A stretch of DNA of 64,000 nt, taken from Alphaproteobacteria bacterium (GTDB taxonomy: Bacteria; Pseudomonadota; Alphaproteobacteria; SP197). Under the pieces are notes generated by a model, which made no database searches, was not told the DNA's origin, and was given only the letters and a program-made list of their open reading frames with translations. The stretch lies in the NCBI GenBank assembly GCA_964291265.2, contig OZ219747.1, positions 1,344,001-1,408,000 of the forward strand, in the 5' to 3' direction. Of the stretch, positions 1-64,000 are shown piece by piece (position 1 is the first letter of the stretch; every line of letters begins with the position of its first letter). The position numbers and the translations under genes were made by a program.

Positions 1-1
1 T

Positions 2-583
2 CTCGCCGAACTGCGGGTACGCCGGCTCGTCTACCCGTGTTTCTGCACGCGCCGCCAGATCGCCCGGGAGGTCGAACTGGCGCAGGCAGCGCCCCATGGC
101 CCGCTGGGCCTCATCTATCCTGGAACCTGTCGCACGCTCGCCGCTGCAGAGGTCGAGGCAAGACTGGAGGCCGGCGACCATCACGCCTGGCGGCTCGATG
201 TCACGCGGGCAATGGACGAGACGGGCCCGTTGGCATGGCGCACGCTCGAAGGCAGCACGATCCCGGTCGATACGGGGATAGCCGGTGACGTGGTTCTGGC
301 ACGCAAGGACATTCCCACCAGCTATCACCTTGCCGTTACCCATGACGACCATGTCCAGGGCGTGACGGTGGTCACGCGGGGCTGCGATCTCGCCCCCGCC
401 ACCCATGTCCACTGCTTGATCCGCCGGCTCATGGGCTGGAAGGAACCGCTCCATCGCCACCACCGCCTGCTTCTCGGAGAGGACGGCCGGCGTCATGCCA
501 AGCGCGATGGCTCGGTAACGGTCCGGTCGTTGCGCGAATCGGGTCTGACGCCCGAAGAGGTGCTCGCCATGGCACGGCCATGA
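2..583 (+). CDS. gluQ: Glutamyl-Q tRNA(Asp) synthetase, 5'-partial
   Basis: The frame is open from the window start. It reads YPCFCTR...YPGTCR, GDVVLARKD, SYHLAVTHDD, VTRGCDL and a KMSKS-equivalent RHAKR, with no anticodon-binding domain. Confidence 0.85.
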   Translation, partial: LAELRVRRLVYPCFCTRRQIAREVELAQAAPHGPLGLIYPGTCRTLAAAEVEARLEAGDHHAWRLDVTRAMDETGPLAWRTLEGSTIPVDTGIAGDVVLARKDIPTSYHLAVTHDDHVQGVTVVTRGCDLAPATHVHCLIRRLMGWKEPLHRHHRLLLGEDGRRHAKRDGSVTVRSLRESGLTPEEVLAMARP

Positions 584-848
584 TGACCCCGTCGTCGGTC
601 GAACAGGCGACGGGGCCCTCTCGAAAGGACGGCGCCAGGCTCGTCCGGTCCGATCGCGTCCATTCTCGCTCTGAGGCCGGCCGACACGAACGGCCTCCCG
701 TGGTGGCCGTGAATGCGGGAAAACCTGCCTTGGAAATCTCTCTGTCACTCGCAGGAACCGTCGAGCGGAATCACACAGCGGCGATGGCGCCGCCAGGACT
801 GATCGGGGAGTATCTGCCGCATGTGCTCCAACATGGAGGAAGGGACCC

Positions 849-1799
849 GTGATGATGACGTCGATCTTCGATTCCAGGGTCTACCGTCCCACCGCCGGCT
901 TCATGGATGCGCCCGTCACCTGGACTCTCGACGGCTGCCGTCTGGCGATCGTCGGCATGCCCTTTGACTGTGGCATTCATCCGACACGCATCGGGTCACG
1001 CCTGGGACCGGCGTCCATTCGCCAGCAGTCCGGACTTGTGCGTCCCTATCATCCGCCTCTCGATGACACCAACCCGCTGAGCGCACTCGGTGTCATCGAC
1101 TGCGGCGATGCCCTGATAACGCCAGGCCGTCCCGAACCTTCCTTCGAGGTCATGGAGGAAGCGGTGTGGCGGATTGCCCGCGAGGGTGTGGCGACACTGA
1201 CGATGGGAGGCGACGGTCTCGTCACGTTGCCACAGTTGCGCGCCTGGCGCCGGGTCCATGACGACCTCTGCGTCATCCATGTCGATGCCCACACCGACGC
1301 CTATCCAGCCACCGGCCAGGATCGCATCTCGCCCGCCACCACGTTCACCATTGCCGCCGAGGAAAACCTGATCGATGCCGCCTCCACGTTCCACGTCGGT
1401 GCTCGCGGCCCGGTTTTCATGGGCGGCGTGTTCGAGCACACGAAGGCCATCGGCTATCACCTCATTCCCGATGTCGAGATGCGGCGACAGGGCCTCGAGG
1501 CCACCGCCGCCCTGCTGCAGGAGCGCCTTGCCGGCCGCAAGGTCTACCTGTGCTGGGACATGGACGTCTTCGATCCGTCCTGCGCTCCCGGTGTCGCCAC
1601 GCCGACCTGGGAAGGTCTCAGCGCCGCCGAGGGACTGGGTTTCCTGCGCTCACTGGCCGGTCTCGACATCGTCTCGGTCGATGTCAACACGGTTTCACCG
1701 CCCCACGACGTGGGTGGCATGACCGCCTACCTCGCCGGTTGCGTCATGCTGGAGGGCATGCGTCTCGTTGCAGCTTCCCCGTCCCTTGGTCGACAATGA
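849..1799 (+). CDS. Agmatinase/ureohydrolase (arginase family)
   Basis: Motifs GMPFD, GSRLGP, GGDG, DAHTD and DMDVFDPS..PGVATP; SD GGAGG upstream. Confidence 0.85.
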   Translation: MMMTSIFDSRVYRPTAGFMDAPVTWTLDGCRLAIVGMPFDCGIHPTRIGSRLGPASIRQQSGLVRPYHPPLDDTNPLSALGVIDCGDALITPGRPEPSFEVMEEAVWRIAREGVATLTMGGDGLVTLPQLRAWRRVHDDLCVIHVDAHTDAYPATGQDRISPATTFTIAAEENLIDAASTFHVGARGPVFMGGVFEHTKAIGYHLIPDVEMRRQGLEATAALLQERLAGRKVYLCWDMDVFDPSCAPGVATPTWEGLSAAEGLGFLRSLAGLDIVSVDVNTVSPPHDVGGMTAYLAGCVMLEGMRLVAASPSLGRQ

Positions 1800-1998
1800 T
1801 CCCGGCTGCCGGCCGAGTCGTCCTGTCGGGTCTGCTGTCCAGGTGCCCATGAACGGAGCACGCCGGTCGGCATTCCGGCTTCCCTGAGACAGCTTCCGAC
1901 TCTCCCCGAAGGGCAAGCCCGGTCACAGTGCGCATCGAAGGCCGCTCGTGCGGCGGTCCCGCGCTGTCGGCGCGGCAACGTGGAATTCCTCGCGTCAC

Positions 1999-2029
1999 TT
2001 GACATGCCGGGAAAGAACAAATAAAGAAC
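1999..2029 (+). promoter_or_regulatory. Sigma70 -35 (TTGACA 1999-2004) and alphaproteobacterial LexA box GAAC-N7-GAAC (2015-2029)
   Basis: GAACaaataaaGAAC lies directly upstream of imuA and overlaps the expected -10 position. Confidence 0.85.
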
Positions 2030-2033
2030 AAAC

Positions 2034-2879
2034 ATGACTTCCTCCTGTTCCCCCGAAAGAGTGGACGCCGGCTCCGGTGCGCCTGCCGCCTCGAAGGGCG
2101 GCGGCCTTGCAGTGCTGCGCCGGCGCGTCGCGGCACTGGAGCGGCGCTCGCCGGGACCGGCGAATCCCGTTGACCTGCGGCAGTCCTGGCGAACCGGGAT
2201 CGAGGCGCTGGACGGAGCGCTGCCGACGGCATCCGGACTGATCCTGGACGGGGTGCACGAAGCGGCCGGCGCATCCCCGGCCGACCGACCGGCGGCCCTG
2301 GCCTTTCTTGCCGCCCTGCTGATCCGACTCGACCGGCACGGTCCGGTGACGGTCTGCCAGGGTCCCGGCAGTGTCGCCCGGCTGGGCCGACTCTACGGAC
2401 CGGGCTGGCGGGATCTCGGCGCGGATCCGGCGGACCTGGTGATCGTCGAGGTCCGGCACGAACGGGATGTCCTGTGGGTGATGGAGGAGAGTTTGCGCAG
2501 TGGCGCGGCTGCGGCGGTTCTCGGCGAGACGGAACAGCTTGCCTTCGTCGCCAGTCGTCGCCTGGCGCTGGCTGCGCGCGAGGGTGGGACACCCTTGCTG
2601 CTGCTGCGCGGCGACGGGCTCGCTTCGGCGAGCGCCGCCTTCTCGCGCTGGCGTGTTGCGGCGTGGCCGGGTTCTGCCTCGCCGTTCGACGACGCCGCTC
2701 CCGGCCTGCCTCGCTGGCGCCTGGAGTTGACGCGCTGCCGGGGCGGGCGGCCCGTGGCCTCTATCGTGGAGTGGAACCGTGAGACGGGTGATTTCGATAT
2801 GGTTGCCACGCTGGCCGATCGACCGGCTGCGCTGCACGCGGCGGCTCGCCGCCCCGCCCTCGGGCGGGCTGCCGGCTGA
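2034..2879 (+). CDS. imuA: ImuA, RecA-like SOS mutagenesis protein
   Basis: TGIEALDGALP, LWVMEESLRSG, SRRLALAAREGG and RWRLELTRCRGG; first gene of the cassette. Confidence 0.9.
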   Translation: MTSSCSPERVDAGSGAPAASKGGGLAVLRRRVAALERRSPGPANPVDLRQSWRTGIEALDGALPTASGLILDGVHEAAGASPADRPAALAFLAALLIRLDRHGPVTVCQGPGSVARLGRLYGPGWRDLGADPADLVIVEVRHERDVLWVMEESLRSGAAAAVLGETEQLAFVASRRLALAAREGGTPLLLLRGDGLASASAAFSRWRVAAWPGSASPFDDAAPGLPRWRLELTRCRGGRPVASIVEWNRETGDFDMVATLADRPAALHAAARRPALGRAAG

Positions 2880-4332
2880 ACCGCTTCCGTTCGCGCTTAC
2901 CGCGCCGGGCCGGCACGGCGTGGTGCTGGCGGCGGTCGACCGGCAGGCCGAAGCGGGAGGGCTTGTCACCGGCATGCGGCTGGCGGACGCCCGCGCCCTC
3001 CTGCCCCGCCTCGCCACCGCCGGATCCCGGCCTGAAGAAGACCGGCGTGGTCTTGAACGCCTCGCACTGTGGTGCCGCCGCTTCACGCCCTCGAGCGCGG
3101 TCGACGGTGTGGATGGCCTGCTGCTCGACATCACGGGCTGCGCCCATCTCTTCGGCGGCGAGGCGGCGATGACGGTGGAGGTGGAGTCGCGCCTTGCGGG
3201 GCTTGGTTTCGAGACGCAGGTTGGCCTTGCCGACACTCCCGCTGCCGCCTGGGCGCTCGCCCGCTTCGGCGACGGGGCCCGGCGCATCGCCGAACCCTGC
3301 CGGACCCTGGCCGTTCTGGCGCCATTGCCGGTCGAGGCGCTCGGGCTTGCATCTGAAGACACCCGCCTGTTGCGCCGCCTCGGCCTTGCGACCGTCGGTG
3401 TGGTGGAAGCCTTGCCGCGCGCGGCGCTTGCCCGCCGCTTCGGCCGGCCCAGTGGTGCCGTGCTGCACCGTCTCGACTGCGCCCTCGGGCGCCGCGCCGA
3501 CCCTGTTGCGTCCCTGCCGCCGCCTGCCTGCCTTGCACGCCTTGCCTTTGCGGAGCCGCTGATCGATCTCGCGGCGCTGGAGGCGGCTCTGGCACGTCTG
3601 CTGGACAGTCTCTCTGCCTCGCTGGAGCGGAAAGGACTGGGCGTGCGGGGACTCGTGCTCCTGCTCTTCCGGGTGGATGGCGGCACGGCGCGATGCCGTG
3701 TTTCCACCGCACGCGCCACCCGAGATAGCGCACATCTTGGAGGCCTCTTCGCTGGAAAGATCGAGACCGTGGACCCCGGTTTCGGGATCGACGCCATGGT
3801 GCTCCACGCGGTTTGCACCGAGCCGCTGGCGCCGGAGCAATACCGGCTGGCGGTTGGCGGACCGCAGGGCAGGGACGGCGAATTCGCCCGCCTGATCGAT
3901 CGCCTGCAGGCCCGCCTCGGGAAGGGGTCCGTCTTTCGCCTCGAACCGGTCGCAAGCCACCTGCCGGAGCGCGCCGAGCGGCGGACGTCCCCCGATGGCA
4001 AGGACGCGATGCGGCCCGCGCCGCCAGGGATGCCGCAACGGCCCCTGCGCCTGTTCGACCGGCCCGAGCCGGTGGACGCCGCAGCGCAAGGACCGGACGG
4101 ACCGCCGGTGATGTTCACCTGGCGCCGGCTCCGCTGCCGCATCGTCCGCGCCGAGGGTCCCGAGCGCATCGAGCCGGAATGGTGGGCCGGCGCTCTGGAG
4201 GAGAGGCCACGCGACTATTACCGTGTCGAGGATCAGGACGGCCGCCGCTACTGGCTCTTCCGCGCCGGACTCTGCCGGGACGCCGGTGGCAAGGGGCCGC
4301 CCCGCTGGTACATCCACGGGCTTTACGGATGA
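2779..4332 (+). CDS. imuB: ImuB, inactive Y-family polymerase
   Basis: SIWLPRWPIDR, LDITGCAHLFGGE, GPERIEPEWW and RDYYRVED..GRRYWLFR. Confidence 0.92.
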   Translation: MRRVISIWLPRWPIDRLRCTRRLAAPPSGGLPAEPLPFALTAPGRHGVVLAAVDRQAEAGGLVTGMRLADARALLPRLATAGSRPEEDRRGLERLALWCRRFTPSSAVDGVDGLLLDITGCAHLFGGEAAMTVEVESRLAGLGFETQVGLADTPAAAWALARFGDGARRIAEPCRTLAVLAPLPVEALGLASEDTRLLRRLGLATVGVVEALPRAALARRFGRPSGAVLHRLDCALGRRADPVASLPPPACLARLAFAEPLIDLAALEAALARLLDSLSASLERKGLGVRGLVLLLFRVDGGTARCRVSTARATRDSAHLGGLFAGKIETVDPGFGIDAMVLHAVCTEPLAPEQYRLAVGGPQGRDGEFARLIDRLQARLGKGSVFRLEPVASHLPERAERRTSPDGKDAMRPAPPGMPQRPLRLFDRPEPVDAAAQGPDGPPVMFTWRRLRCRIVRAEGPERIEPEWWAGALEERPRDYYRVEDQDGRRYWLFRAGLCRDAGGKGPPRWYIHGLYG

Positions 4333-7300
4333 GCAGCGTCGCTTATGCGGAATTGCAGGCGAGCAGCAATTTCAGCTTCCTGCGCGGCGCTTCCCATGTG
4401 GAAGAGCTGGTGGAGGAGGCCGCGCGACTCGGACTCGCGGCCATCGGCATTGCCGACCGCAACACCCTTGCCGGCGCAGTGCGTGCCCACGTGGCGGCGA
4501 AGCGTGCCGGCATCCGACTCCTGACCGGGGCGCGGCTCGACCTTGCCGACCGCACCTCGCTGCTCTGCTACCCCCGCGACCGCGCTGCCTGGGGCCGCCT
4601 CTGCCGCTTGCTCACTCTCGGTCAGCAGCGTGTGGGCAAGGGCGAATGCCTGCTCTACCGGGAGGACCTGCTTGCCCATGCCGAGGGGCAGCTGCTGATC
4701 GCGCTGCCCCCGGAAGACGGCAGCGGCAAGGGTTTCGAGACGAGGCTCGCCAGGCTCCGCCGCGCGCATGGCGGGCCGTTCTATCTCGCCGCGCACATGC
4801 TCCGCCGAGGCGGCGACCGCGCCCGTCTCCACCGCCTGGCGACGCTTGCGGAATGCACCGGTACGCCGCTTCTGGCCACCAACGACGTCCATTACCACCA
4901 TCCGGGGCGACGACCGCTTCATGATGTGCTGACGGCCGTTCGCGAGCATGTGACCGTGGCGCAGGCGGGCTGGCGCCTCGCCGCCAATGCCGAGCGCCAC
5001 CTCAAGGAGGGAGGCGAGATCGCACGTCTCTTCCGAGGTCATGAGGAAGCGGTGGCGCGGAGTCTCGAAGCCGTTTCCCTTTGCCGCTTCAGTCTCGACG
5101 AGATCGCCTATGAATATCCCGATGAGCCGGTGCCGCCCGGTTCCACGCCGCAGCGCCATCTGGAGGCGCTCGTCCGGAAGGGTGCGGCCTGGCGTTATCC
5201 GGACGGCATCCCGGAGAAGGTCTCCGCCGCGCTCCGCCACGAGCTCGGGCTGATCGATGAACTGGACTATGCGCCCTATTTCCTCACCGTTCACGACATC
5301 GTGTGTTTTGCCAGGAAGAAAGGCATTCTCTGCCAGGGGCGGGGATCGGCGGCGAACTCGGCCGTCTGCTACTGTCTCGGCATCACCGCCATCGATCCGG
5401 TGCGGATCGACCTGCTGTTCGAGCGCTTCGTCTCCCGTGAGCGCCGCGAGCCACCCGATATCGACGTCGATTTCGAGCATGAGAAGCGTGAGCAGGTGAT
5501 CCGGTACATCTACGAGCGCTACGGCCGCGAACGTGCCGGGATCGCCGCCACCGTCATCTCCTACCGCGCCCGCAGCGCCGTGCGTGATGTGGGGAAGGCA
5601 ATGGGACTCTCCGAGGATACCGCCGCGGCGCTGGCTGCCGCCGTCCGCGACATGCACCATGAGGGCGCGTCCGAACGGCGTCTCCGCGAGGCCGGGCTTG
5701 ACCCTGCCGATCCGCTGCTCCGCCGGACCGTCGCGCTCGCGGCGGAACTGCAGGGCTTCCCCCGCCATCTCTCGCAGCATGTCGGCGGCTTCGTTCTGAC
5801 GCGCGACCGACTCGACGAGATCGTGCCCATCGGCAATGCGGGGATGAAGGATCGCACCTTCATCGAATGGGACAAGGACGACCTCAAGGCGCTCGGCCTC
5901 ATGAAGATCGACGTACTCGGTCTCGGCATGCTGACCTGCATCCGCAAGGCCTTCGAACTTCTGGGCGCGTTCAAGGGCCTGGACCTCGCGCTCGCCACCG
6001 TGCCGATGGAGGACGGGCAGGTCTACGACATGCTCTGCCGGGCCGACACGATAGGCGTCTTCCAGGTCGAGAGCCGGGCGCAGATGAACATGCTGCCGCG
6101 GTTGAAGCCACGGTGCTTCTACGATCTGGTGATCGAGGTGGCGATCGTGCGGCCGGGCCCGATCCAGGGCGACATGGTGCATCCCTATCTGCGCCGGCGG
6201 GACGGGCTGGAAAAAGTGATCTATCCGGCGCCCGCGCCCGAGCACGGGCCGCCGGACGAGTTGCGCGAGATCCTGGAGAAGACACTCGGCGTGCCGCTCT
6301 TCCAGGAACAGGCGATGCACATCGCCATGAGGGCTGCCCGGTTCACGCCGGATGAGGCCAATGTGCTGCGCCATGCCATGGCGACCTTCCGCAAGCGTGG
6401 CACGCTCGGCCGCTTGCGGGACCGAATGGTGGACCGGATGACCGCGCGCGGCTACGACCCGGAACTTGCGGCGCGATGCTTTCGCCAGATCGAGGGCTTC
6501 GGGGATTACGGCTTCCCCGAAGCCCATGCCGCGAGCTTTGCACTGCTGGCCTGGGTCTCCTCCTGGCTCAAATGCCACCACCCGGAGGTCTTTGCCTGTG
6601 CGCTGCTCAATTCCCAGCCGATGGGCTTCTATGCTGCCGCCCAGATCGTGCGCGACGCACGCGAACACGGGGTCAAGGTGCTTCCGGTCGATGTTCATGC
6701 GAGCGGCTGGGACAACAACCTGGAGCGCATGGAGGACGGACACCAGGCGCTCAGGCTTGGCTTTCGCCAGATCACCGGTTTCAGCAAGGGGGATGCGAAG
6801 CGCATCGTGGGCGCCCGCGACGGCAGCTCCTGGCCCGATATCGCTGCCATGCAGCGCCACACAGGCCTCGGTGCCGCTGCCATCGAGACGCTGGCCGCCG
6901 CAGACGCCTTCGGCTCCATGGGACTCGACCGGCGCCAGGCCCTCTGGCAGGCCCGTGCCTTGCCGAAGGGAGAGCCGCTGCCATTGTTCGAGGCGGCGAC
7001 GGGACCGGTCGAGGGCGCAGAAACGCCGGCCGCGCTGCCTGTCATGGCGCCGGGCGAGGAGGTTGTCGAGGACTACCGTTCACTCAGGCTTTCGCTTCGG
7101 GCGCATCCGGTCGCCTTCCTGCGCGAGCGCCTGGCGAAGGAGAGCGTGCTTGCGGCCGAGGCGGTGGCCCGTGCCCGGGGCGGCGAGCGCGCATCCACGG
7201 CCGGCCTCGTCCTGGTCCGCCAGCGCCCGGGCAGCGCCAGCGGCGTTGTCTTCATGACGCTGGAAGACGAAACCGGCGTTGTGAACATCGTGGTCTGGCC

Positions 7301-7541
7301 CCGGGTGCTGGAGGATTTCCGCAGGGCGGTGCTGGGCGCGCGTCTCGTCCTGGTCCGGGGGCGCATTCAGCGCGCCGGTGACATCGTCCATCTCGTCGCC
7401 GACCGGCTGGAGGACCGGACCGGCTGGCTCGACCTGTTGACGCCGGAAGACGGGGCCGCGCCGCTGCCAGGCCCCGTCGCCTTCCCCTCGCGCCATCCGC
7501 GGAACGTACGCACGATCCCGGGATCACGCGATTTCCGGTGA
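4329..7541 (+). CDS. dnaE2: Error-prone DNA polymerase DnaE2 (ImuC)
   Basis: ATGA overlap with the imuB stop. Reads YAELQASSNFSFLRGAS, QGRGSAANS, PPDIDVDFEH and ends in the C-terminal SRDFR motif. Confidence 0.95.
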   Translation: MSSVAYAELQASSNFSFLRGASHVEELVEEAARLGLAAIGIADRNTLAGAVRAHVAAKRAGIRLLTGARLDLADRTSLLCYPRDRAAWGRLCRLLTLGQQRVGKGECLLYREDLLAHAEGQLLIALPPEDGSGKGFETRLARLRRAHGGPFYLAAHMLRRGGDRARLHRLATLAECTGTPLLATNDVHYHHPGRRPLHDVLTAVREHVTVAQAGWRLAANAERHLKEGGEIARLFRGHEEAVARSLEAVSLCRFSLDEIAYEYPDEPVPPGSTPQRHLEALVRKGAAWRYPDGIPEKVSAALRHELGLIDELDYAPYFLTVHDIVCFARKKGILCQGRGSAANSAVCYCLGITAIDPVRIDLLFERFVSRERREPPDIDVDFEHEKREQVIRYIYERYGRERAGIAATVISYRARSAVRDVGKAMGLSEDTAAALAAAVRDMHHEGASERRLREAGLDPADPLLRRTVALAAELQGFPRHLSQHVGGFVLTRDRLDEIVPIGNAGMKDRTFIEWDKDDLKALGLMKIDVLGLGMLTCIRKAFELLGAFKGLDLALATVPMEDGQVYDMLCRADTIGVFQVESRAQMNMLPRLKPRCFYDLVIEVAIVRPGPIQGDMVHPYLRRRDGLEKVIYPAPAPEHGPPDELREILEKTLGVPLFQEQAMHIAMRAARFTPDEANVLRHAMATFRKRGTLGRLRDRMVDRMTARGYDPELAARCFRQIEGFGDYGFPEAHAASFALLAWVSSWLKCHHPEVFACALLNSQPMGFYAAAQIVRDAREHGVKVLPVDVHASGWDNNLERMEDGHQALRLGFRQITGFSKGDAKRIVGARDGSSWPDIAAMQRHTGLGAAAIETLAAADAFGSMGLDRRQALWQARALPKGEPLPLFEAATGPVEGAETPAALPVMAPGEEVVEDYRSLRLSLRAHPVAFLRERLAKESVLAAEAVARARGGERASTAGLVLVRQRPGSASGVVFMTLEDETGVVNIVVWPRVLEDFRRAVLGARLVLVRGRIQRAGDIVHLVADRLEDRTGWLDLLTPEDGAAPLPGPVAFPSRHPRNVRTIPGSRDFR

Positions 7542-7557
7542 GATGGTGAGCCGGCGC

Positions 7558-9540
7558 TTATGGTGTTCCGGCGGCGATGTCGGCGATGTCGCGGATGATG
7601 GCCGTGATGTCGTAGTCCCGCGGCGAGTAGGTTCTTGCCACACCGGCCTCCTCGAGGAGCGGGATGTCGGCATCGGGAATGATGCCGCCGACGACGATGG
7701 GAACGGCATCGCAGCCCTCCTCGTCCATGAGGCGCCGGATCTCCGTCACGAGGCGGATATGGGCGCCCGAGAGAATGGAGAGTCCGACCACGTGCACGCT
7801 CTCTTCGAGAGCGGACGAGGCAATCTGTTCGGGCGACAGCCTGATCCCCTGGTAGACGACCTCGACACCGCAGTCGCGGGCGCGCAGGGCAATCTGTTCG
7901 GCGCCATTCGAGTGGCCATCGAGCCCGGGCTTGCCGACAAGGAGTTTCAGCCTGCGACCCAGGGCCTGCGACGCCCGTTCCACGTGGCGCCGGGCAGTGG
8001 CGAGGTCACCGCTGGACACCGCCGGCGCCGCCGACAGTCCGGTGGGTGCCCGGTAGCCACCGAAGATTTCGCGCAGGGCTCCGCCCCACTCTCCGGTGGT
8101 CACCCTTGCCCCGGCACAGGCAATGGAGGGCTCCATGATGTTGCGGCCCTCGCGGGCAGCCGCCTTCAGATCATCGAGGGCCGCGCCTGCCGCACTGTCA
8201 TCACGACTGGCGCGCCATGCCGCCAGGCTGGCGATCTGTGACTCCTCGGCATCATGCGACACGGTCATGAAACCGTGGTCGGCAAGCGGCGAAGGCGCCG
8301 ATTCGGTGAACACGTTGACGCCGACGACCGGCGTTTCGCCCGATTCGATCGCGGCAAGTCTCCGTGCGTTCGATTCGACCAGGCGCTGTTTCATGTAGCC
8401 TGATTCAACTGCGGCGAGGGCGCCGCCCGCCCTGTCGATGACATCGAGTTCCTGCAGGGCCGCCTGCTTGAGGTCCTCGACCTTCGATTCGATGGCGGCG
8501 TTGCCGTCGAAGATGTCGTCGAACTCCAGGATGTCGGTTTCCATGGCGACGATCTGCTGCAGGCGCAGGCTCCACTGCTGGTCCCATGGCCGTGGCAGGC
8601 CAAGCGCCTCGTTCCACGCCGGCAACTGGACGGCGCGGGCCCGTGCCTTCCTCGAGAGGGTCACCGCGAGCATCTCGAGGAGAATGCGGTAGACATTGTT
8701 TTCCGGCTGCTGTTCCGTCAGTCCCAGCGAGTTGACCTGCACGCCGTAGCGGAAGCGGCGGAGCCGCGCATCCTGGATGCCGTAGCGCTTGAGCGTGATG
8801 TCGTCCCACAGTTCGGTGAAGGCCCGCATCTTGCACATTTCCGTGATGAACCGGATACCGGCGTTGACGAAGAAGCTGATGCGCCCCACGACCCGGGCGA
8901 AGCCCTCGTCCGTGACCTCGCCCGAGTCCCTGATCGCATCGAGGATGGAGACGGCGTTGGCCAGCGAGAAGGCGATCTCCTGGACCGGCGTCGCCCCTGC
9001 TTCCTGCAGGTGATAGGGGCAGACATTGACCGGGTTCCAGGCGGGTGTTTCACGGACCGAGAAGAGAATCGTGTCCGTCGTCAGCCTGAGAGAGGGTCCG
9101 GGCGGAAAAATATAGGTGCCGCGGGACAGGTACTCCTTGACGATGTCGTTCTGGATGGTCCCCTGGAGCGCCTTGCGGGTCACACCGCGCCTGTCGGCAA
9201 GCGCGATGTAGAGGGCGAAGAGCCATGGCGCGGTGGCGTTGATCGTCATCGACGTGTTCATGCGCTCGAGAGGGATGCCCTCGAACAGGGTTTCCATGTC
9301 GCCGAGATGGGAGACGGGAACTCCGACGCGCCCGACCTCGCCGCGGGCGATCGCCTCGTCGGCGTCGTGACCTGTCTGGGTCGGCAGGTCGAAGGCCACC
9401 GACAATCCCGTCTGCCCACGCTCCAGGTTCGTGCGGTAGAGCCTGTTGGAGTCCCTTGCCGTACTGTGGCCGGAATAGGTCCGCATGAGCCACGGACGAT
9501 CCCTGTTCCGGCCGGGACTGGAGGGGGAGGAACTTGTCAT
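7558..9540 (-). CDS. ecm: Ethylmalonyl-CoA mutase (MeaA/Ecm), B12-dependent
   Basis: RDRPWLMRTYSGHS, LSVAFDLPTQTG and the B12-binding GKPGLDGHSNGAEQI; divergent from ccrA. Confidence 0.92.
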   Translation of the reverse strand: MTSSSPSSPGRNRDRPWLMRTYSGHSTARDSNRLYRTNLERGQTGLSVAFDLPTQTGHDADEAIARGEVGRVGVPVSHLGDMETLFEGIPLERMNTSMTINATAPWLFALYIALADRRGVTRKALQGTIQNDIVKEYLSRGTYIFPPGPSLRLTTDTILFSVRETPAWNPVNVCPYHLQEAGATPVQEIAFSLANAVSILDAIRDSGEVTDEGFARVVGRISFFVNAGIRFITEMCKMRAFTELWDDITLKRYGIQDARLRRFRYGVQVNSLGLTEQQPENNVYRILLEMLAVTLSRKARARAVQLPAWNEALGLPRPWDQQWSLRLQQIVAMETDILEFDDIFDGNAAIESKVEDLKQAALQELDVIDRAGGALAAVESGYMKQRLVESNARRLAAIESGETPVVGVNVFTESAPSPLADHGFMTVSHDAEESQIASLAAWRASRDDSAAGAALDDLKAAAREGRNIMEPSIACAGARVTTGEWGGALREIFGGYRAPTGLSAAPAVSSGDLATARRHVERASQALGRRLKLLVGKPGLDGHSNGAEQIALRARDCGVEVVYQGIRLSPEQIASSALEESVHVVGLSILSGAHIRLVTEIRRLMDEEGCDAVPIVVGGIIPDADIPLLEEAGVARTYSPRDYDITAIIRDIADIAAGTP

Positions 9541-9576
9541 GACATCCATCCACGCACGGTCACCGTTCAATCATGC

Positions 9577-9666
9577 TGCGATGCAATAAGCGTTGCAAAC
9601 ACCTGACTGACCAAAAACAATGGGGATTGCAGCTGGTTCTCCGTTGACATGTTGCAGCGCAACATG
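9577..9666. promoter_or_regulatory. Two TGC-N3-GCA operator-like sites (PhaR-type) in the ecm/ccrA divergent promoter
   Basis: TGCGATGCA at 9577-9585. The palindrome CATGTTGC-agc-GCAACATG at 9648-9666 overlaps TTGACA at 9644-9649. Confidence 0.55.
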
Positions 9667-9697
9667 AAAGTGGCCGGGTTGAAGACGACGGGAGCAC

Positions 9698-10990
9698 GTG
9701 ATGGTCATGGCAGCCGATGCACCCTCCGGAGAGTACGAGGCGCCGATCAAGGATCTCTATGAAGTCGGCGAGATTCCGCCGCTGGGCCATGTGCCGGCCA
9801 ACATGTATGCGTGGGCCATCCGCCGTGAACGTCACGGCGAACCCTCGACGGCGATGCAGGTGGAGGTGCTGCCGACGCACGAGATCGACAGCAACGAGGT
9901 CCTGGTTCTCGTCATGGCGGCGGGTGTCAACTACAACGGTGTGTGGGCCTCTCTCGGCATTCCCATCAGTCCCTTCGACGTTCACGGGAGTGACGTCCAT
10001 ATTGCCGGATCCGATGCTTCGGGAATCGTCTGGGCCGTCGGGTCCAGGGTGAAACGCTGGAAGGTCGGTGACGAGGTCGTCATCCACTGCAACCAGGACG
10101 ATGGCGACGACGAGGAATGCAACGGTGGTGATCCGATGTATTCCACCAGCCAGCGCATCTGGGGCTACGAGACAGGTGATGGCAGCTTCGCCCAGTTCAC
10201 CCGTGTCCAGGCCCAGCAGCTCATGGCCCGCCCGCGCCACCTCACCTGGGAGGAGTCGGCCTGCTATACCCTGACCCTGGCGACAGCCTACCGCATGCTG
10301 TTCGGCCATCGGCCGCACATCCTCAGACCCGGTCACAACGTGCTGGTGTGGGGCGCCTCGGGAGGTCTTGGATCCATGGCCGTCCAGCTGATCGCCACCG
10401 CCGGCGCCCATGCCATCGGCGTCATCAGCGAGGAGGAAAAGGCCGATTTCGTGCTGTCGCTTGGTGCGCGCGGAGTCATCAACCGGAAGGACCATGACTG
10501 CTGGGGGCGGCTGCCGGAGGTGTCGGATACGGCGGCCTATGGCGCCTACATGAAGAAGTGCCGTGAGTTCGGGAAGGCCATCTGGTCCTTCACCGGCAAG
10601 GGCCATGATGTCGATTTCGTCTTCGAGCATCCGGGCGAGTCGACGTTTCCGGTCTCGTGTTTTGTCGTCAAGCGCGGCGGCATGGTGGTGTTCTGCGCCG
10701 GGACCACCGGTTACAACATCACCTTCGACGCCCGTTTCGTATGGATGCGCCAGAAGCGCATCCAGGGCAGTCACTTTGCCAACCTCATGCAGGCGGCACA
10801 AGCCAACCGGCTGATGCTGGAACGTCGTCTCGATCCCTGCATGTCGGAAGTCTTCTCGTGGGACGACATTCCCCGCGCCCACATGAAGATGCGGGCCAAC
10901 CAGCACAAGCCGGGCAACATGGCGGTTCTCGTGCAGTCTCCGCGACCGGGTCTGCGCACTCTCGAGGACGTCCTCGAAGGGGCCGGATGA
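9698..10990 (+). CDS. ccrA: Crotonyl-CoA carboxylase/reductase
   Basis: KDLYEVGEIPPLGHVP, MAAGVNYNGVWA, IWGYET.DGSFAQF and WMRQKRIQGSHFA. Confidence 0.95.
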   Translation: MMVMAADAPSGEYEAPIKDLYEVGEIPPLGHVPANMYAWAIRRERHGEPSTAMQVEVLPTHEIDSNEVLVLVMAAGVNYNGVWASLGIPISPFDVHGSDVHIAGSDASGIVWAVGSRVKRWKVGDEVVIHCNQDDGDDEECNGGDPMYSTSQRIWGYETGDGSFAQFTRVQAQQLMARPRHLTWEESACYTLTLATAYRMLFGHRPHILRPGHNVLVWGASGGLGSMAVQLIATAGAHAIGVISEEEKADFVLSLGARGVINRKDHDCWGRLPEVSDTAAYGAYMKKCREFGKAIWSFTGKGHDVDFVFEHPGESTFPVSCFVVKRGGMVVFCAGTTGYNITFDARFVWMRQKRIQGSHFANLMQAAQANRLMLERRLDPCMSEVFSWDDIPRAHMKMRANQHKPGNMAVLVQSPRPGLRTLEDVLEGAG

Positions 10991-12633
10991 ACGCCGACAC
11001 CCTTCTCGCACGCTGCCGCGGCGCCCTTGACGCCGCTGACCGGCTTCTCGGGGCCGCCCGCGAGGGGACGAGGGGCATGGTGGTCGATGCCGATGGGGCC
11101 ATCGATCCCCGGCGCATCGATTCATGCCAGCATGCGGTCCACGGCCTTGCCTGGGTGGCAACCTCGGTCGAGAGCCTCCGCCAGATGCTCCGTTGGGCCG
11201 AATTCCTCGAGCCGGAGGGACGGTTCGGCGAAACGGAACAGCTTGTCCTCGACTGCGCCTTCCAGGAGTCCCTGGCCCAGCTGACCGGCGGAATTGCCAT
11301 GAGCCAGGGGGAAGTCGTGCGTCTGCGTGACCTTTCGGTCAGCGGCGACGATCTCCATGCCCTGTGGACCGATGACGTGGCGGACCTGATCAACCGCGGA
11401 TCGACGAAGGAGAGTCTGTCACGGCTCGCCCTCCTCCTCGGCGAAGGGCGTGTCGCCGACTCCGGACTCGAAGGCGACCTTGTCATGGTCCGCGACCAGT
11501 TCCGCCGCTATGCCGACGAGCGCATCAGGCCCGGAGCGCACGCCTGGCATCTCGGTGACGAGCTGATTCCCCTCGAGATTCTCCGGGAACTCGCCGACCT
11601 TGGCGTCTTCGGGCTGTCCGTGCCTGCGGAACACGGAGGTCTGGGTCTCTCGAAGGTTGCGATGTGCGTGGTGACCGAAGAGCTCTCGCGCGGTTACATT
11701 GGCGTCGGCTCACTTGGTACGCGCACGGAAATTGCCGCCGAGCTCATCATCGCCAGCGGTACGCCCGAGCAGCAGCAGCGGTGGCTTCCGGGGATCGTTT
11801 CCGGGGATATCATCCCGACAGCGGTCTTCACGGAACCCGGCACTGGCTCGGATCTCGGCAGTCTCGCGACCCGCGCGGTACGCCACGGCGATCGCTATCT
11901 TGTCACCGGCAACAAGACCTGGATCACTCATGCCGCCCGGGCCGATCTCATGACTCTCCTGGCGCGTACCGATGGGGATGAACCGGGCTACCGGGGCTTG
12001 AGCATGTTTCTGGCCGGGAAGCCGCGTGGCACGCAGGAGGACCCGTTTCCCGCTCCCGGCATGTCGGGTGGCGAGATCGGCGTTCTCGGTTATCGTGGCA
12101 TGAAGGAATACGAGATCGGCTTCGACCGCTTCGAGGTTCCGGCCGGGGACCTGCTTGGCGGCGAGGAAGGCAAGGGGTTCAAGCAGCTCATGGCGACGTT
12201 CGAGTCGGCACGCATCCAGACCGCGGCCAGGGCCACCGGAGTGGCCCAGGCCGCTCTTGAAGCGGGCCTGGCCTATGCCCTGGAACGTCATCAGTTCGGT
12301 CGCGCCATCGCCGGGTTCCCGCGCGTTGCCAACAAGCTGGCATGGATGGCCGTCGAGACGATGATGTCCCGCCAGCTGTGCTGGTATGCGGCGCGCCGCA
12401 AGGACTCCGGCCGGCGCTGCGATCTCGAGGCTGGCATGGCAAAGCTTCTCAGCGCCCGGGTGGCCTGGTCGGCGGCCGACAACACCCTGCAGATCCATGG
12501 CGGCAACGGCTACGCCCTCGAGTACGAGGCGAGTCGGCTACTGTGCGATGCCCGTATCCTCAACATCTTCGAGGGGGCAGCGGAAATCCAGGCACAGGTG
12601 ATCGCCAGGCGTCTGCTCTCCGCGGCGAACTGA
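10987..12633 (+). CDS. mcd: (2S)-methylsuccinyl-CoA dehydrogenase (acyl-CoA dehydrogenase with N-terminal extension)
   Basis: ATGA overlap with ccrA. QHAVHGLAWVAT, ELSRGYIGVGSLGTR and IHGGNGYALEY; ethylmalonyl-CoA pathway context. Confidence 0.85.
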   Translation: MNADTLLARCRGALDAADRLLGAAREGTRGMVVDADGAIDPRRIDSCQHAVHGLAWVATSVESLRQMLRWAEFLEPEGRFGETEQLVLDCAFQESLAQLTGGIAMSQGEVVRLRDLSVSGDDLHALWTDDVADLINRGSTKESLSRLALLLGEGRVADSGLEGDLVMVRDQFRRYADERIRPGAHAWHLGDELIPLEILRELADLGVFGLSVPAEHGGLGLSKVAMCVVTEELSRGYIGVGSLGTRTEIAAELIIASGTPEQQQRWLPGIVSGDIIPTAVFTEPGTGSDLGSLATRAVRHGDRYLVTGNKTWITHAARADLMTLLARTDGDEPGYRGLSMFLAGKPRGTQEDPFPAPGMSGGEIGVLGYRGMKEYEIGFDRFEVPAGDLLGGEEGKGFKQLMATFESARIQTAARATGVAQAALEAGLAYALERHQFGRAIAGFPRVANKLAWMAVETMMSRQLCWYAARRKDSGRRCDLEAGMAKLLSARVAWSAADNTLQIHGGNGYALEYEASRLLCDARILNIFEGAAEIQAQVIARRLLSAAN

Positions 12634-12661
12634 CCATGGCGGCACGGCGCAGGGTGACGTC

Positions 12662-12859
12662 ATGAACTGGATCGGCTATGTGATTCTGGGCCTTGCCGCC
12701 CTCACCCTTGTGGCCCTCTTCGTCGGCATCGGCGGGTTTGCCCGCGGAGGCGAGTTCAATCGGCGTCACGGCAACCGCATGATGCGCTTTCGCGTGGCAT
12801 TTCAGCTGGCCGCGCTGGTTCTTCTCGCCGTCATGTTTCTCGTCATGCAGGGAGGGTAG
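12662..12859 (+). CDS. Twin transmembrane helix small protein (HIG1-like)
   Basis: Two hydrophobic helices flank GGEFNRRHGNRMMRFRVAFQ; this is the typical position upstream of the adenosyltransferase and etf genes. Confidence 0.8.
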   Translation: MNWIGYVILGLAALTLVALFVGIGGFARGGEFNRRHGNRMMRFRVAFQLAALVLLAVMFLVMQGG

Positions 12860-12863
12860 AACC

Positions 12864-13433
12864 ATCGTCAGGCTGGACAGGATCTATACCCGCGGCGGAG
12901 ACCGGGGCGAGACGTCCCTGGGCGACGGCAGCCGGGTGGCCAAGCACGCTCTCAGGATCGAGGCCTTCGGCACCGTGGATGAGGCGAACTCCGTGATCGG
13001 CCTCGCCAGGGTGCATGCCGACGGCGACTGTGACGCGATGCTGGCGCGCATCCAGAACGATCTCTTCGATCTCGGGGCCGATCTTGCCGTGCCCGAGGAA
13101 GGGCGCCGCGGCGCCGGTGCGCTGCGGATCACTCCTGACCAGGTGGCACGTCTCGAGAGTGAGATCGATGCCATGAACGCCAGCCTCGAGGCGCTGACTT
13201 CCTTCATCCTGCCAGGAGGGTCCAGTGTTTCGGCGTGGCTGCACCTGGCGCGTACGGTGGTCCGCCGGGCCGAACGCCTGATCGCCGCGCTCTCCCTCGA
13301 CGAGACCGTCAATCCGGCAGTCCTCGAATACGCCAACCGGCTCTCCGATCACCTCTTCGTGATGGCGCGCCGTCGCAACGACAACGGCCGCGCCGATCAT
13401 CTGTGGACTCCCGGCGCTACCCGGGAAGGGTGA
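12864..13433 (+). CDS. PduO-type ATP:cob(I)alamin adenosyltransferase (apparent ATC start)
   Basis: In-frame (I)VRLDRIYTRGGDRGETSLGDG, GTVDEANS, IQNDLFDLGADLA and NRLSDHLF; SD GGAGG at 12851-12855. Confidence 0.88.
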   Translation: MVRLDRIYTRGGDRGETSLGDGSRVAKHALRIEAFGTVDEANSVIGLARVHADGDCDAMLARIQNDLFDLGADLAVPEEGRRGAGALRITPDQVARLESEIDAMNASLEALTSFILPGGSSVSAWLHLARTVVRRAERLIAALSLDETVNPAVLEYANRLSDHLFVMARRRNDNGRADHLWTPGATREG

Positions 13434-13551
13434 GCCGGCATGCGCTGACGTTTCGTTGACTTCGGCAATCGAGCGGTCTTAGTGTGCCTCGCGAATTCCT
13501 GCCGCGGATTCCGGTCATCCCTTTCACAACAAGCGCCTGGAGAGGCACGCC

Positions 13552-14301
13552 ATGAAAGTGCTCGTCCCGGTCAAGCGGGTCATTGATTACAACGTCAAGG
13601 TGCGCGTCAAGGCGGACCGCACGGGCGTTGATCTGGCCAACGTCAAGATGTCGATGAACCCCTTCGACGAAATCGCCGTCGAGGAGGCGATTCGCATGAA
13701 GGAGGCGGGAACCGCCACCGAGGTGATCGCCCTCTCCCTGGGACCGACCCAGAGCCAGGAAACCCTGCGCACGGCCTTGGCCATGGGCGCCGACCGCGCC
13801 ATCCATGTCGTTCACGACGGTGATCTCGAGCCGCTTGCCGTGGCCAAGATGATCGCCCGTATCGTCGCCGAGGAGTCGCCCGATGTCGTCATCCTCGGCA
13901 AGCAGGCGATCGATGACGACGCCAACCAGACCGGCCAGATGCTCGCCGGGCTGCTGGGTTGGGCCCAGGGCACGTTCGTCTCGAAGGTCGAGGCAACCAA
14001 CGGTTCGCTGAATGTCGTGCGCGAGGTTGATGGCGGACTCGAGTCGGTGGTGCTGACAATGCCGGCGATCATCACCGTGGATCTCCGGCTCAATGATCCA
14101 CGCTACGCGTCACTCCCCAACATCATGAAGGCGCGGAAGAAGGAAATCGCGAGGCGTACGCCTGACGAGCTCGGGGTCGACGTGACACCACGCCTGAAGG
14201 TGATCGGTGTCGAGGAACCGCCACGCCGCCAGAGCGGCATCAAGGTCGGTTCCGTCGGGGAGCTGGTGGACAGGCTGCAGAACGACGCGGGAGCGATCTG
14301 A
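13552..14301 (+). CDS. etfB: Electron transfer flavoprotein beta subunit
   Basis: [32 protein letters not shown] and GKQAIDDD. Confidence 0.96.
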
Positions 14302-14302
14302 C

Positions 14303-15256
14303 ATGGCGATACTGGTCTATGCGGAACACGACAATCGGGAGCTTGCGGCGGCCACCGCAAGCACCGTGACGGCCGCCCTGGAGATGGGCGGCGACATCAC
14401 CGTCCTGGTGGCGGGCAGCGGTTGCGGAACGGTGGCGCAGGCCGCTGCCCGGACAGCCGGCGTCGCCCGTGTCCTGCTTGCCGACGAGGCGCCGCTCGAA
14501 GCCCAGCTTGCCGAGAACGTCGCTCCGCTCATCGCCAGCCTGGCGCCGGACTACAGCCATGTCGTGGCGCCGGCGACCACCACCGGCAAGAACATCATGC
14601 CGCGGGCTGCGGCGCTGCTTGACCGGCAGCAGGTCTCGGACATCACCGCCGTGGTGGCTGCCGATACCTTCGTGCGCCCGATCTACGCCGGCAACGCCAT
14701 GGCCACGGTGCAGTCAACCGACGACATCGTGTTTGTCACGGTTCGCACGACGGCCTTCGACGCGGCGCAGGAGAGCGACACGGCGGTTGCCGTCGAGACG
14801 GTGTCGGGCGCGGCCGATGCCGGTCTCTCCAGATTCGAGGGCGCCGCGCTTTCCGGTGGCGAGCGCCCCGAACTGACCACGGCCCGCGTGGTCATTTCAG
14901 GCGGCCGCGGCATGAAGTCCGGAGACAACTTCGCCATGCTCGAGGAGGTGGCGGACATTCTCGGGGCGGCTGTCGGCGCCAGTCGGGCCGCCGTCGATGC
15001 CGGTTACGTGCCCAATGACTACCAGGTGGGACAGACCGGCAAGGTGGTGGCGCCGGAACTCTACCTTGCCGTCGGCATCTCGGGCGCGATCCAGCACCTC
15101 GCCGGCATGAAGGACAGCAAGGTCATCGCCTGCATCAACAAGGACGAGGAGGCGCCGATCTTCCAGGTTGCCGACTTCGGTCTGGTTGCGGACCTCTTCG
15201 ATGCCGTTCCTGAACTGAAGGCCGAGCTGGAGCGAAGAGGCGTCCAGCCGCGGTGA
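14303..15256 (+). CDS. etfA: Electron transfer flavoprotein alpha subunit
   Basis: ATG at 14303; RPIYAGNA and [29 protein letters not shown]. Confidence 0.96.
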
Positions 15257-15277
15257 CCGGGGGATAGGTTGTTGGGC

Positions 15278-16153
15278 ATGGAGATCAGGAGCATCGGTGT
15301 CATCGGTGCCGGCCAGATGGGGTCGGGAATCGCCCATGTCTGTGCCCTGGCGGGATACGGCATCCTGATGGTCGACATGTCGCGGGCCATCGCGGAGGCC
15401 GGAGTCGAAGTGGTGCGTTCCAACATGGAGCGCCAGCGGCGGCGTGGTGTCATCGACCAGGAACAGATGGATGCCGCGCTTGGCCGCATTGCCGTGGTCG
15501 ATTCCTATGCAGGACTGGCTGACTGCGACTGTGTCATCGAGGCCGCTACCGAGAACGAGAAGGTCAAGAAGGAGATTCTCGCCGAGCTGACATCGTTCCT
15601 CAAGGCGGATGCCATCATCTGCACCAACACCTCGTCGATTCCCATCACACGCCTTGCGGCGGCCACCGACCGGCCGGAGAGGTTCATGGGCATGCACTTC
15701 ATGAACCCGGTGCCGATGATGAATCTGGTCGAACTGATCCGCGGACTGGCCACCGACAGCGAGACCTTCGACACCATCCGCGCCCTGACGCTGGAGCTCG
15801 GCAAGGTTCCGGCCAACGCCGAGGATTTCCCGGCCTTCATCGTCAACCGCATCCTGCTGCCGATGATCAACGAGGCAGTCTATGCCCTCTACGAGGGCGT
15901 CGGTACGGTCGACTCCATCGATACCGCGATGCGGCTCGGCGCCAACCATCCCATGGGACCGCTCGAACTCGCCGACTTCATCGGCCTCGATGTCTGCTAT
16001 TCCGTCATGCAGGTGCTCTACGACGGCCTTGCGGACACCAAGTACCGTCCGTGCCCGCTGCTCGCCAAGTATGTCGAGGCGGGCTGGCTCGGTCGCAAGT
16101 CCGGCCGCGGCTTCTACGATTACTCGGGCGAAACTCCGGTACCGACGCGCTGA
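15278..16153 (+). CDS. hbd: 3-hydroxybutyryl-CoA dehydrogenase
   Basis: [30 protein letters not shown] and [15 protein letters not shown]. Confidence 0.92.
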
Positions 16154-17100
16154 TCACCCTTATGGCCATGAAAGGGCAAGGATGGCCTCCGTTTTCACCC
16201 GGGGCGCCTTGCCAAGCGGCCTGGCCGTTCTCGTCGCCATGCTCCCGGAGGGACGAGTTCCGTGCAGCACCTCGTCGACTTCGCGCGCCGTTCGGTCAAG
16301 GCCGTCAGGGGTAGGCAATCCGATTCCCGAGGAACGGGAGAGGCGCACTGAGTGCGCGCGCCGGACTGCTGCCATGGCTTGCGACGAGGCCAACCGTTCA
16401 GGATGCACCTTTTCTGCCCGCGTAAGCGTTCGGCCGTGCGGTGATGGCTGATTTTGGTTGGTTTGGGGCTTGCTGACTATTGTCTGAGAAAGTTCTGGTA
16501 AACCCGTTTGGTCTCGATTATGGTCGGGGCCATGGAGACTTTCGACGAGGCGTGCGGAGCGGCACAGCAGCTGACGGGAGGTGGCGACGGCCTATGTCTG
16601 GCGCCATCGGCCTTGTCATGCGAGGTGTCTGACTGGCGTGCGCTCTATGAGGCGGAGCGGGTCCGTGCTGACACATTGCAGTTTGATCTCGACCGCACTC
16701 GTGATCAGCTCAAGGAGGCTCGCGCGGAGGTGCGGGCGGCTCGCCGGGATGTGAAGCGGGGGCAGACCCTGGCGGAGGCGCTGAAGCGGGAAAGGGACGC
16801 TCTGAAGCGTAAGAACGCTGAACAGGCGAGCGAGCTGAGGAAGCTGCGCGGGACGCGTGAAAAGCACGCGAAGGCGCGCTTCGGGTCGAAGAGCGAGAAG
16901 CGGAAGAAGAAGGCAGGCACAGGGAACAAGCGGGGTCAGCAACCTGGCAAGAGCGGCCACGGGCGCACCCCGCGTCCGAAGCTTGAGGAGAAACACGAGC
17001 GCCATGATCCACCGGCATCGCAGCGCACGTGCCCGTGTTGCGGCGAGCCCTATGTGGCCAACGGCAGCCACGAGACCTCGATCATGGAGGTCCATGTCAA

Positions 17101-18762
17101 GGGTGCAGTTCTCGTATGGAGAAGCCAAGTCATTGATTTATCACGGTTGTGCGGTCGCGATGGAGCGGCGAATACGGGGTTTCGTGACAATTGCCCGTTT
17201 CAGGACCGGATTTTGTCACGATGGCAGGGCTTGGCGGTGGATGCGGGAACGCTCCGCACCGCAAGATGCGATATGATGCTGGCTTGAAACCACAACATCA
17301 GGAGCGCTCCCATGTCAGTGTCACAGCTTCGGCCTTCCGCGTCCATCGATCTTCTCGGCTTGCCGCCTCGGGTTGTCGAAGCGGTCACGCAAGTGACCGC
17401 GGTGTGTCATCGACAGCTTGGTTCAGAGCGCTCTGCCGAGGCCTTCGAGGAAGCGGAGCGGCGGGTGCTTGAGAGCGTGCACGCGCTTGGTTGCGAGATC
17501 CTGGGTGCCTGTGCCGAGGCCCGGGACGACGGTGCGCCCCGGATCGAACGGGACGGGCAGAACTGGTTCCGTGTGGCGCCGACGCCGAAGACGATCATGA
17601 CCTCGCTCGGCCCGGTGACCTTTCGGCGTGCGCGCTATCGCACCGGCGGGCACTGCCGGTCGCTGATGCCGGTGGACGAAAGCCTGGGCCTCGTCGACGA
17701 CGACCTGACACGGCCGGCGGCTCAGCTTGGGCTGATGATGATGGTCCACTGCACGGCGCGGGAAGCGGAGGCGTTCTTCGGCAAGCTCGGCGCCATGACG
17801 CCGTCTGTGAGCACCTTGCAGCGCTTGAGCCTGACCATGCAGGAGCGTTGGGAACGTCTCGGTCCGCAGGCCCTGGATGGCATCCGGGAAGCCGAGGACA
17901 TCCCGCAGGACGCGGTCACCGCCTCGGTCTCGCTCGACGGCGTCATGGTGGCGCTGCGGGCCGGCGAGGACGGCCGTAGCGAGGCCTGCTGGCGCGAGGC
18001 GGCCTGTGGCACAGTCTCCTTCCACGATGCCGACGGTGAGCGCCTGAAGACCGTCTATCTCGGCCGCATGCCCGAGCGCGGCAAGTGCACGCTGAAGGTG
18101 CAGCTGGCAAGCGAGGTCGCGCATATCAGGCGCGAGCGTCCCGAGATCAGGATCAGCGCCATCGCCGACGCCGCCGCCGACAACTGGACCTTCCTCTCTG
18201 GTCTTGAACCCGAAACCGAGGTGATCGACTTCTGGCATGCCTGCGAGCATCTGCGCGTGGTGGCCGACCATGCAGCGGCGCCCCACTGGTTCGAGAAGTA
18301 CCGCGAGATCCTGCGTCACGACCCCCGCGGCATCGACAGGGTGATCCGGGCGCTGCGCCACCTTCGCGACACCGCCAAGCCGGCGGGCCGAGCCGACATC
18401 GACAGGGAACTGGCCTTCTTCCGCAAGCATCGCCACCGCATGCGCTACCACGCGCTGAAGCAACAGGGGATCGCCATCGGCTCGGGACTTGTCGAGGCAG
18501 CCAACAAGACCCTCGTCACACAGCGCATGAAGCGCTCCGGCATGCGCTGGCGCATCGTCGGCGGACAAGCCGTTCTCACCTTCCGCGCCCTCATCAAATC
18601 CGGCCGCTTCGAGAGCGCGTGGACAGCCATGATCGGGGCAGACGACGCACCAGCCAACGACAACATCAACCCACATCACACCCCGGCGCTGGCCGCATGA
18701 GATGAAACAATTGAACTAAGCCCATAACTTAAGCGCATAACTGCCATACTAGACTCACACCC
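17101..18762 (+). mobile_element. ISKra4/ISLre2-like (IS256 superfamily) insertion sequence
   Basis: Imperfect IRs GGGTGCAGTTCTCGTATGG and GGGTGTGAGTCTAGTATGG; 8-bp TSD CATGTCAA at 17093-17100 and 18763-18770. Confidence 0.85.
17312..18700 (+). CDS. ISKra4/ISLre2-like DDE transposase
   Basis: SLDGVMV, IADAA, IDFWHACEHL and IGSGLVEAANK...RMKRSGMRW. Confidence 0.85.
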   Translation: MSVSQLRPSASIDLLGLPPRVVEAVTQVTAVCHRQLGSERSAEAFEEAERRVLESVHALGCEILGACAEARDDGAPRIERDGQNWFRVAPTPKTIMTSLGPVTFRRARYRTGGHCRSLMPVDESLGLVDDDLTRPAAQLGLMMMVHCTAREAEAFFGKLGAMTPSVSTLQRLSLTMQERWERLGPQALDGIREAEDIPQDAVTASVSLDGVMVALRAGEDGRSEACWREAACGTVSFHDADGERLKTVYLGRMPERGKCTLKVQLASEVAHIRRERPEIRISAIADAAADNWTFLSGLEPETEVIDFWHACEHLRVVADHAAAPHWFEKYREILRHDPRGIDRVIRALRHLRDTAKPAGRADIDRELAFFRKHRHRMRYHALKQQGIAIGSGLVEAANKTLVTQRMKRSGMRWRIVGGQAVLTFRALIKSGRFESAWTAMIGADDAPANDNINPHHTPALAA

Positions 18763-19627
18763 CATGTCAAGGCTCATGTCCGGCGGATTGACCGTGGGCG
18801 TTGGCGCCGTGGTTGTCAGTGTTCGTCGGCGCCTGGGGAGATCATCGCGCCGCCACCTTTGCGCTTGTTTGCGAATACCCCCTTTGGCAACAGTGTCTGG
18901 GCATGCGTGCTCTATGAGCGCTTCGCCTGCTTGCGTCCCCTGCGCCGGGTCTCGCGATGGCTCAAGGACCAGGGACTGCCGATGGCGCCGGGAACGATCG
19001 CTGGCGGCATGAAGAAGATGACGCCGATGTTCGCGCCTCTCGCGCAGGCCATCCTCGATCATCAGAACCGGCTGACGGTGCGCCACGGCGACGAGACCAG
19101 CTGGCGCATCCAGTCCCTCAAGGCCTCGGGGCGCTCGCAGAAGGCCTGGCTGTGGACCGCGGTCAGCGCCGACTCCGTCTTCTTCCTCATCGATCCGTCA
19201 CGCAGCGCCCGGGTGGCCATGGTGCTGTTCGCCTCCACCAAAGGTGTCGTCTTCCTTGTCGTCGATCGTCACGCGGCCTACAAGAAACTGGAGCGCGTGC
19301 TCGATGGCAAGGTGATCCTCTGCTTTTGCTGGGTGCACTCCAGGCGCGATGTGATCGAGGCTGCGGCAGGCCAGGAGGGGCTGGAAGAGTGGTGCGACAG
19401 GTGGCTCGACAGGGTCGCGCTGATCTTCACACTGAATGGGCAACGGCTGAAGCACTACGATCCCGCACGGAAGCGTCAGTCAGCGAGGTTCAATGCCCTG
19501 CAGAAGGACCTTCGTGCGGCTGTCGAGGCGCTGTTCAGGCAGGCTCAGGAGGAACTCGACGCCTTGCCCGAGGGTGCACGCGAAGCGAAGCCCTTGCGCT
19601 CCCTGATCCGTCACCGCGAGGGACTAT

Positions 19628-21410
19628 CCCGGTTCCGTCACCAAGGGGAATGATGGCGGCATGATGGCGTAATCTTCAGCCTCGGGCGCAGACAAGGTTC
19701 ACTTTGATTGCGCTGTTGGCGGAATCGTGTCGCATTTGGGATAGTTTTTCGGCTCATATTGGCAGGCCAAGGGAGCCGAAGGCCGTTTTTGGCGTTCGTG
19801 TCTATGCCGGGACATGCGCCAGGCACACCCCTGGCGACGCCTTCGGGAGACGCTGTGATCAGACTGTGATGGGATGCAGCACAAGCTATCCCGGCGGCGG
19901 CGCCTGGGCCGCGGCACGCAGGTTGACGAGAGTGCGGGCGAACACCTCCTGCAAGGGGAAGATCGAGGCAAAGGAGAGGCGAAGCCGGCGCACCGTCTTC
20001 GTCACCCTGCCGGCAAGCTTGAACAACCGGGAGCGTATGGTGTCGACGCGCCAGCGGGCACACTCGGTGCCGTGCAGGCCGACACGGCGCACGATGTCGA
20101 CGATGGCGCCGGCAAAGGCCGAGAAGTCCATGCGCAGCTGGTTGGCCCGCATGACATGGCACGACGTGCGATCGGAGAACAGCCACAACTGCTGATCCTT
20201 GATCCGGTTCTCCATGTCTCCCCGAGCACAGTACCTCTGCTCATAGAGTTCCCGAGCGCCGACCTCCTTCCTGGAGATGCTCGTCACAATGTAACGAGCG
20301 TTCTTGCCGCGCGGTCCCGGTAGCCATTCCGCCTTGGCCACCACTCGCCGCTCGCGGGACCATGACTTCTGCGTGCGATACCGCAGATCCCGATACCGTC
20401 TGGATGGCTTGCCGAACACCAGACAACGCCGCCTCGACTTGTTGAGTGCCTTCGTGACCATGCTGTTCAAGCGAGGATTCTGACCATATCCAAAGACATA
20501 GTCGACACCATGGTCCTCGCACCAGACCATGATGTCGTCCGTGCCGAAGTCGGCATCCCCCCGCACCACGATCCGTGTCCGGGGCCACGTGCCGCGGATC
20601 TGCTCAACGATCCGTGACAGCTCATCCACCGAGCCATCCGCCGCGCCATGGTCGGCCGTCCGCAACCGGCAGCGCAGGATGTGCTCGCCGCAGACGACGA
20701 ACAGCGGCAGGAAGCCATGGTGGTCGTCATAGCCGTGGAAGTACTTGCCCTCCTGGTCGCCATGCACCGGATCGTCGGTGGCATCAAGATCCAGAACAAT
20801 CTCCTTGGGCGGTTCCGCATGGCTCTCCAGAAACAGGTCCACAAGAAGACAGTCCAGTGCTTCGTGATCGGCCACGATCTTCTTGTAGCGGTCCAGGCTC
20901 GCCTCATGCGGATCGCCGAGTTCCAGGCGGTTCAGCGTGCTCGAGGCCGCCAGCACATGTCCACGGTCCCGCTCGCGAACCCGTCTCGCTCCCTCCACAT
21001 CGTCGATCCCGCAAGCCAGGGCCAGAGCAGGGTCGTCACGCAGACGGTCATGATCGTTGAGATCCTCGTAACCCAGAGCCAAAGCGATGATGCGCTGCGC
21101 CACCAGTGTCGTCACATCGTGTTCAATGCGACTGGGATCACGATAATCAACAAAAGCGCCAGCAACACGCTCCGTCACGTTGAAAAGCCTGTCTGCTTCC
21201 CGCAACAGAAGCGCACCACCGTCGGAGGTCATGCGGCCACCATCGAAATTGGCCACAATCTGCCGCCGTCCGAGACCTTCAAACTCAAGTTGTTGTGCTG
21301 GACACTGTGTCGCCATGTGGATGGGCTCCTTGGTGCATGTAACTCATTGGTCTTGTTCATATATCACAAACCCCATCCCCATCAATAGGAAACTTGGTGA
21401 CAAATCCGGG
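19628..21410 (-). mobile_element. IS1380-family element, copy 1
   Basis: IRs CCCGGTTCCGTCACCAAG and CCCGGATTTGTCACCAAG; 1783 bp; near-identical to copy 2. The flanks do not form a TSD. Confidence 0.9.
19886..21316 (-). CDS. IS1380-family transposase
   Basis: FDGGRMTSDGG, ALGYEDLNDHD, LDLDATDDPVHG, VRGDADF and YCARGDMENRIK. Confidence 0.9.
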   Translation of the reverse strand: MATQCPAQQLEFEGLGRRQIVANFDGGRMTSDGGALLLREADRLFNVTERVAGAFVDYRDPSRIEHDVTTLVAQRIIALALGYEDLNDHDRLRDDPALALACGIDDVEGARRVRERDRGHVLAASSTLNRLELGDPHEASLDRYKKIVADHEALDCLLVDLFLESHAEPPKEIVLDLDATDDPVHGDQEGKYFHGYDDHHGFLPLFVVCGEHILRCRLRTADHGAADGSVDELSRIVEQIRGTWPRTRIVVRGDADFGTDDIMVWCEDHGVDYVFGYGQNPRLNSMVTKALNKSRRRCLVFGKPSRRYRDLRYRTQKSWSRERRVVAKAEWLPGPRGKNARYIVTSISRKEVGARELYEQRYCARGDMENRIKDQQLWLFSDRTSCHVMRANQLRMDFSAFAGAIVDIVRRVGLHGTECARWRVDTIRSRLFKLAGRVTKTVRRLRLSFASIFPLQEVFARTLVNLRAAAQAPPPG

Positions 21411-21444
21411 TTAGGGTGTCGGCGCCGAAGGCATGAGGCCTTGG

Positions 21445-21648
21445 TGCAGGAAGGTCGATGTCGAGCGACGCAGCAAGATCAGGCAGCCCCGCGCGTGCCG
21501 AGGCAAGGCACAGCTCTCCCTTCGCGTTGCGCCACTCCTCGCGCTCAGCACAATCCCCGCGCCAGGGACGAGCGTGTGCTGCCCTCGGCAGCCGACGCCG
21601 CCTTCAGCCAGTCAACCGTCGTCGCAGATGTCGAAAGCCGATCCTCAT
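21445..21648 (-). pseudogene. Remnant resembling the N-terminus of a DUF4338/IS4-associated protein
   Basis: Minus-strand reading TVDWLKAA...RSSLARGLC*..EWRNAKGELCLASARAGLPDLA with a stop and frameshift; recognised from recalled similarity only. Confidence 0.4.
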
Positions 21649-21785
21649 GGACCACTATGTAAGGCCTCATGAACGGCGAGTTAAACACGGCGTTTGACAG
21701 GCCAAGGGGAGTGTGGTTATGGCCGAATCGGATATCCTGTCAGCGGGCGTGGACAATGCAGGAGCGTGAAGGTTTGCCGTCCGGT

Positions 21786-22121
21786 ATGACGCGGGTTGAC
21801 GATGCGCTGCTGCGGCGGATGACGGTGGCTATCGTCGAGGCGGCCGATCCCGAACAGGTGATCCTTTTCGGCTCCCGCGCCCGCGGTGACGCCGGGGCGG
21901 ACTCGGACGTCGATCTGGTGGTCGTCGAGGCGGAGCCGTTCGGGCCGGGCAGGGACCGTGGGGCCGAAGAGACGCGCCTCTGGCGCGCACTCGCGAAATT
22001 CCATGTTCCGAAGGATATCCTAGTCTACAGCTTGGACGAGGCCGACCGCTGGCGCGGCTCCCTCAATCATGTGCTCGCGCGCGCGTTGCGCGAAGGCAAG
22101 GTGCTCTATGAGCGACCTTGA
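21786..22121 (+). CDS. Minimal nucleotidyltransferase (MNT) antitoxin
   Basis: VILFGSRARGD...SDVDLVV motif; overlaps the downstream HEPN gene. Confidence 0.88.
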   Translation: MTRVDDALLRRMTVAIVEAADPEQVILFGSRARGDAGADSDVDLVVVEAEPFGPGRDRGAEETRLWRALAKFHVPKDILVYSLDEADRWRGSLNHVLARALREGKVLYERP

Positions 22122-22506
22122 GCAGGCGCAGGAGCTGTTCCGCGCGGCTGAGAGAGACATTTCGGCGCTTCGCGGCATGGGCGATGCAGCCGTCTTCGCC
22201 GACGAGATTTTCGGCTTCCATGTCCAACAGGCGGCGGAGAAGCTGTTCAAGGCATGGCTCGCCTCGAAGGGCGAAACCTACCCGCTGTCGCACGATCTGG
22301 CGGCTTTGCTGGACATGCTGAGCGCCGACGGAGCGGAGGTCGCCCGTTTCGACGGGTTGGTGGACTACACCCGCTACGCCGTTCGCCTGCGTTACGCGGA
22401 CGCCGACCCGGGCACGTGCCCGCTTGACCGGCTTGGAGCAGTCGAACGGGTGGAAGCGTTAATGGTGGCCGTCCGGCACCGATTGGCGGAAACGGAAGCA
22501 GGCTGA
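22108..22506 (+). CDS. HEPN domain protein (MNT-HEPN pair)
   Basis: FHVQQAAEKLFKAWL, SHDL and YAVRLRY motifs. Confidence 0.88.
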   Translation: MSDLEQAQELFRAAERDISALRGMGDAAVFADEIFGFHVQQAAEKLFKAWLASKGETYPLSHDLAALLDMLSADGAEVARFDGLVDYTRYAVRLRYADADPGTCPLDRLGAVERVEALMVAVRHRLAETEAG

Positions 22507-22525
22507 CGGTAAGCGTTCGGTCACG

Positions 22526-24300
22526 GTGCAGCGAGTCTAGCTGCTGTACTTGCGGGTGTGAGCCCCGCCGGCGCAATTCTCAGTTTGGCGCCGTAGCATA
22601 TCCCACTGGTTCAGGGGTGACCCTGGACCAGCGAGCTGGGATGTAGAAGCCGTTGTGGGCTGGTTGGAACGCAGTGTCCAGCCGGTTCGGTCAGCCAGGA
22701 CGGCGAGCAAACCGGAGGGCCGCAGCGAAAGCGAACGATTGTATGAAGCCACGAAATGACGCTCCCACATGAAGCTGATTTGTGGGGTAAACGGGAATGC
22801 CAAAGGCTTCGTGACTGCCCGATGGCCAGAGTCGATGCGGAAGAACTGAGGTGCACGCATTGGGTTCCCCGGGGTAGAGACGACGGCAATCCGGGACAGT
22901 ACAGCAGTGAAAGATCGGAAGGTCAGGAGGACAGACAGGATGAAGTGACCCTTGAATGTCAAGGACCGCGTCTATAACCAGGATTGGGAAAGGACGCGGA
23001 GTCCTCCTGACTGGCGGATGAGGTCGAGTAAGCGTTGACGGGCGGGACAACACAACCCGTCCCGAGCGAGGACCTCAGGGCTCAGGTGGCCTATGCGGCA
23101 GGTCAAGTCGGTACTCAGAGACCGGCACCGACCGACAGACTGCAAGGTCGAAGGACGGAGCAAACGCTCGGAGATGCCGTGGGTATGGATGGGTCAGCCT
23201 TGACCATGGCGTGTCCGGCGGAAGGCTCCGCACCGAACTCCAAGTGGGTGCCTGATGCTTGAAGCCGTACCCGGGAAAACCGGACGTACGGAATTTTAGG
23301 GGGGCGTGCAGCGAGTCTAGCTGCTGTACTTGCGGGTGAAAGTCCCGCCGGCGCAATTCCCAGTTTGGCGCCGTAGCATATCCCACTGGTACAGGGGTGA
23401 CCCTGGGCCAGCGAGCTGGGATGTAGAAGCCGCTGTGGGCTGGCTGGAACGCAGTGTCCAGTTGGTCTGGTCAGCCAGGGCGGCGAGCGAACCGGAGGGC
23501 CGTAGCGAAAGCGAACGATTGTACGAAGCCTCGAAAATGAAATTTCCCACATGAAGCTGACTTGTGGGGTGTTGGGAACGCCAAGGGCCTGCCCCCAGCT
23601 TGGTGGCCAGAGTCGATGCGGAAGAACTGGGGAGCACGCATCGGGTTCCCCGTGGTAGAGACGACGGCAATCCGGGACAGTACAGCAGTGAAAGGCCGGA
23701 AGGTGAGGAGGACAGACAGGATGAAGTGACCCTTGAATGTCAAGGACCGCGTCTATAACCAGGACTGGGAAAGGACGCGGAGTCCTCCTGACTGGCGGAT
23801 GAGGTCGAGTAAGCGTTGACGGGCGGGACAACACAACCCGTCCTGAGCGAGGACCTCAGGGCTCAGGTGGCTTATGCGGCAGGTCAAGTCGGTACTCAGA
23901 GACCGGCACCGACCGACAGACTGCAAGGTCGAAGGACGGAGCAAACGCTCGGAGATGCCGTGGGTATGGTCGGGTCAGCCTTGACCATGGCGTGTTCGGC
24001 GGAAGGCTCCGCACCGAACTCCAAGTGGGTGCCTGATGCTTGAAGCCGTACCCGGGAAAACCGGACGTACGGAATTTTAGGGAGGCTGCTGGAAACGTGG
24101 TCTATGGTAGTTCTGCGACCCCGCCCGCAATCGAAAGAGCGGTGCCGGACAAAGCCTCTGCCTACGGATGCGCGCGCCAGCGGCCTACCCGACTGCTGGA
24201 AACGTGGTCTATGGGAGAACTGCGACCCCGCCCGCAATCGAAAGAGCGGTGACGGACAAAGCCTCTGCCTACGGATGCGCGCGCCAGTGGCCTACCCGAC
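22526..24300 (+). ncRNA. ORF-less group II intron (outer member of a homo-twintron; 22526-23305 + 24194-24300)
   Basis: 5' GTGCAGCG; domain 5 GAAGCCGTACCCGGGAAAACCGGACGTACGG at ~23261-23291; 3' end CCTACCCGAC. Removing it restores the IS66 end exactly, and EBS1 CGTGAC pairs with the exon GTCACG. Confidence 0.88.
23306..24193 (+). ncRNA. ORF-less group II intron (inner member, 888 nt) inserted in domain 6 of the outer copy
   Basis: Same termini (GTGCAGCG...CCTACCCGAC); domain 5 at ~24042-24072; EBS1 GCCCCC (23591-23596) pairs with GGGGGC (23300-23305). Confidence 0.88.
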
Positions 24301-25058
24301 CGGTGATTGTTGGTGATATTCACCGGTTGAGGATGCGTTTCCAGTCCTTGCGCAGAGGCCTCAGCTAGATGTCTTTTTCGGCTTGTCGTGTTTCTTGTGC
24401 GCATCGTAGCGGCCTCGTCCTTGGGTGGTTCCGACACGGATCCATCCTGACGCCTTGTAGACGGCTCCTGTGTAGCGCGGTATTCGGACGAAGGTTTCGA
24501 TAGGGGTGCGCGTATGGCATGACGGTTTCATTGGCACTACCCTTTGGGCGGGTCCCTCTCGTGGCGATCAGACGGCGAAGGGCAGTTGAGCAAGACCATC
24601 CCACGCTAGAATCCTTGAATGAAGCCAATAGTGCACAGATGAGCCAAGTTTTCATCATGGACATATTCAGGCGGCAAGGGTCTGTCCCTCCCGGAGTTTG
24701 CTGACCTCGTCATCGAGCGAGTGGAGGATGCGTCCGAGCTTGGATGGCACCTTGTCATCGAAGGCCGCCGCCAGGGCAGGGCTGAGTGTCCGCCGGTGGA
24801 TGCGGCACCAGGCAAGAGCGATCCTCTGCCCGGTTTGCGTCAGACGATAGCGATGGGATGACGGTATCCTCTCGATGAGGCCCCGCAGGCGCAGGCGCCG
24901 CAGGTCATAGGTGGCTTGACGTGAGCCATGGGTGTCGGTCGACAGGAGATCGGCAACGGCCTCTCTCATCTGGCGATTGTTGAAGCCCATGAGGAGGAAG
25001 ACATGCAGCAGGATGGCTGCGAGGACTGCCTGGATGCGTGGAGCACCGAAGCGCTTAG

Positions 25059-26841
25059 CCCGGTTCCGTCACCAAGGGGAATGATAGTGGCATGATGGCG
25101 TAATCTTCAGCCTCGGGCGCAGACAAGGTTCACTTTGATTGCGCTGTTGGCGGATTCATGTCGTATTTGGGATAGTTTTTCGGCTCATTTTGGCAAACCA
25201 AGGGGATCGAAGGCCGTTTTTGGCGTTCGTGTCTATGCCGGGACATGCGCCAGGCACACCCCTGGCGACGCCTTCGGGAGACGCTGTGATCAGACTGTGA
25301 TGGGATGCAGCACAAGCTATCCCGGCGGCGGCGCCTGGGCCGCGGCACGCAGGTTGACGAGAGTGCGGGCGAACACCTCCTGCAAGGGGAAGATCGAGGC
25401 AAAGGAGAGGCGAAGCCGGCGCACCGTCTTCGTCACCCTGCCGGCAAGCTTGAACAACCGGGAGCGTATGGTGTCGACGCGCCAGCGGGCACACTCGGTG
25501 CCGTGCAGGCCGACACGGCGCACGATGTCGACGAGGGCGCCGGCAAAGGCCGAGAAGTCCATGCGCAGCTGGTTGGCCCGCATGACATGGCACGACGTGC
25601 GATCGGAGAACAGCCACAACTGCTGATCCTTGATCCGGTTCTCCATGTCTCCCCGAGCACAGTACAACTGCTCATAGAGTTCCCGAGCGCCGACCTCCTT
25701 CCTGGAGATGCTCGTCACAATGTAACGAGCGTTCTTGCCGCGCGGTCCCGGTAGCCATTCCGCCTTGGCCACCACTCGCCGCTTGCGGGACCATGACTTC
25801 TGCGTGCGATACCGCAGATCCCGATACCGTCTGGATGGCTTGCCGGACACCAGACAACGCCGCCTCGACTTGTTGAGTGCCTTCGTGACCATGCTGTTCA
25901 AGCGAGGATTCTGACCATATCCAAAGACATAGTCGACACCATGGTCCTCGCACCAGACCATGATGTCGTCCGTGCCGAAGTCGGCATCCCCCCGCACCAC
26001 GATCCGTGTCCGGGGCCACGTGCCGCGGATCTGCTCAACGATCCGTGACAGCTCATCCACCGAGCCATCCGCCGCGCCATGGTCGGCCGTCCGCAACCGG
26101 CAGCGCAGGATGTGCTCGCCGCAGACGACGAAGAGCGGCAGGAAGCAATGGTGGTCGTAATAGCCGTGGAAGGACTTGCCCTCCTGGTCGCCATGCACCG
26201 GATCGTCGGTGGCATCAAGATCCAGAACAATCTCCTCGGGCGGTTCCGCATGGCTCTCCAGAAACAGGTCCACAAGAAGACAGTCCAGTGCTTCGTGATC
26301 GGCCACGATCTTCTTATAGCGGTCCAGGCTCGCCTCATTCGGATCGCCGAGTTCCAGGCGGTTCAGCGTGCTCGAGGCCGCCAGCACATGTCCACGGTCC
26401 CGCTCGCGAACCCGTCTCGCTCCCTCCACATCGTCGATCCCGCAAGCCAGAGCCAGAGCAGGGTCGTCACGCAGACGGTCATGATCGTTGAGATCCTCGT
26501 AACCCAGAGCCAAAGCGATGATGCGCTGCGCCACCAGTGTCGTCACATCGTGTTCAATGCGACTGGGATCACGATAATCGACAAAAGCGCCAGCGACACG
26601 CTCCGTCACGTTGAAAAGCCTGTCTGCTTCCCGCAACAGAAGCGCACCACCGTCGGAGGTCATGCGGCCACCATCGAAATTGGCCACAATCTGCCGCCGT
26701 CCGAGACCTTCAAACTCCAGTTGTTGTGCTGGACACTGTGTCGCCATGTGGATGGGCTCCTTGGTGCATGTAACTCATTGGTCTTATTCATATATCACAA
26801 ACCCCATCCTCATCAATAGAAAACTTGGTGACAAATCCGGG
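25059..26841 (-). mobile_element. IS1380-family element, copy 2
   Basis: Same IRs and length as copy 1; TTAG on both flanks (25055-25058, 26842-26845). Confidence 0.92.
25317..26747 (-). CDS. IS1380-family transposase
   Basis: 476-aa ORF nearly identical to 19886-21316. Confidence 0.9.
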   Translation of the reverse strand: MATQCPAQQLEFEGLGRRQIVANFDGGRMTSDGGALLLREADRLFNVTERVAGAFVDYRDPSRIEHDVTTLVAQRIIALALGYEDLNDHDRLRDDPALALACGIDDVEGARRVRERDRGHVLAASSTLNRLELGDPNEASLDRYKKIVADHEALDCLLVDLFLESHAEPPEEIVLDLDATDDPVHGDQEGKSFHGYYDHHCFLPLFVVCGEHILRCRLRTADHGAADGSVDELSRIVEQIRGTWPRTRIVVRGDADFGTDDIMVWCEDHGVDYVFGYGQNPRLNSMVTKALNKSRRRCLVSGKPSRRYRDLRYRTQKSWSRKRRVVAKAEWLPGPRGKNARYIVTSISRKEVGARELYEQLYCARGDMENRIKDQQLWLFSDRTSCHVMRANQLRMDFSAFAGALVDIVRRVGLHGTECARWRVDTIRSRLFKLAGRVTKTVRRLRLSFASIFPLQEVFARTLVNLRAAAQAPPPG

Positions 26842-28079
26842 TTAGGCGGATACCCGACGTTCGTCGACGACGACAGGTTGATGCAGGGCATCGAAGGTGG
26901 CTGCTCCGATCGGACAGTCGTGACTGATGCGTTGGACGTCGAGAAGACGTCGGGTGGCGTGGAAGCCGACCTCCTTGAGGTCATCGAGGTTGATCAGTCT
27001 GCGCTTGATGCCGAAGTCGTACGTGTTGTTGATCACCTTCTGCGTTCGCACACGGCCTTCCTTGAAGGACTGCTTGATACGCGAATGCTTGTAGTCCACA
27101 TGCAGCGACGGCTGCACGCCGTCGGTGATGACGCGGGTTCTGAACCGCGAGGTGGTCCGCCGTGTGATACGGCGGTTGAAGATCAACTGCACATGGTCGG
27201 GACGGCCGATGTCAAGGTTCTCGCGCATGATCTCCTCGAACAGGATCCGGCCGTGAAGAGGACGGTCAAACACCTGTGTGAGCGCACACTCCGCCTGGAG
27301 GATCGACAGGTCGTAGCGGATGCCCCTCATCGCGTCCTCGTCGGTGAAGGGATGGGGAAGCCGTGTCGTCCACTTGCGGAACAGCGCGTCGATCCGTGAG
27401 GCATCGATCTCCCCGGCCACGGCCTGCATGATCCGAGGATCGGCACAACTCAGGATGCCGTTGTCGAGAGCCTCGAAGGCCACCCCGCGCTCGCTCAGCT
27501 GACGCTTCAGGTATTCGTGACCATTGAGGCACAGCCTGGCGTTGTACGGGAAGTAGGAACAGAACTTGATGAAGCAGGGACCGAAGTCGTCGTCCACGAT
27601 GTAGATGTACCAGGCATTGACCATCGCCGTGCTGTGAACCAATTCGCAGGACGCCCTGCCCGTCGCCGGATCAACGCGCTTCTGCGTACGCAGGACACGG
27701 GCCTTCTCCTGGGCCTTGCCGACGTAAAGGACACCTTCACCGCCAGACCACAGGCGAAGATACTTCTGTGTCACATCGTCCTTGCGCTCCCCCTTCCTGA
27801 AGCTGACAAGGTCGACACCCTGGTCCCGGGCAAACCGCTCCAGGCGCGTCACAAACCGCCGCGTCATCGGCGCCATCAGAGCCGATGACGGAACAGGATT
27901 GTCCCGGACCTCCCGAAAGAACCAGGCCGCGCCACCACCCGTCTGCAGCATTGGCACATAGGCGTTGAGATACAGCCGGTCCAGACACTCAAGCTCCAGC
28001 GTCACGTGATTCTCAAGGACCTCGCCAACAGACCGTGCTATCGTCATCTTCTGGCCTCCGAACGATGGGTTCCCCACAT

Positions 28080-28340
28080 GGTTATCATAACCAACCCAGC
28101 CCTCGGGCTGTATCAGGCGGATCACACCGCAGAGCGGAACAGCGGGCTCAAGTCCTCTTTCTCACGCGATGCCTCTCTTCGGTCCGAGGCATAGCCTCAT
28201 TAGGTCCGTGGACGCGGGGATGTGAACATCCGCGTCGGTCTGGCCCTTGCGGTCAGGATGGCCATGACACCTGCCCGGCGCGCACGGGCCGTGTCAGGCG
28301 TCATCGACGCTGAGCCTCACCGTGAGCCAGGCTTGACCCT
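28080..28340 (-). other. Dense hairpin array (structured leader RNA or ssDNA origin) upstream of the wHTH-tailed gene
   Basis: Consecutive inverted repeats at 28080-28092, 28097-28110, 28117-28130, 28169-28192, 28211-28236, 28241-28264, 28265-28296, 28298-28310 and 28313-28333. Confidence 0.55.
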
Positions 28341-28517
28341 TTTTTGTCACCGAACTCGCCAATCAATTGGTCCGGCTGCCTGCACAGTCGAGACCACGAT
28401 CGCCTTCACGAATGGTTCCTCACCCGTCTGGTTGCGCCGGGGAAGTCAAGGCCACGTCTTGCCTTCAAGGCCTGCATAAATTGCGCACCGCAGCGCTTAC
28501 GGTGGAGCCATGCCTTC

Positions 28518-28979
28518 TTACAGAGCAATCGCATCCCACAGACACCACGCAAGCAAGCCGAGGAACAGGACGCTGAACGAAACAGGCAAGAAAGTTTCCA
28601 CTGTGGTGAGTTTTGAGTAGAGCTTTAGATCCCTGCCCTCTCCCAACAACTGCCACTCACGCACGAAAGGTCGATAGGGAAGTTGCTCCTCAAGCTCGTG
28701 CAACATCTTGAACTTGCCGCTATTGAGCTGGCGGTAAGATCGGATAACCACACCCCAAGAAATCGCCACGATGCAACCTACAAGGATCAAAAGCAGCAAA
28801 ACTACAGTGCCGGCATCACCACCTACTCCGAACCGCGTTACCAAACCGGCGAGGACAAGAAGAGCGGAAAGGAGGCTGACATAAAGTTGGTTTGCTCTTT
28901 CTCGCCTCTGACTTACCCTGTCGGCAAGCTCAGCGTGAAGCTTGTATAATTCAATGATTATGAGTTTTTCACCAGCCAT
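28518..28979 (-). CDS. Small membrane protein, RipA/SLATT-like putative defence effector
   Basis: ELYKLHAELADRVSQRRERANQLY, two TM helices, W..VIRSYRQLNSGKF...ELEEQLP.RPF..EW and a third TM; low-GC segment. Confidence 0.7.
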   Translation of the reverse strand: MAGEKLIIIELYKLHAELADRVSQRRERANQLYVSLLSALLVLAGLVTRFGVGGDAGTVVLLLLILVGCIVAISWGVVIRSYRQLNSGKFKMLHELEEQLPYRPFVREWQLLGEGRDLKLYSKLTTVETFLPVSFSVLFLGLLAWCLWDAIAL

Positions 28980-29259
28980 CACCGGCCTCCCTTGTTGCCA
29001 ACCGAATTGCCTCATTTATCCGTTTGTCATAGGTCGTATAGACTCCCGCGACAATCAATACAACACTACATGGCGTTATCCGTCACTGGATGGCGTTTCG
29101 CAATGCAGAAGGGGAAGTCGCGTTATGGACTGGATCATTCCAAGGGGATGAACAGCGCCTCAAGCCAAAATACGTTCTCGAATTCAACAATTTTAGGAGC
29201 CGATCATACAGGTCACTATAGTTCCACAAATGGCTGATGAAGAGGCACGGTGTTCTCAC
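28969..29259 (-). pseudogene. TIR-like (DUF1863/ThsB-type) domain pseudogene
   Basis: Hand translation: LFISHLWNYSDLYDRLLKLLN...DPVHNA...AIQ*RITPCSVVLIVAGVYTTYDKRINEAI. Internal TGA at 29085-29083; C-terminus truncated. Confidence 0.7.
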
Positions 29260-29469
29260 GGTGTCATCTCTACATGGGAGGCCACAAATTGAAGTATCAA
29301 CTTGGGACTGTCAAGATTCAAGATTCTGGTTAGTGACAGCCGGAGCGCCGTCACTAAGCGGGTCTGGACGAAGGCCGCTTCGCGGCCATGGGTGCTTGTG
29401 ATCGGGCACTGTGCTGAGCGTTCGATGTGAGTGGTTGTGTTGAGAGATCGACGTTCCTGATGTTTCGAT

Positions 29470-30204
29470 GATCTGATCGAGGCTCCACACTTCCTGGTCT
29501 CCCGGGTGTTCGGGAGGACAAACAACCTCCAGGCGGCGCTGCCGGGCAAAGTCCGGGATCACCGCCAGCTCGGCTTCGGAGAACAGCACCCCGGGCTCGA
29601 GCCACGGCGTCTCGCGCCCGTGCGGGGCCAGGACCGACAGTCTCCAGGCAATGACGGCGCGCGGGCGATAAGCCCGTTCGACGCGTTCCCGCGTGCGATG
29701 GTCTTCCGTCTCCACGTCGAAGCCGGACTTGAGGATGCGGAAGAACTCCTCGATGCGCCAGCGCGTCCGGTATCAGCCCAGAGCGGTTGCCACGTGCATG
29801 TCCTCAGTCCCCCTTCAGCCGGACGCTCGGCGGTCAGCAGCAAGCTGGTGCAGCGCCTCGTCGTCGTCGCCGGTTCCGGCCTCGCAGGCCAAGACCGCGA
29901 ACAGAGACACAGGCACCGGCTTATGCTCCTGTTGCGGCAGTATCACCGCGATCACCGCCGTGCGGATCTCGAGACGGACAACACGCTCCTTGCAGGCGCG
30001 CAAGACGCCAGCGGCCGGGATCGTCAGCTCCGTCCCCGCCATGGGCCGCCGCGCGGACGCGTCCTTCCCAGCGCGTGGTGCATCGACATCATCGCCTTCC
30101 CGAGCCGGCGATCGTCGGCCCCGCCTACCGGTTCGTGCGAAACCGGGCCGGGGTCCTCCAGCAGGCAGGCCAGCCTGGTGTGGCCGGGAATGGTGTCTGT
30201 CGGG
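29470..30204 (-). pseudogene. IS4-family (IS50/Tn5-like) transposase remnant
   Basis: Frameshifted pieces WLLLT.E, YRTRWRIEEFFRILKSG and AVIAWRL...RETP...LFSEAE. Confidence 0.7.
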
Positions 30205-31421
30205 GTAACTGCCCAGGTCTGATTTTGCCGAGTCCTGACGGGAGGTGGATTGATGGCTGCGGTCTGATGGCGCCGAGGAGGGATGTCAGAAGCGCAGTTT
30301 CGGGATCAGCTGTATGGGATCGGGGTGGGCCAGTGTTTCGAGGACATTCCAGCCCTGTTTTCGGGCGATGGAGATGACGGATCGCAGCTTGGCGAAGTCC
30401 CATGCGCCCTGCATGGATCGGAAGCCGCCCGAGATTTTCTGGCGCAGCTTGCTCATGCGGAAGTCTTGCTCGGCCTGGTTGTTGGAGAACGGGACTTGCG
30501 GGTTGGTGAGGAAGCGCAGGCAGCCGTCCTTGTGCTTCTGAAGGCGAAGCGCGAGGTTGTGGCCGATGCGGCGTTTTCGTCGTCCGCGCTTTCCGGGCTG
30601 GAGCGGCGGCCTCTGTTCGTGGGAAGCGATGGCCTGCTCGAGGATCCTGTCCCAGGTTTGCGAGATGCGGGCGAGGAGTGAAGCGGGGATGTCGCGGTCG
30701 TTCTTGCGGGCGAAGCGGGCGGCTCTGTTGGCACGGATGAGGAGCCTGTGCATGGCGGTGGCCCAGTCTTCCTTCTCGGTCTCGATCAGAGCCTGGAGTT
30801 CGCGCAGGTGATGGGCGTTGCAGGCACCGTGGCGCACGCCCTCGAGAGTGAAGTAAGTGGCCAAGTCGTCATGGATGACGATGCCGTTGAGCGTCTCGTC
30901 GATGTGTTTGCGCCCGGTGGCGATGCGCAGGATGGTGAGCAAGGGGGTGCACAGCACATGGAGCCAGTGGGTCTGGCCGTTGATGCGGATGCCGGTCTCG
31001 TCGAGGTGTTTGACCGGTGCTTGGGTGCGGTGTGCCAGGTGAACTGGCGGAAGGTAGGGGGTGAAAGTCCCCTGGAACGAAGGAGTAACCAAACCACGTT
31101 TCTCCGCGAGCCGTGCGTCGGTTCCCGCGAGGGGGCAGGCGAAGCGTCGGTAGCGGTGCGGATGGGCGGGGCTAATGAGCACCGAAAAAGCAGTCATCCG
31201 GGGTGCCGAGGCTTTCGTACCGGTCGAAGGCAACATCGCAGGCATCGATTTGGTGAGATGTCGACGAGCGGTGTCCGAGAACCCATGCACGTCCGTACGC
31301 CTTCTGTTGGGACCCTGGGAGGTCTTCGAACTATCCCGCCTGTCGTGGCGGGATCGTGTAGGGAAAGGAGAAAGCCGAAGCCTATGATGGATGGTTTGAA
31401 GAAGTCGGATGGGGCCGTAGG

Positions 31422-32264
31422 GTGTGCTGGGCAGCGCCCAGATCAGGTGGGTTCAAGTCCCACTGGCGCTCGGGTAAGGGGCGCCATATCCAAAAGCGGG
31501 GGTCATTCCTCGCTGGCCGGGGTGAGCGAATAAGCGACGCCCTAAACGGGCACGAAGTTGGAAACGACGGACACTGCCAAGGGAAGAGCTAAGTTGGTTG
31601 ACTGTCGAGAGACAACCGGAGGGCAGGGTGTCCACCGTGAGGTGGAATCTGAAGGGCTTGCGGAGAAGTACCGGGCCGTAATCGAGGGGGCGACCCCATG
31701 ATGAATCGGTCGGCCAAAGACGGGGCAAGGTCGAGCCGGCACTATGGCGGCGAAGGCGTTCTTACTCACCCGTCGCACCAAGGTGTTTGCGAACGGCACG
31801 GTACGGAAGATCTGGACGTGACTCCAGGAGGGCTCGTCGTGTTCCCGGGTGGCACCGGGATAACGGCCCCTATAAGCCGAGAGGCGAAGTGGGAAAGGAT
31901 GCACGGCGAGCAATCGGACAACCGAATAGTACCACAAGCCCGGTGAAAGCCGGGTGACCGCGCGAGCGGCGACCGGGTGGGTCGGGGAAGGCGGTTGGCA
32001 GAGGTGGTTGGTGAGAGACGGTGAAGGAGCGAGTAAGGATCATGACGCGGACAAGTTCCATGAGCGAAAGACCCGGACGTCATGGGCCGAGGAGACTGGT
32101 TCACTGGCTCAACCTGACGGGAGAAAGGAAGGTCCACTCACTGGTGGGATCGCTTGATCTCACTGGTCCCTTCCCTGAACCTTCGAAGAGACCCCCCTGT
32201 GAAAGCGGCTTACGGGAAAACCGTACGGGCCGTTTGAGCGGCGGACGGAGGCCAGCCCTGCGGG
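31422..32264 (+). ncRNA. Nested ORF-deleted group II intron of a different type, lacking its 3' end
   Basis: 5' GTGTGCTGG; domain 5-like AAAGCGGCTTACGGGAAAACCGTACGGGCCGTTT at ~32202-32235; absent from the sister intron at 55320-55331. CCCCAT and ACTATGG are complementary to the host site ATGGGG and CCGTAG. Confidence 0.75.
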
Positions 32265-32381
32265 CCGGTGAAGGCGGCGAACAAGGGAGCGTCAGCTTCT
32301 GCGGAGTCGCCGGAGGAAAGGGCCTCAACCAAGGGGAATCCGGGACGCCAAAGCACGCACCGAACGCAGTGTCGGGCAAGT

Positions 32382-33713
32382 GTGCCACAGGCGGCGGACC
32401 GGATACGGGAAGCTGCAGAGAGGAACCCGAAGGAGCGTCTCACTGCACTCTTCCATCACATTACGCCGGATGCGCTCCGGGCGGCCTACTTCGGTTTGAA
32501 GAAGGAAGCCTCGGCAGGTGTCGACGGCGTGACGTGGGCGGCGTATGGCGAGGGTCTGGACGAGCGCTTGCTTGATCTGCACTCGCGCCTGCATCGTGGG
32601 GGAGCGTACCGGGCGCCGCCGGTTCGGCGGGTTGAGATACCCAAGCCGGACGGCGGGGCACGACCGCTCGGGATTGCCGCACTGGAGGACAAGATCGTTC
32701 AGAAGGCGGTTGTGGATGTGATCCTGACACCGATTTATGAGGTGGAGTTCCTTGGCTTCAGCTACGGGTTCCGACCGGGCCGAGGGGCGCATGACGCTCT
32801 CGACGCCCTGGCGTTCGAGATCGAGCGGCGCAAGGTCAACTGGATAGTCGACGCGGACATTCAGGGGTACTTCGACACAATCCCGAGGGATTGGTTGATC
32901 AAGTTCCTGGAGCATCGCATTGGCGACAGGCGGGTGATCCGTCTGATCCGCAAGTGGCTGAACGCTGGCGTCATGACCGACGGATCATGGAGCGATACCG
33001 GTGCGGGCACGCCTCAGGGTGCCATTGTCAGCCCCTGCCTGGCGAACGTGTTTCTGCACTACGTGCTCGATCTGTGGTTTCACAAGGCATGGCGTCCGAA
33101 GGTTCCGAACGGTGAAGCGATCATTGTCCGCTACGCGGACGATATTGTGGTCGGGTTCCAGCACAAGCGGGATGCGGAGACATACCTTCGCGACGTTCGG
33201 GAGAGGCTGGACCGCTTTGGTCTCACCCTTTACCCGGACAAGACCCGTCTCGTCGAGTTTGGCCGGTTTGCCAAGGCGAACCGGCGATCTCGCGGGGCGG
33301 GCAGGCCGGAGACGTTCGACTTCCTGGGCTTCACGCACTTCTGCACGGAGACCCGGAGAGGACGCTTCAGGCTTGGTCGCAAGCCGGTCGCAAAACGGGT
33401 CGCAAGGACCCTGGCGCGCATCGAGGAGGTGCTTCGCAATCGACGGCATCACGACATATGGGAGGTCGGCATGTGGCTTGGGCGGGTCTGTCATGGCTGG
33501 TTCAACTACTTCGCCGTCCCGGGGTCGACCCGATGGCTGCGCACGTTCCGCCACAGGCTGCAACGCCTATGGCTGCGAGCGATCCGCCGCCGCTCCCAGC
33601 GCCACCGTTTTGACTGGAAGCGACTGGAGCGCATGACCGAGCTTCTTTGGCCGCGCGTCTCCATCCGCCACCCATGGCCGATCCAGCGGTTTACCGTCAA
33701 GCACCCGAGGTAG
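32382..33713 (+). CDS. ltrA: Group II intron reverse transcriptase/maturase, no endonuclease domain
   Basis: AGVDGVT, IPKPDG..RPLGIAALEDKIVQ, SYGFRPGR, GTPQG and YADD, followed by the X domain. The stop is immediately before domain 5; the start codon is uncertain. Confidence 0.93.
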   Translation: MPQAADRIREAAERNPKERLTALFHHITPDALRAAYFGLKKEASAGVDGVTWAAYGEGLDERLLDLHSRLHRGGAYRAPPVRRVEIPKPDGGARPLGIAALEDKIVQKAVVDVILTPIYEVEFLGFSYGFRPGRGAHDALDALAFEIERRKVNWIVDADIQGYFDTIPRDWLIKFLEHRIGDRRVIRLIRKWLNAGVMTDGSWSDTGAGTPQGAIVSPCLANVFLHYVLDLWFHKAWRPKVPNGEAIIVRYADDIVVGFQHKRDAETYLRDVRERLDRFGLTLYPDKTRLVEFGRFAKANRRSRGAGRPETFDFLGFTHFCTETRRGRFRLGRKPVAKRVARTLARIEEVLRNRRHHDIWEVGMWLGRVCHGWFNYFAVPGSTRWLRTFRHRLQRLWLRAIRRRSQRHRFDWKRLERMTELLWPRVSIRHPWPIQRFTVKHPR

Positions 33714-34579
33714 GAGCCGGATGGATTAACGTCCAAGTCCGGATCTGTGCGGGGGGTGCGCAGTAATGCGCATCCCTACCGCGACGATGATCTCTGCGAC
33801 ATGATCGAGGAAGCTCTCGAAGCGCCGGGCGGTGCGCCTGCCCATGGCGGCGATGGTGGCGGTTGAGATCCTGACGGCGAAGAGGTCGCTCATGACCTCG
33901 GCGACGCGCTTCTCGGGAATGAACTGGGCGTGCAACAGGTAGGTCACCCAGGCGGTGATGCGCGGCCCGTACTGGACCGGGGCGCTCACGCCGTGCGGGA
34001 AGGCGGCTGTTGTCACGGCGCCGCAGGCGGCGCAGAGACAGCGATGGGCGCGATGTTCGGTGACCTCGAGGGGCTGCGGCTCGGGCATGTCGAAGACCTG
34101 CCGACAGACGGGTTCTGCGTGACGGTCATCATCCGACAGCGCCGCGCCGCAGCCCTTACAGGCAGACGGAGCATGATCGACGACGTGGTCCGGGTTCTCG
34201 GCCTGCTTCAGGGTGACTCCCTCGTGGCCGCGCTGACCGCCACTGGGCCTGTCGGACTTGCCGCGCTGGCTCCGGGTGCGCTTCTGTCGGTTTCCGCTCT
34301 TCTTCTTCGGACCGTCGCTGGCCGGTGGCTTGGAGCTGGTGGAGCTGTCGAGCGCGGCGCTGCGCTCGAGTGCATCAATCCGTTCGCGCAAGCCGGTGTT
34401 CTCCCGCTCCAGCGCCTCGATCTCCCCGACCAGCGTCTCACTCAGGCGCAACATCCCCTGGCCCCAATCCCGGAGGGCCTTGACGGCAGTCACGGCGAAG
34501 GGGTGTGGACTGAACAGGTCCTGAAGGCCCACGAAGGCCTCGTCCTGGGCGGCGATGTCCTCGCGCCAGCGCGAGACGG

Positions 34580-35248
34580 TCACGAACCCTCCCCGGCCTC
34601 GACGGCCATGATCGCCGCCAGCACGGCCAGACGTTCCCCCGGCGGCATGGCCTCGTAGCGCCGCCCCCAGTTGGCCGCCTTGCGCTTGATGCACTGGCGG
34701 GCGGTGAAGTTCCGCCCCGCGTAGCGCGACCAGTGCACCCGGTCGGGAGCAAAGTTGAACCATACCACCTCGGTCCGCACCTGGGCCTGGGTCGTCACCT
34801 GTAGCGCCACCCGGCGCCAGCCCGCCAGAAGATCGTCATAGAGCGCAGACGGGTGGCCCGAGACCATCACCTGACAGGGCAGGCCCTTGAGCAGTTCAAG
34901 GAGCGCAACATGGTCCGCCTCCTCGTACTCGAAGCGGTAGCGCCGCGACGAACGCCGCGTCGCGTGCAGATAGGGCGGATCGCTGTAGACCAGCTCCGGA
35001 CCCAGAAACGGGAACGAAGCCAGGAAGGAGTGAGCACAGCCGTGCACCAACTCCACCGGATAAGCGCACTCAAAGGCCTCAAGCGCACGCTCATCACGGT
35101 CAATCCCGATCGAGCGCACAGACGCAGCCTTGCGCTTCATCAGCGCTCCGCCCCCCAGATGGCTCTCAATGTAGACAGAGTGCGGCGGCATCAGCGCAAT
35201 CAGCGCCTGGCACAAACCCGGCGTCGCCTTCGATCCGAAATACCCCAA
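34580..35248 (-). CDS. Dam-like N6-adenine DNA methyltransferase
   Basis: YFGSK, YIESHLGGG (motif I variant) and YSDPPY; GTGA overlap with the transposase start. Confidence 0.85.
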   Translation of the reverse strand: MGYFGSKATPGLCQALIALMPPHSVYIESHLGGGALMKRKAASVRSIGIDRDERALEAFECAYPVELVHGCAHSFLASFPFLGPELVYSDPPYLHATRRSSRRYRFEYEEADHVALLELLKGLPCQVMVSGHPSALYDDLLAGWRRVALQVTTQAQVRTEVVWFNFAPDRVHWSRYAGRNFTARQCIKRKAANWGRRYEAMPPGERLAVLAAIMAVEAGEGS

Positions 35249-35980
35249 CGGCCGCTCCCCTCATGACAAAGAGCAACTCATAGACTCACCGGCCTAGTAA
35301 GTCAAGACGCGCAGAATCAACAAACCGACGACACCAAAACCGCACCCAACGCAACCAACGTCAACACAGACTCAGACCTGACGAGGTACCTGGGTAGTTA
35401 CGAACATCCTGAAGCTCAGCGAAGAGGTACGGGAAACCAGCGCTGAGGCGCTCGCAAAGGTCTGGTCCTGGCGCGCTAGACGACGTCAGCTCACCGTCCT
35501 GCCGGTACCAGCGAGGAACGCCGCCCCGTCTTCTTCGAACAGCGCCGCCCGGCCAGGGTGGGGGCGTGGAGGAAGTGCTGCCGGACCATCAGTTCGTTCC
35601 GCTGCGCCCGTTCGGCATCCCCGCGCACCGGCACATCCCGCAGCTTATCACCGCCTGGCCGAGCCGGCGGGTCTGTACATGCCGCCGGAGAACGGAAGGC
35701 GCTGGCAATCCCTCGGACTTGCCCTGCGGATGCGAGCGGTGTCAGGGCCGCGACACGGCTTGATGCCCGCTCCCGTGCGCGTCATGCATGTCGAAATGCC
35801 GGCAGGCTTACCCCGCCAGGCGATTTCGGCTAGCATGGCTGCTCTCGGCCACGACCGACTTGCAGCCGTTGGGTCTGGCCCCCGAGGATACGCTTGATCG
35901 GGATGTGCGCTTCCATGGATGGGCGTGTGCACCCTGCGGCATGAGATGTTCAGCACGATTTGTGACCGAGGGGCAGGCCC

Positions 35981-36859
35981 ATGCCACTGAATTACCTTGA
36001 TCGATCCGCCGACCCCGAGGCCATCAAGGCGGCTCTCAGCCGCGACGGCGTGGTGGCCGTGGTGAACCTGGTCGACGAAGACCTGGCCGACAGGGTGGCC
36101 GCGGAACTGCGGCCCGAACTCGATGCCAGGGGTCTCGAGACGGCCAGCGCCTTCAATGGTGACCTGACCAACCGCTACGGCGGTGTGTTACGGACGGCAC
36201 CAAGCGCGGCCGCGCTGGTCGAGCATGACCTCGTGATCGACATCGCGAACCACGTCTTCCTGCCCCATGCCGCGACATACCGGATCAGCAGCCTGACGGC
36301 GATCGAGATCATGCCCGGAGAAACGCACCAGGCGCTCCATCGCGACGACACGGTCTATCCGATCGACATCGCCGGCATGGAAATGACCCTGGGCGTGATG
36401 TGGTCCCTCTGCGACTTCACCGAAGAGAACGGCGGCACGCGGGTGGTCCCCAACAGCCATCGCCTGCTGCGCTCATGGCACCTTCCGGATGTATCGAAGT
36501 GGGAGGCCACGGTCATGCCGAAGGGCTCGGCCGTCTTCTACCTGGGGTCGACCTGGCACGGTGGCGGCGCCAACCGAAGCAGCACGCCACGCCTCGGGCT
36601 GGTCAACAGCTACTGCCTGGGATGGCTGCGTCCGGAGGTCAACCAGTACCTGATCACGCCGCCCGAGGTGGCGGCGCAGTACAGCCCCCGCGTGCGCGCG
36701 CTGCTGGGTTACATGGTTCACGACTCGGGCGACGACCTGTGCGGCAGCTATCGCGGCGACTGCTCGGCCTGGGTCGACACGCCGCCTGATCCGGCGTGGA
36801 ACAACGCGCGTGGCACGGTGGGCACGATGGAGGACGCGAGGGCGCAGGGCGGAGGCTGA
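35981..36859 (+). CDS. Phytanoyl-CoA dioxygenase (PhyH) family Fe/2OG oxygenase
   Basis: QALHRDD (HxD), DFTEENGGTRVVPNSH and WHGGGANRS..PR. Confidence 0.88.
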   Translation: MPLNYLDRSADPEAIKAALSRDGVVAVVNLVDEDLADRVAAELRPELDARGLETASAFNGDLTNRYGGVLRTAPSAAALVEHDLVIDIANHVFLPHAATYRISSLTAIEIMPGETHQALHRDDTVYPIDIAGMEMTLGVMWSLCDFTEENGGTRVVPNSHRLLRSWHLPDVSKWEATVMPKGSAVFYLGSTWHGGGANRSSTPRLGLVNSYCLGWLRPEVNQYLITPPEVAAQYSPRVRALLGYMVHDSGDDLCGSYRGDCSAWVDTPPDPAWNNARGTVGTMEDARAQGGG

Positions 36860-36921
36860 CCTGGACGATCACGCCGACTATGATGACCCGTTGATGTCAA
36901 CAACCGAATGGGGAGGTTCTT

Positions 36922-38088
36922 GTGACATTGAATCCACTGATGGAAACGACCCGTTTCCACGACCTGCTGTGCGAAGGCAAGCTGACGAGGCGTGACGCCC
37001 ACCGTGTCATGGCATCCTTCGGTATCGGCTCGCTGACAGCGCACACCCTGGGAGGCAATGCGCTCGCTCAGGACATCGACGAGGACCACCCGATTTTCTT
37101 CACCTGGGGCGGCTATGACGAACCGGAGTTCATGGTCCACTACACCGCGAAGTACGGCCGCGAGCCGAATTACCACCTCTTCGCATCCGAAGACGAGGCC
37201 TTCGCCAAGATGTGGGGCGGCTTCGAACCGCACGTGACCTACCCGTGCGGTCCCTCGCTCAAGCTCTGGTACGACGCGGGCCTCCTAGCGCCGATCGAGA
37301 CCGACCGGCTTTCGAACTGGCCCGACGTCATGCAGGTCTTCAAGGATGTGCCCCACTCGGTGGTGGACGGCGTGCGGGTCTATGTGCCGGAGGACTGGGG
37401 TCAGACCTCGATGGTCATCCGCACCGACATCGCACCGGAATACGCTGATCCCGAGGACCAGACATGGCTGGCGCTGTGGGACGAGAAGTACTCCGGCCGC
37501 CTCTCGATCTCCAACCACTCCTACGAGGCCTTCGCCATCGCGGCCCTCGTCCTGGGTATCAGCCCCTGGAACATGAACGAGGCCGAACGCATCCAGTGCG
37601 AGGATCTCCTGCGCGGGCAGATGCCGCTCAACCGCGGCCTCGAGTCCTCATCCACGGAGCGTAGTCAGGCGGTGGCGGCGGGTGAACTCGTGATATCGAC
37701 GAACGACAACGGGATCGTTGCGCAACTCGCAGCGCACGCCGAAGACACCCCGATGGAGTTCACCTGGACCACGCCCAGGGAGGGTGCACTGACGTGGCAT
37801 TGCGGCCTGTGCATCCATCCCGCCGCGATCAGGGACGGTTTCTACGAGAAGGCGCACGAGATCATCGACTCCTTCATTTCGCCCGAAGCCGGGGCCTACG
37901 AGATCGGCAACTGGTACTACGGGCACTCTAACGTGAAATCCTACGAGGGGTTCGACGAGGAATTCCTCAACTCGATCGGTCAGACCAGGCACGTCGAGAA
38001 GTTCCTCGCCACCGCCCAGTTCCAGCAGACGATGAACGAGCCCGAAGTGCTTGCCAACCGCTGGGAAGAACTGAAGGCCGGGTTCTGA
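36922..38088 (+). CDS. PotD/PotF-like ABC substrate-binding protein with Tat-like signal
   Basis: LTRRDAHR leader, FTWGGY, VPEDWG, LWDEKYSGR and PREGALTW. Confidence 0.8.
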   Translation: MTLNPLMETTRFHDLLCEGKLTRRDAHRVMASFGIGSLTAHTLGGNALAQDIDEDHPIFFTWGGYDEPEFMVHYTAKYGREPNYHLFASEDEAFAKMWGGFEPHVTYPCGPSLKLWYDAGLLAPIETDRLSNWPDVMQVFKDVPHSVVDGVRVYVPEDWGQTSMVIRTDIAPEYADPEDQTWLALWDEKYSGRLSISNHSYEAFAIAALVLGISPWNMNEAERIQCEDLLRGQMPLNRGLESSSTERSQAVAAGELVISTNDNGIVAQLAAHAEDTPMEFTWTTPREGALTWHCGLCIHPAAIRDGFYEKAHEIIDSFISPEAGAYEIGNWYYGHSNVKSYEGFDEEFLNSIGQTRHVEKFLATAQFQQTMNEPEVLANRWEELKAGF

Positions 38089-38116
38089 GCCGCTCGTTCA
38101 TCTGACGATGGCCTCG

Positions 38117-38141
38117 GGCCCGGCATCGGCAATGCCGGGCC
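38117..38141 (+). terminator. Hairpin after the substrate-binding protein gene
   Basis: GGCCCGGCAT-cggca-ATGCCGGGCC; weak U-tract. Confidence 0.5.
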
Positions 38142-38893
38142 TGTTGCTCCCTCACACGGACAGGGACATGGCCGGCTCTTGTCGTTCGGCGTTGAGATGT
38201 CTCCGCGACCGGTTCAACTGACGTCGATCACGGCATCGTTGCCATGCCGTTCGAGAACGACGGGGAGGACGGGTCCCCATCATCGCGCCACCGGGGCGTG
38301 GCGAGGAGTGTTCGCTTGGCCTGATCGAACCCCCTTGGACGTGCCTTGTATCGGTGCAGCATGGACCACATGGGCACGGTCGAGTCGAGACTCGGATCCG
38401 CCATGGCATGGGATTTGACACATCTGAGTCGGAGTGCGCAGGGTGACCGGCCGACGTTCGGGCCGGGAACTGGTCACGCCTGTCCGACGCCGGGCGATTC
38501 CGCGACGCCTTGCCCTTGTTCGCTTAAGGACCTCGAGGCGTGTTGGTCCGACACCCGGGAGCATGTCCGCGTCCCCGGGAACTTCATGGCCGCTGAGCGA
38601 GCACGACCCGATGTCTTAGCGCTGCACGGACCGGCGAATCGAGGAGTGTGCCGGTCGCGGTGACCGGACATCGGCACTGACCGCGTTGTTGAAAGTTGTT
38701 GTTCGTCATCGCGCTTAGATGGTGATATCGCCGCCGTCGAGGAGTCTGTCGGCGAGAACGGTAAGCCGCCACTCGATCGTTCAAGCCCGGGCGGAGTCTT
38801 GCTGGATCTGTTTTCGCTATCGTGCGCCCTCCGCGGCAGCCATGGCACGAGCAGGGGTCGATTCCTGAGAGCCGACGTCCGGTAGGTGGGTGA

Positions 38894-38981
38894 TGGCGGA
38901 GGGGACGGGATTCGAACCCGTGAGGGCTTTCGCCCAACACGCTTTCCAGGCGTGCGCCTTAGACCGCTCGGCCACCCCTCC
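38894..38981 (-). tRNA. tRNA-Ser (GGA)
   Basis: GGAGGGG/CCCCTCC acceptor stem, anticodon arm CACGC-CTGGAAA-GCGTG, long variable arm, TTCGAAT and encoded CCA. Confidence 0.96.
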
Positions 38982-39034
38982 GTCTCGGCAGACAGCGGTG
39001 AACCTAGCGACTGCAGCGGATGCCGACAAGAGGT

Positions 39035-40837
39035 TCAGTCGGCGAGCTTGAGGGCGGCGAGAAAGGCGTCCTGGGGAATCTCGACATTGCCGAACTGGCG
39101 CATCCGCTTCTTTCCCCTCTTCTGGCGGTCAAGCAGCTTGCGCTTGCGGCTGACGTCGCCGCCATAGCACTTCGCCAGCACATCCTTGCGCAGGGCCGAG
39201 AGGGTCTCGCGGGCAATGATCCTGCCGCCGATGGCAGCCTGGATCGGCACCTTGAAGAGCTGCCGCGGGATGGCATCCTTGAGTTTTTCGCAGATCACGC
39301 GGCCACGGGCCTCGGCCCGGCTGCGTTCCGCGATGAGGCTCAGTCCGTCGACCTGCTCACCGTTGACGAGGATGTCGATGCGCACGAGGTCGCCCTCGAG
39401 ATAGCCGTCGAGATGGTAGTCGAAACTCGCATAGCCGCTCGACACGGACTTGAGGCGGTCATGGAAGTCGAAGACGACCTCGGCGAGAGGCAGGCGGTAG
39501 ATCACCATCGCCCGGCCTCCGACATAGGTCAGATCGACTTGTTCGCCGCGTCTGGAGGTGACGAGACGCAGCACCGCGCCAAGATAGGTGTCCGGGACCA
39601 TGATGGTGGCCCGGATCCACGGCTCCTCGATGGTCTCGATCAGTGTCGGATCGGGAAGATCCGCCGGGTTGTGGAGATCGAAGGCCTCCCCTGTCTTGCG
39701 CGTCACCCGGTAGACGACACTGGGGGCCGTGGCCAGGAGGTCCAGTCCGAACTCGCGCTCGAGCCTCTCCTGGATGATCTCGAGGTGCAGGACGCCGAGA
39801 AAGCCGCAGCGGAATCCGAACCCCAGGGCGGCCGAGTTTTCGGGCTCGAAGTGGAAGCTTGCGTCGTTGAGTCCCAGTTTGCCGAGACTCTCGCGCAGTT
39901 CGTTGTAGTCGCCGGAATCGCTGGTGAAGAGACCGCAGAAGACAACCGGCACGCTCGGTGCGAAACCCTCGAGCGCGGTGGCCGTGGGATGGCGGTCATC
40001 GGTGATCGTGTCACCGATCCGGCACTCGGCGATATCCTTGATGGCGGCGGTGATGAAGCCGATCTCCCCGGGACCGAGAGAGTCGACGAGGACGGCCTTG
40101 GGCGTCATGATTCCCACCCGGTCGACCTCGCGCACCGCGCCCGTCCCCAGCATCCTGATTTTCTGGCGTTTCTCGAGATGGCCGTCGAAGACGCGCACGA
40201 GGATGACGACACCGAGATAGGGGTCGTACCAGGAATCCACCAGGAGGGCCTTGAGAGGCCGATCCTCTCCGCCGCTCACCGGCGGCGGCAGGTGGGCGAT
40301 GATGGCCCGGATAACCTCCGGCACATTGGTTCCGGTCTTGGCGGAGACAGGAATGGCGTTCGAGGCGTCGATGCCGATCGAACTCTCCACGTCACGCCGG
40401 GTTCGTTCCGTGTCAGCGGCGATGAGATCGGTCTTGTTGATGACGGGGAGGATCTCGAGGTCCGCCTCGATTGCCAGGTAGGCATTGGCAACCGTCTGTG
40501 CCTCGACTCCCTGCGTGGCGTCGACGATGAGGACGGCGCCCTCACAGGCACGCATGCTGCGGCTGACCTCGTAGGTGAAGTCGACATGGCCAGGGGTATC
40601 GATGAGATTGATGAGCCAGGATTCTCCGTTGTCATCGTCCCAGGTGAGGCGGACCGTCTGAGCCTTGATGGTGATGCCGCGTTCCCTCTCGAGATCCATG
40701 GCGTCGAGGACCTGGCCACGCATTTCACGCTCGTCGAGGCCGCCACAGGCTTCGATCAGGCGATCGGCCAGTGTCGACTTTCCATGATCGATGTGGGCGA
40801 TGATCGCGACATTACGGATGTGGTCGAATGTCACCAT
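39035..40837 (-). CDS. lepA: Translation elongation factor 4
   Basis: [24 protein letters not shown] and [11 protein letters not shown]. Confidence 0.97.
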
Positions 40838-40840
40838 GGA

Positions 40841-43240
40841 TCATTGCGCACGCAGGGTTCCGCCGGTGCGCTTGCGGACGGCCTCGACGATGCGCCCGCA
40901 GAGGGACTCGATCTCGCTCTCGGTCAGGCTTGCCTCCTCGGGCTGGAAGGTCACGGCCACGGCAAGCGAGACCTTGCCGTCAGCGACTCCTGACCCGGTG
41001 TAGCGATCGAAGACCTCCACGTCCTGGATGAGAGTCCTTGCCGTGCCGGCGATGGCGCGCAGCACCCGGGAGGCAGGCATGTCCAGGTCGACGAGGAAGG
41101 CGAAGTCCCGGCGCACCGGCTGGAAACGCGAAAGATGGAGGTCCGGCCGTGCCGGCGACCGGGCCCTTGACCGAGGCAGTGCCTCGAGATGGAGTTCGAA
41201 GACGACGGCAGGGCCGGCAACATCAAGGGTGCGGAGAATCTCGGGATGCACGTCTCCGAAGGAGGCAAGCGCCCTGGGCCCGAGTCTCAGGACCCCGGAA
41301 CGTCGTGGGTGAAACCACGCCTCGGCGTCGGCTGTGGCTTCCAGACGGCCGGTCGGGACACCTGCTGCATCGAGAACCGCCATGGCATCGGCCTTGGCGT
41401 CGAAGGCGTCCACGTCCCGGCCGTCGCCGCTCCAGTGTCGTGGTCCGGTGCGCCCCGTTCTCAGTCCTGCGACCGCCGTCTTCTGATCCTGGATGCCGTG
41501 ATAGACGGGGCCGATCTCGAAGAGGCCGGGGTCCCGCAGCCCCTTCGCCTGGTTGCGCGCCGCCGCCTCGAGGAGGCCGGGGATCAGGGAAGGGCGCATC
41601 GCCGACATGTCGGAAGAGATCGGGTTGACCAGTTCCAGTGCGTCGTCGCCGCCGCCGAACATGCCGGCAGCGCCCGAGGCGATGAAGGAATAGGTGACCG
41701 CCTCGTCGAGACCCCGCCCCGCAAGGACCCGGCGCGCCCGGCGCACTCTCTTCTGCCCGGTCGACAGGGCCTCGCGCGGGATACCGCCTCGCCGCGGCAG
41801 CGCCGCCACGGGGATCTCGTCGAACCCGTGCACTCGCAGGATCTCCTCGATGACGTCCGGTTCGCAACCCATGTCATGGCGCCAGGACGGCACGGTGACG
41901 GACCAGGCGTCCTCGCCCGTCTCGCGCACGGCGAAGCCGAGGTCGCCGAGTATGGCCGAGGCGCGGCCCGCCGGAATGTCGATGCCGCCCAGGGAACGGA
42001 CCCGCGACGGGCGCACGTCCATCACCCGACGAACCACCGGAACCGAACCTGCGGTCACCACGTGGCTTGCCTCGCCGCCGCAGACGTCGAGGATCAGGCG
42101 GGTGGCGATCTCCATGCTCTCGGGCGCGAAAGCGTTGTCGATTCCCCGTTCGAATCGCTGGCGGGCATCGCTGACCAGGTTGAGCTTGCGGCCGGTGGCC
42201 GCCGTGCGCAGCGGATCGAAGAGGGCGATCTCGAGAAAGCCCTCGCTCGTCGTGTCGTCGGCCCCGGTCCCCGTACCGCCGATGACGCCGCCGAGTCCCA
42301 GCATGCCGGATGAATCGAAGATGACGGTCATCTCCTCATCTGTCTCGTAGGCCTTGCCATTGAGGGCCTCGAAACTCTCCCCCGGCCGTGCCAGCCTGGC
42401 GCCGATGGGTCCGTTGACCTTGCGGGCATCGTAGATGTGCGCCGGGCGCCCGATATCCAGGGTGAGCCAGTTGGTGATGTCAACGAGCGCGGAGATGGGC
42501 CTCAGACCGACGGCTGCGAGTTTCCGACGCATCCAGTCCGGGCTCGGACCGTTGACGAGTCCCCGGAAGTGGCGGCCCAGGAAGGCCGGACAGGCGTCCT
42601 GCGTGCCGGGCGCGAAGTCGAGCTCGATGGCAATGGGGCTGTCGTGGGTTCCGGCACATGGCGTCGTGTCGAGCGCCAGCAGCTCTCCAAGGCCGGCTGC
42701 GGCAAGATCCCTTGCGATGCCGCGAACGCTGAAGCAGTCGCCCCTGTCAGGCGTCACGGAGACATCGAAGACGGGATCATCGAGACCGGCGATGGCGGCA
42801 AAGGAGGTTCCGACCGATGTTTCATCGGGAAGTTCGATGATTCCCTCGTGTTCATCGGAAAGGCCCAGTTCGCGCTCCGAGCACAGCATGCCACGACTCT
42901 CGACGCCCCGGATCACGGTGTTCCCGAGGTCGAGGCCGGTCCCCGGAATGTGGCTGCCGGACGGAGCGAACACGCCCATCATGCCGGTTCGCGCGTTGGG
43001 CGCGCCGCAGACCACCTGGACTTCGGCGTCTGCGGTTTCGACCAGGCACACCTGAAGCCTCTCGGCGTTGGGGTGGGGTTCCGCGGACACGACGCGGGCG
43101 GCCGTGAAGGGGGCGAGTTCACGCGAGCGGTCCTCGACCCCCTCGACCTCGAGGCCGATGCGGTTCAGCGTGGCGACGATCTCGTCGAGCGCAGCTGACG
43201 TCTCGAGATGCCGTTTCAGCCAGGTGAGCGTCAGTTTCAT
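40841..43240 (-). CDS. pheT: Phenylalanine-tRNA ligase beta subunit
   Basis: VVCGAPNA, GMLCSERELG, RFERGID and C-terminal FDX-ACB RRDFAF. Confidence 0.96.
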   Translation of the reverse strand: MKLTLTWLKRHLETSAALDEIVATLNRIGLEVEGVEDRSRELAPFTAARVVSAEPHPNAERLQVCLVETADAEVQVVCGAPNARTGMMGVFAPSGSHIPGTGLDLGNTVIRGVESRGMLCSERELGLSDEHEGIIELPDETSVGTSFAAIAGLDDPVFDVSVTPDRGDCFSVRGIARDLAAAGLGELLALDTTPCAGTHDSPIAIELDFAPGTQDACPAFLGRHFRGLVNGPSPDWMRRKLAAVGLRPISALVDITNWLTLDIGRPAHIYDARKVNGPIGARLARPGESFEALNGKAYETDEEMTVIFDSSGMLGLGGVIGGTGTGADDTTSEGFLEIALFDPLRTAATGRKLNLVSDARQRFERGIDNAFAPESMEIATRLILDVCGGEASHVVTAGSVPVVRRVMDVRPSRVRSLGGIDIPAGRASAILGDLGFAVRETGEDAWSVTVPSWRHDMGCEPDVIEEILRVHGFDEIPVAALPRRGGIPREALSTGQKRVRRARRVLAGRGLDEAVTYSFIASGAAGMFGGGDDALELVNPISSDMSAMRPSLIPGLLEAAARNQAKGLRDPGLFEIGPVYHGIQDQKTAVAGLRTGRTGPRHWSGDGRDVDAFDAKADAMAVLDAAGVPTGRLEATADAEAWFHPRRSGVLRLGPRALASFGDVHPEILRTLDVAGPAVVFELHLEALPRSRARSPARPDLHLSRFQPVRRDFAFLVDLDMPASRVLRAIAGTARTLIQDVEVFDRYTGSGVADGKVSLAVAVTFQPEEASLTESEIESLCGRIVEAVRKRTGGTLRAQ

Positions 43241-43271
43241 GGTGCGAGCCGTGCCCGGGAAAGCGTGGCGG

Positions 43272-44351
43272 TCATGGCGTCAGGCCGCCATAGAGCGTGG
43301 GGACGTCGAGCGGCCTGAATCCGTAGTGACGCAGCCAGCGCAGGTCGGCATCGAAGAAACCGCGCAGATCCGGGATGGCGTACTTCAGCATGGCGAGTCG
43401 ATCGATGCCGAGACCGAAGGCAAAGCCCTGCCACGCCTCCGGGTCGACGCCGCCGTTGGCGAGCACGCGAGGGTGCACCATGCCGCTTCCGAGAACCTCC
43501 ATCCAGCCTGCGCCTTCGCCGATGGTGAGCTGGTTGCCGGAGAAGGAACAGCCGATGTCCACCTCCATGGACGGAGACGTGAAGGGAAAATAGCTCGGAC
43601 GAAAGCGCATCGGCACGTCATCGACGCCGAAGAAGGCCCCGACAAACTGACGCAGGCAACCTTTGAGATGACCCAAGTGGATGGCCCGGTCGATCATCAG
43701 ACCCTCGACCTGGTGGAACATGGGCGTGTGGGTGAGATCACTGTCGCTTCGGTAGGTGCGGCCCGGAGCGATGATGCGGATGGGTGGCGGGTTTTCCAGC
43801 ATGTGGCGGATCTGCACCGGCGAGGTGTGCGTACGCAGCACGGGCCGTGCTCCGTCGTCGACGGGCGGCAGGTAGAAGGTGTCGTGTTCCTGGCGCGCCG
43901 GATGCTCCTCCGGCATGTTGAGGGCACCGAAATTGAACCAGTCGTCCTCGATGTCGGGCCCCTCGGCCACCGTGAAACCCATGTCGGCAAGAATGGCGAT
44001 GATCTCGTCGGTCGCCTGGCTGACAGGGTGCACCGTCCCCTGCGGTGCGGGCCGTTCCGGGAGCGTGACATCGATGCGCTCGGTCTCGAGAAGGGCGTCG
44101 AGACGCTGGCGCTCGAGTTCCTTCCTGCGCCTGTCGATGGCGGACTGAAGATCGTTCTTTGCGGCATTGAGAGCCTGTCCGGCCTGGCGTCTCGCTTGTG
44201 GATCCAGGGCGCCGAGGCCCTTCATCAGGAGCGTGATGGAACCCTTGCGGCCCAGTGTGGCGACACGGATGGCGTCAAGCCCGGCGGTGTCGCCGGCGCC
44301 GGCAATGGCGTCGAGGGTGTCGTCGATCATGGTGGTGATGTGGTCGTCCAT
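43272..44351 (-). CDS. pheS: Phenylalanine-tRNA ligase alpha subunit
   Basis: [32 protein letters not shown] and [12 protein letters not shown]. Confidence 0.96.
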
Positions 44352-44368
44352 GTCGGGTCCAAACAGCA

Positions 44369-44396
44369 CGAAGGGGCCCCGAAGGAGGCCCCTTCG
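44369..44396 (-). terminator. Hairpin between rplT and pheS
   Basis: CGAAGGGGCC ... GGCCCCTTCG inverted repeat. Confidence 0.5.
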
Positions 44397-44431
44397 CCGG
44401 TCAGGTTCTGGTCCGTCAGGCTGTCTGTCGA

Positions 44432-44797
<366 letters not shown>

Positions 44798-44824
44798 CGT
44801 TCAGCGTGTCCGGTCTGGTGTGTG

Positions 44825-45022
44825 TCAACCGCCGGCCAGGAGACGGCGGATCATCTTCGCGTCTGCCTGGCTGACCGCCGTCGTGCCGCGCGTGGTCCTC
44901 AGAAATCTCCGCGTACGCCGGCGCATGAAGTGGCGCTTGCCGGCATGATTGCGGCGCAGCTTGCCGCTTCCGGTCGTCGAGAACCGTTTCTTCACCGAAC
45001 TTTTGGACTTGAGCTTCGGCAT
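44825..45022 (-). CDS. rpmI: 50S ribosomal protein L35
   Basis: MPKLKSKSSVKKRFSTTGSGK. Confidence 0.95.
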   Translation of the reverse strand: MPKLKSKSSVKKRFSTTGSGKLRRNHAGKRHFMRRRTRRFLRTTRGTTAVSQADAKMIRRLLAGG

Positions 45023-45106
45023 CGGACCAATCCGGTCTTCGTCAGGGGAATGCCCCGCTTGGGGAAACCCCCTCATACCCCCTGGTCCTAGTCATTGCAA
45101 GGGGCG

Positions 45107-45646
45107 TTACTTCGGCGCCATTACCATGATCATCTGGCGCCCTTCCATGCGTGGCATCATCTCGATCTTGGCGCGTTCCTCGGCCTCGTCGCGGATGCGC
45201 GCGAGAAGGTTGCGGCCGATCTCCGGGTGAGCGAGTTCGCGGCCGCGGAAACGGATGGTGACCTTCACCTTGTCCCCGTCACCGATGAACCGGGAAAGGG
45301 CGCGCATCTTCACGCCGTAGTCGTGATCATCGATGTTGGGCCGCATCTTGATCTCCTTGACGTCGAAGGTCTTCTGGCGCTTGCGCGCCTCGTTGGCCTT
45401 CTTCTGCGCCTCGTACTTGTACTTCCCGTAGTCGAGAAGCTTGCAGACCGGAGGATCGGCGTTGGGCGAGACCTCGACGAGATCGAGGCCGGAATCCTCC
45501 GCGGCCCTCAGCGCCGCCTGGAGGGTGACGACGCCGACCTGCGCTCCGTCGGCTGAAATCAGCCGGACGCTGGGTGCGTTGATGTCCTCGTTGGCCCGCG
45601 GTCCCGACTTGACGGGCGGGGCCATGTTCTGTCCGTAGCGTGCTAT
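45107..45646 (-). CDS. infC: Translation initiation factor IF-3 (probable ATA start)
   Basis: LDLVEVSPNADPPVCK and GDKVKVTIRFRGRE; SD GAGGAG 8 nt before an in-frame ATA at 45646. Confidence 0.93.
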   Translation of the reverse strand: MARYGQNMAPPVKSGPRANEDINAPSVRLISADGAQVGVVTLQAALRAAEDSGLDLVEVSPNADPPVCKLLDYGKYKYEAQKKANEARKRQKTFDVKEIKMRPNIDDHDYGVKMRALSRFIGDGDKVKVTIRFRGRELAHPEIGRNLLARIRDEAEERAKIEMMPRMEGRQMIMVMAPK

Positions 45647-45667
45647 GTAACCAACTCCTCGGGTTGT

Positions 45668-47614
45668 TCAGGTCTTTCGGGCGAGATCCGGCGGAACGGA
45701 TTGCGCACCAAGTGTATGGATGGCGGCGTCAAGATCAAGGGCCTGCTGCTCCCTGCTGCCGAGTCGGCGCAAGGAGACCCTGCGCTCCTCCTTTTCGCGC
45801 CGGCCGATGGCAAGAAGCACCGGCACCTTCGCCACGGAATGCCGCCGCACCTTGTAGCCGATCTTCTCGGATCCCGTGTCGATGACGCCGGCAAGTCCGG
45901 CTGCGACAAGCCGCGCATGCACCTCCTCGGCGTAGTCATCGGCATCGTTGGTGATGGTCGCCACGGCATACTGCACCGGCGCCAGCCACAGCGGGAAGTT
46001 CCCGGCGTAGTGCTCGATCAGGATGGCGATGAAGCGCTCGAAGGAACCGAGGATCACGCGATGCAGCATCACCGGGCGGCGGCGCTCCCCGTTCTCCGCG
46101 ACATAGCTGGCATCGAGCCGTTCGGGCAGGACGAAGTCGAGCTGCAGGGTGCCGCATTGCCAGTCACGGCCGATGGCGTCACGCAGGTGGAACTCAAGCT
46201 TCGGACCATAGAAGGCGCCCTCGCCGGGGCTGTGGGACATGTCCAGTCCCGTCCCTGCGGCCGCCTCCCTGAGCGCCCCTTCCGCCTGGTCCCACACGGC
46301 ATCGTCACCGGCGCGCACCTCCGGGCGGTCGGCGAAGCGCACCGAGAACTCGTCGAACCCGAGATCACGGTAGACCGAAGCCAGTAGCGTGCAGAACTGC
46401 ACGGTCTCGGAGGCGATCGTTTCTTCCGTGCAGAAGATGTGCGCATCGTCCTGGGTGAAGGAGCGGACCCGCAGCAGCCCGTGGAGGGCGCCGGAGGGTT
46501 CGTAGCGCAGGCAGGAGCCGAACTCGGCCATGCGCAGCGGCAGGTCGCGGTAGCTCCTCACTCCCTGGCGGAAGATCTGCACGTGGCAGGGGCAGTTCAT
46601 CGGCTTCACGGCCCAGATGCGTTCGTCCTCGGTGGTGGCCGTGAACATGTGGTCGCGGAACTTTTCCCAGTGACCGGAATCCTCCCACAGCGACCGCGCC
46701 ACCATCTGCGGCGTGTTGACTTCCTGGTATCCGCCGTCCTCGAGGCGACGGCGCATGTAGTCCTGGAGGGTCCGGTAGAGGCGCCATCCCGAGGCGTGCC
46801 AGAAGGCCGAACCGACCGCCTCGTCCTGGAAATGAAAGAGATCCATCTCGCGTCCGAGGCGCCGGTGGTCGCGCCTTGCGGCTTCCTCGAGGCGGTGCGT
46901 CCAGGCCTTCAGCTGCGCCTTGTCGAGCCAGGCCGTGCCGTAGATGCGCTGCAGTTGCGCATTGCGGCTGTCGCCCCTCCAGTAGGCCCCGGCGAGGCGC
47001 GTCAGACGAAAGGCCTTCGGCAGGCGGCCCGTGGAGGGAAGATGCGGACCCCGGCACAGGTCGATCCAGTCGCCCTGGCGGTAGAGCGTGATGGTCTCGT
47101 CGGCGGGGAGGTCGCGGATGATCTCTGCCTTGTAGGCCTCACCGAGGGATTCGAAGAAGCGCGCCGCTTCGTCGCGGTCCCAGACCTCTCGGCTGATGGG
47201 TTCATCGCGGTCGACGATTTCCCCCATGCGGACCTCGATGGCTTCCATGTCTGCCGGCGTGAACGGTTCGCCGCGGGCGAAGTCGTAGTAGAATCCGTCG
47301 TCGATCACCGGTCCGATCGTCACCTGGATCTCGGGGAAGAGCTCCTTGGCCGCCTGCGCCAGGATATGGGCGGCGTCGTGGCGCAGCAGTTCGAGGGCTT
47401 CGCCCGACTTCGCCGTGACGATCTCGACGGCCGCATCGTGATCGATCTCCCGGCCAAGGTCGCGCAGGTCACCGTCGACCTTCACCGCCCAGGCGGCCCG
47501 CGCCAGGCCAGGGCCGATGGACGCCGCGACGTCGGCGCCCGTGACCGGGGAGGCAAACGTGCGGCGGGAGCCGTCCGGCAGCGTGACGTCGATGGTTCCC
47601 GCGCTCGTGTTCAT
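45668..47614 (-). CDS. thrS: Threonine-tRNA ligase
   Basis: TGS domain [21 protein letters not shown] and [10 protein letters not shown]. Confidence 0.97.
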
Positions 47615-47909
47615 GCCTTGCAGGGTCTCCGGCGGCAAGCGATGCCAAACATGGAGGCTGCGCAGGACTTGTGCAACCTCTTGCAGGGAGAGGTCGCGAC
47701 GAGTGCGGCGCGCCGCCGTCACGCAAGGAACCCCGGGGCGGGCGCCTTGCGAGAACAGGGACGCCGCGGCCCGGCAAGGCACTCGACAACATCCTCAGAC
47801 ATCCCGACCTGATCTCCTGAAGAGGCATATCGCACCGGTCCGGATGTCTGAAACCTGGCTCATCCGTGTACTGTTGGCTTCATGCACAGGAGACGTTCGC
47901 CCGGATGCT

Positions 47910-48040
47910 GGAGAGGGGTGATCGACGCCGACCTCCGCGGCGGCGTCATCAAGCAGCTATCGCCCGCCAGGGCGGCGGCCGATCCAGCGGACTCCGCACG
48001 ATCGTTCTGTGTCATGCTCGACGCAATCTGGATCTTGCCG
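47910..48040 (+). pseudogene. RelE/HigB-like toxin fragment
   Basis: GVIDADLRGGVIKQ / ARQGGGRSSGLRTI in shifting frames. Confidence 0.5.
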
Positions 48041-48084
48041 CCGGGATGCGTGCCGTGCGGTCGCAGCGGGGAACGTGAACTGTC

Positions 48085-48639
48085 GTGATCGTCGGTTTCG
48101 CTGACAGGAAAACCGAGGCATTGGACGAAGGGCCGCGGGGTAGCAGCCTTCTCCGGCCTTGCCCGCACAGCTTCGCGTGAAGCTCCCGGCTCGTATGCCG
48201 CCACCGTGCTGGACGACCTGGCGCGGCCCGGCAATCGACTGAAGGCGCATCAAGGGCCGTCGCAGGGGACAATGGAGCATGCGCATCGACGATCAGTGGC
48301 GGATCTGCTTCACATGGCCCGAGGGCAGTTCCGGGTCGACCGAAGTTGAAATCGTCGACATGCCATTGAGAGGAGGCAGGACATGCGCGCACCCATCCAT
48401 CCCGGCGAGACGCTGCGTGATGACTCGATGCGCTCGGCATGAGCGCGACGGAGTTGGCGCGACGCATCGCAGTGCCGGTCAGTCGCATCACCGGGATTCT
48501 CAACGGCCGACGGTCGGTTACGGGCGACACCACCCTGCGCCTGGGGCGCTTTTTCGGCGCCTCGGGTGAGTTCTGGCTCAATCTCCAGAAGCTCTGCGAG
48601 CTGCGGAACAGAAGCACGGCGCGAAGATCGCCCCGCTGA
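48085..48639 (+). pseudogene. Degraded higBA toxin-antitoxin pair
   Basis: PGNRLKA...GQWSMRIDDQWRICFTW..EIVD (HigB) and PIHPGETL / MSATELARRIAVP..RITGILNGRRSVT..FWLNLQ (HigA), both frameshifted. Confidence 0.75.
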
Positions 48640-48679
48640 AGCCGCTGGGACCGGAATCGGATACTCAGCCGCGCTGGCG

Positions 48680-48885
48680 GCAAGCGTTCGGTCACGAGGT
48701 GACGGGTGTTGTTCACCACCGCTCGAGGATGCGTTTCAAGATCCCTGTGCAGACGTCCTGTCGTGTTCGTGCGTACCGCAATGACCGCGTCTTTGTCATG
48801 GTTCCCGCACGGACCCATCCCGACGCCCTGAAGACGGCCCGCTGTAGCGCGATGTCCGGACCGTGCTCCCGATGAGGGCGGGTGC
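48680..48885 (-). mobile_element. Decayed IS66/DUF4338 right-end remnant
   Basis: GCAAGCGTTCGGTCACG IR variant followed by sequence resembling the reverse complement of the DUF4338 3' end. Confidence 0.6.
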
Positions 48886-49139
48886 GATGCCGCGGCACCC
48901 TGTCCGCTCATCGGGCAGTCTGCGTCGCTGGTGGCGAGGATGCGGAACCCGGGAAGCAGGAGAGACCGATGATGGCAGATCACGCTCCCGTTGCTGGCGG
49001 CGGACCATGTGACCCACTCGTCATACGCCTGCGGCTCCCGGATTCGCCGTCACCGACGCCGATTCCGCCAAGTGTTGACTTCACCCTTGCCTTGTGATGG
49101 GATGACGTCAGCACCAACATTGATGGAAGGTGAGTTGCC

Positions 49140-51359
49140 ATGACAACCCAGCATTATATCGACAGCGAAGAGACGGTGGATCGATCCGGGGATACCGGGC
49201 CTAACCAATACCAGGCTAGGCGCGGAGAAGGCGGAAGTCCCTACGAAGGCCCGATGAACGTCGTCGGAGGGGCAGGCCAGGACACCTTCATCGGGCAGAA
49301 GGGCAATGACTGGTTCAAGGATTCCGGCGGCGGCAGCGACGCCAACGGAGGTGGCGGGCGCGACTATCTCGAAGGCGGCAACGGACCGAACACCCTGCGC
49401 GGCGGCTGGGGCAACGACATCTTGGTCGGGAACCAGAAGGACCAGATCGCCGACCGCCTCTACGGCGGCTCCCACAACGACTTCCTGATCGCGGGCAAGC
49501 TCAAGGAGAGCAACCGGCAGGACGACGGCACCGGCGCACTGACCGACGCGACGCTTGGCCGGGGGCCGACCTCCAACCAGGCCGGGGACCCGCAGGGAAG
49601 CCTCCTCCATGGCGGCCATGGAGGCGACCACTTCATCCTCAACCCCGACAGCTATGTCTATATCGAGGACTTCCATCATTGGTACGACTACCTCTACGTG
49701 ACCGGGATCCGGGACGGGGCGGAGCTCACCATCGTCCACCACCCCGACGGCCACTACGGGAAGGCGCACTTCCGGATCATGCTCGGCAACAAGGTGCTCG
49801 CCGAGCTCAAGTTCGAGGAGGAGGTCAATCCCGATGACGCCGAAGCCGTGCGGGTGGCGAAAGGGAAGATTGACGAGTTCCTGGAGACCGCGAGCGGGGA
49901 CTGGATCAACGGCGACCACAATGACAACTCCATTCGGGGCACCGCGTATTCCGACCATATCTACGGCCATGGCGGCGAAGACACGCTCAAGGGCGGCGCG
50001 GGGGACGACGCTCTCGTCGGCGGCAACGGCAACGATACCCTCCGCGGCGGGGACGGCGACGACCGCCTGCAAGGCGGCGACGCCAACGACACGCTTTGGG
50101 GCGGTGCGGGCATGGACTCGCTGGACGGCGACGGCGGCAACGACCTGCTCTACGGCGGCGACGGCGACGACGGGCTCTACGGCGGCGACGGCCACGACCG
50201 GCTCGATGGCGGCGACGGCCGGGATGTGCTCTATGGCAATGCGGGCCGGGACATCTTCGTGATCAGCGAGGGCCGGAGCAGCGACGGGGCCGCTGACATC
50301 ATCGGGGACTTCAAAGTCGGTGAGGACTTCATCCGGCTGCCGTTCAGCATCTCGTGGGACGATGTCCGGTTTGTCCGGAGCATTACGGACCCGAACGATG
50401 TGACCACGCACCTTGTCACCGGCACGGGCGACTCGCAGAAGGTGCTGGCCCGGTTCCAGGGCTTCCAGGATCTCACGGTCCAGGAGCTGCAGGAGCTCAA
50501 GAACAAGGTCGACTTCATCTGGGACTTCGATCCGAACGAGGAGTATCCGGACCCGCAGGTTGGGAAGACACTCAAGGGCACGGACAAGAAGGACATGCTC
50601 GTCGGCGACAGCGGCGACGACACCATCGAGGGCCTGGGCGCGGCGGATGTGCTCTACGGGCGCGGCGGCAATGACAATCTCTTCGGCGGTAGCGGCAAGG
50701 ATACGCTCTACGGCGACAGCGGCGACGACGTCCTCCACGGAGGTAACAACAACGACATCCTCCACGGCGGGGCCGGCAGCGACGAGCTGAACGGCGGGAA
50801 AAGCGCCGACCGGCTCTATGGCGAAGGCGGCGACGACACGCTCAATGGCGACAACGGCGACGACATGCTCTATGGCGGGGGGGGCAGCGACGCGCTGGAC
50901 GGCGGGGACGGCAATGACCGCCTGGAAGGCGGCGAGGGCGACCTCGATGTGCTGGCTGGCGGCGCGGGCGAGGACCGGCTGTTCGGCGACGGCGGCAACG
51001 ACCGTCTGGAGGGCGGCAGGGATGCCGACCGCCTGCGTGGCGGCGAGGGCGCCGACGAGTTCCTGTTCCGCCGGGGCGACGGTGTCGACACCATCACCGA
51101 CTTCGAGGACGGGACCGACACGATCGTCTTCCTGGCCCAGACCGAGGCGCAGGCGGTGGCAGGAAACGGGAAGAAGTTCCTCTCGTTCTCCGACCTGGTG
51201 CTGACCGACAGCGAGGAGGCGGGCGGCGTGGTCATCACCTCGGACAAGCTCGAAGGCAACGAGATCATCGTCAGGGGCGTGACGTCCGAGATGCTGACGG
51301 CCGACGACTTCGGCTTCCTGACGGTCGATCAGTACACCGAACACCTCGACATCGCCTGA
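49140..51359 (+). CDS. RTX-like calcium-binding secreted protein
   Basis: Three blocks of GGxGxDxLx nonapeptides, DTITDFEDGTD and a T1SS-like C-terminus LTADDF. Confidence 0.88.
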   Translation: MTTQHYIDSEETVDRSGDTGPNQYQARRGEGGSPYEGPMNVVGGAGQDTFIGQKGNDWFKDSGGGSDANGGGGRDYLEGGNGPNTLRGGWGNDILVGNQKDQIADRLYGGSHNDFLIAGKLKESNRQDDGTGALTDATLGRGPTSNQAGDPQGSLLHGGHGGDHFILNPDSYVYIEDFHHWYDYLYVTGIRDGAELTIVHHPDGHYGKAHFRIMLGNKVLAELKFEEEVNPDDAEAVRVAKGKIDEFLETASGDWINGDHNDNSIRGTAYSDHIYGHGGEDTLKGGAGDDALVGGNGNDTLRGGDGDDRLQGGDANDTLWGGAGMDSLDGDGGNDLLYGGDGDDGLYGGDGHDRLDGGDGRDVLYGNAGRDIFVISEGRSSDGAADIIGDFKVGEDFIRLPFSISWDDVRFVRSITDPNDVTTHLVTGTGDSQKVLARFQGFQDLTVQELQELKNKVDFIWDFDPNEEYPDPQVGKTLKGTDKKDMLVGDSGDDTIEGLGAADVLYGRGGNDNLFGGSGKDTLYGDSGDDVLHGGNNNDILHGGAGSDELNGGKSADRLYGEGGDDTLNGDNGDDMLYGGGGSDALDGGDGNDRLEGGEGDLDVLAGGAGEDRLFGDGGNDRLEGGRDADRLRGGEGADEFLFRRGDGVDTITDFEDGTDTIVFLAQTEAQAVAGNGKKFLSFSDLVLTDSEEAGGVVITSDKLEGNEIIVRGVTSEMLTADDFGFLTVDQYTEHLDIA

Positions 51360-51383
51360 GCCGACCCCCCAGCAGTGACGATG

Positions 51384-51413
51384 GCGGCCGCTCCTCGCCC
51401 GGGGAGCGGCCGC
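51384..51413 (+). terminator. GC-rich hairpin after the RTX gene
   Basis: GCGGCCGCTCC ... GGAGCGGCCGC. Confidence 0.5.
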
Positions 51414-51495
51414 AACTTCATGGGGGATCAGGGATAGCCCGCCCAGCCAGGGACAGGGACAGGGTGACTTGCCTCGGGGACGAAGAGAGGGTGTG

Positions 51496-53241
51496 ATGTC
51501 AGGGATGCGCTGTCGGATCGGTGTCCATGGCCTGTCGTGGGCTGTGGGTACGCTGATGCTGACGACAGGCGTGCGGGCGGACATTCTCCCCGATGGCTCC
51601 GCGCCGGCCTTCTGCCAGGGCGCGCAGGCGGTGGCCGAGTATCCCGGCAACCTGCTCTCCTCCTGCCTGGACCGGCCGCTTGCTGCGGCGCAATCCGCCG
51701 ATCCCGACCAGGCGTCGTCGTCGGCAACGCCCGGGCGCTATCTGCGGCAGGACAGCGAGCGCACGAGAAACATGAGCGCGGCCGACCTCCAGCCGAGCTG
51801 GAGCGGCTTGATGGCCCTCGCCACCAGGACAGGATTCGCTCAGTTGGCGGATGATGCCGCGGCGGCGCGGAAGAACACCCTTCTCGGGTTGCGTAGCGCC
51901 CATGCCGGCACCGAAGACGCGAAGACGGCACTGCACGACATTCCCGCCTCCGCCATCGTTGTGGTGGGCGAGCGCGGCGGCATGGCCTACGGCACCTGGA
52001 AGGCCGGCCCGGCCGGGAACCTGCCCATCAGGAACTACACGGGAGCGCACGACATCGAGTCCAGATCCGACGTCTCCACGGATTTCAAGGCCGTTCTGCG
52101 CCGCTCGGCCAAGATCTGGTCGAAGCGGCTGGTTGATGATGGCCGCACATCCAGGGTCACGCTCGAGGACGGCAAGGTCGTCAGGAACGTCCACGGGATC
52201 GTCATTCAGACCCGGCTTCACAACCGCAACGGGGCAGCGAGTGCGAGAGTCCTGAAGCATGACCGCGGTGCGGACCGGAAGGGCTACAGGGTCTACAATG
52301 GCAGAATCCGCATACCGATCACCCTGCACGACAATCTCCATGACGGCATGGTCCAGACGGTCGCTCACGAGATCGGACATGTCCTCGGGATCGCAAGGAA
52401 GGGCACGGAACTCTTCAAGAAGTACTATGGCCGAAAGGCCCATGTCTGGAGAGGGCCGAATGCGATGCGCGCCAACGGCGGCAAGCCGGTCCCCATGCAA
52501 TGGGTGAGCGAGACCTCGTGGTCGACGGTCATGGAACCGCACGCCGAGGGTGCAAGACGCGACGCGGGGCATATTGGCCTCTGTTCCTCCATCATGGCCT
52601 ACTGCAACGACCGATACAGCGGCAGCGTCCCGTCGGAAATCGACTTCGCCTTCCTTGCCGACATCGGCTACACGGTGATCGACGCCAAGGCCGCCGCCGA
52701 GACCGAACGCTACGGGCATCTCTCCTGGGGCGCATGGGCGGTATGGGGCGCCAGCGTGGGCCGCGACCTGCAGGACAACTACCATGGCACGCCTCACGAT
52801 TTCGTTGAGGCCCACGCCGAGGCCTTTGGCGCCGCCCCGGCCACACTCCTCTCCGACAACGACAGGCTCACGGGCACCGTCCAGTGGAACGGGAGTCTGG
52901 TCGGCGTCGATCTGGGCAGAAACCGCCTGCCCCCGGTAGTCGGCAAGGCGCAACTGAACGTGGACCTTGCCACGCTCGCCGGCACGGCCCGCTTCAGCGG
53001 CCTCACCGTGCATGTCGACGGCAACAATGTCCTGCGCCGCGGCGGGAGCACCAAGCCCTTCCGCCAGTCCGAACTCAGCTATGCGATCGCCGTCACCGGC
53101 AACGACTTCGCCGACGCCGACAGCAGGGTGAGCGGCAGCTTCTACGGCCCGGTCCACCAGGAGATGGCAGGCGTGCTCAAGGACGACCGGGAGGAGGTCA
53201 ACCTGCTCGCCGGATTCGGCGGCGCCCGGCCGGGCGAATAG
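51496..53241 (+). CDS. Secreted zinc metallopeptidase-like protein with C-terminal TbpB-like beta-barrel
   Basis: Signal-like N-terminus, AHEIGHVLGI, a Met-turn-like SIMAY and C-terminal VSGSFYGP..QEMAGV...AGFGGAR. Confidence 0.7.
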   Translation: MSGMRCRIGVHGLSWAVGTLMLTTGVRADILPDGSAPAFCQGAQAVAEYPGNLLSSCLDRPLAAAQSADPDQASSSATPGRYLRQDSERTRNMSAADLQPSWSGLMALATRTGFAQLADDAAAARKNTLLGLRSAHAGTEDAKTALHDIPASAIVVVGERGGMAYGTWKAGPAGNLPIRNYTGAHDIESRSDVSTDFKAVLRRSAKIWSKRLVDDGRTSRVTLEDGKVVRNVHGIVIQTRLHNRNGAASARVLKHDRGADRKGYRVYNGRIRIPITLHDNLHDGMVQTVAHEIGHVLGIARKGTELFKKYYGRKAHVWRGPNAMRANGGKPVPMQWVSETSWSTVMEPHAEGARRDAGHIGLCSSIMAYCNDRYSGSVPSEIDFAFLADIGYTVIDAKAAAETERYGHLSWGAWAVWGASVGRDLQDNYHGTPHDFVEAHAEAFGAAPATLLSDNDRLTGTVQWNGSLVGVDLGRNRLPPVVGKAQLNVDLATLAGTARFSGLTVHVDGNNVLRRGGSTKPFRQSELSYAIAVTGNDFADADSRVSGSFYGPVHQEMAGVLKDDREEVNLLAGFGGARPGE

Positions 53242-53316
53242 CCCCGGTTTCGGCGCTGACCCACCCGCCATGCCGATCCGCAAGAGCACGGGAAGTTTCC
53301 ATGATGGAAGCCCGCC

Positions 53317-53470
53317 ATGGCCTTCACCATCGAAGCCGTCCCCAACCGGGCCGGCGAGCCCGCCATCCTCCTCCGCGAGGCGTGGCGGGAAGCGAGGCGG
53401 GTCCGCAAGAGGACCGTCGCCATCCTCTCGAGGGGCCCGCCCGGGATCGTCGAGGGCTTCCGGGACCGCA
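53317..53470 (+). pseudogene. IS1634-like transposase 5' fragment
   Basis: IEAVPNRAGEPAILLREAWREARRVRKRTVAILS. Confidence 0.6.
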
Positions 53471-53484
53471 GTCGCCGTCCGCGC

Positions 53485-53608
53485 ACAAGCGTTCGGTCAA
53501 GGGCTGATGATGACGAGGATGACAGTGACAACGACGCATGGCCCCGGGACTCGCCGGCATTCGCTCAGTGCTGTCACCGCCCCCATCACCGCGTGACCGA
53601 ACGCTGAC
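53485..53608. mobile_element. 124-bp MITE-like element bounded by IS66-type IRs
   Basis: ACAAGCGTTCGGTCA ... ATCACCGCGTGACCGAACGCTGAC, with no coding content. Confidence 0.65.
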
Positions 53609-53610
53609 CT

Positions 53611-54507
53611 GTGAAGCTGTTGTTCATCACCTCGACCCGATTGGGCGACGCGGTCTTGTCGACGGGGTTGCTCGATCATCTTGTGGCAGGAGAAGGGGTC
53701 GAGACGACTGTCGTCTGCGGTCCGATGGCTGCGGAACTCTTCGAGTGTCTTCCGGGACTCGAGAGGGTGATCGTTCTCAACAAGAAATCATGCAAGAGGC
53801 ACTGGTTCGGCTTGTGGCGGCAGACGGCAGGCATCTGGTGGGACCTCGTTGTCGATCTCAGGGCATCGGCGGTTCCCTTTGTTCTCATGCGCAACAGACG
53901 GCGCACCAAGTTCAGGGGCGGAGATGGTCATCGTGTAGAGAGCCTGGCACGGTGGTATGGTGTGGATCCGGTCCCATCGCCAAGGGTGTGGACCGGCATG
54001 ACACACCGTCGCCAAGCTGCTCGGCTGTTGCCCCGTGAAGGGCCCTTGCTCGGTATTGCTCCCACCGCGAGCTGGCGGGGCAAGATCTGGCCTTGGGAAA
54101 ACTATGTCGACCTGGCAACACGGTTGACCTCCCCTGGCGGGGTGCTGGCAGGCGCGCACATCATCATCATGGGGGGCCCGGGAGAACAGCGCCTCACGCA
54201 ACCCATTGTCGGCGCATTGCCGAGAAAGACGACCCTGGATCTCACCGGCAGCGAACATCTCCTGACCATCGCCGAGGTCATGACCCGGTGCAACGCGGTG
54301 GTCGCCAATGACAGCGGACTGATGCACCTCGCGGCCGCCAGCGGCGCACCCACTGTCGGGCTGTTCGGCCCGAGTCCCGTCGAGATCTATGCCCCTTGGG
54401 GCTGTCACACCACGGCCGTCACAAGCATGACCAGATGCATTGACGACATCGCAGTTGATGCCGTGGAACGCGCAGCCGGAGAACTTTGCGCGCGACAGTC
54501 AACGTGA
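53611..54507 (+). CDS. Glycosyltransferase family 9 (heptosyltransferase-like)
   Basis: ITSTRLGDAVLST, KIWP and NDSGLMHLAAASGAPTVGLFGPS. Confidence 0.9.
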   Translation: MKLLFITSTRLGDAVLSTGLLDHLVAGEGVETTVVCGPMAAELFECLPGLERVIVLNKKSCKRHWFGLWRQTAGIWWDLVVDLRASAVPFVLMRNRRRTKFRGGDGHRVESLARWYGVDPVPSPRVWTGMTHRRQAARLLPREGPLLGIAPTASWRGKIWPWENYVDLATRLTSPGGVLAGAHIIIMGGPGEQRLTQPIVGALPRKTTLDLTGSEHLLTIAEVMTRCNAVVANDSGLMHLAAASGAPTVGLFGPSPVEIYAPWGCHTTAVTSMTRCIDDIAVDAVERAAGELCARQST

Positions 54508-54658
54508 GGCGCCTGAGAGTTCAACCGGACCTGGTGCGTACCGAACTCCTCCGTCCCGGCGGGTCTCCATACCCAAGCATTCGTGTCGGAACCACGAAAG
54601 GACGAGGCCGCTGCGACAGGCACAAGAAGTTCGACAAACCAAAAAAGGACATCTGGCT

Positions 54659-57543
54659 GTAAGCGTTCGGCCGTTCGGTGATGGCTGATTTTGGTTGGTT
54701 TGGGTCTTGCTGACTATCGTCTGAGAAAGAGCTGGTAAACTCGTTTGGTCTCGATTATGGTCGAGGCCATGAAGACTTTTGCCGAGACGCGCGGAGCGAC
54801 ACAGCAGCTGACGGGAGGTGGTGACGGCCTATGTCGGGCGTCAGTGGCCTTGTCATGCGAGGCGCCTGACTGGCGTGCGCTCTATGAGGCGGAGCGGGTT
54901 CGTGCGGATGCGGCGGAAGCGCGTATGCGGTGTGCCAGGCGAACTGGCGGAAGGTAGGGGGTGAAAGTCCCCTGGAACGAAGGAGTAACCAAACCACGTT
55001 TCTCCGCGAGCCGTGCGTCGGTTCCCGCGAGGGGGCAGGCGAAGCGTCGGTAGCGGTACGGATGGGCAGGGCTAATGAGCACCGAAAAAGCTATCATCCG
55101 GGGTGCCGAGGCTTTCGCATTGGTCGAAGGCAACATCGCAGGCATCGATTTGGTGAGATGTCGGCGAGCCCCGCGGTGTCAGAGAACCCATGCACGTCCG
55201 CACGCCTTCTGTTGGGACCCTGGGAGATCTTCAAACCGTCCCGCCGGTTGTGGCGGGACCGCATGGGGAAGGAGAAAACCGAAGCCTATGATGTACGGTT
55301 TGAAGAAGTCGGATGAGGCCGTAGTACCTGTGAAGGCGGCGAACAAGGAAGCGTTAGCTTCTGCGGAGTCGCTGGAGGAAAGGGCCTCAACCAAGGGGAA
55401 TCCGGGACGCTAAAGCACGCACCGAACGCAGTGTCGGGCAAGCGTGCCACAGGCGGCGGATCGGATACGGGAAGCCGCAGGCTAGTCCAGTGGTTTGCCG
55501 TCCAGTACCCGAGGTAGGAGCCGGATGGATTAACGTCCACGTCCGGATCTGCGCGGGGGGTGCGCAGCAATGCGCATCCCTACCGCGTCTGACCTGCGCC
55601 GTGCGAAGAATTCTGCCCGTGCCCGTGCGGGCACATTCAAGTTTCATCTCGACCGCACTCGTGATCAGCTCAAGGAGGCTCGCCGGGAGGTGAAGCGTGG
55701 ACAGGCCCGAGCGGAGGCGCTGGAGCAGGAAAGGGACGCTCTGAAGCTCAAGAACGCTGAACAGGCGAGCGAGCTGAGGAATCTCCGCGGGACGCGTGCC
55801 AAGCACGCGACGGCGCGCTTCGGGTCGAAGAGCGAGAAACGGAAGAAGAAGGAAGGCACCGGGAACAAGCGGGGTCAGCAACCCGGCAAAAGAGCGGCCA
55901 CGGGCGCACTCCGCGTCCGAAGCTCAAGGAGAAGCACGAACGCCATGATCCACCGGCATCGCAGCGCACGTGCCCGTGTTGCGGCGAGCCCTATGTGGCC
56001 AACGGCAGCCACGAGACCTCGATCATGGAGGTCCATGTCAAGGCTCATATCCGGCGGATTGAACGTGGGCGTTGGCGCCGTGGTTGTCAGTGTTCGTCGG
56101 CGCCTGCGGAGATCATCGCGCCGCCACCTTTGCGCTTGCTTGCGAATACCCCCTTCGGCATCAGTGTCTGGGAATGCGTGCTCTATGAGCGCTTCGCCTG
56201 CTTGCGTCCCCTGCGCCGGGTCTCGCGATGGCTGGAAGACCAGGGACTGCCGATGGCGCCGGGAACGATCGCTGGCGGCATGAAGAAGATGACGCCGATG
56301 TTCGCGCCTCTCGCTCAGGCCATCCTCGATCATCAGAACCGGCTGACGGTGCGCCACGGCGACGAGACCAGCTGGCGCATCCAGTCCCTCAAGGCCTCGG
56401 GGCGCTCGCAGAAGGCCTGGCTGTGGACCGCGGTCAGCGCCGACTCCGTCTTCTTCCTTATCGACCCGTCACGCAGCACCCGGGTGGCCATGGTGCTGTT
56501 CGCCTCCACCGAAGGCACCGTCTTCCTTGTCTGCGATCGCTACGCGGTCTACAGGAAACTGGAGCGTGAGCTTGATGGCAAGGTGATCCTCTGCCTTTGC
56601 TGGGCGCACTCCAGGCGCGATGTGATCGAGGCTGCGGCAGGCCAAGAGGGGCTGGAAGAGTGGTGCGACAAGTGGCTCGACAGGATCGCGCTGATCTACA
56701 CACTGAATGGGCAACGGCTGAAGCACTACGATCCCGCACGCAAGCGTCAGTCAGCGAGGTTCAATGCCCTGCAGAAGGACCTTCGTGCGGCTGTCGAGGC
56801 GCTGTTCAGGCAGGCTCAGGAGGAACTCGACGCCTTGCCCGAGGGTGCACGCGAAGCGAAGCCCTTGCGTTCCCTGATCCGTCACCGCGAGGGACTGTGC
56901 GTCTTTGTCGACCATCCCCAGGTGCCCATGGACAACAACTTTGCCGAGAGAACCCTCCGGGGTGCGGTGACCGCGAGAAAGCTGAGCTTCGGCTCCGACA
57001 GCGAGGAAGGCGCCGCCTTCACCGCCATCATGTACTCGGTCATCGGCACCCTTGCCATGAACGGCATCAACGTTCGGCGCTGGCTTCATGAGTGGCTTGA
57101 TGCCTGCGCGCAGAACGGCGGCAAGCCGCCGGATGACCTCGACCCGTGGCTGCCATGGTCGATGACCCCGGAGCGTCGAAGGGACCTCATGGAACCGGGG
57201 TGATCGAGTGCCGTTACGACGGCCGTGACTTCACCGCGCACGAGATGGCGCTGTTGCGCTCCCTGATCACCCAGCACCCCACCCGTGCGGCCATCGCCCG
57301 CGCCTTCTGCCGCGAGACCGGCTGATACAAGCCCGACGGGGCCTCAAGAACATGATGGCGAATGTCGCCTTTCTGGCCATGCACCGCGACGGCCTCATCA
57401 CCCTGCCGCCACCCCAACGACGAGCAACCCGACCCGGACCCATCGTCTTCGGACCCAACAGCGAACCGCCACGTGGTGCGCCTCCCAAACGCATCCTCAA
57501 CCGGTGAATATCACCAACAATCACCGCGTGGCCGAACGCTTAC
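54659..57543 (+). mobile_element. IS66-family element copy B (both IRs intact)
   Basis: IRs GTAAGCGTTCGGCC and GGCCGAACGCTTAC; 8-bp TSD ATCTGGCT. Transposase 54757-57203 carries an intron and a frameshift near 55888; DUF4338 (57200 onward) has a stop and an internal deletion. Confidence 0.92.
54930..55589 (+). ncRNA. ORF-deleted derivative (660 nt) of the 31030-33785 group II intron, sense in the IS66 transposase
   Basis: Same 5' end and domains 5/6. The RT is reduced to its first and last codons, and the 3' end is GTC rather than GAC. Removal restores ATGCG|TGACCTG as seen in copy C at ~59516-59527. Confidence 0.9.
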
Positions 57544-58001
57544 ATCTGGCTCAAGGCTTCTGCGCAGGGACTGGAAACGCACCCGGTGAAGATCACCAGC
57601 CTTCACCGCGTGACCGAACGCTGACGCCGGAAGTCATCACGACCGCTGCTTGCTCTCCCTTGCAGTTCCACCTTCGCATGACGCTGCGGGACGGCAACGA
57701 ACCGCACGCCGAACCGGCGGCGTCCATCAACAATATCCTGATTGCGCCTGAGCGGAGCCGGATAGCCGGAATTCCGCTATCCGGTGGGTGCGCACTCGTC
57801 GTGGAGACCGTTGGCATACGGACGATTGCGCGTGCAGGCCGAGGCGGATCCGGGATGTCTGGCGGAAAATCTGCACGACTGCGTCGGCGACGCACGCCGT
57901 GCCGGGCTGGAAGCGGAATTGTCAGGAACCGGATGGGGGCCTGGAGTGAACTGCTGCGTGGGAAGGGTCCGATGCGGTGTGGAGTGTCCCGCTCTCCGCG
58001 T

Positions 58002-59066
58002 TCAGGTGAGCGGTTCGACGGGCCAGCCGTAACTTTCGGAGAACTGCCTCCCGCATGCCGCTTCCACCAGGTATTTGGCAACCCGGGGACTTGCGGTCCT
58101 GTCATGCGCGATGCGCCAGCCTCGCTCACCAAGCTGCCGGCGAGCATGGTCGTGGCGCCACAGATAGGTCATCAACTCGACCAGATGTTCACGGCTTTCA
58201 AATTCCATCGTGCCGTCGTCATAGATCCCGGCCAACCCCGCACTCGTTGCGGTCAGCACGGAGACCCCTTGGCCCAGCGACTGGGCAATCCTGTCGGAGG
58301 AATATAGGAGCGGAACAGGCTTGGTGTCGTCATGCGCGAGATTGGGCATGCACGCCGCCTGTGCCAGGGCATCAAGGAACTCGATGGAGCGAAGACGGCG
58401 CGGGTCGAGGCCATGGGCGTTTGAGCGGAATCGGTAGCTGTCAGGCAACAGGGCGAGAAGCGCCGCAATCTGGTCGCCGCGCGTCCCGTATGGGGTGCCG
58501 AGGAACTGGCCGTCATAGGGAAGCACGTCCCGGGCCTTCTCGAATACACGCGCCACCTCAATGCTGGAGTCGACAGGATTCGGGAAGAAATGAACAGGGC
58601 CGCGTCGGCGCTCGGGCAAGGAGAGGCTACCAAGACCGGCAGTCGTGATGAAGGAAATGTCGACCTCGCGCATCCGTGCGCAAAAGCGCTTCATCGAATG
58701 CGCGTTGAAGACAGGGTCCACGTTGAATTGCGCGAGCACGGCCTCGGGCGCCCCCTTGCGAATGGCGCGCATTGTCGTTGCGTCCACCTGGTCAACATGG
58801 CCGAACAGTACGAGATCAGGTCGATAATGACTGGCTGTCTGGATCAGGCGTCGGCGCATTGTCGCGATGCCGCCGAATCTGGAGCTCGGCAACAGTGGTG
58901 AGGCCTCCCGGGAGACATCGCGGTCCGAAAACGCGATGACGTGATGCCCGGCGCGCAGGAGGCCGGTGTGGAGTTTGCTGTCTACATTGTAGAACGTGGC
59001 ATGGAGTCGGCGGCGATCGAGATTGGCGACCAGGAGAATGCGCAGTGGCCTGAGGCGGGATGGCAT
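58002..59066 (-). CDS. Glycosyltransferase (GT-B, CgeB-like)
   Basis: GLLRAGHHVIAFSDRD, YRPDLVLFGH, FFPNPVD and YSSDRIAQSLGQG; start uncertain. Confidence 0.75.
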   Translation of the reverse strand: MPSRLRPLRILLVANLDRRRLHATFYNVDSKLHTGLLRAGHHVIAFSDRDVSREASPLLPSSRFGGIATMRRRLIQTASHYRPDLVLFGHVDQVDATTMRAIRKGAPEAVLAQFNVDPVFNAHSMKRFCARMREVDISFITTAGLGSLSLPERRRGPVHFFPNPVDSSIEVARVFEKARDVLPYDGQFLGTPYGTRGDQIAALLALLPDSYRFRSNAHGLDPRRLRSIEFLDALAQAACMPNLAHDDTKPVPLLYSSDRIAQSLGQGVSVLTATSAGLAGIYDDGTMEFESREHLVELMTYLWRHDHARRQLGERGWRIAHDRTASPRVAKYLVEAACGRQFSESYGWPVEPLT

Positions 59067-59334
59067 TGGTTGATGGGACCTGTTCACTGGATGTTGAGGA
59101 ATCTGGCGAGACCCTGCATCAGACAGACGAACAGTGCCGATAGCACGAGTATCCGTCTTGTCAATTCCATGCTGCGAATCCCCCACCCTGGAGTTCATTG
59201 AGACCCCGCCCAAGCTGAATCCAGGATTCTGGTATTGGCCATGGTCAGGGGTCTCGCCAAGAAGACTGTTTGTTTGATGCGGATCTGCTATCGATGATGT
59301 CATGGAAGCGACAATCGATACGCTGCGATCCAGA

Positions 59335-61974
59335 TTTGGTCTCGATTATGGTCGAGGCCATGGAGACTTTCGACGAGACGTGTGGAGCGGCACAGCAGCT
59401 GACGGGAGGTGGCGACGGCCTGTGTCGGGCGCCAGCGGCCTTGTCCTGCGAGGCGCCTGACTGGCGTGCGCTCCATGAGGCGGAGCGGGTCCGTGCGGAT
59501 GTGGCGGAAACGAGCATGCGTGACCTGCGCTGTGCGAAGAATTCTGCCCGTGCGGACGCATTGCAGTTTCAGCTTGAGGAGGCTCACTGGAAGGCGCAGC
59601 AGGGACAGGCCCTGGCGAAGGCGCTGGAGCGGGAAAGGGACGCTCTGAAGCTTGAGAACGCCGAACAGCAGAGCGAGCTGAGTGAAGCTGCGCGGGACGC
59701 GTGCCACGCCCGCGAAGGCTTGGCTTCGGGTCGAAGAGCGAGAAGCTATAAGAAGGAAGGCACCGGGAACAAGCGGGGTCAGCAACCTGGCAAGAGCGGC
59801 CACGGGCGCACCCCGCGTCCGAAGCTCGAGGAGAAGCACGAGCGCCATGATCCACCGGCATCGCAGCGCACGTGCCCGTGTTGCGGCGAGCCCTTGTGTG
59901 GCCAACGGCAGCCACGAGACCTCGATCATGGAGGTCCATGTCAAGGCTCATGTCCGGCGGATTGACCGTGGGCGTTGGCGCCGTGGTTGTCAGTGTTCGT
60001 CGGCGCCTGCTTGAGATCATCGCGCCGCCACCTTTGCGCCTGTTTGCGAATACCCCCTTTGGCAACAGTGTCTGGGCATGCGTGCTCTATGAGCGCTTCG
60101 CCTGCTTGCGTCCCCTGCGCCGGGTCTCGCGATGGCTCAAGGACCAGGGACTGCCGATGGCGCCGGGAACGATCGCTGGCGGCATGAAGAAGATGACGCC
60201 GATGTTCGCGCCTCTCGCTCAGGCCATCCTCGATCATCAGAACCGGCTGACGGTGCGCCACGGCGACGAGACCAGCTGGCGCATCCTTGTCCCTCAAGGC
60301 TGCGGGGCGCTCGCAGAAGGCCTGGCTGTGGACCGCGGTCAGCGCCGACTCCGTCTTCTTCCTCATCGATCCGTCACGCAGCGCCCGGGTGGCCATGGTG
60401 CTGTTCGCCTCCACCGAAGGCACCGTCTTCCTTGTCTGCGATCGCTACGTGGTCTACAAGAAACTTGAGTGCGAGCTCGATGGCAAGGTGATCCTCTGCT
60501 TTTGCTGAACGCACTCTAGGCGCGATGTGATCGAGGCTGCGGCAGGCCAGGAGGGGCTGGAAGAGTGGTGCGACAGGTGGCTCGACAGGATCACGCTGAT
60601 CTTCAATCTGAACGCATTGCGGCTGAAGCATCACGATCCCGCACGGGAGCGTCAGTCAGCGAGGTTCGATGCCCTGCAGAAGGACCTCCGTGTCGCTGTC
60701 GAGGCCTTGCCCGAGGGTGCACGCGAAGCGAATCCCTTGCGTTCCCTGATCCGTCACCGCGAGGGACTGTGTGTCTTCGTCGACCATCCCCAGGTGCCCA
60801 TGGACAACAGCCTGGACGAGAGGACCTTCCGGGGTGCGGTGGCCGCGAGAAAGCTGAACTTCGGCTCCGACAGCGAGGAGGGCGCCGCCTTCACCGCCAT
60901 CATGGACTCGGTCATCGGCACCCTTGCCATGAACAGCATCAATGTTCGGCGCTGGCTTCATGAGTGGCTTGATGCCTGCGCGCAGAACGGCGGCAAGCCG
61001 CCGGACGACCTCGACCCGTGGCTGCCATGGTCGATGAGCCCGGAGCGCCGACGGGACCTCACGGAACCGGGGTGATCGAGTGCCGTTACTACGGCCGTGA
61101 CTTCACCGCGCACGAGATGGCGCTGTTGCGCTCCCTGATCACCCAGCACCCCACCCGTGCGGCCATCGCCCGCGCCTTCTGCCGCGAGACCGGCTGGTAC
61201 AAGCCCGACGGCGGCCTCAAGAACATGATGGCGAGTGTCACCTTCCTGGCCATGCACCGCGACGGCCTCATCACCCTGCCGCCACCCAAACACCCGCCGG
61301 TCCGGCCCAAGCCCATCGTCTTCGGACCCGACACAGAGCCGCCACGCGGCGCGCCTCCCACAACCCTCGACGAGGTCCGCCCCCTTGCCGTCTCCATCGT
61401 CACGGGCGGCACCCGGGAAGGAAAGCTGTGGAACGAGTTCGTCGCCCGCTACCACTATCTCGGCTACACGAGACTGGTCGGAGCCCAGATGCGCTACGCC
61501 TTCCATGATCGCAACGGAGCGCCCGTCGCCATGCTCGGCTTCTCCACCGCCGCCTGGAAAATCGCCCCGCGCGACACCTTCATCGGATGGACACCCGAAC
61601 AGCGGCAGAAGAACCTGCCGCTGGTGGTCGATAATCCAAGGTTCTTGATCATGCCATGGATTTCCGTCGCCAACCTTGGGTCCCACATCCTCGCCATCAT
61701 ACGACGCCGACTGTCCGATGACTGGACCAGGCGCTACAACACCACACCGGTTCTCATCGAAACCTTCGTTCAGACACCGCGCTACACCGGAACCGTCTAC
61801 AAGGCGTCAGGATGGATCCGTGTCGGCACCACCAAGGGACGCGGACGCTACGATACGCACAGGAAACTCGACAAACCAAAAAAGGACATCTGGCTGAGGC
61901 CTCTCCGCAAGGACTGGAAACGCATCCTCACCCGGTGAATATCACCAACAATCACCGCGTGACCGAACGCTTGC
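59335..61974 (+). mobile_element. IS66-family element copy C (left end lost, transposase pseudogene)
   Basis: Homologous to copies A and B from TTTGGTCTCGATTATGG, with several frameshifts and a TGA at ~60506; right IR GTGACCGAACGCTTGC. Confidence 0.88.
61072..61938 (+). CDS. DUF4338 (DruA-like) passenger protein
   Basis: RYYGRDF, LWNEFVARYHYLGY..LVGAQMRY, RDTFIGW, NPRFLIMPW..NLGSHIL and ETFV...YKASGW; GTGA overlap with the transposase stop. Confidence 0.85.
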   Translation: MIECRYYGRDFTAHEMALLRSLITQHPTRAAIARAFCRETGWYKPDGGLKNMMASVTFLAMHRDGLITLPPPKHPPVRPKPIVFGPDTEPPRGAPPTTLDEVRPLAVSIVTGGTREGKLWNEFVARYHYLGYTRLVGAQMRYAFHDRNGAPVAMLGFSTAAWKIAPRDTFIGWTPEQRQKNLPLVVDNPRFLIMPWISVANLGSHILAIIRRRLSDDWTRRYNTTPVLIETFVQTPRYTGTVYKASGWIRVGTTKGRGRYDTHRKLDKPKKDIWLRPLRKDWKRILTR

Positions 61975-61979
61975 AGGAT

Positions 61980-63095
61980 ATGAACACTCTCCTTCTGACC
62001 AGCGAATTTCCCCCCCAAATTGGTGGCATCGCTGCTCACGTTTACGAGTTGGCACGTCATCTTGACCTTCTTCAGGATCAGGTCGCGGTTCTCGCACCGA
62101 GCCAGGGCAAGGAGGATGGTGCCGAGTACACATTGGGATTTCCCATATACCGGAAAGACTTCCGGTTCTCGGGCAAACCGTTCTTTGATCTGCAACTTGC
62201 CATCTGGTTACGCCGGTACGTGGCATCGGCAAGACCCGACATCATCCATGTTCATGGCATGAAACCCTTGACGGCAACAAGGTTCTTGCGAAACATGCCC
62301 GTGGTCTTCACCAATCATACCTCTGGTTTCCTGAAACGGCTTGCCGGCTCGGCAATGCGCAGGGCCCGCACCGCAAGGCAACTCAGTCATGTGGCCGCAG
62401 TCATCGCACCTAGTCGCGAACTCCTGGCCGCGACTCGTACGATGGGATACACGGGCCCTGCCCACTACGTCTCCAATGGCGTCGATACTGACAGGTTTTC
62501 CCTTCACGCCGATGCCCGCGAGCGGCTTCGACGGGCCTGGAAGGTGCGTCACGACGAAGCCGTCGTCCTGCTGGCCCGCCGCCTGGTGAAGAAGAATGGA
62601 GTATCGGATTTTGCCCGAGCCTGCAGAATGCTGTCCGGTTCACGTTTCAGGATCGTGATTGCCGGAGACGGTCCGGAGCGTGTCGTCCTGGACAAGATTT
62701 TTTCTGAACTAGACATTGCCGACCGGGTCCATTTCCTGGGCGCGGTACCCAACGCCGACATGCCGGAAGTATACAGCGGCGCCGATCTCGCGGTACTGCC
62801 GTCGATCATGGAGGCGACAAGCATCGCCGGCCTTGAGGCCATGGCCTGCGGACTGAGTCTCGTTGGCACAGATGTCGGTGGGATCCCGGACCTGATATCA
62901 GATGGAGTCACCGGCCTTCTGGTTCCTGCCAACTCCCCCGATGCGCTGGGCGCGGCAATCCGCAAACTGGTGGAGGCGCCGGAGCCAAGGCAGGCTTTCG
63001 GTGATGCGGCACGGCAGAAGGCCGTTGCGGAATTTTCCTGGCCTCGTATTGCCGAGCGAACACGCGAGATCATGGGAGAAGCGGTGTCACGATGA
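61980..63095 (+). CDS. Glycosyltransferase family 4
   Basis: TSEFPPQIGGIA, NGVDTDRF and EATSIAGLEAMACG...TDVGGIPD. Confidence 0.9.
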   Translation: MNTLLLTSEFPPQIGGIAAHVYELARHLDLLQDQVAVLAPSQGKEDGAEYTLGFPIYRKDFRFSGKPFFDLQLAIWLRRYVASARPDIIHVHGMKPLTATRFLRNMPVVFTNHTSGFLKRLAGSAMRRARTARQLSHVAAVIAPSRELLAATRTMGYTGPAHYVSNGVDTDRFSLHADARERLRRAWKVRHDEAVVLLARRLVKKNGVSDFARACRMLSGSRFRIVIAGDGPERVVLDKIFSELDIADRVHFLGAVPNADMPEVYSGADLAVLPSIMEATSIAGLEAMACGLSLVGTDVGGIPDLISDGVTGLLVPANSPDALGAAIRKLVEAPEPRQAFGDAARQKAVAEFSWPRIAERTREIMGEAVSR

Positions 63096-64000
63096 AACCA
63101 GTGCTCGTGATCCTCGGCACCCGGCCCGAAGCAATCAAGCTTGCCCCTGTCATTGCCGAGCTGCGGTCACACCCGGTTCTCAACCCCGTGGTATGCCTGA
63201 CCGGTCAGCACGGCTCCGACATGGTCGATCCGATTCTGGACTTCTTCGACATCGAGCCGGACGAGCAACTCGACGTGATGCGACCCGACCAGTCACTGTC
63301 CATGTTGAGCGCAACGCTGCTGAAGCAACTTGAGAGGACTTTCGATCGCGTCAACCCTGAAGCAGTGCTGGTTCAGGGCGACACCACCAGCTGCCTCATG
63401 GGCGCCCTTTCAGGCTACTATCGAAAAGTGATGATCGGGCATGTAGAGGCCGGGCTGCGCAGCGGCAGTCTGGCCTCTCCGTTCCCCGAGGAAGCAAATC
63501 GCCAGATGGTGTCCCGCCTGGCGAATCTGCACTTCGCTCCAACCGAGCAGGCGGCCGAAGCACTGTATGCCGAAAACATAGGAAAAAGCCGGGTCACGGT
63601 GACAGGGAACACCGTCATCGACGCCTTGCTGCAGGTTGTAGCCCGAAATCGGCTGGACGGTGTGGATGTGCCGACAATGCTCTGGCCCGAACGCAGGGCC
63701 GACCGCCGGTACGTCTTGGTGACACTTCATCGACGCGAGGTCCTTGGTGAAACCATTCGTGACATGCTTGGCGCAATTGTCGATCTTGCCGCTCGACGCC
63801 CTGAAACAGACGTGGTGTTGATTGGGCACCCGAATCCCGGTGTGCAGAAGGCGATCATGGAAGTCTGTGCCGCGGCCAAACCGAACTTCAACGTGATTCC
63901 TCCTCAGCCATATCGTTGCTTCATTGACCTGATGGCGCACGCTCACCTTGTCTTGAGCGACTCTGGCGGTATTCAGGAAGAGGCGCCATCGCTTGATCGA
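63092..64000 (+). CDS. wecB: UDP-N-acetylglucosamine 2-epimerase (non-hydrolysing), 3'-partial
   Basis: GTRPEAIKLAP, TGQH, VQGDTT, HVEAGLRSG, PFPEEANR and SDSGGIQEEAPSL. Confidence 0.93.
   Translation, partial: MKPVLVILGTRPEAIKLAPVIAELRSHPVLNPVVCLTGQHGSDMVDPILDFFDIEPDEQLDVMRPDQSLSMLSATLLKQLERTFDRVNPEAVLVQGDTTSCLMGALSGYYRKVMIGHVEAGLRSGSLASPFPEEANRQMVSRLANLHFAPTEQAAEALYAENIGKSRVTVTGNTVIDALLQVVARNRLDGVDVPTMLWPERRADRRYVLVTLHRREVLGETIRDMLGAIVDLAARRPETDVVLIGHPNPGVQKAIMEVCAAAKPNFNVIPPQPYRCFIDLMAHAHLVLSDSGGIQEEAPSLDR

What the first reader, a model, noticed from the sequence alone, without database searches (positions are those of the whole stretch)
22526..24300. ORF-less homo-twintron with fully reprogrammed EBS1/EBS2: an intron retargeted to its own family's domain 6
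Seen: two closely similar ~888-nt ORF-less group II introns, one inserted just after domain 5 of the other. Their strongest divergence lies in the target-recognition segments, and each matches its own insertion site. In the outer copy, EBS1 CGTGAC (22810-22815) pairs with GTCACG (22520-22525) and EBS2 GACGCT (22758-22763) pairs with AGCGTT (22512-22517, one G-T). In the inner copy, EBS1 GCCCCC (23591-23596) pairs with GGGGGC (23300-23305) and EBS2 GAAATTT (23539-23545) pairs with GAATTTT (23291-23297, two G-T). The IBS2-IBS1 spacer is 2 nt in both. Known: EBS-IBS pairing determines group II intron targets. Inference: this is a non-autonomous ribozyme family that swaps guide segments on a conserved scaffold (a natural targetron library) and is mobilised in trans. 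The 5' end GTGCAG also departs from the GUGYG consensus.
Basis: partly seen in the sequence, partly recalled or inferred. Interest (0 to 1): 0.88.

Follow-up and report, generated by a model that had tools for sequence, protein, structure and literature searches.

The report
Gene-less intron invading its own kin
A group II intron with no gene of its own sits in the predicted branch helix of six sister copies in this genome, its guide segments are complementary to that spot, and it likely got there with a reverse transcriptase borrowed from an unrelated intron family.

Summary
Observation confirmed. An 888-nt ORF-less group II intron (23306-24193) sits 7 nt into domain 6 of an 887-nt sister (22526-23305 + 24194-24300). 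The quoted EBS1/EBS2 pairings are right, and EBS3 fits too.

The genome holds six such twintrons. Their inner copies are identical while the outer copies differ, which points to a recent sweep into 6 of 7 intact sisters. Across 34 guide variants, EBS1 matches its own flank (5.65 of 6, against 3.91 shuffled). All 73 full-length members are ORF-less and IIF-like, and RF00029 misses the window's two copies. A second genome has a domain-6 invader on a separate branch of the tree.

No cognate RT was found. The only intact RT here belongs to an unrelated intron family (RF02005, class E-like), so trans mobilisation is inferred. A replication-strand bias supports RT-based homing. Self-immunity by one base change is only suggestive.

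The principle is known from T. elongatus TeI3/TeI4. What is new is that both partners lack an ORF, the target is the family's own branch helix, and no RT-bearing parent was found. The scan found this family before on other DNA (e1-775528, e1-2315896), and self-nesting or domain-6 targeting in other introns.

The parts
21669..22506 (+). Nucleotidyltransferase (MNT) plus HEPN gene pair just upstream, same strand; a possible source of read-through transcription (inferred)
   Evidence: Pfam PF18765/PF01909 and PF05168
22509..22525 (+). 5' exon: end of an IS66-type element, carrying IBS2 (22512-22517) and IBS1 (22520-22525) of the outer intron
   Evidence: The same end sequence flanks an IS66 transposase at 54659-57543; 31 uninterrupted perfect target sites elsewhere in the genome
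22526..23305 (+). Outer intron, domains 1-5 and the 5' strand of the domain-6 basal helix
   Evidence: RF02003 hit 22550-22730; alignment; consensus fold
22758..22763 (+). Outer EBS2 (GACGCT)
   Evidence: covariation test
22810..22815 (+). Outer EBS1 (CGTGAC), in a 9-nt hairpin loop
22877..22877 (+). Outer EBS3 (G), pairs with C24301
   Evidence: C/G/T at this position follows the first 3'-exon base in 21 of 24 parsed variants
23260..23297 (+). Outer domain 5 (AGC triad, 5-nt loop, extra AA bulge); its 3' end 23291-23297 is IBS2 of the inner intron
23299..23305 (+). 5' strand of the outer branch helix (GGGGGGC); 23300-23305 is IBS1 of the inner intron
23306..24193 (+). Inner intron (the domain-6 invader), 888 nt, ORF-less, six identical copies in the genome
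   Evidence: RF02003 hit 23330-23510
23539..23545 (+). Inner EBS2 (GAAATTT)
23591..23596 (+). Inner EBS1 (GCCCCC)
23658..23658 (+). Inner EBS3 (G), G.U pair with T24194
24041..24078 (+). Inner domain 5
24080..24193 (+). Inner domain 6 (long, structured; predicted branch A24187). A24083 replaces the G of the target and weakens pairing with the inner's own EBS1
   Evidence: fold z -2.9; duplex -6.2 versus -12.5 kcal/mol
24194..24300 (+). Rest of the outer domain 6 (predicted branch A24294), 3' end AC
24301..24301 (+). First base of the 3' exon (IBS3 of the outer); the IS66-type end continues
31030..33785 (+). Candidate helper (not physically linked): RT-bearing group II intron of another RNA type (RF02005), RT ORF 32268-33713
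   Evidence: 16 full-length RT copies in the genome, 14 of them identical

Best explanation
This is a real twintron of two ORF-less, IIF-like group II introns of one family, in which the inner variant carries guides complementary to the family's own domain 5/6 junction and likely reached six sister copies one by one by retrohoming, with a reverse transcriptase likely borrowed from the unrelated RF02005-type intron that is abundant in this genome. SHOWN: the nesting and its boundaries; EBS1/2/3 complementarity and family-wide covariation; six identical inner copies in outer copies that differ; no RT gene in any member examined; no intact group II RT in this assembly other than the RF02005-type family. 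INFERRED: the lariat reverse-splices into single-stranded DNA of the lagging-strand template at replication forks (En-minus route), and a trans-acting RT copies it; the helper is the RF02005-type (class E-like, name recalled) protein; guides change under selection for new targets, and whole domain-1 modules recombine between variants; the invader's A24083 lowers re-invasion of itself; invasion likely curbs the outer variants, which now need two splicing steps or must carry an 888-nt bulge in domain 6. Odds by step: nesting real 0.97; guide-directed targeting 0.97; separate recent invasions 0.85; RT-mediated 0.85; RF02005-type helper about 0.45; self-immunity functional about 0.4.
For: (1) Six twintrons with distinct flanks; the inner is 100% identical in 6 of 6. 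Five outers differ by 4-8 nt pairwise, with 13 segregating sites against 0 in the inner (0.5^13 if the pair moved as a unit). Four different outer haplotypes persist within about 120 nt upstream of the site. (2) Covariation, one representative per distinct EBS1 loop (n=34): EBS1-IBS1 5.65 of 6 versus 3.91 shuffled (0 of 5000 shuffles reach it); EBS2 5.31 versus 4.25 (0 of 1000); EBS3-IBS3 paired in 21 of 24 parsed. (3) No RT in domain 4: 73 of 73 full-length members are 839-904 nt; 0 of 105 domain-5 sites with at least 900 nt upstream have a [YF]ADD ORF ending near domain 5 (overlapping loci count twice). (4) Replication bias: all 6 twintrons lie with their sense strand on the G-rich strand; the one intact un-invaded target is in the opposite orientation; 10 of 13 family sites (p 0.046) and 15 of 16 RF02005-type RT copies show the bias; empty targets pile up in the other orientation (22 vs 7, and 8 vs 0). 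(5) A 68-nt 3'-end remnant lies exactly at an IS66 target at G000:C2:3544651, as expected from incomplete reverse transcription. (6) PF00078 finds 18 matches in G000: 17 of the RF02005-type family and one truncated fragment. In the genus, 8 of 8 genomes with a family hit have a group II RT, against 2 of 14 without; 17 of 18 further carrier genomes have one. (7) An independent domain-6 invader in L032/L033 groups with its own host (100/100), as the window's invader does.
Against: No splicing or mobility was observed. The helper is not cognate: the family RNA is RF02003-type, the RT intron is RF02005-type, and their RNAs share no significant sequence similarity (best E 0.23). Known trans cases involve closely related introns (PMC2882425, PMC4424553). 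A truncated RT of a third family (G000:C2:1340093-1340566, 43% to an RF02003-type intron's RT) may be a recently lost helper. At least 5 of 18 carrier genomes show no listed RT above 50% identity to the window's RT (126 rows were not listed). RT co-occurrence is confounded by kinship, assembly quality and general mobile-element load. G000 may be incomplete. Self-immunity: GGGAGG is common in metagenome members (32 of 77 junctions), and the L032 invader's EBS1 CCCTCC matches its own GGAGGG perfectly. The window's outer copy equals the T6 outer from column 403 on (0 differences, against 36 before), so recombination between copies happens and conversion cannot be excluded. Orientation explains the single un-invaded copy with only 1-in-7 odds, and that copy also has an IS 19 nt downstream of the site.
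Confidence: 0.6

Rival explanations
1. Same RNA-guided retrohoming, but the helper is a closer, class-F-like RT that was lost very recently or sits on an element missing from the assembly.
For: Known trans-mobilised ORF-less introns use closely related IEPs (PMC2882425 passages). G000 holds a truncated RT that is 43% identical to an RF02003-type intron's RT, with 99-100% identical ORF-deleted copies of that third family.
Against: No RT-bearing member in 54 + 79 loci. No full-length RT above 37% identity to an RF02003-type RT in five carrier genomes (partial hits up to 44%). The third family's RNA scores best to RF02001, below its cut-off.
Confidence: 0.28
2. The inner intron inserted once and then spread among sister copies by RecA-type gene conversion, using the homologous outer flanks; no RT was needed for the sweep.
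For: The window's outer copy is a mosaic (0 differences from T6 after column 402). The inner copies are identical. Each target has 780 + 107 nt of flanking homology.
Against: Private outer polymorphisms survive at positions 665, 675, 691 and 865, within 84-116 nt of the site. The un-invaded copy and the empty sites sort by replication orientation. The 3544651 remnant already carries the outer-type 3' end, so the mosaic may predate the sweep.
Confidence: 0.12
3. The 1.78-kb twintron moves as one unit: the branch helix can form around the inner intron, so the composite splices and homes with the outer guides.
For: All seven 5'-strand bases of the branch helix lie upstream of the insertion and pair equally well with either 3' strand (-9.0 kcal/mol).
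Against: 13 segregating sites in five outers against 0 in six inners. Two outer guide variants carry the same inner copy.
Confidence: 0.05
4. The family moves without any intron-encoded protein: the ribozyme reverse-splices into single-stranded DNA unaided and a host enzyme copies or repairs it.
For: Protein-free complete reverse splicing into DNA was shown in vitro for P.li.LSU.I2 (PMC11754743 passages). IIF introns self-splice in vitro (PMC3753933 passages). No RT-bearing member was found.
Against: 8 of 8 genus carriers have a group II RT against 2 of 14 non-carriers. Many members sit inside RT-bearing introns (21 of 66 flanks have an RT hit within 1.5 kb).
Confidence: 0.05
5. The nesting, or the identity of the inner copies, is an assembly artefact of near-identical repeats.
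For: G000 is an assembly with many repeats. The run contigs are short, and none listed spans the whole stretch.
Against: Six loci with distinct flanks and distinct outer haplotypes. The junction fits EBS1/2/3. The same architecture occurs in L032. A contig of run X4 covers 23216-23533 without a mismatch.
Confidence: 0.02

Closest known systems
Thermosynechococcus elongatus TeI3 (ORF-less, family F3) inside TeI4 (F1) twintrons; Mohr, Ghanem and Lambowitz 2010, PMC2882425 (passages read)
   Same: ORF-less introns that diverged into families by EBS change; identical inner copies in diverged outer copies, read as recent independent insertions; other variants target IS elements; mobilised in trans.
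   Different: There the outer intron encodes the helper RT, the site is in domain 4 between two start codons, the RNA is IIB1 and the ORF-less form is a recent deletion. Here both partners are ORF-less, the site is the branch helix of domain 6, the RNA is IIF-like, the lineage is deep (64-81% identity to the window's inner copy) and no RT-bearing parent was found.
Nested introns of Methanosarcina acetivorans (Dai and Zimmerly 2003; paper not held; seen only as summarised in PMC4424553 and PMC2882425)
   Same: Repeated site-specific homing of group II introns into related introns, giving a lasting homing site.
   Different: By the paper's title the targets are intron ORFs, and RT-bearing relatives are present; here the target is ribozyme core and no cognate RT is present.
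Lycophyte mitochondrial cox1i1149g2 self-inserted 'zombie' twintron; PMC7049729 (passages read)
   Same: A group II intron inserted into a copy of itself.
   Different: Organellar; the inner copy is degenerate and lies in domain 4. Here the inner copy is intact, has retargeted guides and occurs six times.
Bacterial class F / IIF introns (Ge.ur.I1, Pe.th.I2, D.a.I1); PMC3753933 and PMC3552965 (passages read)
   Same: alpha' in a hairpin loop, a bulge in the EBS1 stem, a 5-nt domain-5 loop, a long structured domain 6, and EBS1/2/3 target reading; the same Rfam domain-1 model as RT-bearing introns in L132/L133.
   Different: No IEP; A at position 5; an invariant AA bulge opposite the catalytic triad; not detected by RF00029.
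RmInt1 (En-minus, class D); PMC8914252 (search listing and start of abstract only)
   Same: Preference for the lagging-strand template, and targets inside IS elements.
   Different: RmInt1 encodes its own RT.

Membership tests
Group II intron ribozyme | Six-domain fold with covarying helices | tested here: met
   RNAalifold on 26 members: 226 pairs, 117 with a two-sided change; RF02003 above cut-off
Group II intron ribozyme | Domain 5 with AGC triad and 2-nt bulge | tested here: met
   Triad and bulge present; an extra invariant AA bulge (26 of 26) lies on the 3' strand; RF00029 gives no hit at E<=10
Group II intron ribozyme | Domain 6 with bulged A near an AY 3' end | tested here: met
Group II intron ribozyme | 5' end GUGYG | tested here: not met
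   GTGCAG 50, GCGCAG 20, GTACAG 3 of 73; boundaries are fixed independently by EBS1 and by empty sites
Group II intron ribozyme | Self-splicing activity | not testable with these tools
   needs an in vitro assay or RNA reads
Subgroup IIB-type exon recognition | EBS1, EBS2 in an internal loop, and EBS3-IBS3 | tested here: met
   definitions from PMC8643678 passages
Class F / IIF introns | alpha' at a hairpin tip, bulge in the EBS1 stem, 5-nt domain-5 loop, long domain 6 | tested here: met
   features from PMC3753933; seen (alpha 22580-22586 pairs with 22772-22778 by inspection). The first three are shared with IIE; the long domain 6 points to IIF
Class F / IIF introns | Encodes a class F (g2-g5) RT in domain 4 | tested here: not met
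   no RT in 73 full-length members or at 105 domain-5 sites: works like IIF, but is not a class F retroelement in the IEP sense
TeI3/TeI4-type trans-mobilised ORF-less introns | Recent multicopy spread to sites that match the EBS | tested here: met
   6 identical copies here; 9 copies with 0-1 differences and 10 copies with 0-7 differences in two other genomes
TeI3/TeI4-type trans-mobilised ORF-less introns | A closely related RT-bearing intron in the same genome | tested here: not met
TeI3/TeI4-type trans-mobilised ORF-less introns | IEP shown to splice and mobilise the ORF-less RNA | not testable with these tools
   needs a mobility assay
Serially spliced twintron | Inner excision required before outer splicing | tested here: inconclusive
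   the branch helix can in principle form around the insert; no RNA data
Class E identity of the candidate helper | IEP clusters with class E references | not tested
   name rests on a recalled N-terminal motif; RF02005 type and 5-nt domain-5 loop seen

The most novel reading that the evidence does not exclude
A deep lineage of IIF-like group II ribozymes has lived without any RT gene of its own across several bacterial groups by borrowing the RT of unrelated intron classes. Its guides are free to change, and it has at least twice produced cannibal variants that home into the family's own branch helix; here one such variant took 6 of 7 sister copies while a single base change shields it from itself. 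This would be a natural case of a ribozyme served by a non-cognate, shared maturase/RT.
Probability: 0.35. Interest if true: 0.8.

Novelty: new variant of a known kind. Interest (0 to 1): 0.58.

Why it matters
[quoted passage not shown] This family fits that exception: RF00029 misses the window's two copies, no RT-bearing parent was found, and it is still spreading. If a non-cognate RT moves it, it offers a direct test of how introns came to rely on a shared splicing protein, a step often invoked for the origin of the spliceosome. The 34 natural guide sets show which positions tolerate change in a compact, roughly 880-nt scaffold that could serve for gene targeting. The twintron is also a clean test of whether a branch helix works with a whole intron bulged out of it, and of parasite-on-parasite control of intron copy number.

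Tried and rejected
No RT-bearing cognate found. The 2.8-kb copy at G000:C2:3658598 looked like one but holds an IS1634-like element in domain 6 (name recalled from its N-terminus). Viral contigs gave 0 matches with three patterns. Plasmids gave no match to the intron and two short chance hits to a related domain 5/6. 400 genomes of the phylum gave only nine short matches at E above 0.001. No RNA holder was listed; this says nothing about expression. Runs with small shares were not used as evidence of habitat; X5 had no contig laid.

Templated rewriting of EBS1 from the target was considered: complementarity does not run past the 6-7 paired bases in the window's two copies, so there is no support. 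Sequence mimicry of the RF02005-type intron's RNA was not found. The part of X4 record 25 beyond the junction mixes inner and outer alleles and was treated as a chimeric contig, not as a triple nest. A first self-pairing energy used a shifted register and was replaced.

Rows dropped before the covariation count: 2 of 73 that did not parse and 1 tandem copy; 10 of 34 variants had no parsable EBS3 motif. The metagenome pattern needs an intact domain 6, so it cannot show domain-6 invasions.

Papers not held: Simon et al. 2008 (PMC2525955) and Dai and Zimmerly 2003 (PMC1370365). Either may already describe this RNA type or a domain-6 insertion. No supplements were read; the class consensus figure of PMC4028801 could bear on the 5' end. 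Paper searches that showed no description of this family or target: (listings only). From recall, Euglena plastid twintrons include insertions in domains 5 and 6; the passages read in PMC3534033 neither confirm nor deny this.
Full report
Observation. The window holds GTGCAG at 22526 and again at 23306, and CCCGAC ends at 24193 and 24300. Removing 23306-24193 leaves an 887-nt intron that differs from the 888-nt inner one at about 59 of 890 columns. Both match RF02003 above its cut-off, and neither has an RT ORF. The most divergent 6-nt windows (5 of 6 differ) are at EBS1 and EBS2.

Anatomy. RNAalifold on 26 diverse members gives the six-domain fold, with 117 of 226 pairs showing a two-sided change. 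EBS1 is in a 9-nt terminal loop; EBS2 and EBS3 are in internal loops. The inner EBS1 hairpin is not the best fold when folded alone, so its assignment rests on the alignment. Domain 4 is about 190 nt and structured. The hairpin-tip alpha', the bulged EBS1 stem, the 5-nt domain-5 loop and the long domain 6 are traits given for IIE/IIF and IIF introns (PMC3753933 passages). RT-bearing introns in L132 and L133 score 116 and 109 bits on the same RF02003 model, and L132's RT has the FADD motif of group g2. Two traits depart from the textbook: A at position 5 (73 of 73) and an AA bulge opposite the AGC triad (26 of 26). RF00029 finds nothing in the window's two copies even at E<=10; a survey that starts from that model (PMC8919778 passages) would miss them.

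Where the insert sits. The site is after the seventh base of domain 6's 5' strand, at the top of the helix that holds the branch A. The outer 5' strand pairs equally with its own or the inner 3' strand (-9.0 kcal/mol); the inner's own 5' strand pairs at -9.9. Inner-first splicing is therefore likely but not forced.

The genome. G000 holds six twintrons (two in tandem), one monomer broken by an IS1634-like element 19 nt past the site, and six remnants. Five twintron outers and the broken monomer carry a third guide set (EBS1 GGATCC, EBS2 GATGCT, EBS3 C). Their flanks are GGATCC, GGATGC or GGGTCC with G as the first 3' base, and the spacer is 1-3 nt. Because the intron itself starts with G, this variant can reinsert at its own 5' junction, which explains the tandem pair. 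The window's outer targets an IS66-type end with 31 empty perfect sites (one search lists 32, one being the remnant). The invader's full target is empty at only two places: the IS-broken copy and a decayed copy. The inner is identical in 6 of 6 copies, while five outers have 13 segregating sites and keep private alleles 84-116 nt from the site. That favours separate recent insertions over movement as a unit or long conversion tracts; Mohr et al. used the same argument. Against this, the window's outer is a mosaic: 36 differences from T6 in columns 1-402 and none after. Recombination between copies does occur and can exchange the whole guide-bearing domain 1.

Signs of RT-based movement. By GC skew (switches near C2:722k and 3292k), all six twintrons have their sense strand on the G-rich strand, the lagging-strand template. 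The intact un-invaded target and the decayed one face the other way. 10 of 13 family sites and 15 of 16 RT-intron copies share the bias, and empty targets are mostly in the opposite orientation (22 of 29, and 8 of 8). This is the habit of En-minus introns such as RmInt1 (start of the abstract of PMC8914252). A remnant at C2:3544651 is the last 68 nt of the intron placed exactly at an IS66 site, as incomplete cDNA synthesis would give; a deletion is also possible.

The family. The GTDB scan gave 54 loci in 21 genomes of Alphaproteobacteria, Binatia and one unassigned bacterium. The metagenome scan gave 123 or more stretches, of which 79 were examined. 8 of 22 same-genus genomes have hits; these sets may overlap. 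73 distinct full-length copies are 839-904 nt, and those from other genomes are 64-81% identical to the window's inner copy. None of 105 domain-5 sites has an RT ORF ending before it. With one representative for each of 34 distinct EBS1 loops, EBS1-IBS1 scores 5.65 of 6 (shuffled 3.91, 0 of 5000), EBS2 5.31 (shuffled 4.25, 0 of 1000), and EBS3 pairs in 21 of 24 parsed. Related variants are not independent, so these are not formal probabilities. 21 of 66 copies have an RT hit within 1.5 kb, and many sit in domain 1, domain 3, the ORF or domain 5 of other introns. Two other genomes hold 9 and 10 near-identical copies. Contigs of runs X2 and X3 carry the invader's guides unchanged and appear to carry two more EBS1 variants (GCTGAC, GCCGAT; read from the difference table). 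A contig of X4 bridges the 5' junction without mismatch. These four runs are one study and may include the source.

A second invader. L032/L033 holds a twintron at the same domain-6 position. In the tree each invader groups with its own host (100/100), so the habit arose twice, unless recombination blurred the scaffolds. Both invaders have EBS2 GAAATT and an A at position 4 of domain 6.

Self-immunity. In the window that A halves EBS1 pairing with the invader's own domain 6 (-6.2 versus -12.5 kcal/mol) and keeps the helix. 6 of 7 sisters are invaded against 0 of 6 invader copies (p 0.004), but the invader copies are also younger. The A is present in 32 of 77 metagenome junctions and 2 of 39 genome junctions, and L032's EBS1 matches its own A form perfectly. 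The claim is suggestive only.

The helper. PF00078 and tblastn find one intact RT family in G000: 16 full-length copies, 14 identical, with RF02005-type RNA, plus one truncated RT of a third family. I call the first class E from a recalled motif; this was not tested. All 8 genus carriers have a group II RT of some class, against 2 of 14 non-carriers. 17 of 18 other carriers have one, and at least 13 have one close to the window's RT. Five carriers have no full-length RT above 37% identity to L132's RF02003-type RT. No RNA similarity links the two families. I put the RF02005-type RT at about 0.45 and a lost or unbinned closer RT at about 0.28.

Comparison and verdict. EBS-diverged ORF-less families, identical inner copies and trans mobilisation are known from T. 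elongatus (PMC2882425). Nested homing is known from Methanosarcina (seen in summaries only) and self-insertion from lycophyte mitochondria (PMC7049729). I found no description of this family or of homing into a family's own branch helix, but two key papers were not held. Earlier notes of this scan report the family in other genomes, and self-nesting or domain-6 targeting by other introns; these are unchecked leads. Verdict: real, a new variant of a known kind, interest 0.58. It would deserve 0.8 if a non-cognate RT is shown to move it.

Papers seen: passages of PMC2882425, PMC7049729, PMC4424553, PMC4028801, PMC8919778, PMC3552965, PMC8643678, PMC3534033, PMC4649490, PMC3753933 and PMC11754743; abstract and outline of PMC12584367; listing only for PMC8914252. 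No supplements were read.

Noticed in passing
window 31030-33785: A second twintron: the RF02005-type RT intron sits in an IS66 and is itself interrupted at about 31420-32265 by an ORF-deleted intron of a third family, whose RT survives only as a fragment at G000:C2:1340093-1340566.
   Followed up: partly
window 54928-55590 (RF02005 hit 54964-55188): ORF-deleted copy of the RF02005-type intron with a 50-aa RT stub; 16 such stubs in the genome, 14 of them in the G-rich orientation: a second, cognate non-autonomous family.
   Followed up: partly
window 21669-22506: MNT (nucleotidyltransferase) plus HEPN gene pair, probably a toxin-antitoxin module; the IS66 end carrying the twintron begins 2 nt after its stop codon.
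   Followed up: no
G000 genome-wide (e.g. window 16422, 22509, 48680, 54659, 57533): A very abundant IS66-type terminal repeat, many copies apparently as short MITE-like elements.
   Followed up: partly
L004 (G000:C2:3117383-3119158): Twintron T3 interrupts, in sense orientation, a large repeat-rich adhesin-like ORF that has five empty paralogous sites; both splicing steps would be needed to express it.
   Followed up: partly
L001 and L002 (G000:C2:3658598 and 3772762): The T4/T5 tandem and the IS-broken monomer occupy the same site of a repeated ISAs1-like transposase gene (name recalled), antisense; 8 copies are empty. IS1634-like elements hit domain 6 of this family twice (also L007).
   Followed up: partly
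L132 2244-3125 and L142: A family member inserted at the start of domain 5 of an RF02003-type RT intron.
   Followed up: no
L041 and L067: A full copy followed by a second copy that starts at family position about 195, in two genomes: possibly a variant that targets the family's own domain 1, later trimmed by recombination.
   Followed up: no
L046, L063, L066, L068, L074, L076, L081: In the Binatia genome, RT genes close to the window's RT are split at about residue 237 by a family member.
   Followed up: partly
window 23964-23966 (family position 661-663): An invariant ATG inside the structured domain 4 of all 26 aligned members; possibly a relic start codon or a protein-binding motif.
   Followed up: no
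L113, L128, L131, L151, L156, L170: Other ORF-less or ORF-deleted introns that share this domain 5/6 but differ upstream.
   Followed up: no

Follow-up and report, generated by a model that had tools for sequence, protein, structure and literature searches.

The locus considered here raises the question of what kind of mobile element would be built around one long gene that bears no recognisable transposase signature, and how such an element would move. The first-pass annotation of the window (the whole stretch of DNA analysed, 64,000 nt) had described a gene of about 530 aa, 28047 to 24667, split by IS1380 and preceded by many hairpins, and had guessed at a Rep_trans-type nickase. Our answer is that this copy, now dead, belongs to a multi-copy insertion sequence of 1.8 kb that ends in CTA(A/G) on one side and CTAG on the other (Table 1). 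Its sole protein is probably a tyrosine nickase akin to Rep_trans, which would move the element through copy-out rolling-circle transposition.

Table 1. Features of the element and its left flank (window positions)
Feature	Coordinates	Strand	Remark
Whole element	24606..28203	(-)	3598 bp here, about 1.8 kb without IS1380; boundaries from G000 copies and relatives
Right end, AAAACTTG(A/G)-about 25 nt-TCAAG-4 nt-CTAG	24606..24652	(-)	
Last 130 codons, encoding the winged helix-turn-helix plus a helical tail	24667..25059	(-)	
Inserted IS1380, foreign to the element	25059..26841	(-)	a CTAA repeat on each side
N-terminal 401 codons, predicted TBP-fold (Rep_trans-like) catalytic domain	26845..28047	(-)	residues about 15-376
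Decayed catalytic motif (family K-x-Y-x-K ... R-x-E)	27040..27075	(-)	here Y327S, E337Q, one codon missing
True leader, 156 nt	28048..28203	(-)	limits from G000 copies
Leader domain; in relatives, a stem across the GGAG ribosome site with three hairpins inside it	28053..28155	(-)	
Left-end hairpin GAGGC-3 nt-GCCTC, then conserved AGACCGACGAG box (decayed here)	28186..28198	(-)	
Left core CTAA, predicted nick site (CT/AA)	28200..28203	(-)	nicking inferred
Flank outside element, probably a decayed DDE transposase gene (3' end)	28204..28469	(+)	contains about half of the hairpins first reported

The split gene was borne out. The open reading frame starts at ATG 28047, is interrupted at 26845 and resumes from 25059 to 24667; intact relatives encode proteins of 531 to 535 aa, and the transposase of the insert matches NF033539 at 381 bits (cut-off, 180), with CTAA duplicated at 26845-26842 and 25058-25055. 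The open reading frame listing contains no second gene within the element. The C-terminal winged helix-turn-helix (wHTH) was also found where it had been placed (its string lies at 24909-24841), with a domain model that is a winged helix and an extent of about residues 378-507 of 531 aa (about 120 residues). The copy had been called inactive, in agreement with its two substitutions, lost codon and IS1380 insertion.

Mobility of the element is shown by its many copies with differing flanks. The window's genome (G000) holds four further long or truncated copies, none of them intact, together with several end fragments, and yielded eight protein-level matches to the element's protein. Ends were identical and flanks unrelated at five loci of one chromosome and at eight of nine loci of another genome, and in genome G559 nine left ends were found at contig breaks. 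The G000 copies lose similarity at the right-end CTAG (24609-24606), so that the downstream boundary first drawn near 24607 was correct to within one base. As had been stated, terminal inverted repeats are absent from the repeat listing for the element, the one inverted repeat listed (I1) belonging to IS1380. Among 70 hairpin-anchored left ends the core was CTAA in 52, CTAG in 14, TTAA in 2, TTAG in 1 and CTAC in 1; the adjoining stem was GAGGC/GCCTC in 66 and the compensated GGGGC/GCCCC in 4, with a TNC loop in 56. Right ends across the family read CAAG-N4-5-CTAG, with CTAG at 52 of 53 in a sample where this word was not imposed, and the two ends are asymmetric. Three TTA(A/G) left ends are paired with CTAG right ends, which places the crossover inside TA. 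The absence of a target site duplication, also claimed for this locus, needs a caveat, since the window element shares CTA between its ends and a TA duplication would look the same in sequence as a shared core. The target is biased as well: 61 of 84 distinct flanks carry A at -4, as do 9/9 in G559.

The protein belongs to a large family, with relatives in two clades of at least 7999 and at least 7938 protein clusters, that matches nothing in Pfam or NCBIfam. Searches of Pfam, NCBIfam and PDB sequences gave the element's protein no match to a transposase, recombinase or HUH protein, consistent with the reported lack of a DDE, HUH or recombinase signature; 30 matches in the ESM Atlas had no Pfam family in common. 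Several known classes could be set aside: DDE families with CTAG or TA targets (IS630, IS5, IS701 and IS1380), for which there was no family match and the ends are not inverted repeats, and IS110/IS1111 (DEDD RuvC plus Tnp20), for which there was no Pfam or NCBIfam match. Source annotations call clade-2 members MarR or ArsR regulators; such stand-alone wHTH proteins measure about 100 to 170 aa, and the wHTH is only a small part of the 531 aa here. The Rep_trans profile (PF02486) did not match the element's protein, and its PDB sequence and profile matches included no Rep.

Structure gave a different view. Predictions for the element's protein (pLDDT 89 to 91) show a TBP-like catalytic sheet plus a winged helix. 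The Foldseek comparison that the first-pass annotation had called for placed Rep_trans among the best solved matches: RepSTK1 (4CIJ) ranked first for the full model (E 8.7e-3) and took ranks 2 to 5 for the domain (probability 0.85-0.93), behind an unrelated cyclase, and no PDB match reached E 0.001. In VIA-align, the domain scored Z 9.1 against TBP, above the Rep proteins, with 4CIJ at Z 7.1 (rmsd 4.5, 184 aligned, model 15-375) and RepDE (4CWC) at Z 7.0 (rmsd 4.8, 178 aligned); a likeness at Z 7, judged on the models, is middling.

Conserved residues point the same way. In a 144-row homologue alignment spanning two clades about 25% identical, D23, Q251, E253, R335 and E337 are kept in 144/144 and K325, Y327 and K329 in 143/144, so that what had been read here as a decayed KQYxK..LRxE motif is K325-x-Y327-x-K329 ... 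R335-x-E337. D23, Q251xE253, K325xY327xK329 and R335xE337 each fall on a predicted strand (322-329 and 333-340 for the latter two). The active-site order of RepD is D46, R140xD142, R189xY191xK193 and R212xE214 (PMC4797284), and the element's four motifs appear to line up with this Rep_trans arrangement, although motif I is QxE where Rep_trans has RxD. Rep_trans motif II (T/SxY/ExG) and the final E of YxKxxE were not recognised in the family, and no conserved HxH occurs among the invariant columns of the alignment. Rep_trans enzymes carry their catalytic Tyr on a beta strand within YxK, together with W/LxRxE, and hold metal through a D-D-E triad, for which D23, E253 and E337 are the candidate counterparts here. 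The left end adds a further correspondence: Rep_trans and MOBT proteins nick CT'AA, that is, they cut inside TA (PMC9371924), and the same word is the predicted start site of the element. At pT181 and ICE origins this word sits in a hairpin loop (PMC9371924), whereas the element's CTAA lies beside the left hairpin, outside the loop. Together, the conserved motif, the domain model and the nick word favor the nickase that had been guessed.

The leader required more revision. It had been reported as about 260 nt, but the element's own share is just 156 nt: the four other leader-bearing G000 copies align only over the 150 to 157 nt preceding the ATG, and the remainder is a transposase-like remnant, 73% identical to G000:C2:250197-250472, the translation of which resembles a protein carrying Pfam DDE_Tnp_1_6 (37%, E 1e-6). 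A Pfam search of the remnant itself returned no family. Among relatives, in which the leader measures 134 to 262 nt, the suggested covariation check found a covarying, conserved four-way structure over the ribosome site. The claim of a structured leader thus held for relatives; in the window copy the structure is decayed, its stem being lost because the 5' arm is changed, and about half of the reported hairpins lie outside the element. The window copy's true leader folds with z -0.2 (RNA) and -1.6 (DNA), and a 298-nt stretch with z -1.4 as RNA and -3.2 as DNA. Local folding over 28080-28333 gave 10 hairpins and an energy of -92.9, where 100 doublet shuffles averaged 7.9 +/- 0.9 hairpins and -85.4 +/- 6.6; the hairpin count scarcely exceeds chance. 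Reading the hairpins as a noncoding RNA found no support, as the leader structure shows no strand preference (the transcribed strand folds better as RNA in 23/62) and Rfam gave no match over the element in the window; in eight related loci, Rfam returned only microRNA-type models and one sRNA model, below gathering score, on one L101 hairpin. On the copy alignment, flank identity and shuffle folding, we reject a 260-nt ncRNA leader at this locus.

Because a nicking activity like that of plasmid rolling-circle initiators is predicted for the protein, the element likely transposes by a route undescribed for transposons. In the mechanism we propose, the protein would bind the left hairpin with its AGACCGACGAG box and the right CTTGA..TCAAG repeat, and Y327, aided by a metal that D23, E253 and E337 would coordinate, would nick the left-end CT/AA. 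Host replication from the 3'-OH would displace the top strand, and a second transesterification at the right-end CT/AG would release a single-stranded circle whose junction would read ...CAAG-N4-CT/AA-CGAGGC. This junction would be exchanged into a target A-N3-(C/T)T/AG, and the left CT and right AG would therefore derive from the target. The leader stem likely holds translation low. The element's ends were not joined in any of the joints listed, which come from contigs only and are dominated by flanking repeats, and no transposition running on past the right end was seen. On balance, we lean toward a broader proposal, namely a new prokaryotic transposase class in which a TBP-fold (Rep_trans-type) tyrosine nickase has become self-sufficient, with the ancestral CT/AA as its left end and a single-stranded copy-out circle pasted at A-N3-CT/AG without double-strand breaks, and with members, in the tens of thousands, that are currently annotated as MarR regulators or as hypothetical proteins.

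The same enzyme might instead act by peel-and-paste, excising single-stranded DNA at both CT/A, resealing the donor and inserting the circle at a replication fork with no displacement step. IS200/IS605 elements move in this way with a Y1 HUH TnpA and have a subterminal hairpin, asymmetric ends and a tetranucleotide target, all of which the present element shares, along with the lack of inverted repeats; moreover, its TNC loop corresponds on the bottom strand to C-GNA-G, which forms a highly stable mini-hairpin in DNA. Nevertheless, we consider this route unlikely. The element has a single 531-aa non-HUH gene and no TnpB, characterised Rep_trans proteins initiate replication, and the preference for the lagging-strand template that marks IS200/IS605 insertion was not apparent: in G000, 7 of the 11 copies or fragments are leading-like, so that no bias of orientation was seen, and flank skew was positive at 26 of 48 loci (p 0.67), a crude measure in which some rows may be reverse matches of palindromes.

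We regard as distinctly improbable a new recombinase or transposase in which the TBP-like sheet serves some other chemistry, such as staggered cuts duplicating TA or CTA or a leader-guided, RNA-assisted exchange, and the Rep_trans likeness is shallow. The middling structure scores, with TBP above the Rep proteins, would suit it, as would the TA or CTA at both ends, the conserved four-way leader and four further invariant residues in an inserted region (R88, E114, N175 and N196). In one diverged copy from G000, both ends read CTGA, which a 3-bp duplication would explain better than cutting after CT. Against this, four spaced motifs and the nick word concur with Rep_trans simultaneously, and the leader shows neither the folding advantage of a transcribed strand nor an Rfam match, nor was any leader segment noticed that varies along with the fixed target. 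That the element is a small plasmid or satellite of the rolling-circle kind that became integrated, or merely a regulator gene spread by other elements, is highly improbable, for while archaeal Rep-Arvir shares the architecture of a Rep_trans-like fold plus a MarR-like wHTH (PMC13107129), clade-2 members carry MarR/ArsR annotations and other IS ends are frequent neighbors, the ends are sharp and conserved with unrelated flanks, the target is biased (A at -4), no integrase or other gene is present, the wHTH makes up only about 120/531 residues, and no relatives were found in phage and viral collections.

Set beside known systems, the Rep_trans-like nickase that we favor shares with RepC, RepD and RepSTK1 (4CIJ, 4CWC) and the MOBT relaxases RelSt3 and NicK a TBP-like sheet (in its model), the spaced D, x-x-acid, Y-x-K and R-x-E on strands and a separate helical DNA-binding domain. 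It differs in its lack of a PF02486 or sequence match, in an insertion of about 190 residues that separates the first motif from the second and in its C-terminal wHTH, and the element is a chromosomal multi-copy IS without replicon, integrase or conjugation genes. IS91-family elements have a single gene, lack terminal inverted repeats, insert at a short fixed target and use a tyrosine nucleophile (PMC5714925). The element resembles IS91/ISCR in these respects (its nucleophile being predicted) and in its distinct start and end, but IS91 TnpA is an HUH-type enzyme with two tyrosines, whereas the protein of the element is modelled as TBP-like, with a single conserved tyrosine of catalytic type. 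IS91 elements also lack direct repeats and pass through a single-stranded circle; the TA or CTA shared by the ends here may be either a core or a duplication. In Rep-Arvir and RepSNJ2 (DUF7845, PF25227), a MarR-like wHTH comes after a catalytic domain related to Rep_trans (PMC13107129), as predicted for the element's protein; they are archaeal virus and plasmid replication initiators with the origin downstream, whereas this is a bacterial insertion element whose protein does not match the PF25227 profile.

Rolling-circle or single-strand transposition has been described for HUH enzymes, and Rep_trans proteins as initiators in plasmids and phages and as relaxases of ICEs; our search of the open-access literature found no account of a Rep_trans-type transposase or of this family. 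If the reading is true, such transposition would have arisen a second time, independently, and the catalogue of transposases would gain a Rep_trans-type class. The family is large and was missed by annotation, and as a system it comprises one protein and a short, defined target; the window copy is dead, and its worth is as a pointer to that family.

The comparison of filled and empty sites, also proposed at first, gave no clean empty site in flank searches of relatives of G000, relatives of G342, plasmids and the genus of G559, and in-silico empty sites for 71 elements had no sequence match spanning the junction. One such comparison showed that in relatives the CTAG is present at the end of an IS110-type element, and showed nothing further. 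Stop-codon targeting as a rule was unconvincing (14/77 against 18/154 in other frames); two G559 insertions do lie at or adjoin the stop codon of a gene. Copies of the element frequently adjoin the ends of other insertion sequences.

The element family is mobile. Identical ends with unrelated flanks were observed at five loci on one chromosome and at nine loci in a second genome, where the full left end is kept in eight, and nine left ends with unrelated flanks are present in genome G559. A search with the element protein (P0001) returned at least 7999 clusters (7999 of 8000 scored), many on contigs of ~1.8 kb, and a search with the distant member L071 (28% identical) returned at least 7938 (7938 of 7999), a few of them named MarR regulators. 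Relatives occur in 12 of 41 close genomes, in 4 of 301 genomes of the phylum at E 1e-20, and in 27 plasmid records; the phage and viral collections searched held none. In a second clade (L071 and L039; ~25% identical), whose members are named MarR/ArsR regulators, the catalytic motif persists and the clade 1 end motifs are missing.

Within the genome that carries the window (G000), protein matches lie at eight places and no copy is intact. Among six copies that span the motif, Y327 (numbering of the 531-aa family protein) is replaced by Ser in four and E337 by Gln in five, with both residues present in none. Each of the three long copies besides that of the window has a frameshift, stop, or deletion. 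The window copy, whose reading frame is also broken by IS1380, is inactive, as the first-pass annotation had held. Versions with a Tyr codon were found in two public sequencing runs, X1 and X3 (G>T at L002:1727).

The interruption by IS1380 was likewise borne out, with CTAA on either side of the insertion and four further near-full IS1380 copies elsewhere in the genome. The earlier left limit (28340) and leader length (~260 nt) had to be revised. Upstream of the ATG, four other leader-bearing G000 copies match only 150–157 nt, three additional fragments begin at the same left-end position, and the copies start at or near CTAATGAGGC, the long ones stopping at CAAGGA(A/T)TCTAG or a decayed form; these shared limits thus define the element as tabulated. 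What lies beyond the left end belongs to the flank and shares 73% identity with G000:C2:250197-250472, the translation of which matches a protein carrying Pfam DDE_Tnp_1_6 (37%, E 1e-6); since the flank itself has no Pfam match, a transposase remnant is its probable identity rather than an established one. In 28080–28333, ten local hairpins were counted where shuffles gave 7.9 ± 0.9, a slight excess over chance; about half of the hairpins in the first-pass annotation fall in the flank. In a second G000 copy (G000:C2:249848-250472), an IS1380 occupies the left-end CTAA, and the transposase-like remnant found beside the window copy cuts the element short after 188 bp. The surrounding region is an IS graveyard.

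Features of the window copy and its surroundings
Feature	Position	Strand	Remarks
Whole element	28203-24606	minus	~1.8 kb without IS1380; limits from G000 copies
Element ORF, first part	28047 to 26845	minus	401 codons
IS1380 inside element ORF	26841-25059	minus	NF033539, 381 bits (cut-off 180)
Element ORF, resumed part	to 24667	minus	130 codons, beyond IS1380
Left flank	28204-28469		likely transposase remnant
8xMP octameric membrane protein gene	28518-28976	minus	PF24838, E 1e-32; gene lies in an upstream low-GC patch
Group II intron pieces and tandem duplications	22550-24300, 31064-33713, 54964-55188		intron pieces by Rfam; duplications of 781 bp and 107 bp; the stretches also hold the RT-like ORF
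RT-like ORF	32268-33713		labeled by eye
Second IS1380 ORF	19886-21316

Both halves of the ORF fall below Pfam and NCBIfam cut-offs, and intact homologues match no NCBIfam family; the E values of their PDB sequence hits do not fall under 0.16. Conserved across both clades are D23, Q251, E253, R335, and E337 (144 of 144 aligned sequences) and K325, Y327, and K329 (143 of 144 each). In order and within-motif spacing, these residues agree with the RepD active site (D46, R140-x-D142, R189-x-Y191-x-K193, and R212-x-E214) as given in PMC4797284. AlphaFold2 modeled the whole protein at pLDDT 89 and residues 1–376 at pLDDT 91 and pTM 0.89, placing the conserved motif residues on strands. With the whole model as query, Foldseek placed the Rep_trans initiator RepSTK1 (4CIJ) at the top (E 8.7e-3); for the domain, RepSTK1 ranked second to fifth (E 1.9e-3 to 9.2e-3, prob 0.85–0.93) after an unrelated cyclase, and named viral matches include TBP-like proteins. 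VIA-align gave Z 9.1 for TBP (rmsd 4.3, 178 aligned), 7.1 for 4CIJ (4.5, 184), and 7.0 for RepDE, 4CWC (4.8, 178), with wHTH proteins reaching Z 9.8 for residues ~378–507. With structural scores middling and the PF02486 sequence test negative, the Rep_trans-like reading draws on predicted fold, motifs, and DNA jointly.

Of ninety loci examined, the left hairpin is present in 70; the remaining 20 are truncated at a contig end, decayed, or of variant form. The left core is CTAA in 52, CTAG in 14, TTAA in 2, and TTAG and CTAC in 1 each. The hairpin stem is GAGGC/GCCTC in 66 and a compensated GGGGC/GCCCC in 4, and its loop is TNC in 56 of 70; the bottom strand then reads C-GNA-G, a stable DNA mini-hairpin. 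The right end consists of AAACTTGA, about 25 nt, TCAAG, N4-5, and CTAG, the last present in 52 of 53 ends anchored without it. Within any one multi-copy set the fourth base of the left core does not vary, whereas the right end has G there throughout; in addition, T can stand first in the left core where the right end keeps CT. These mismatches therefore place the crossover, as read from the sequences, within TA; a TA duplication would give the same appearance. In one diverged G000 copy, both ends read CTGA. The word CT'AA, a further point for the nickase reading, is the nick site of pT181-type origins and MOBT oriT (PMC9371924). Targets are biased toward A at -4 (61 of 84 distinct left flanks versus a background of 0.35; 9 of 9 in G559). 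CTAG is rare in G000 (777 observed versus 14441 expected), and copies often lie at the CTAG of other IS ends, in either orientation. Some insertions are at or adjoin a gene stop codon (L192 and L193 in G559, L013, and G000:C2:4154757), where the left-end TAA/TAG can replace the stop; such insertions show no overall enrichment.

We suggest that the element would be nicked at the left CT/AA, that strand displacement would follow, and that closure at the right CT/AG would yield a circle for exchange into an A-N3-CT/AG target. By analogy, this would be the IS91 scheme, as outlined in PMC5714925, run here by an unrelated enzyme. Fork-coupled peel-and-paste is a rival against which the lack of orientation bias relative to replication counts weakly. 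No circle junctions were found among the listed sequence joints, and flank searches in relatives and plasmids found no clean empty sites. In its proposed working, the element is most like IS91, and in build its protein comes closest to Rep_trans and Rep-Arvir proteins (PMC13107129 and PMC6499999). Membership tests for IS91, IS200/IS605, DDE families, and IS110 were negative. No paper on a Rep_trans-type transposase element of this kind was found in the open-access literature, and the family is a candidate for novelty at the level of transposase class.

Leaders of relatives span 134–262 nt and, among the 30 of 67 folded, have a median z of -3.3 as RNA and -3.9 as DNA, and the same holds with the first 30 nt removed; the window copy's leader has z -0.2 (RNA) and -1.6 (DNA). 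In an alignment of 62 leaders (60 of 67, with 7 long or duplicate leaders left out, plus two G000 copies), a stem from GGCTCCGGTCG to CGACCGGAGCC extends over the GGAG ribosome site, with three hairpins inside it. The structure, drawn from this same alignment, pairs in 92.6% of cells, where shuffles give 86.1% (0 of 500) and slid controls 23–44%, and 8 of 11 closing-stem pairs vary on both sides; comparative sequence evidence thus indicates that it is conserved in relatives. The folding shows no strand preference (RNA better in 23 of 62, DNA in 26 of 62), and the leader has no Rfam match. Translational damping or a single-strand signal would explain the structure most simply, and the evidence speaks neither for nor against an ncRNA.

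Several derivatives were also seen. Tandem duplications of ~130–140 bp lie within the element or at its end (right end of L020; G000:C2:3309063-3309442). At G000:C2:898162-896097 (minus), ~1.9 kb of unrelated sequence is bracketed by a left end (80 bp) and a right end (90 bp) that share one orientation; part of this sequence resembles a HigA-type antitoxin, and the whole is possibly a non-autonomous carrier or a deletion product. In genome G039, which gave no protein match, two copies of the 23-nt left-end motif (L183 and L186) are present, neither followed by a transposase. At L082:2829-2880, the right CTAG is joined directly to a ~50-bp miniature repeat that combines one left end with a second, inverted one; we read this as insertion, head to tail, into a derivative of MITE or REP type.
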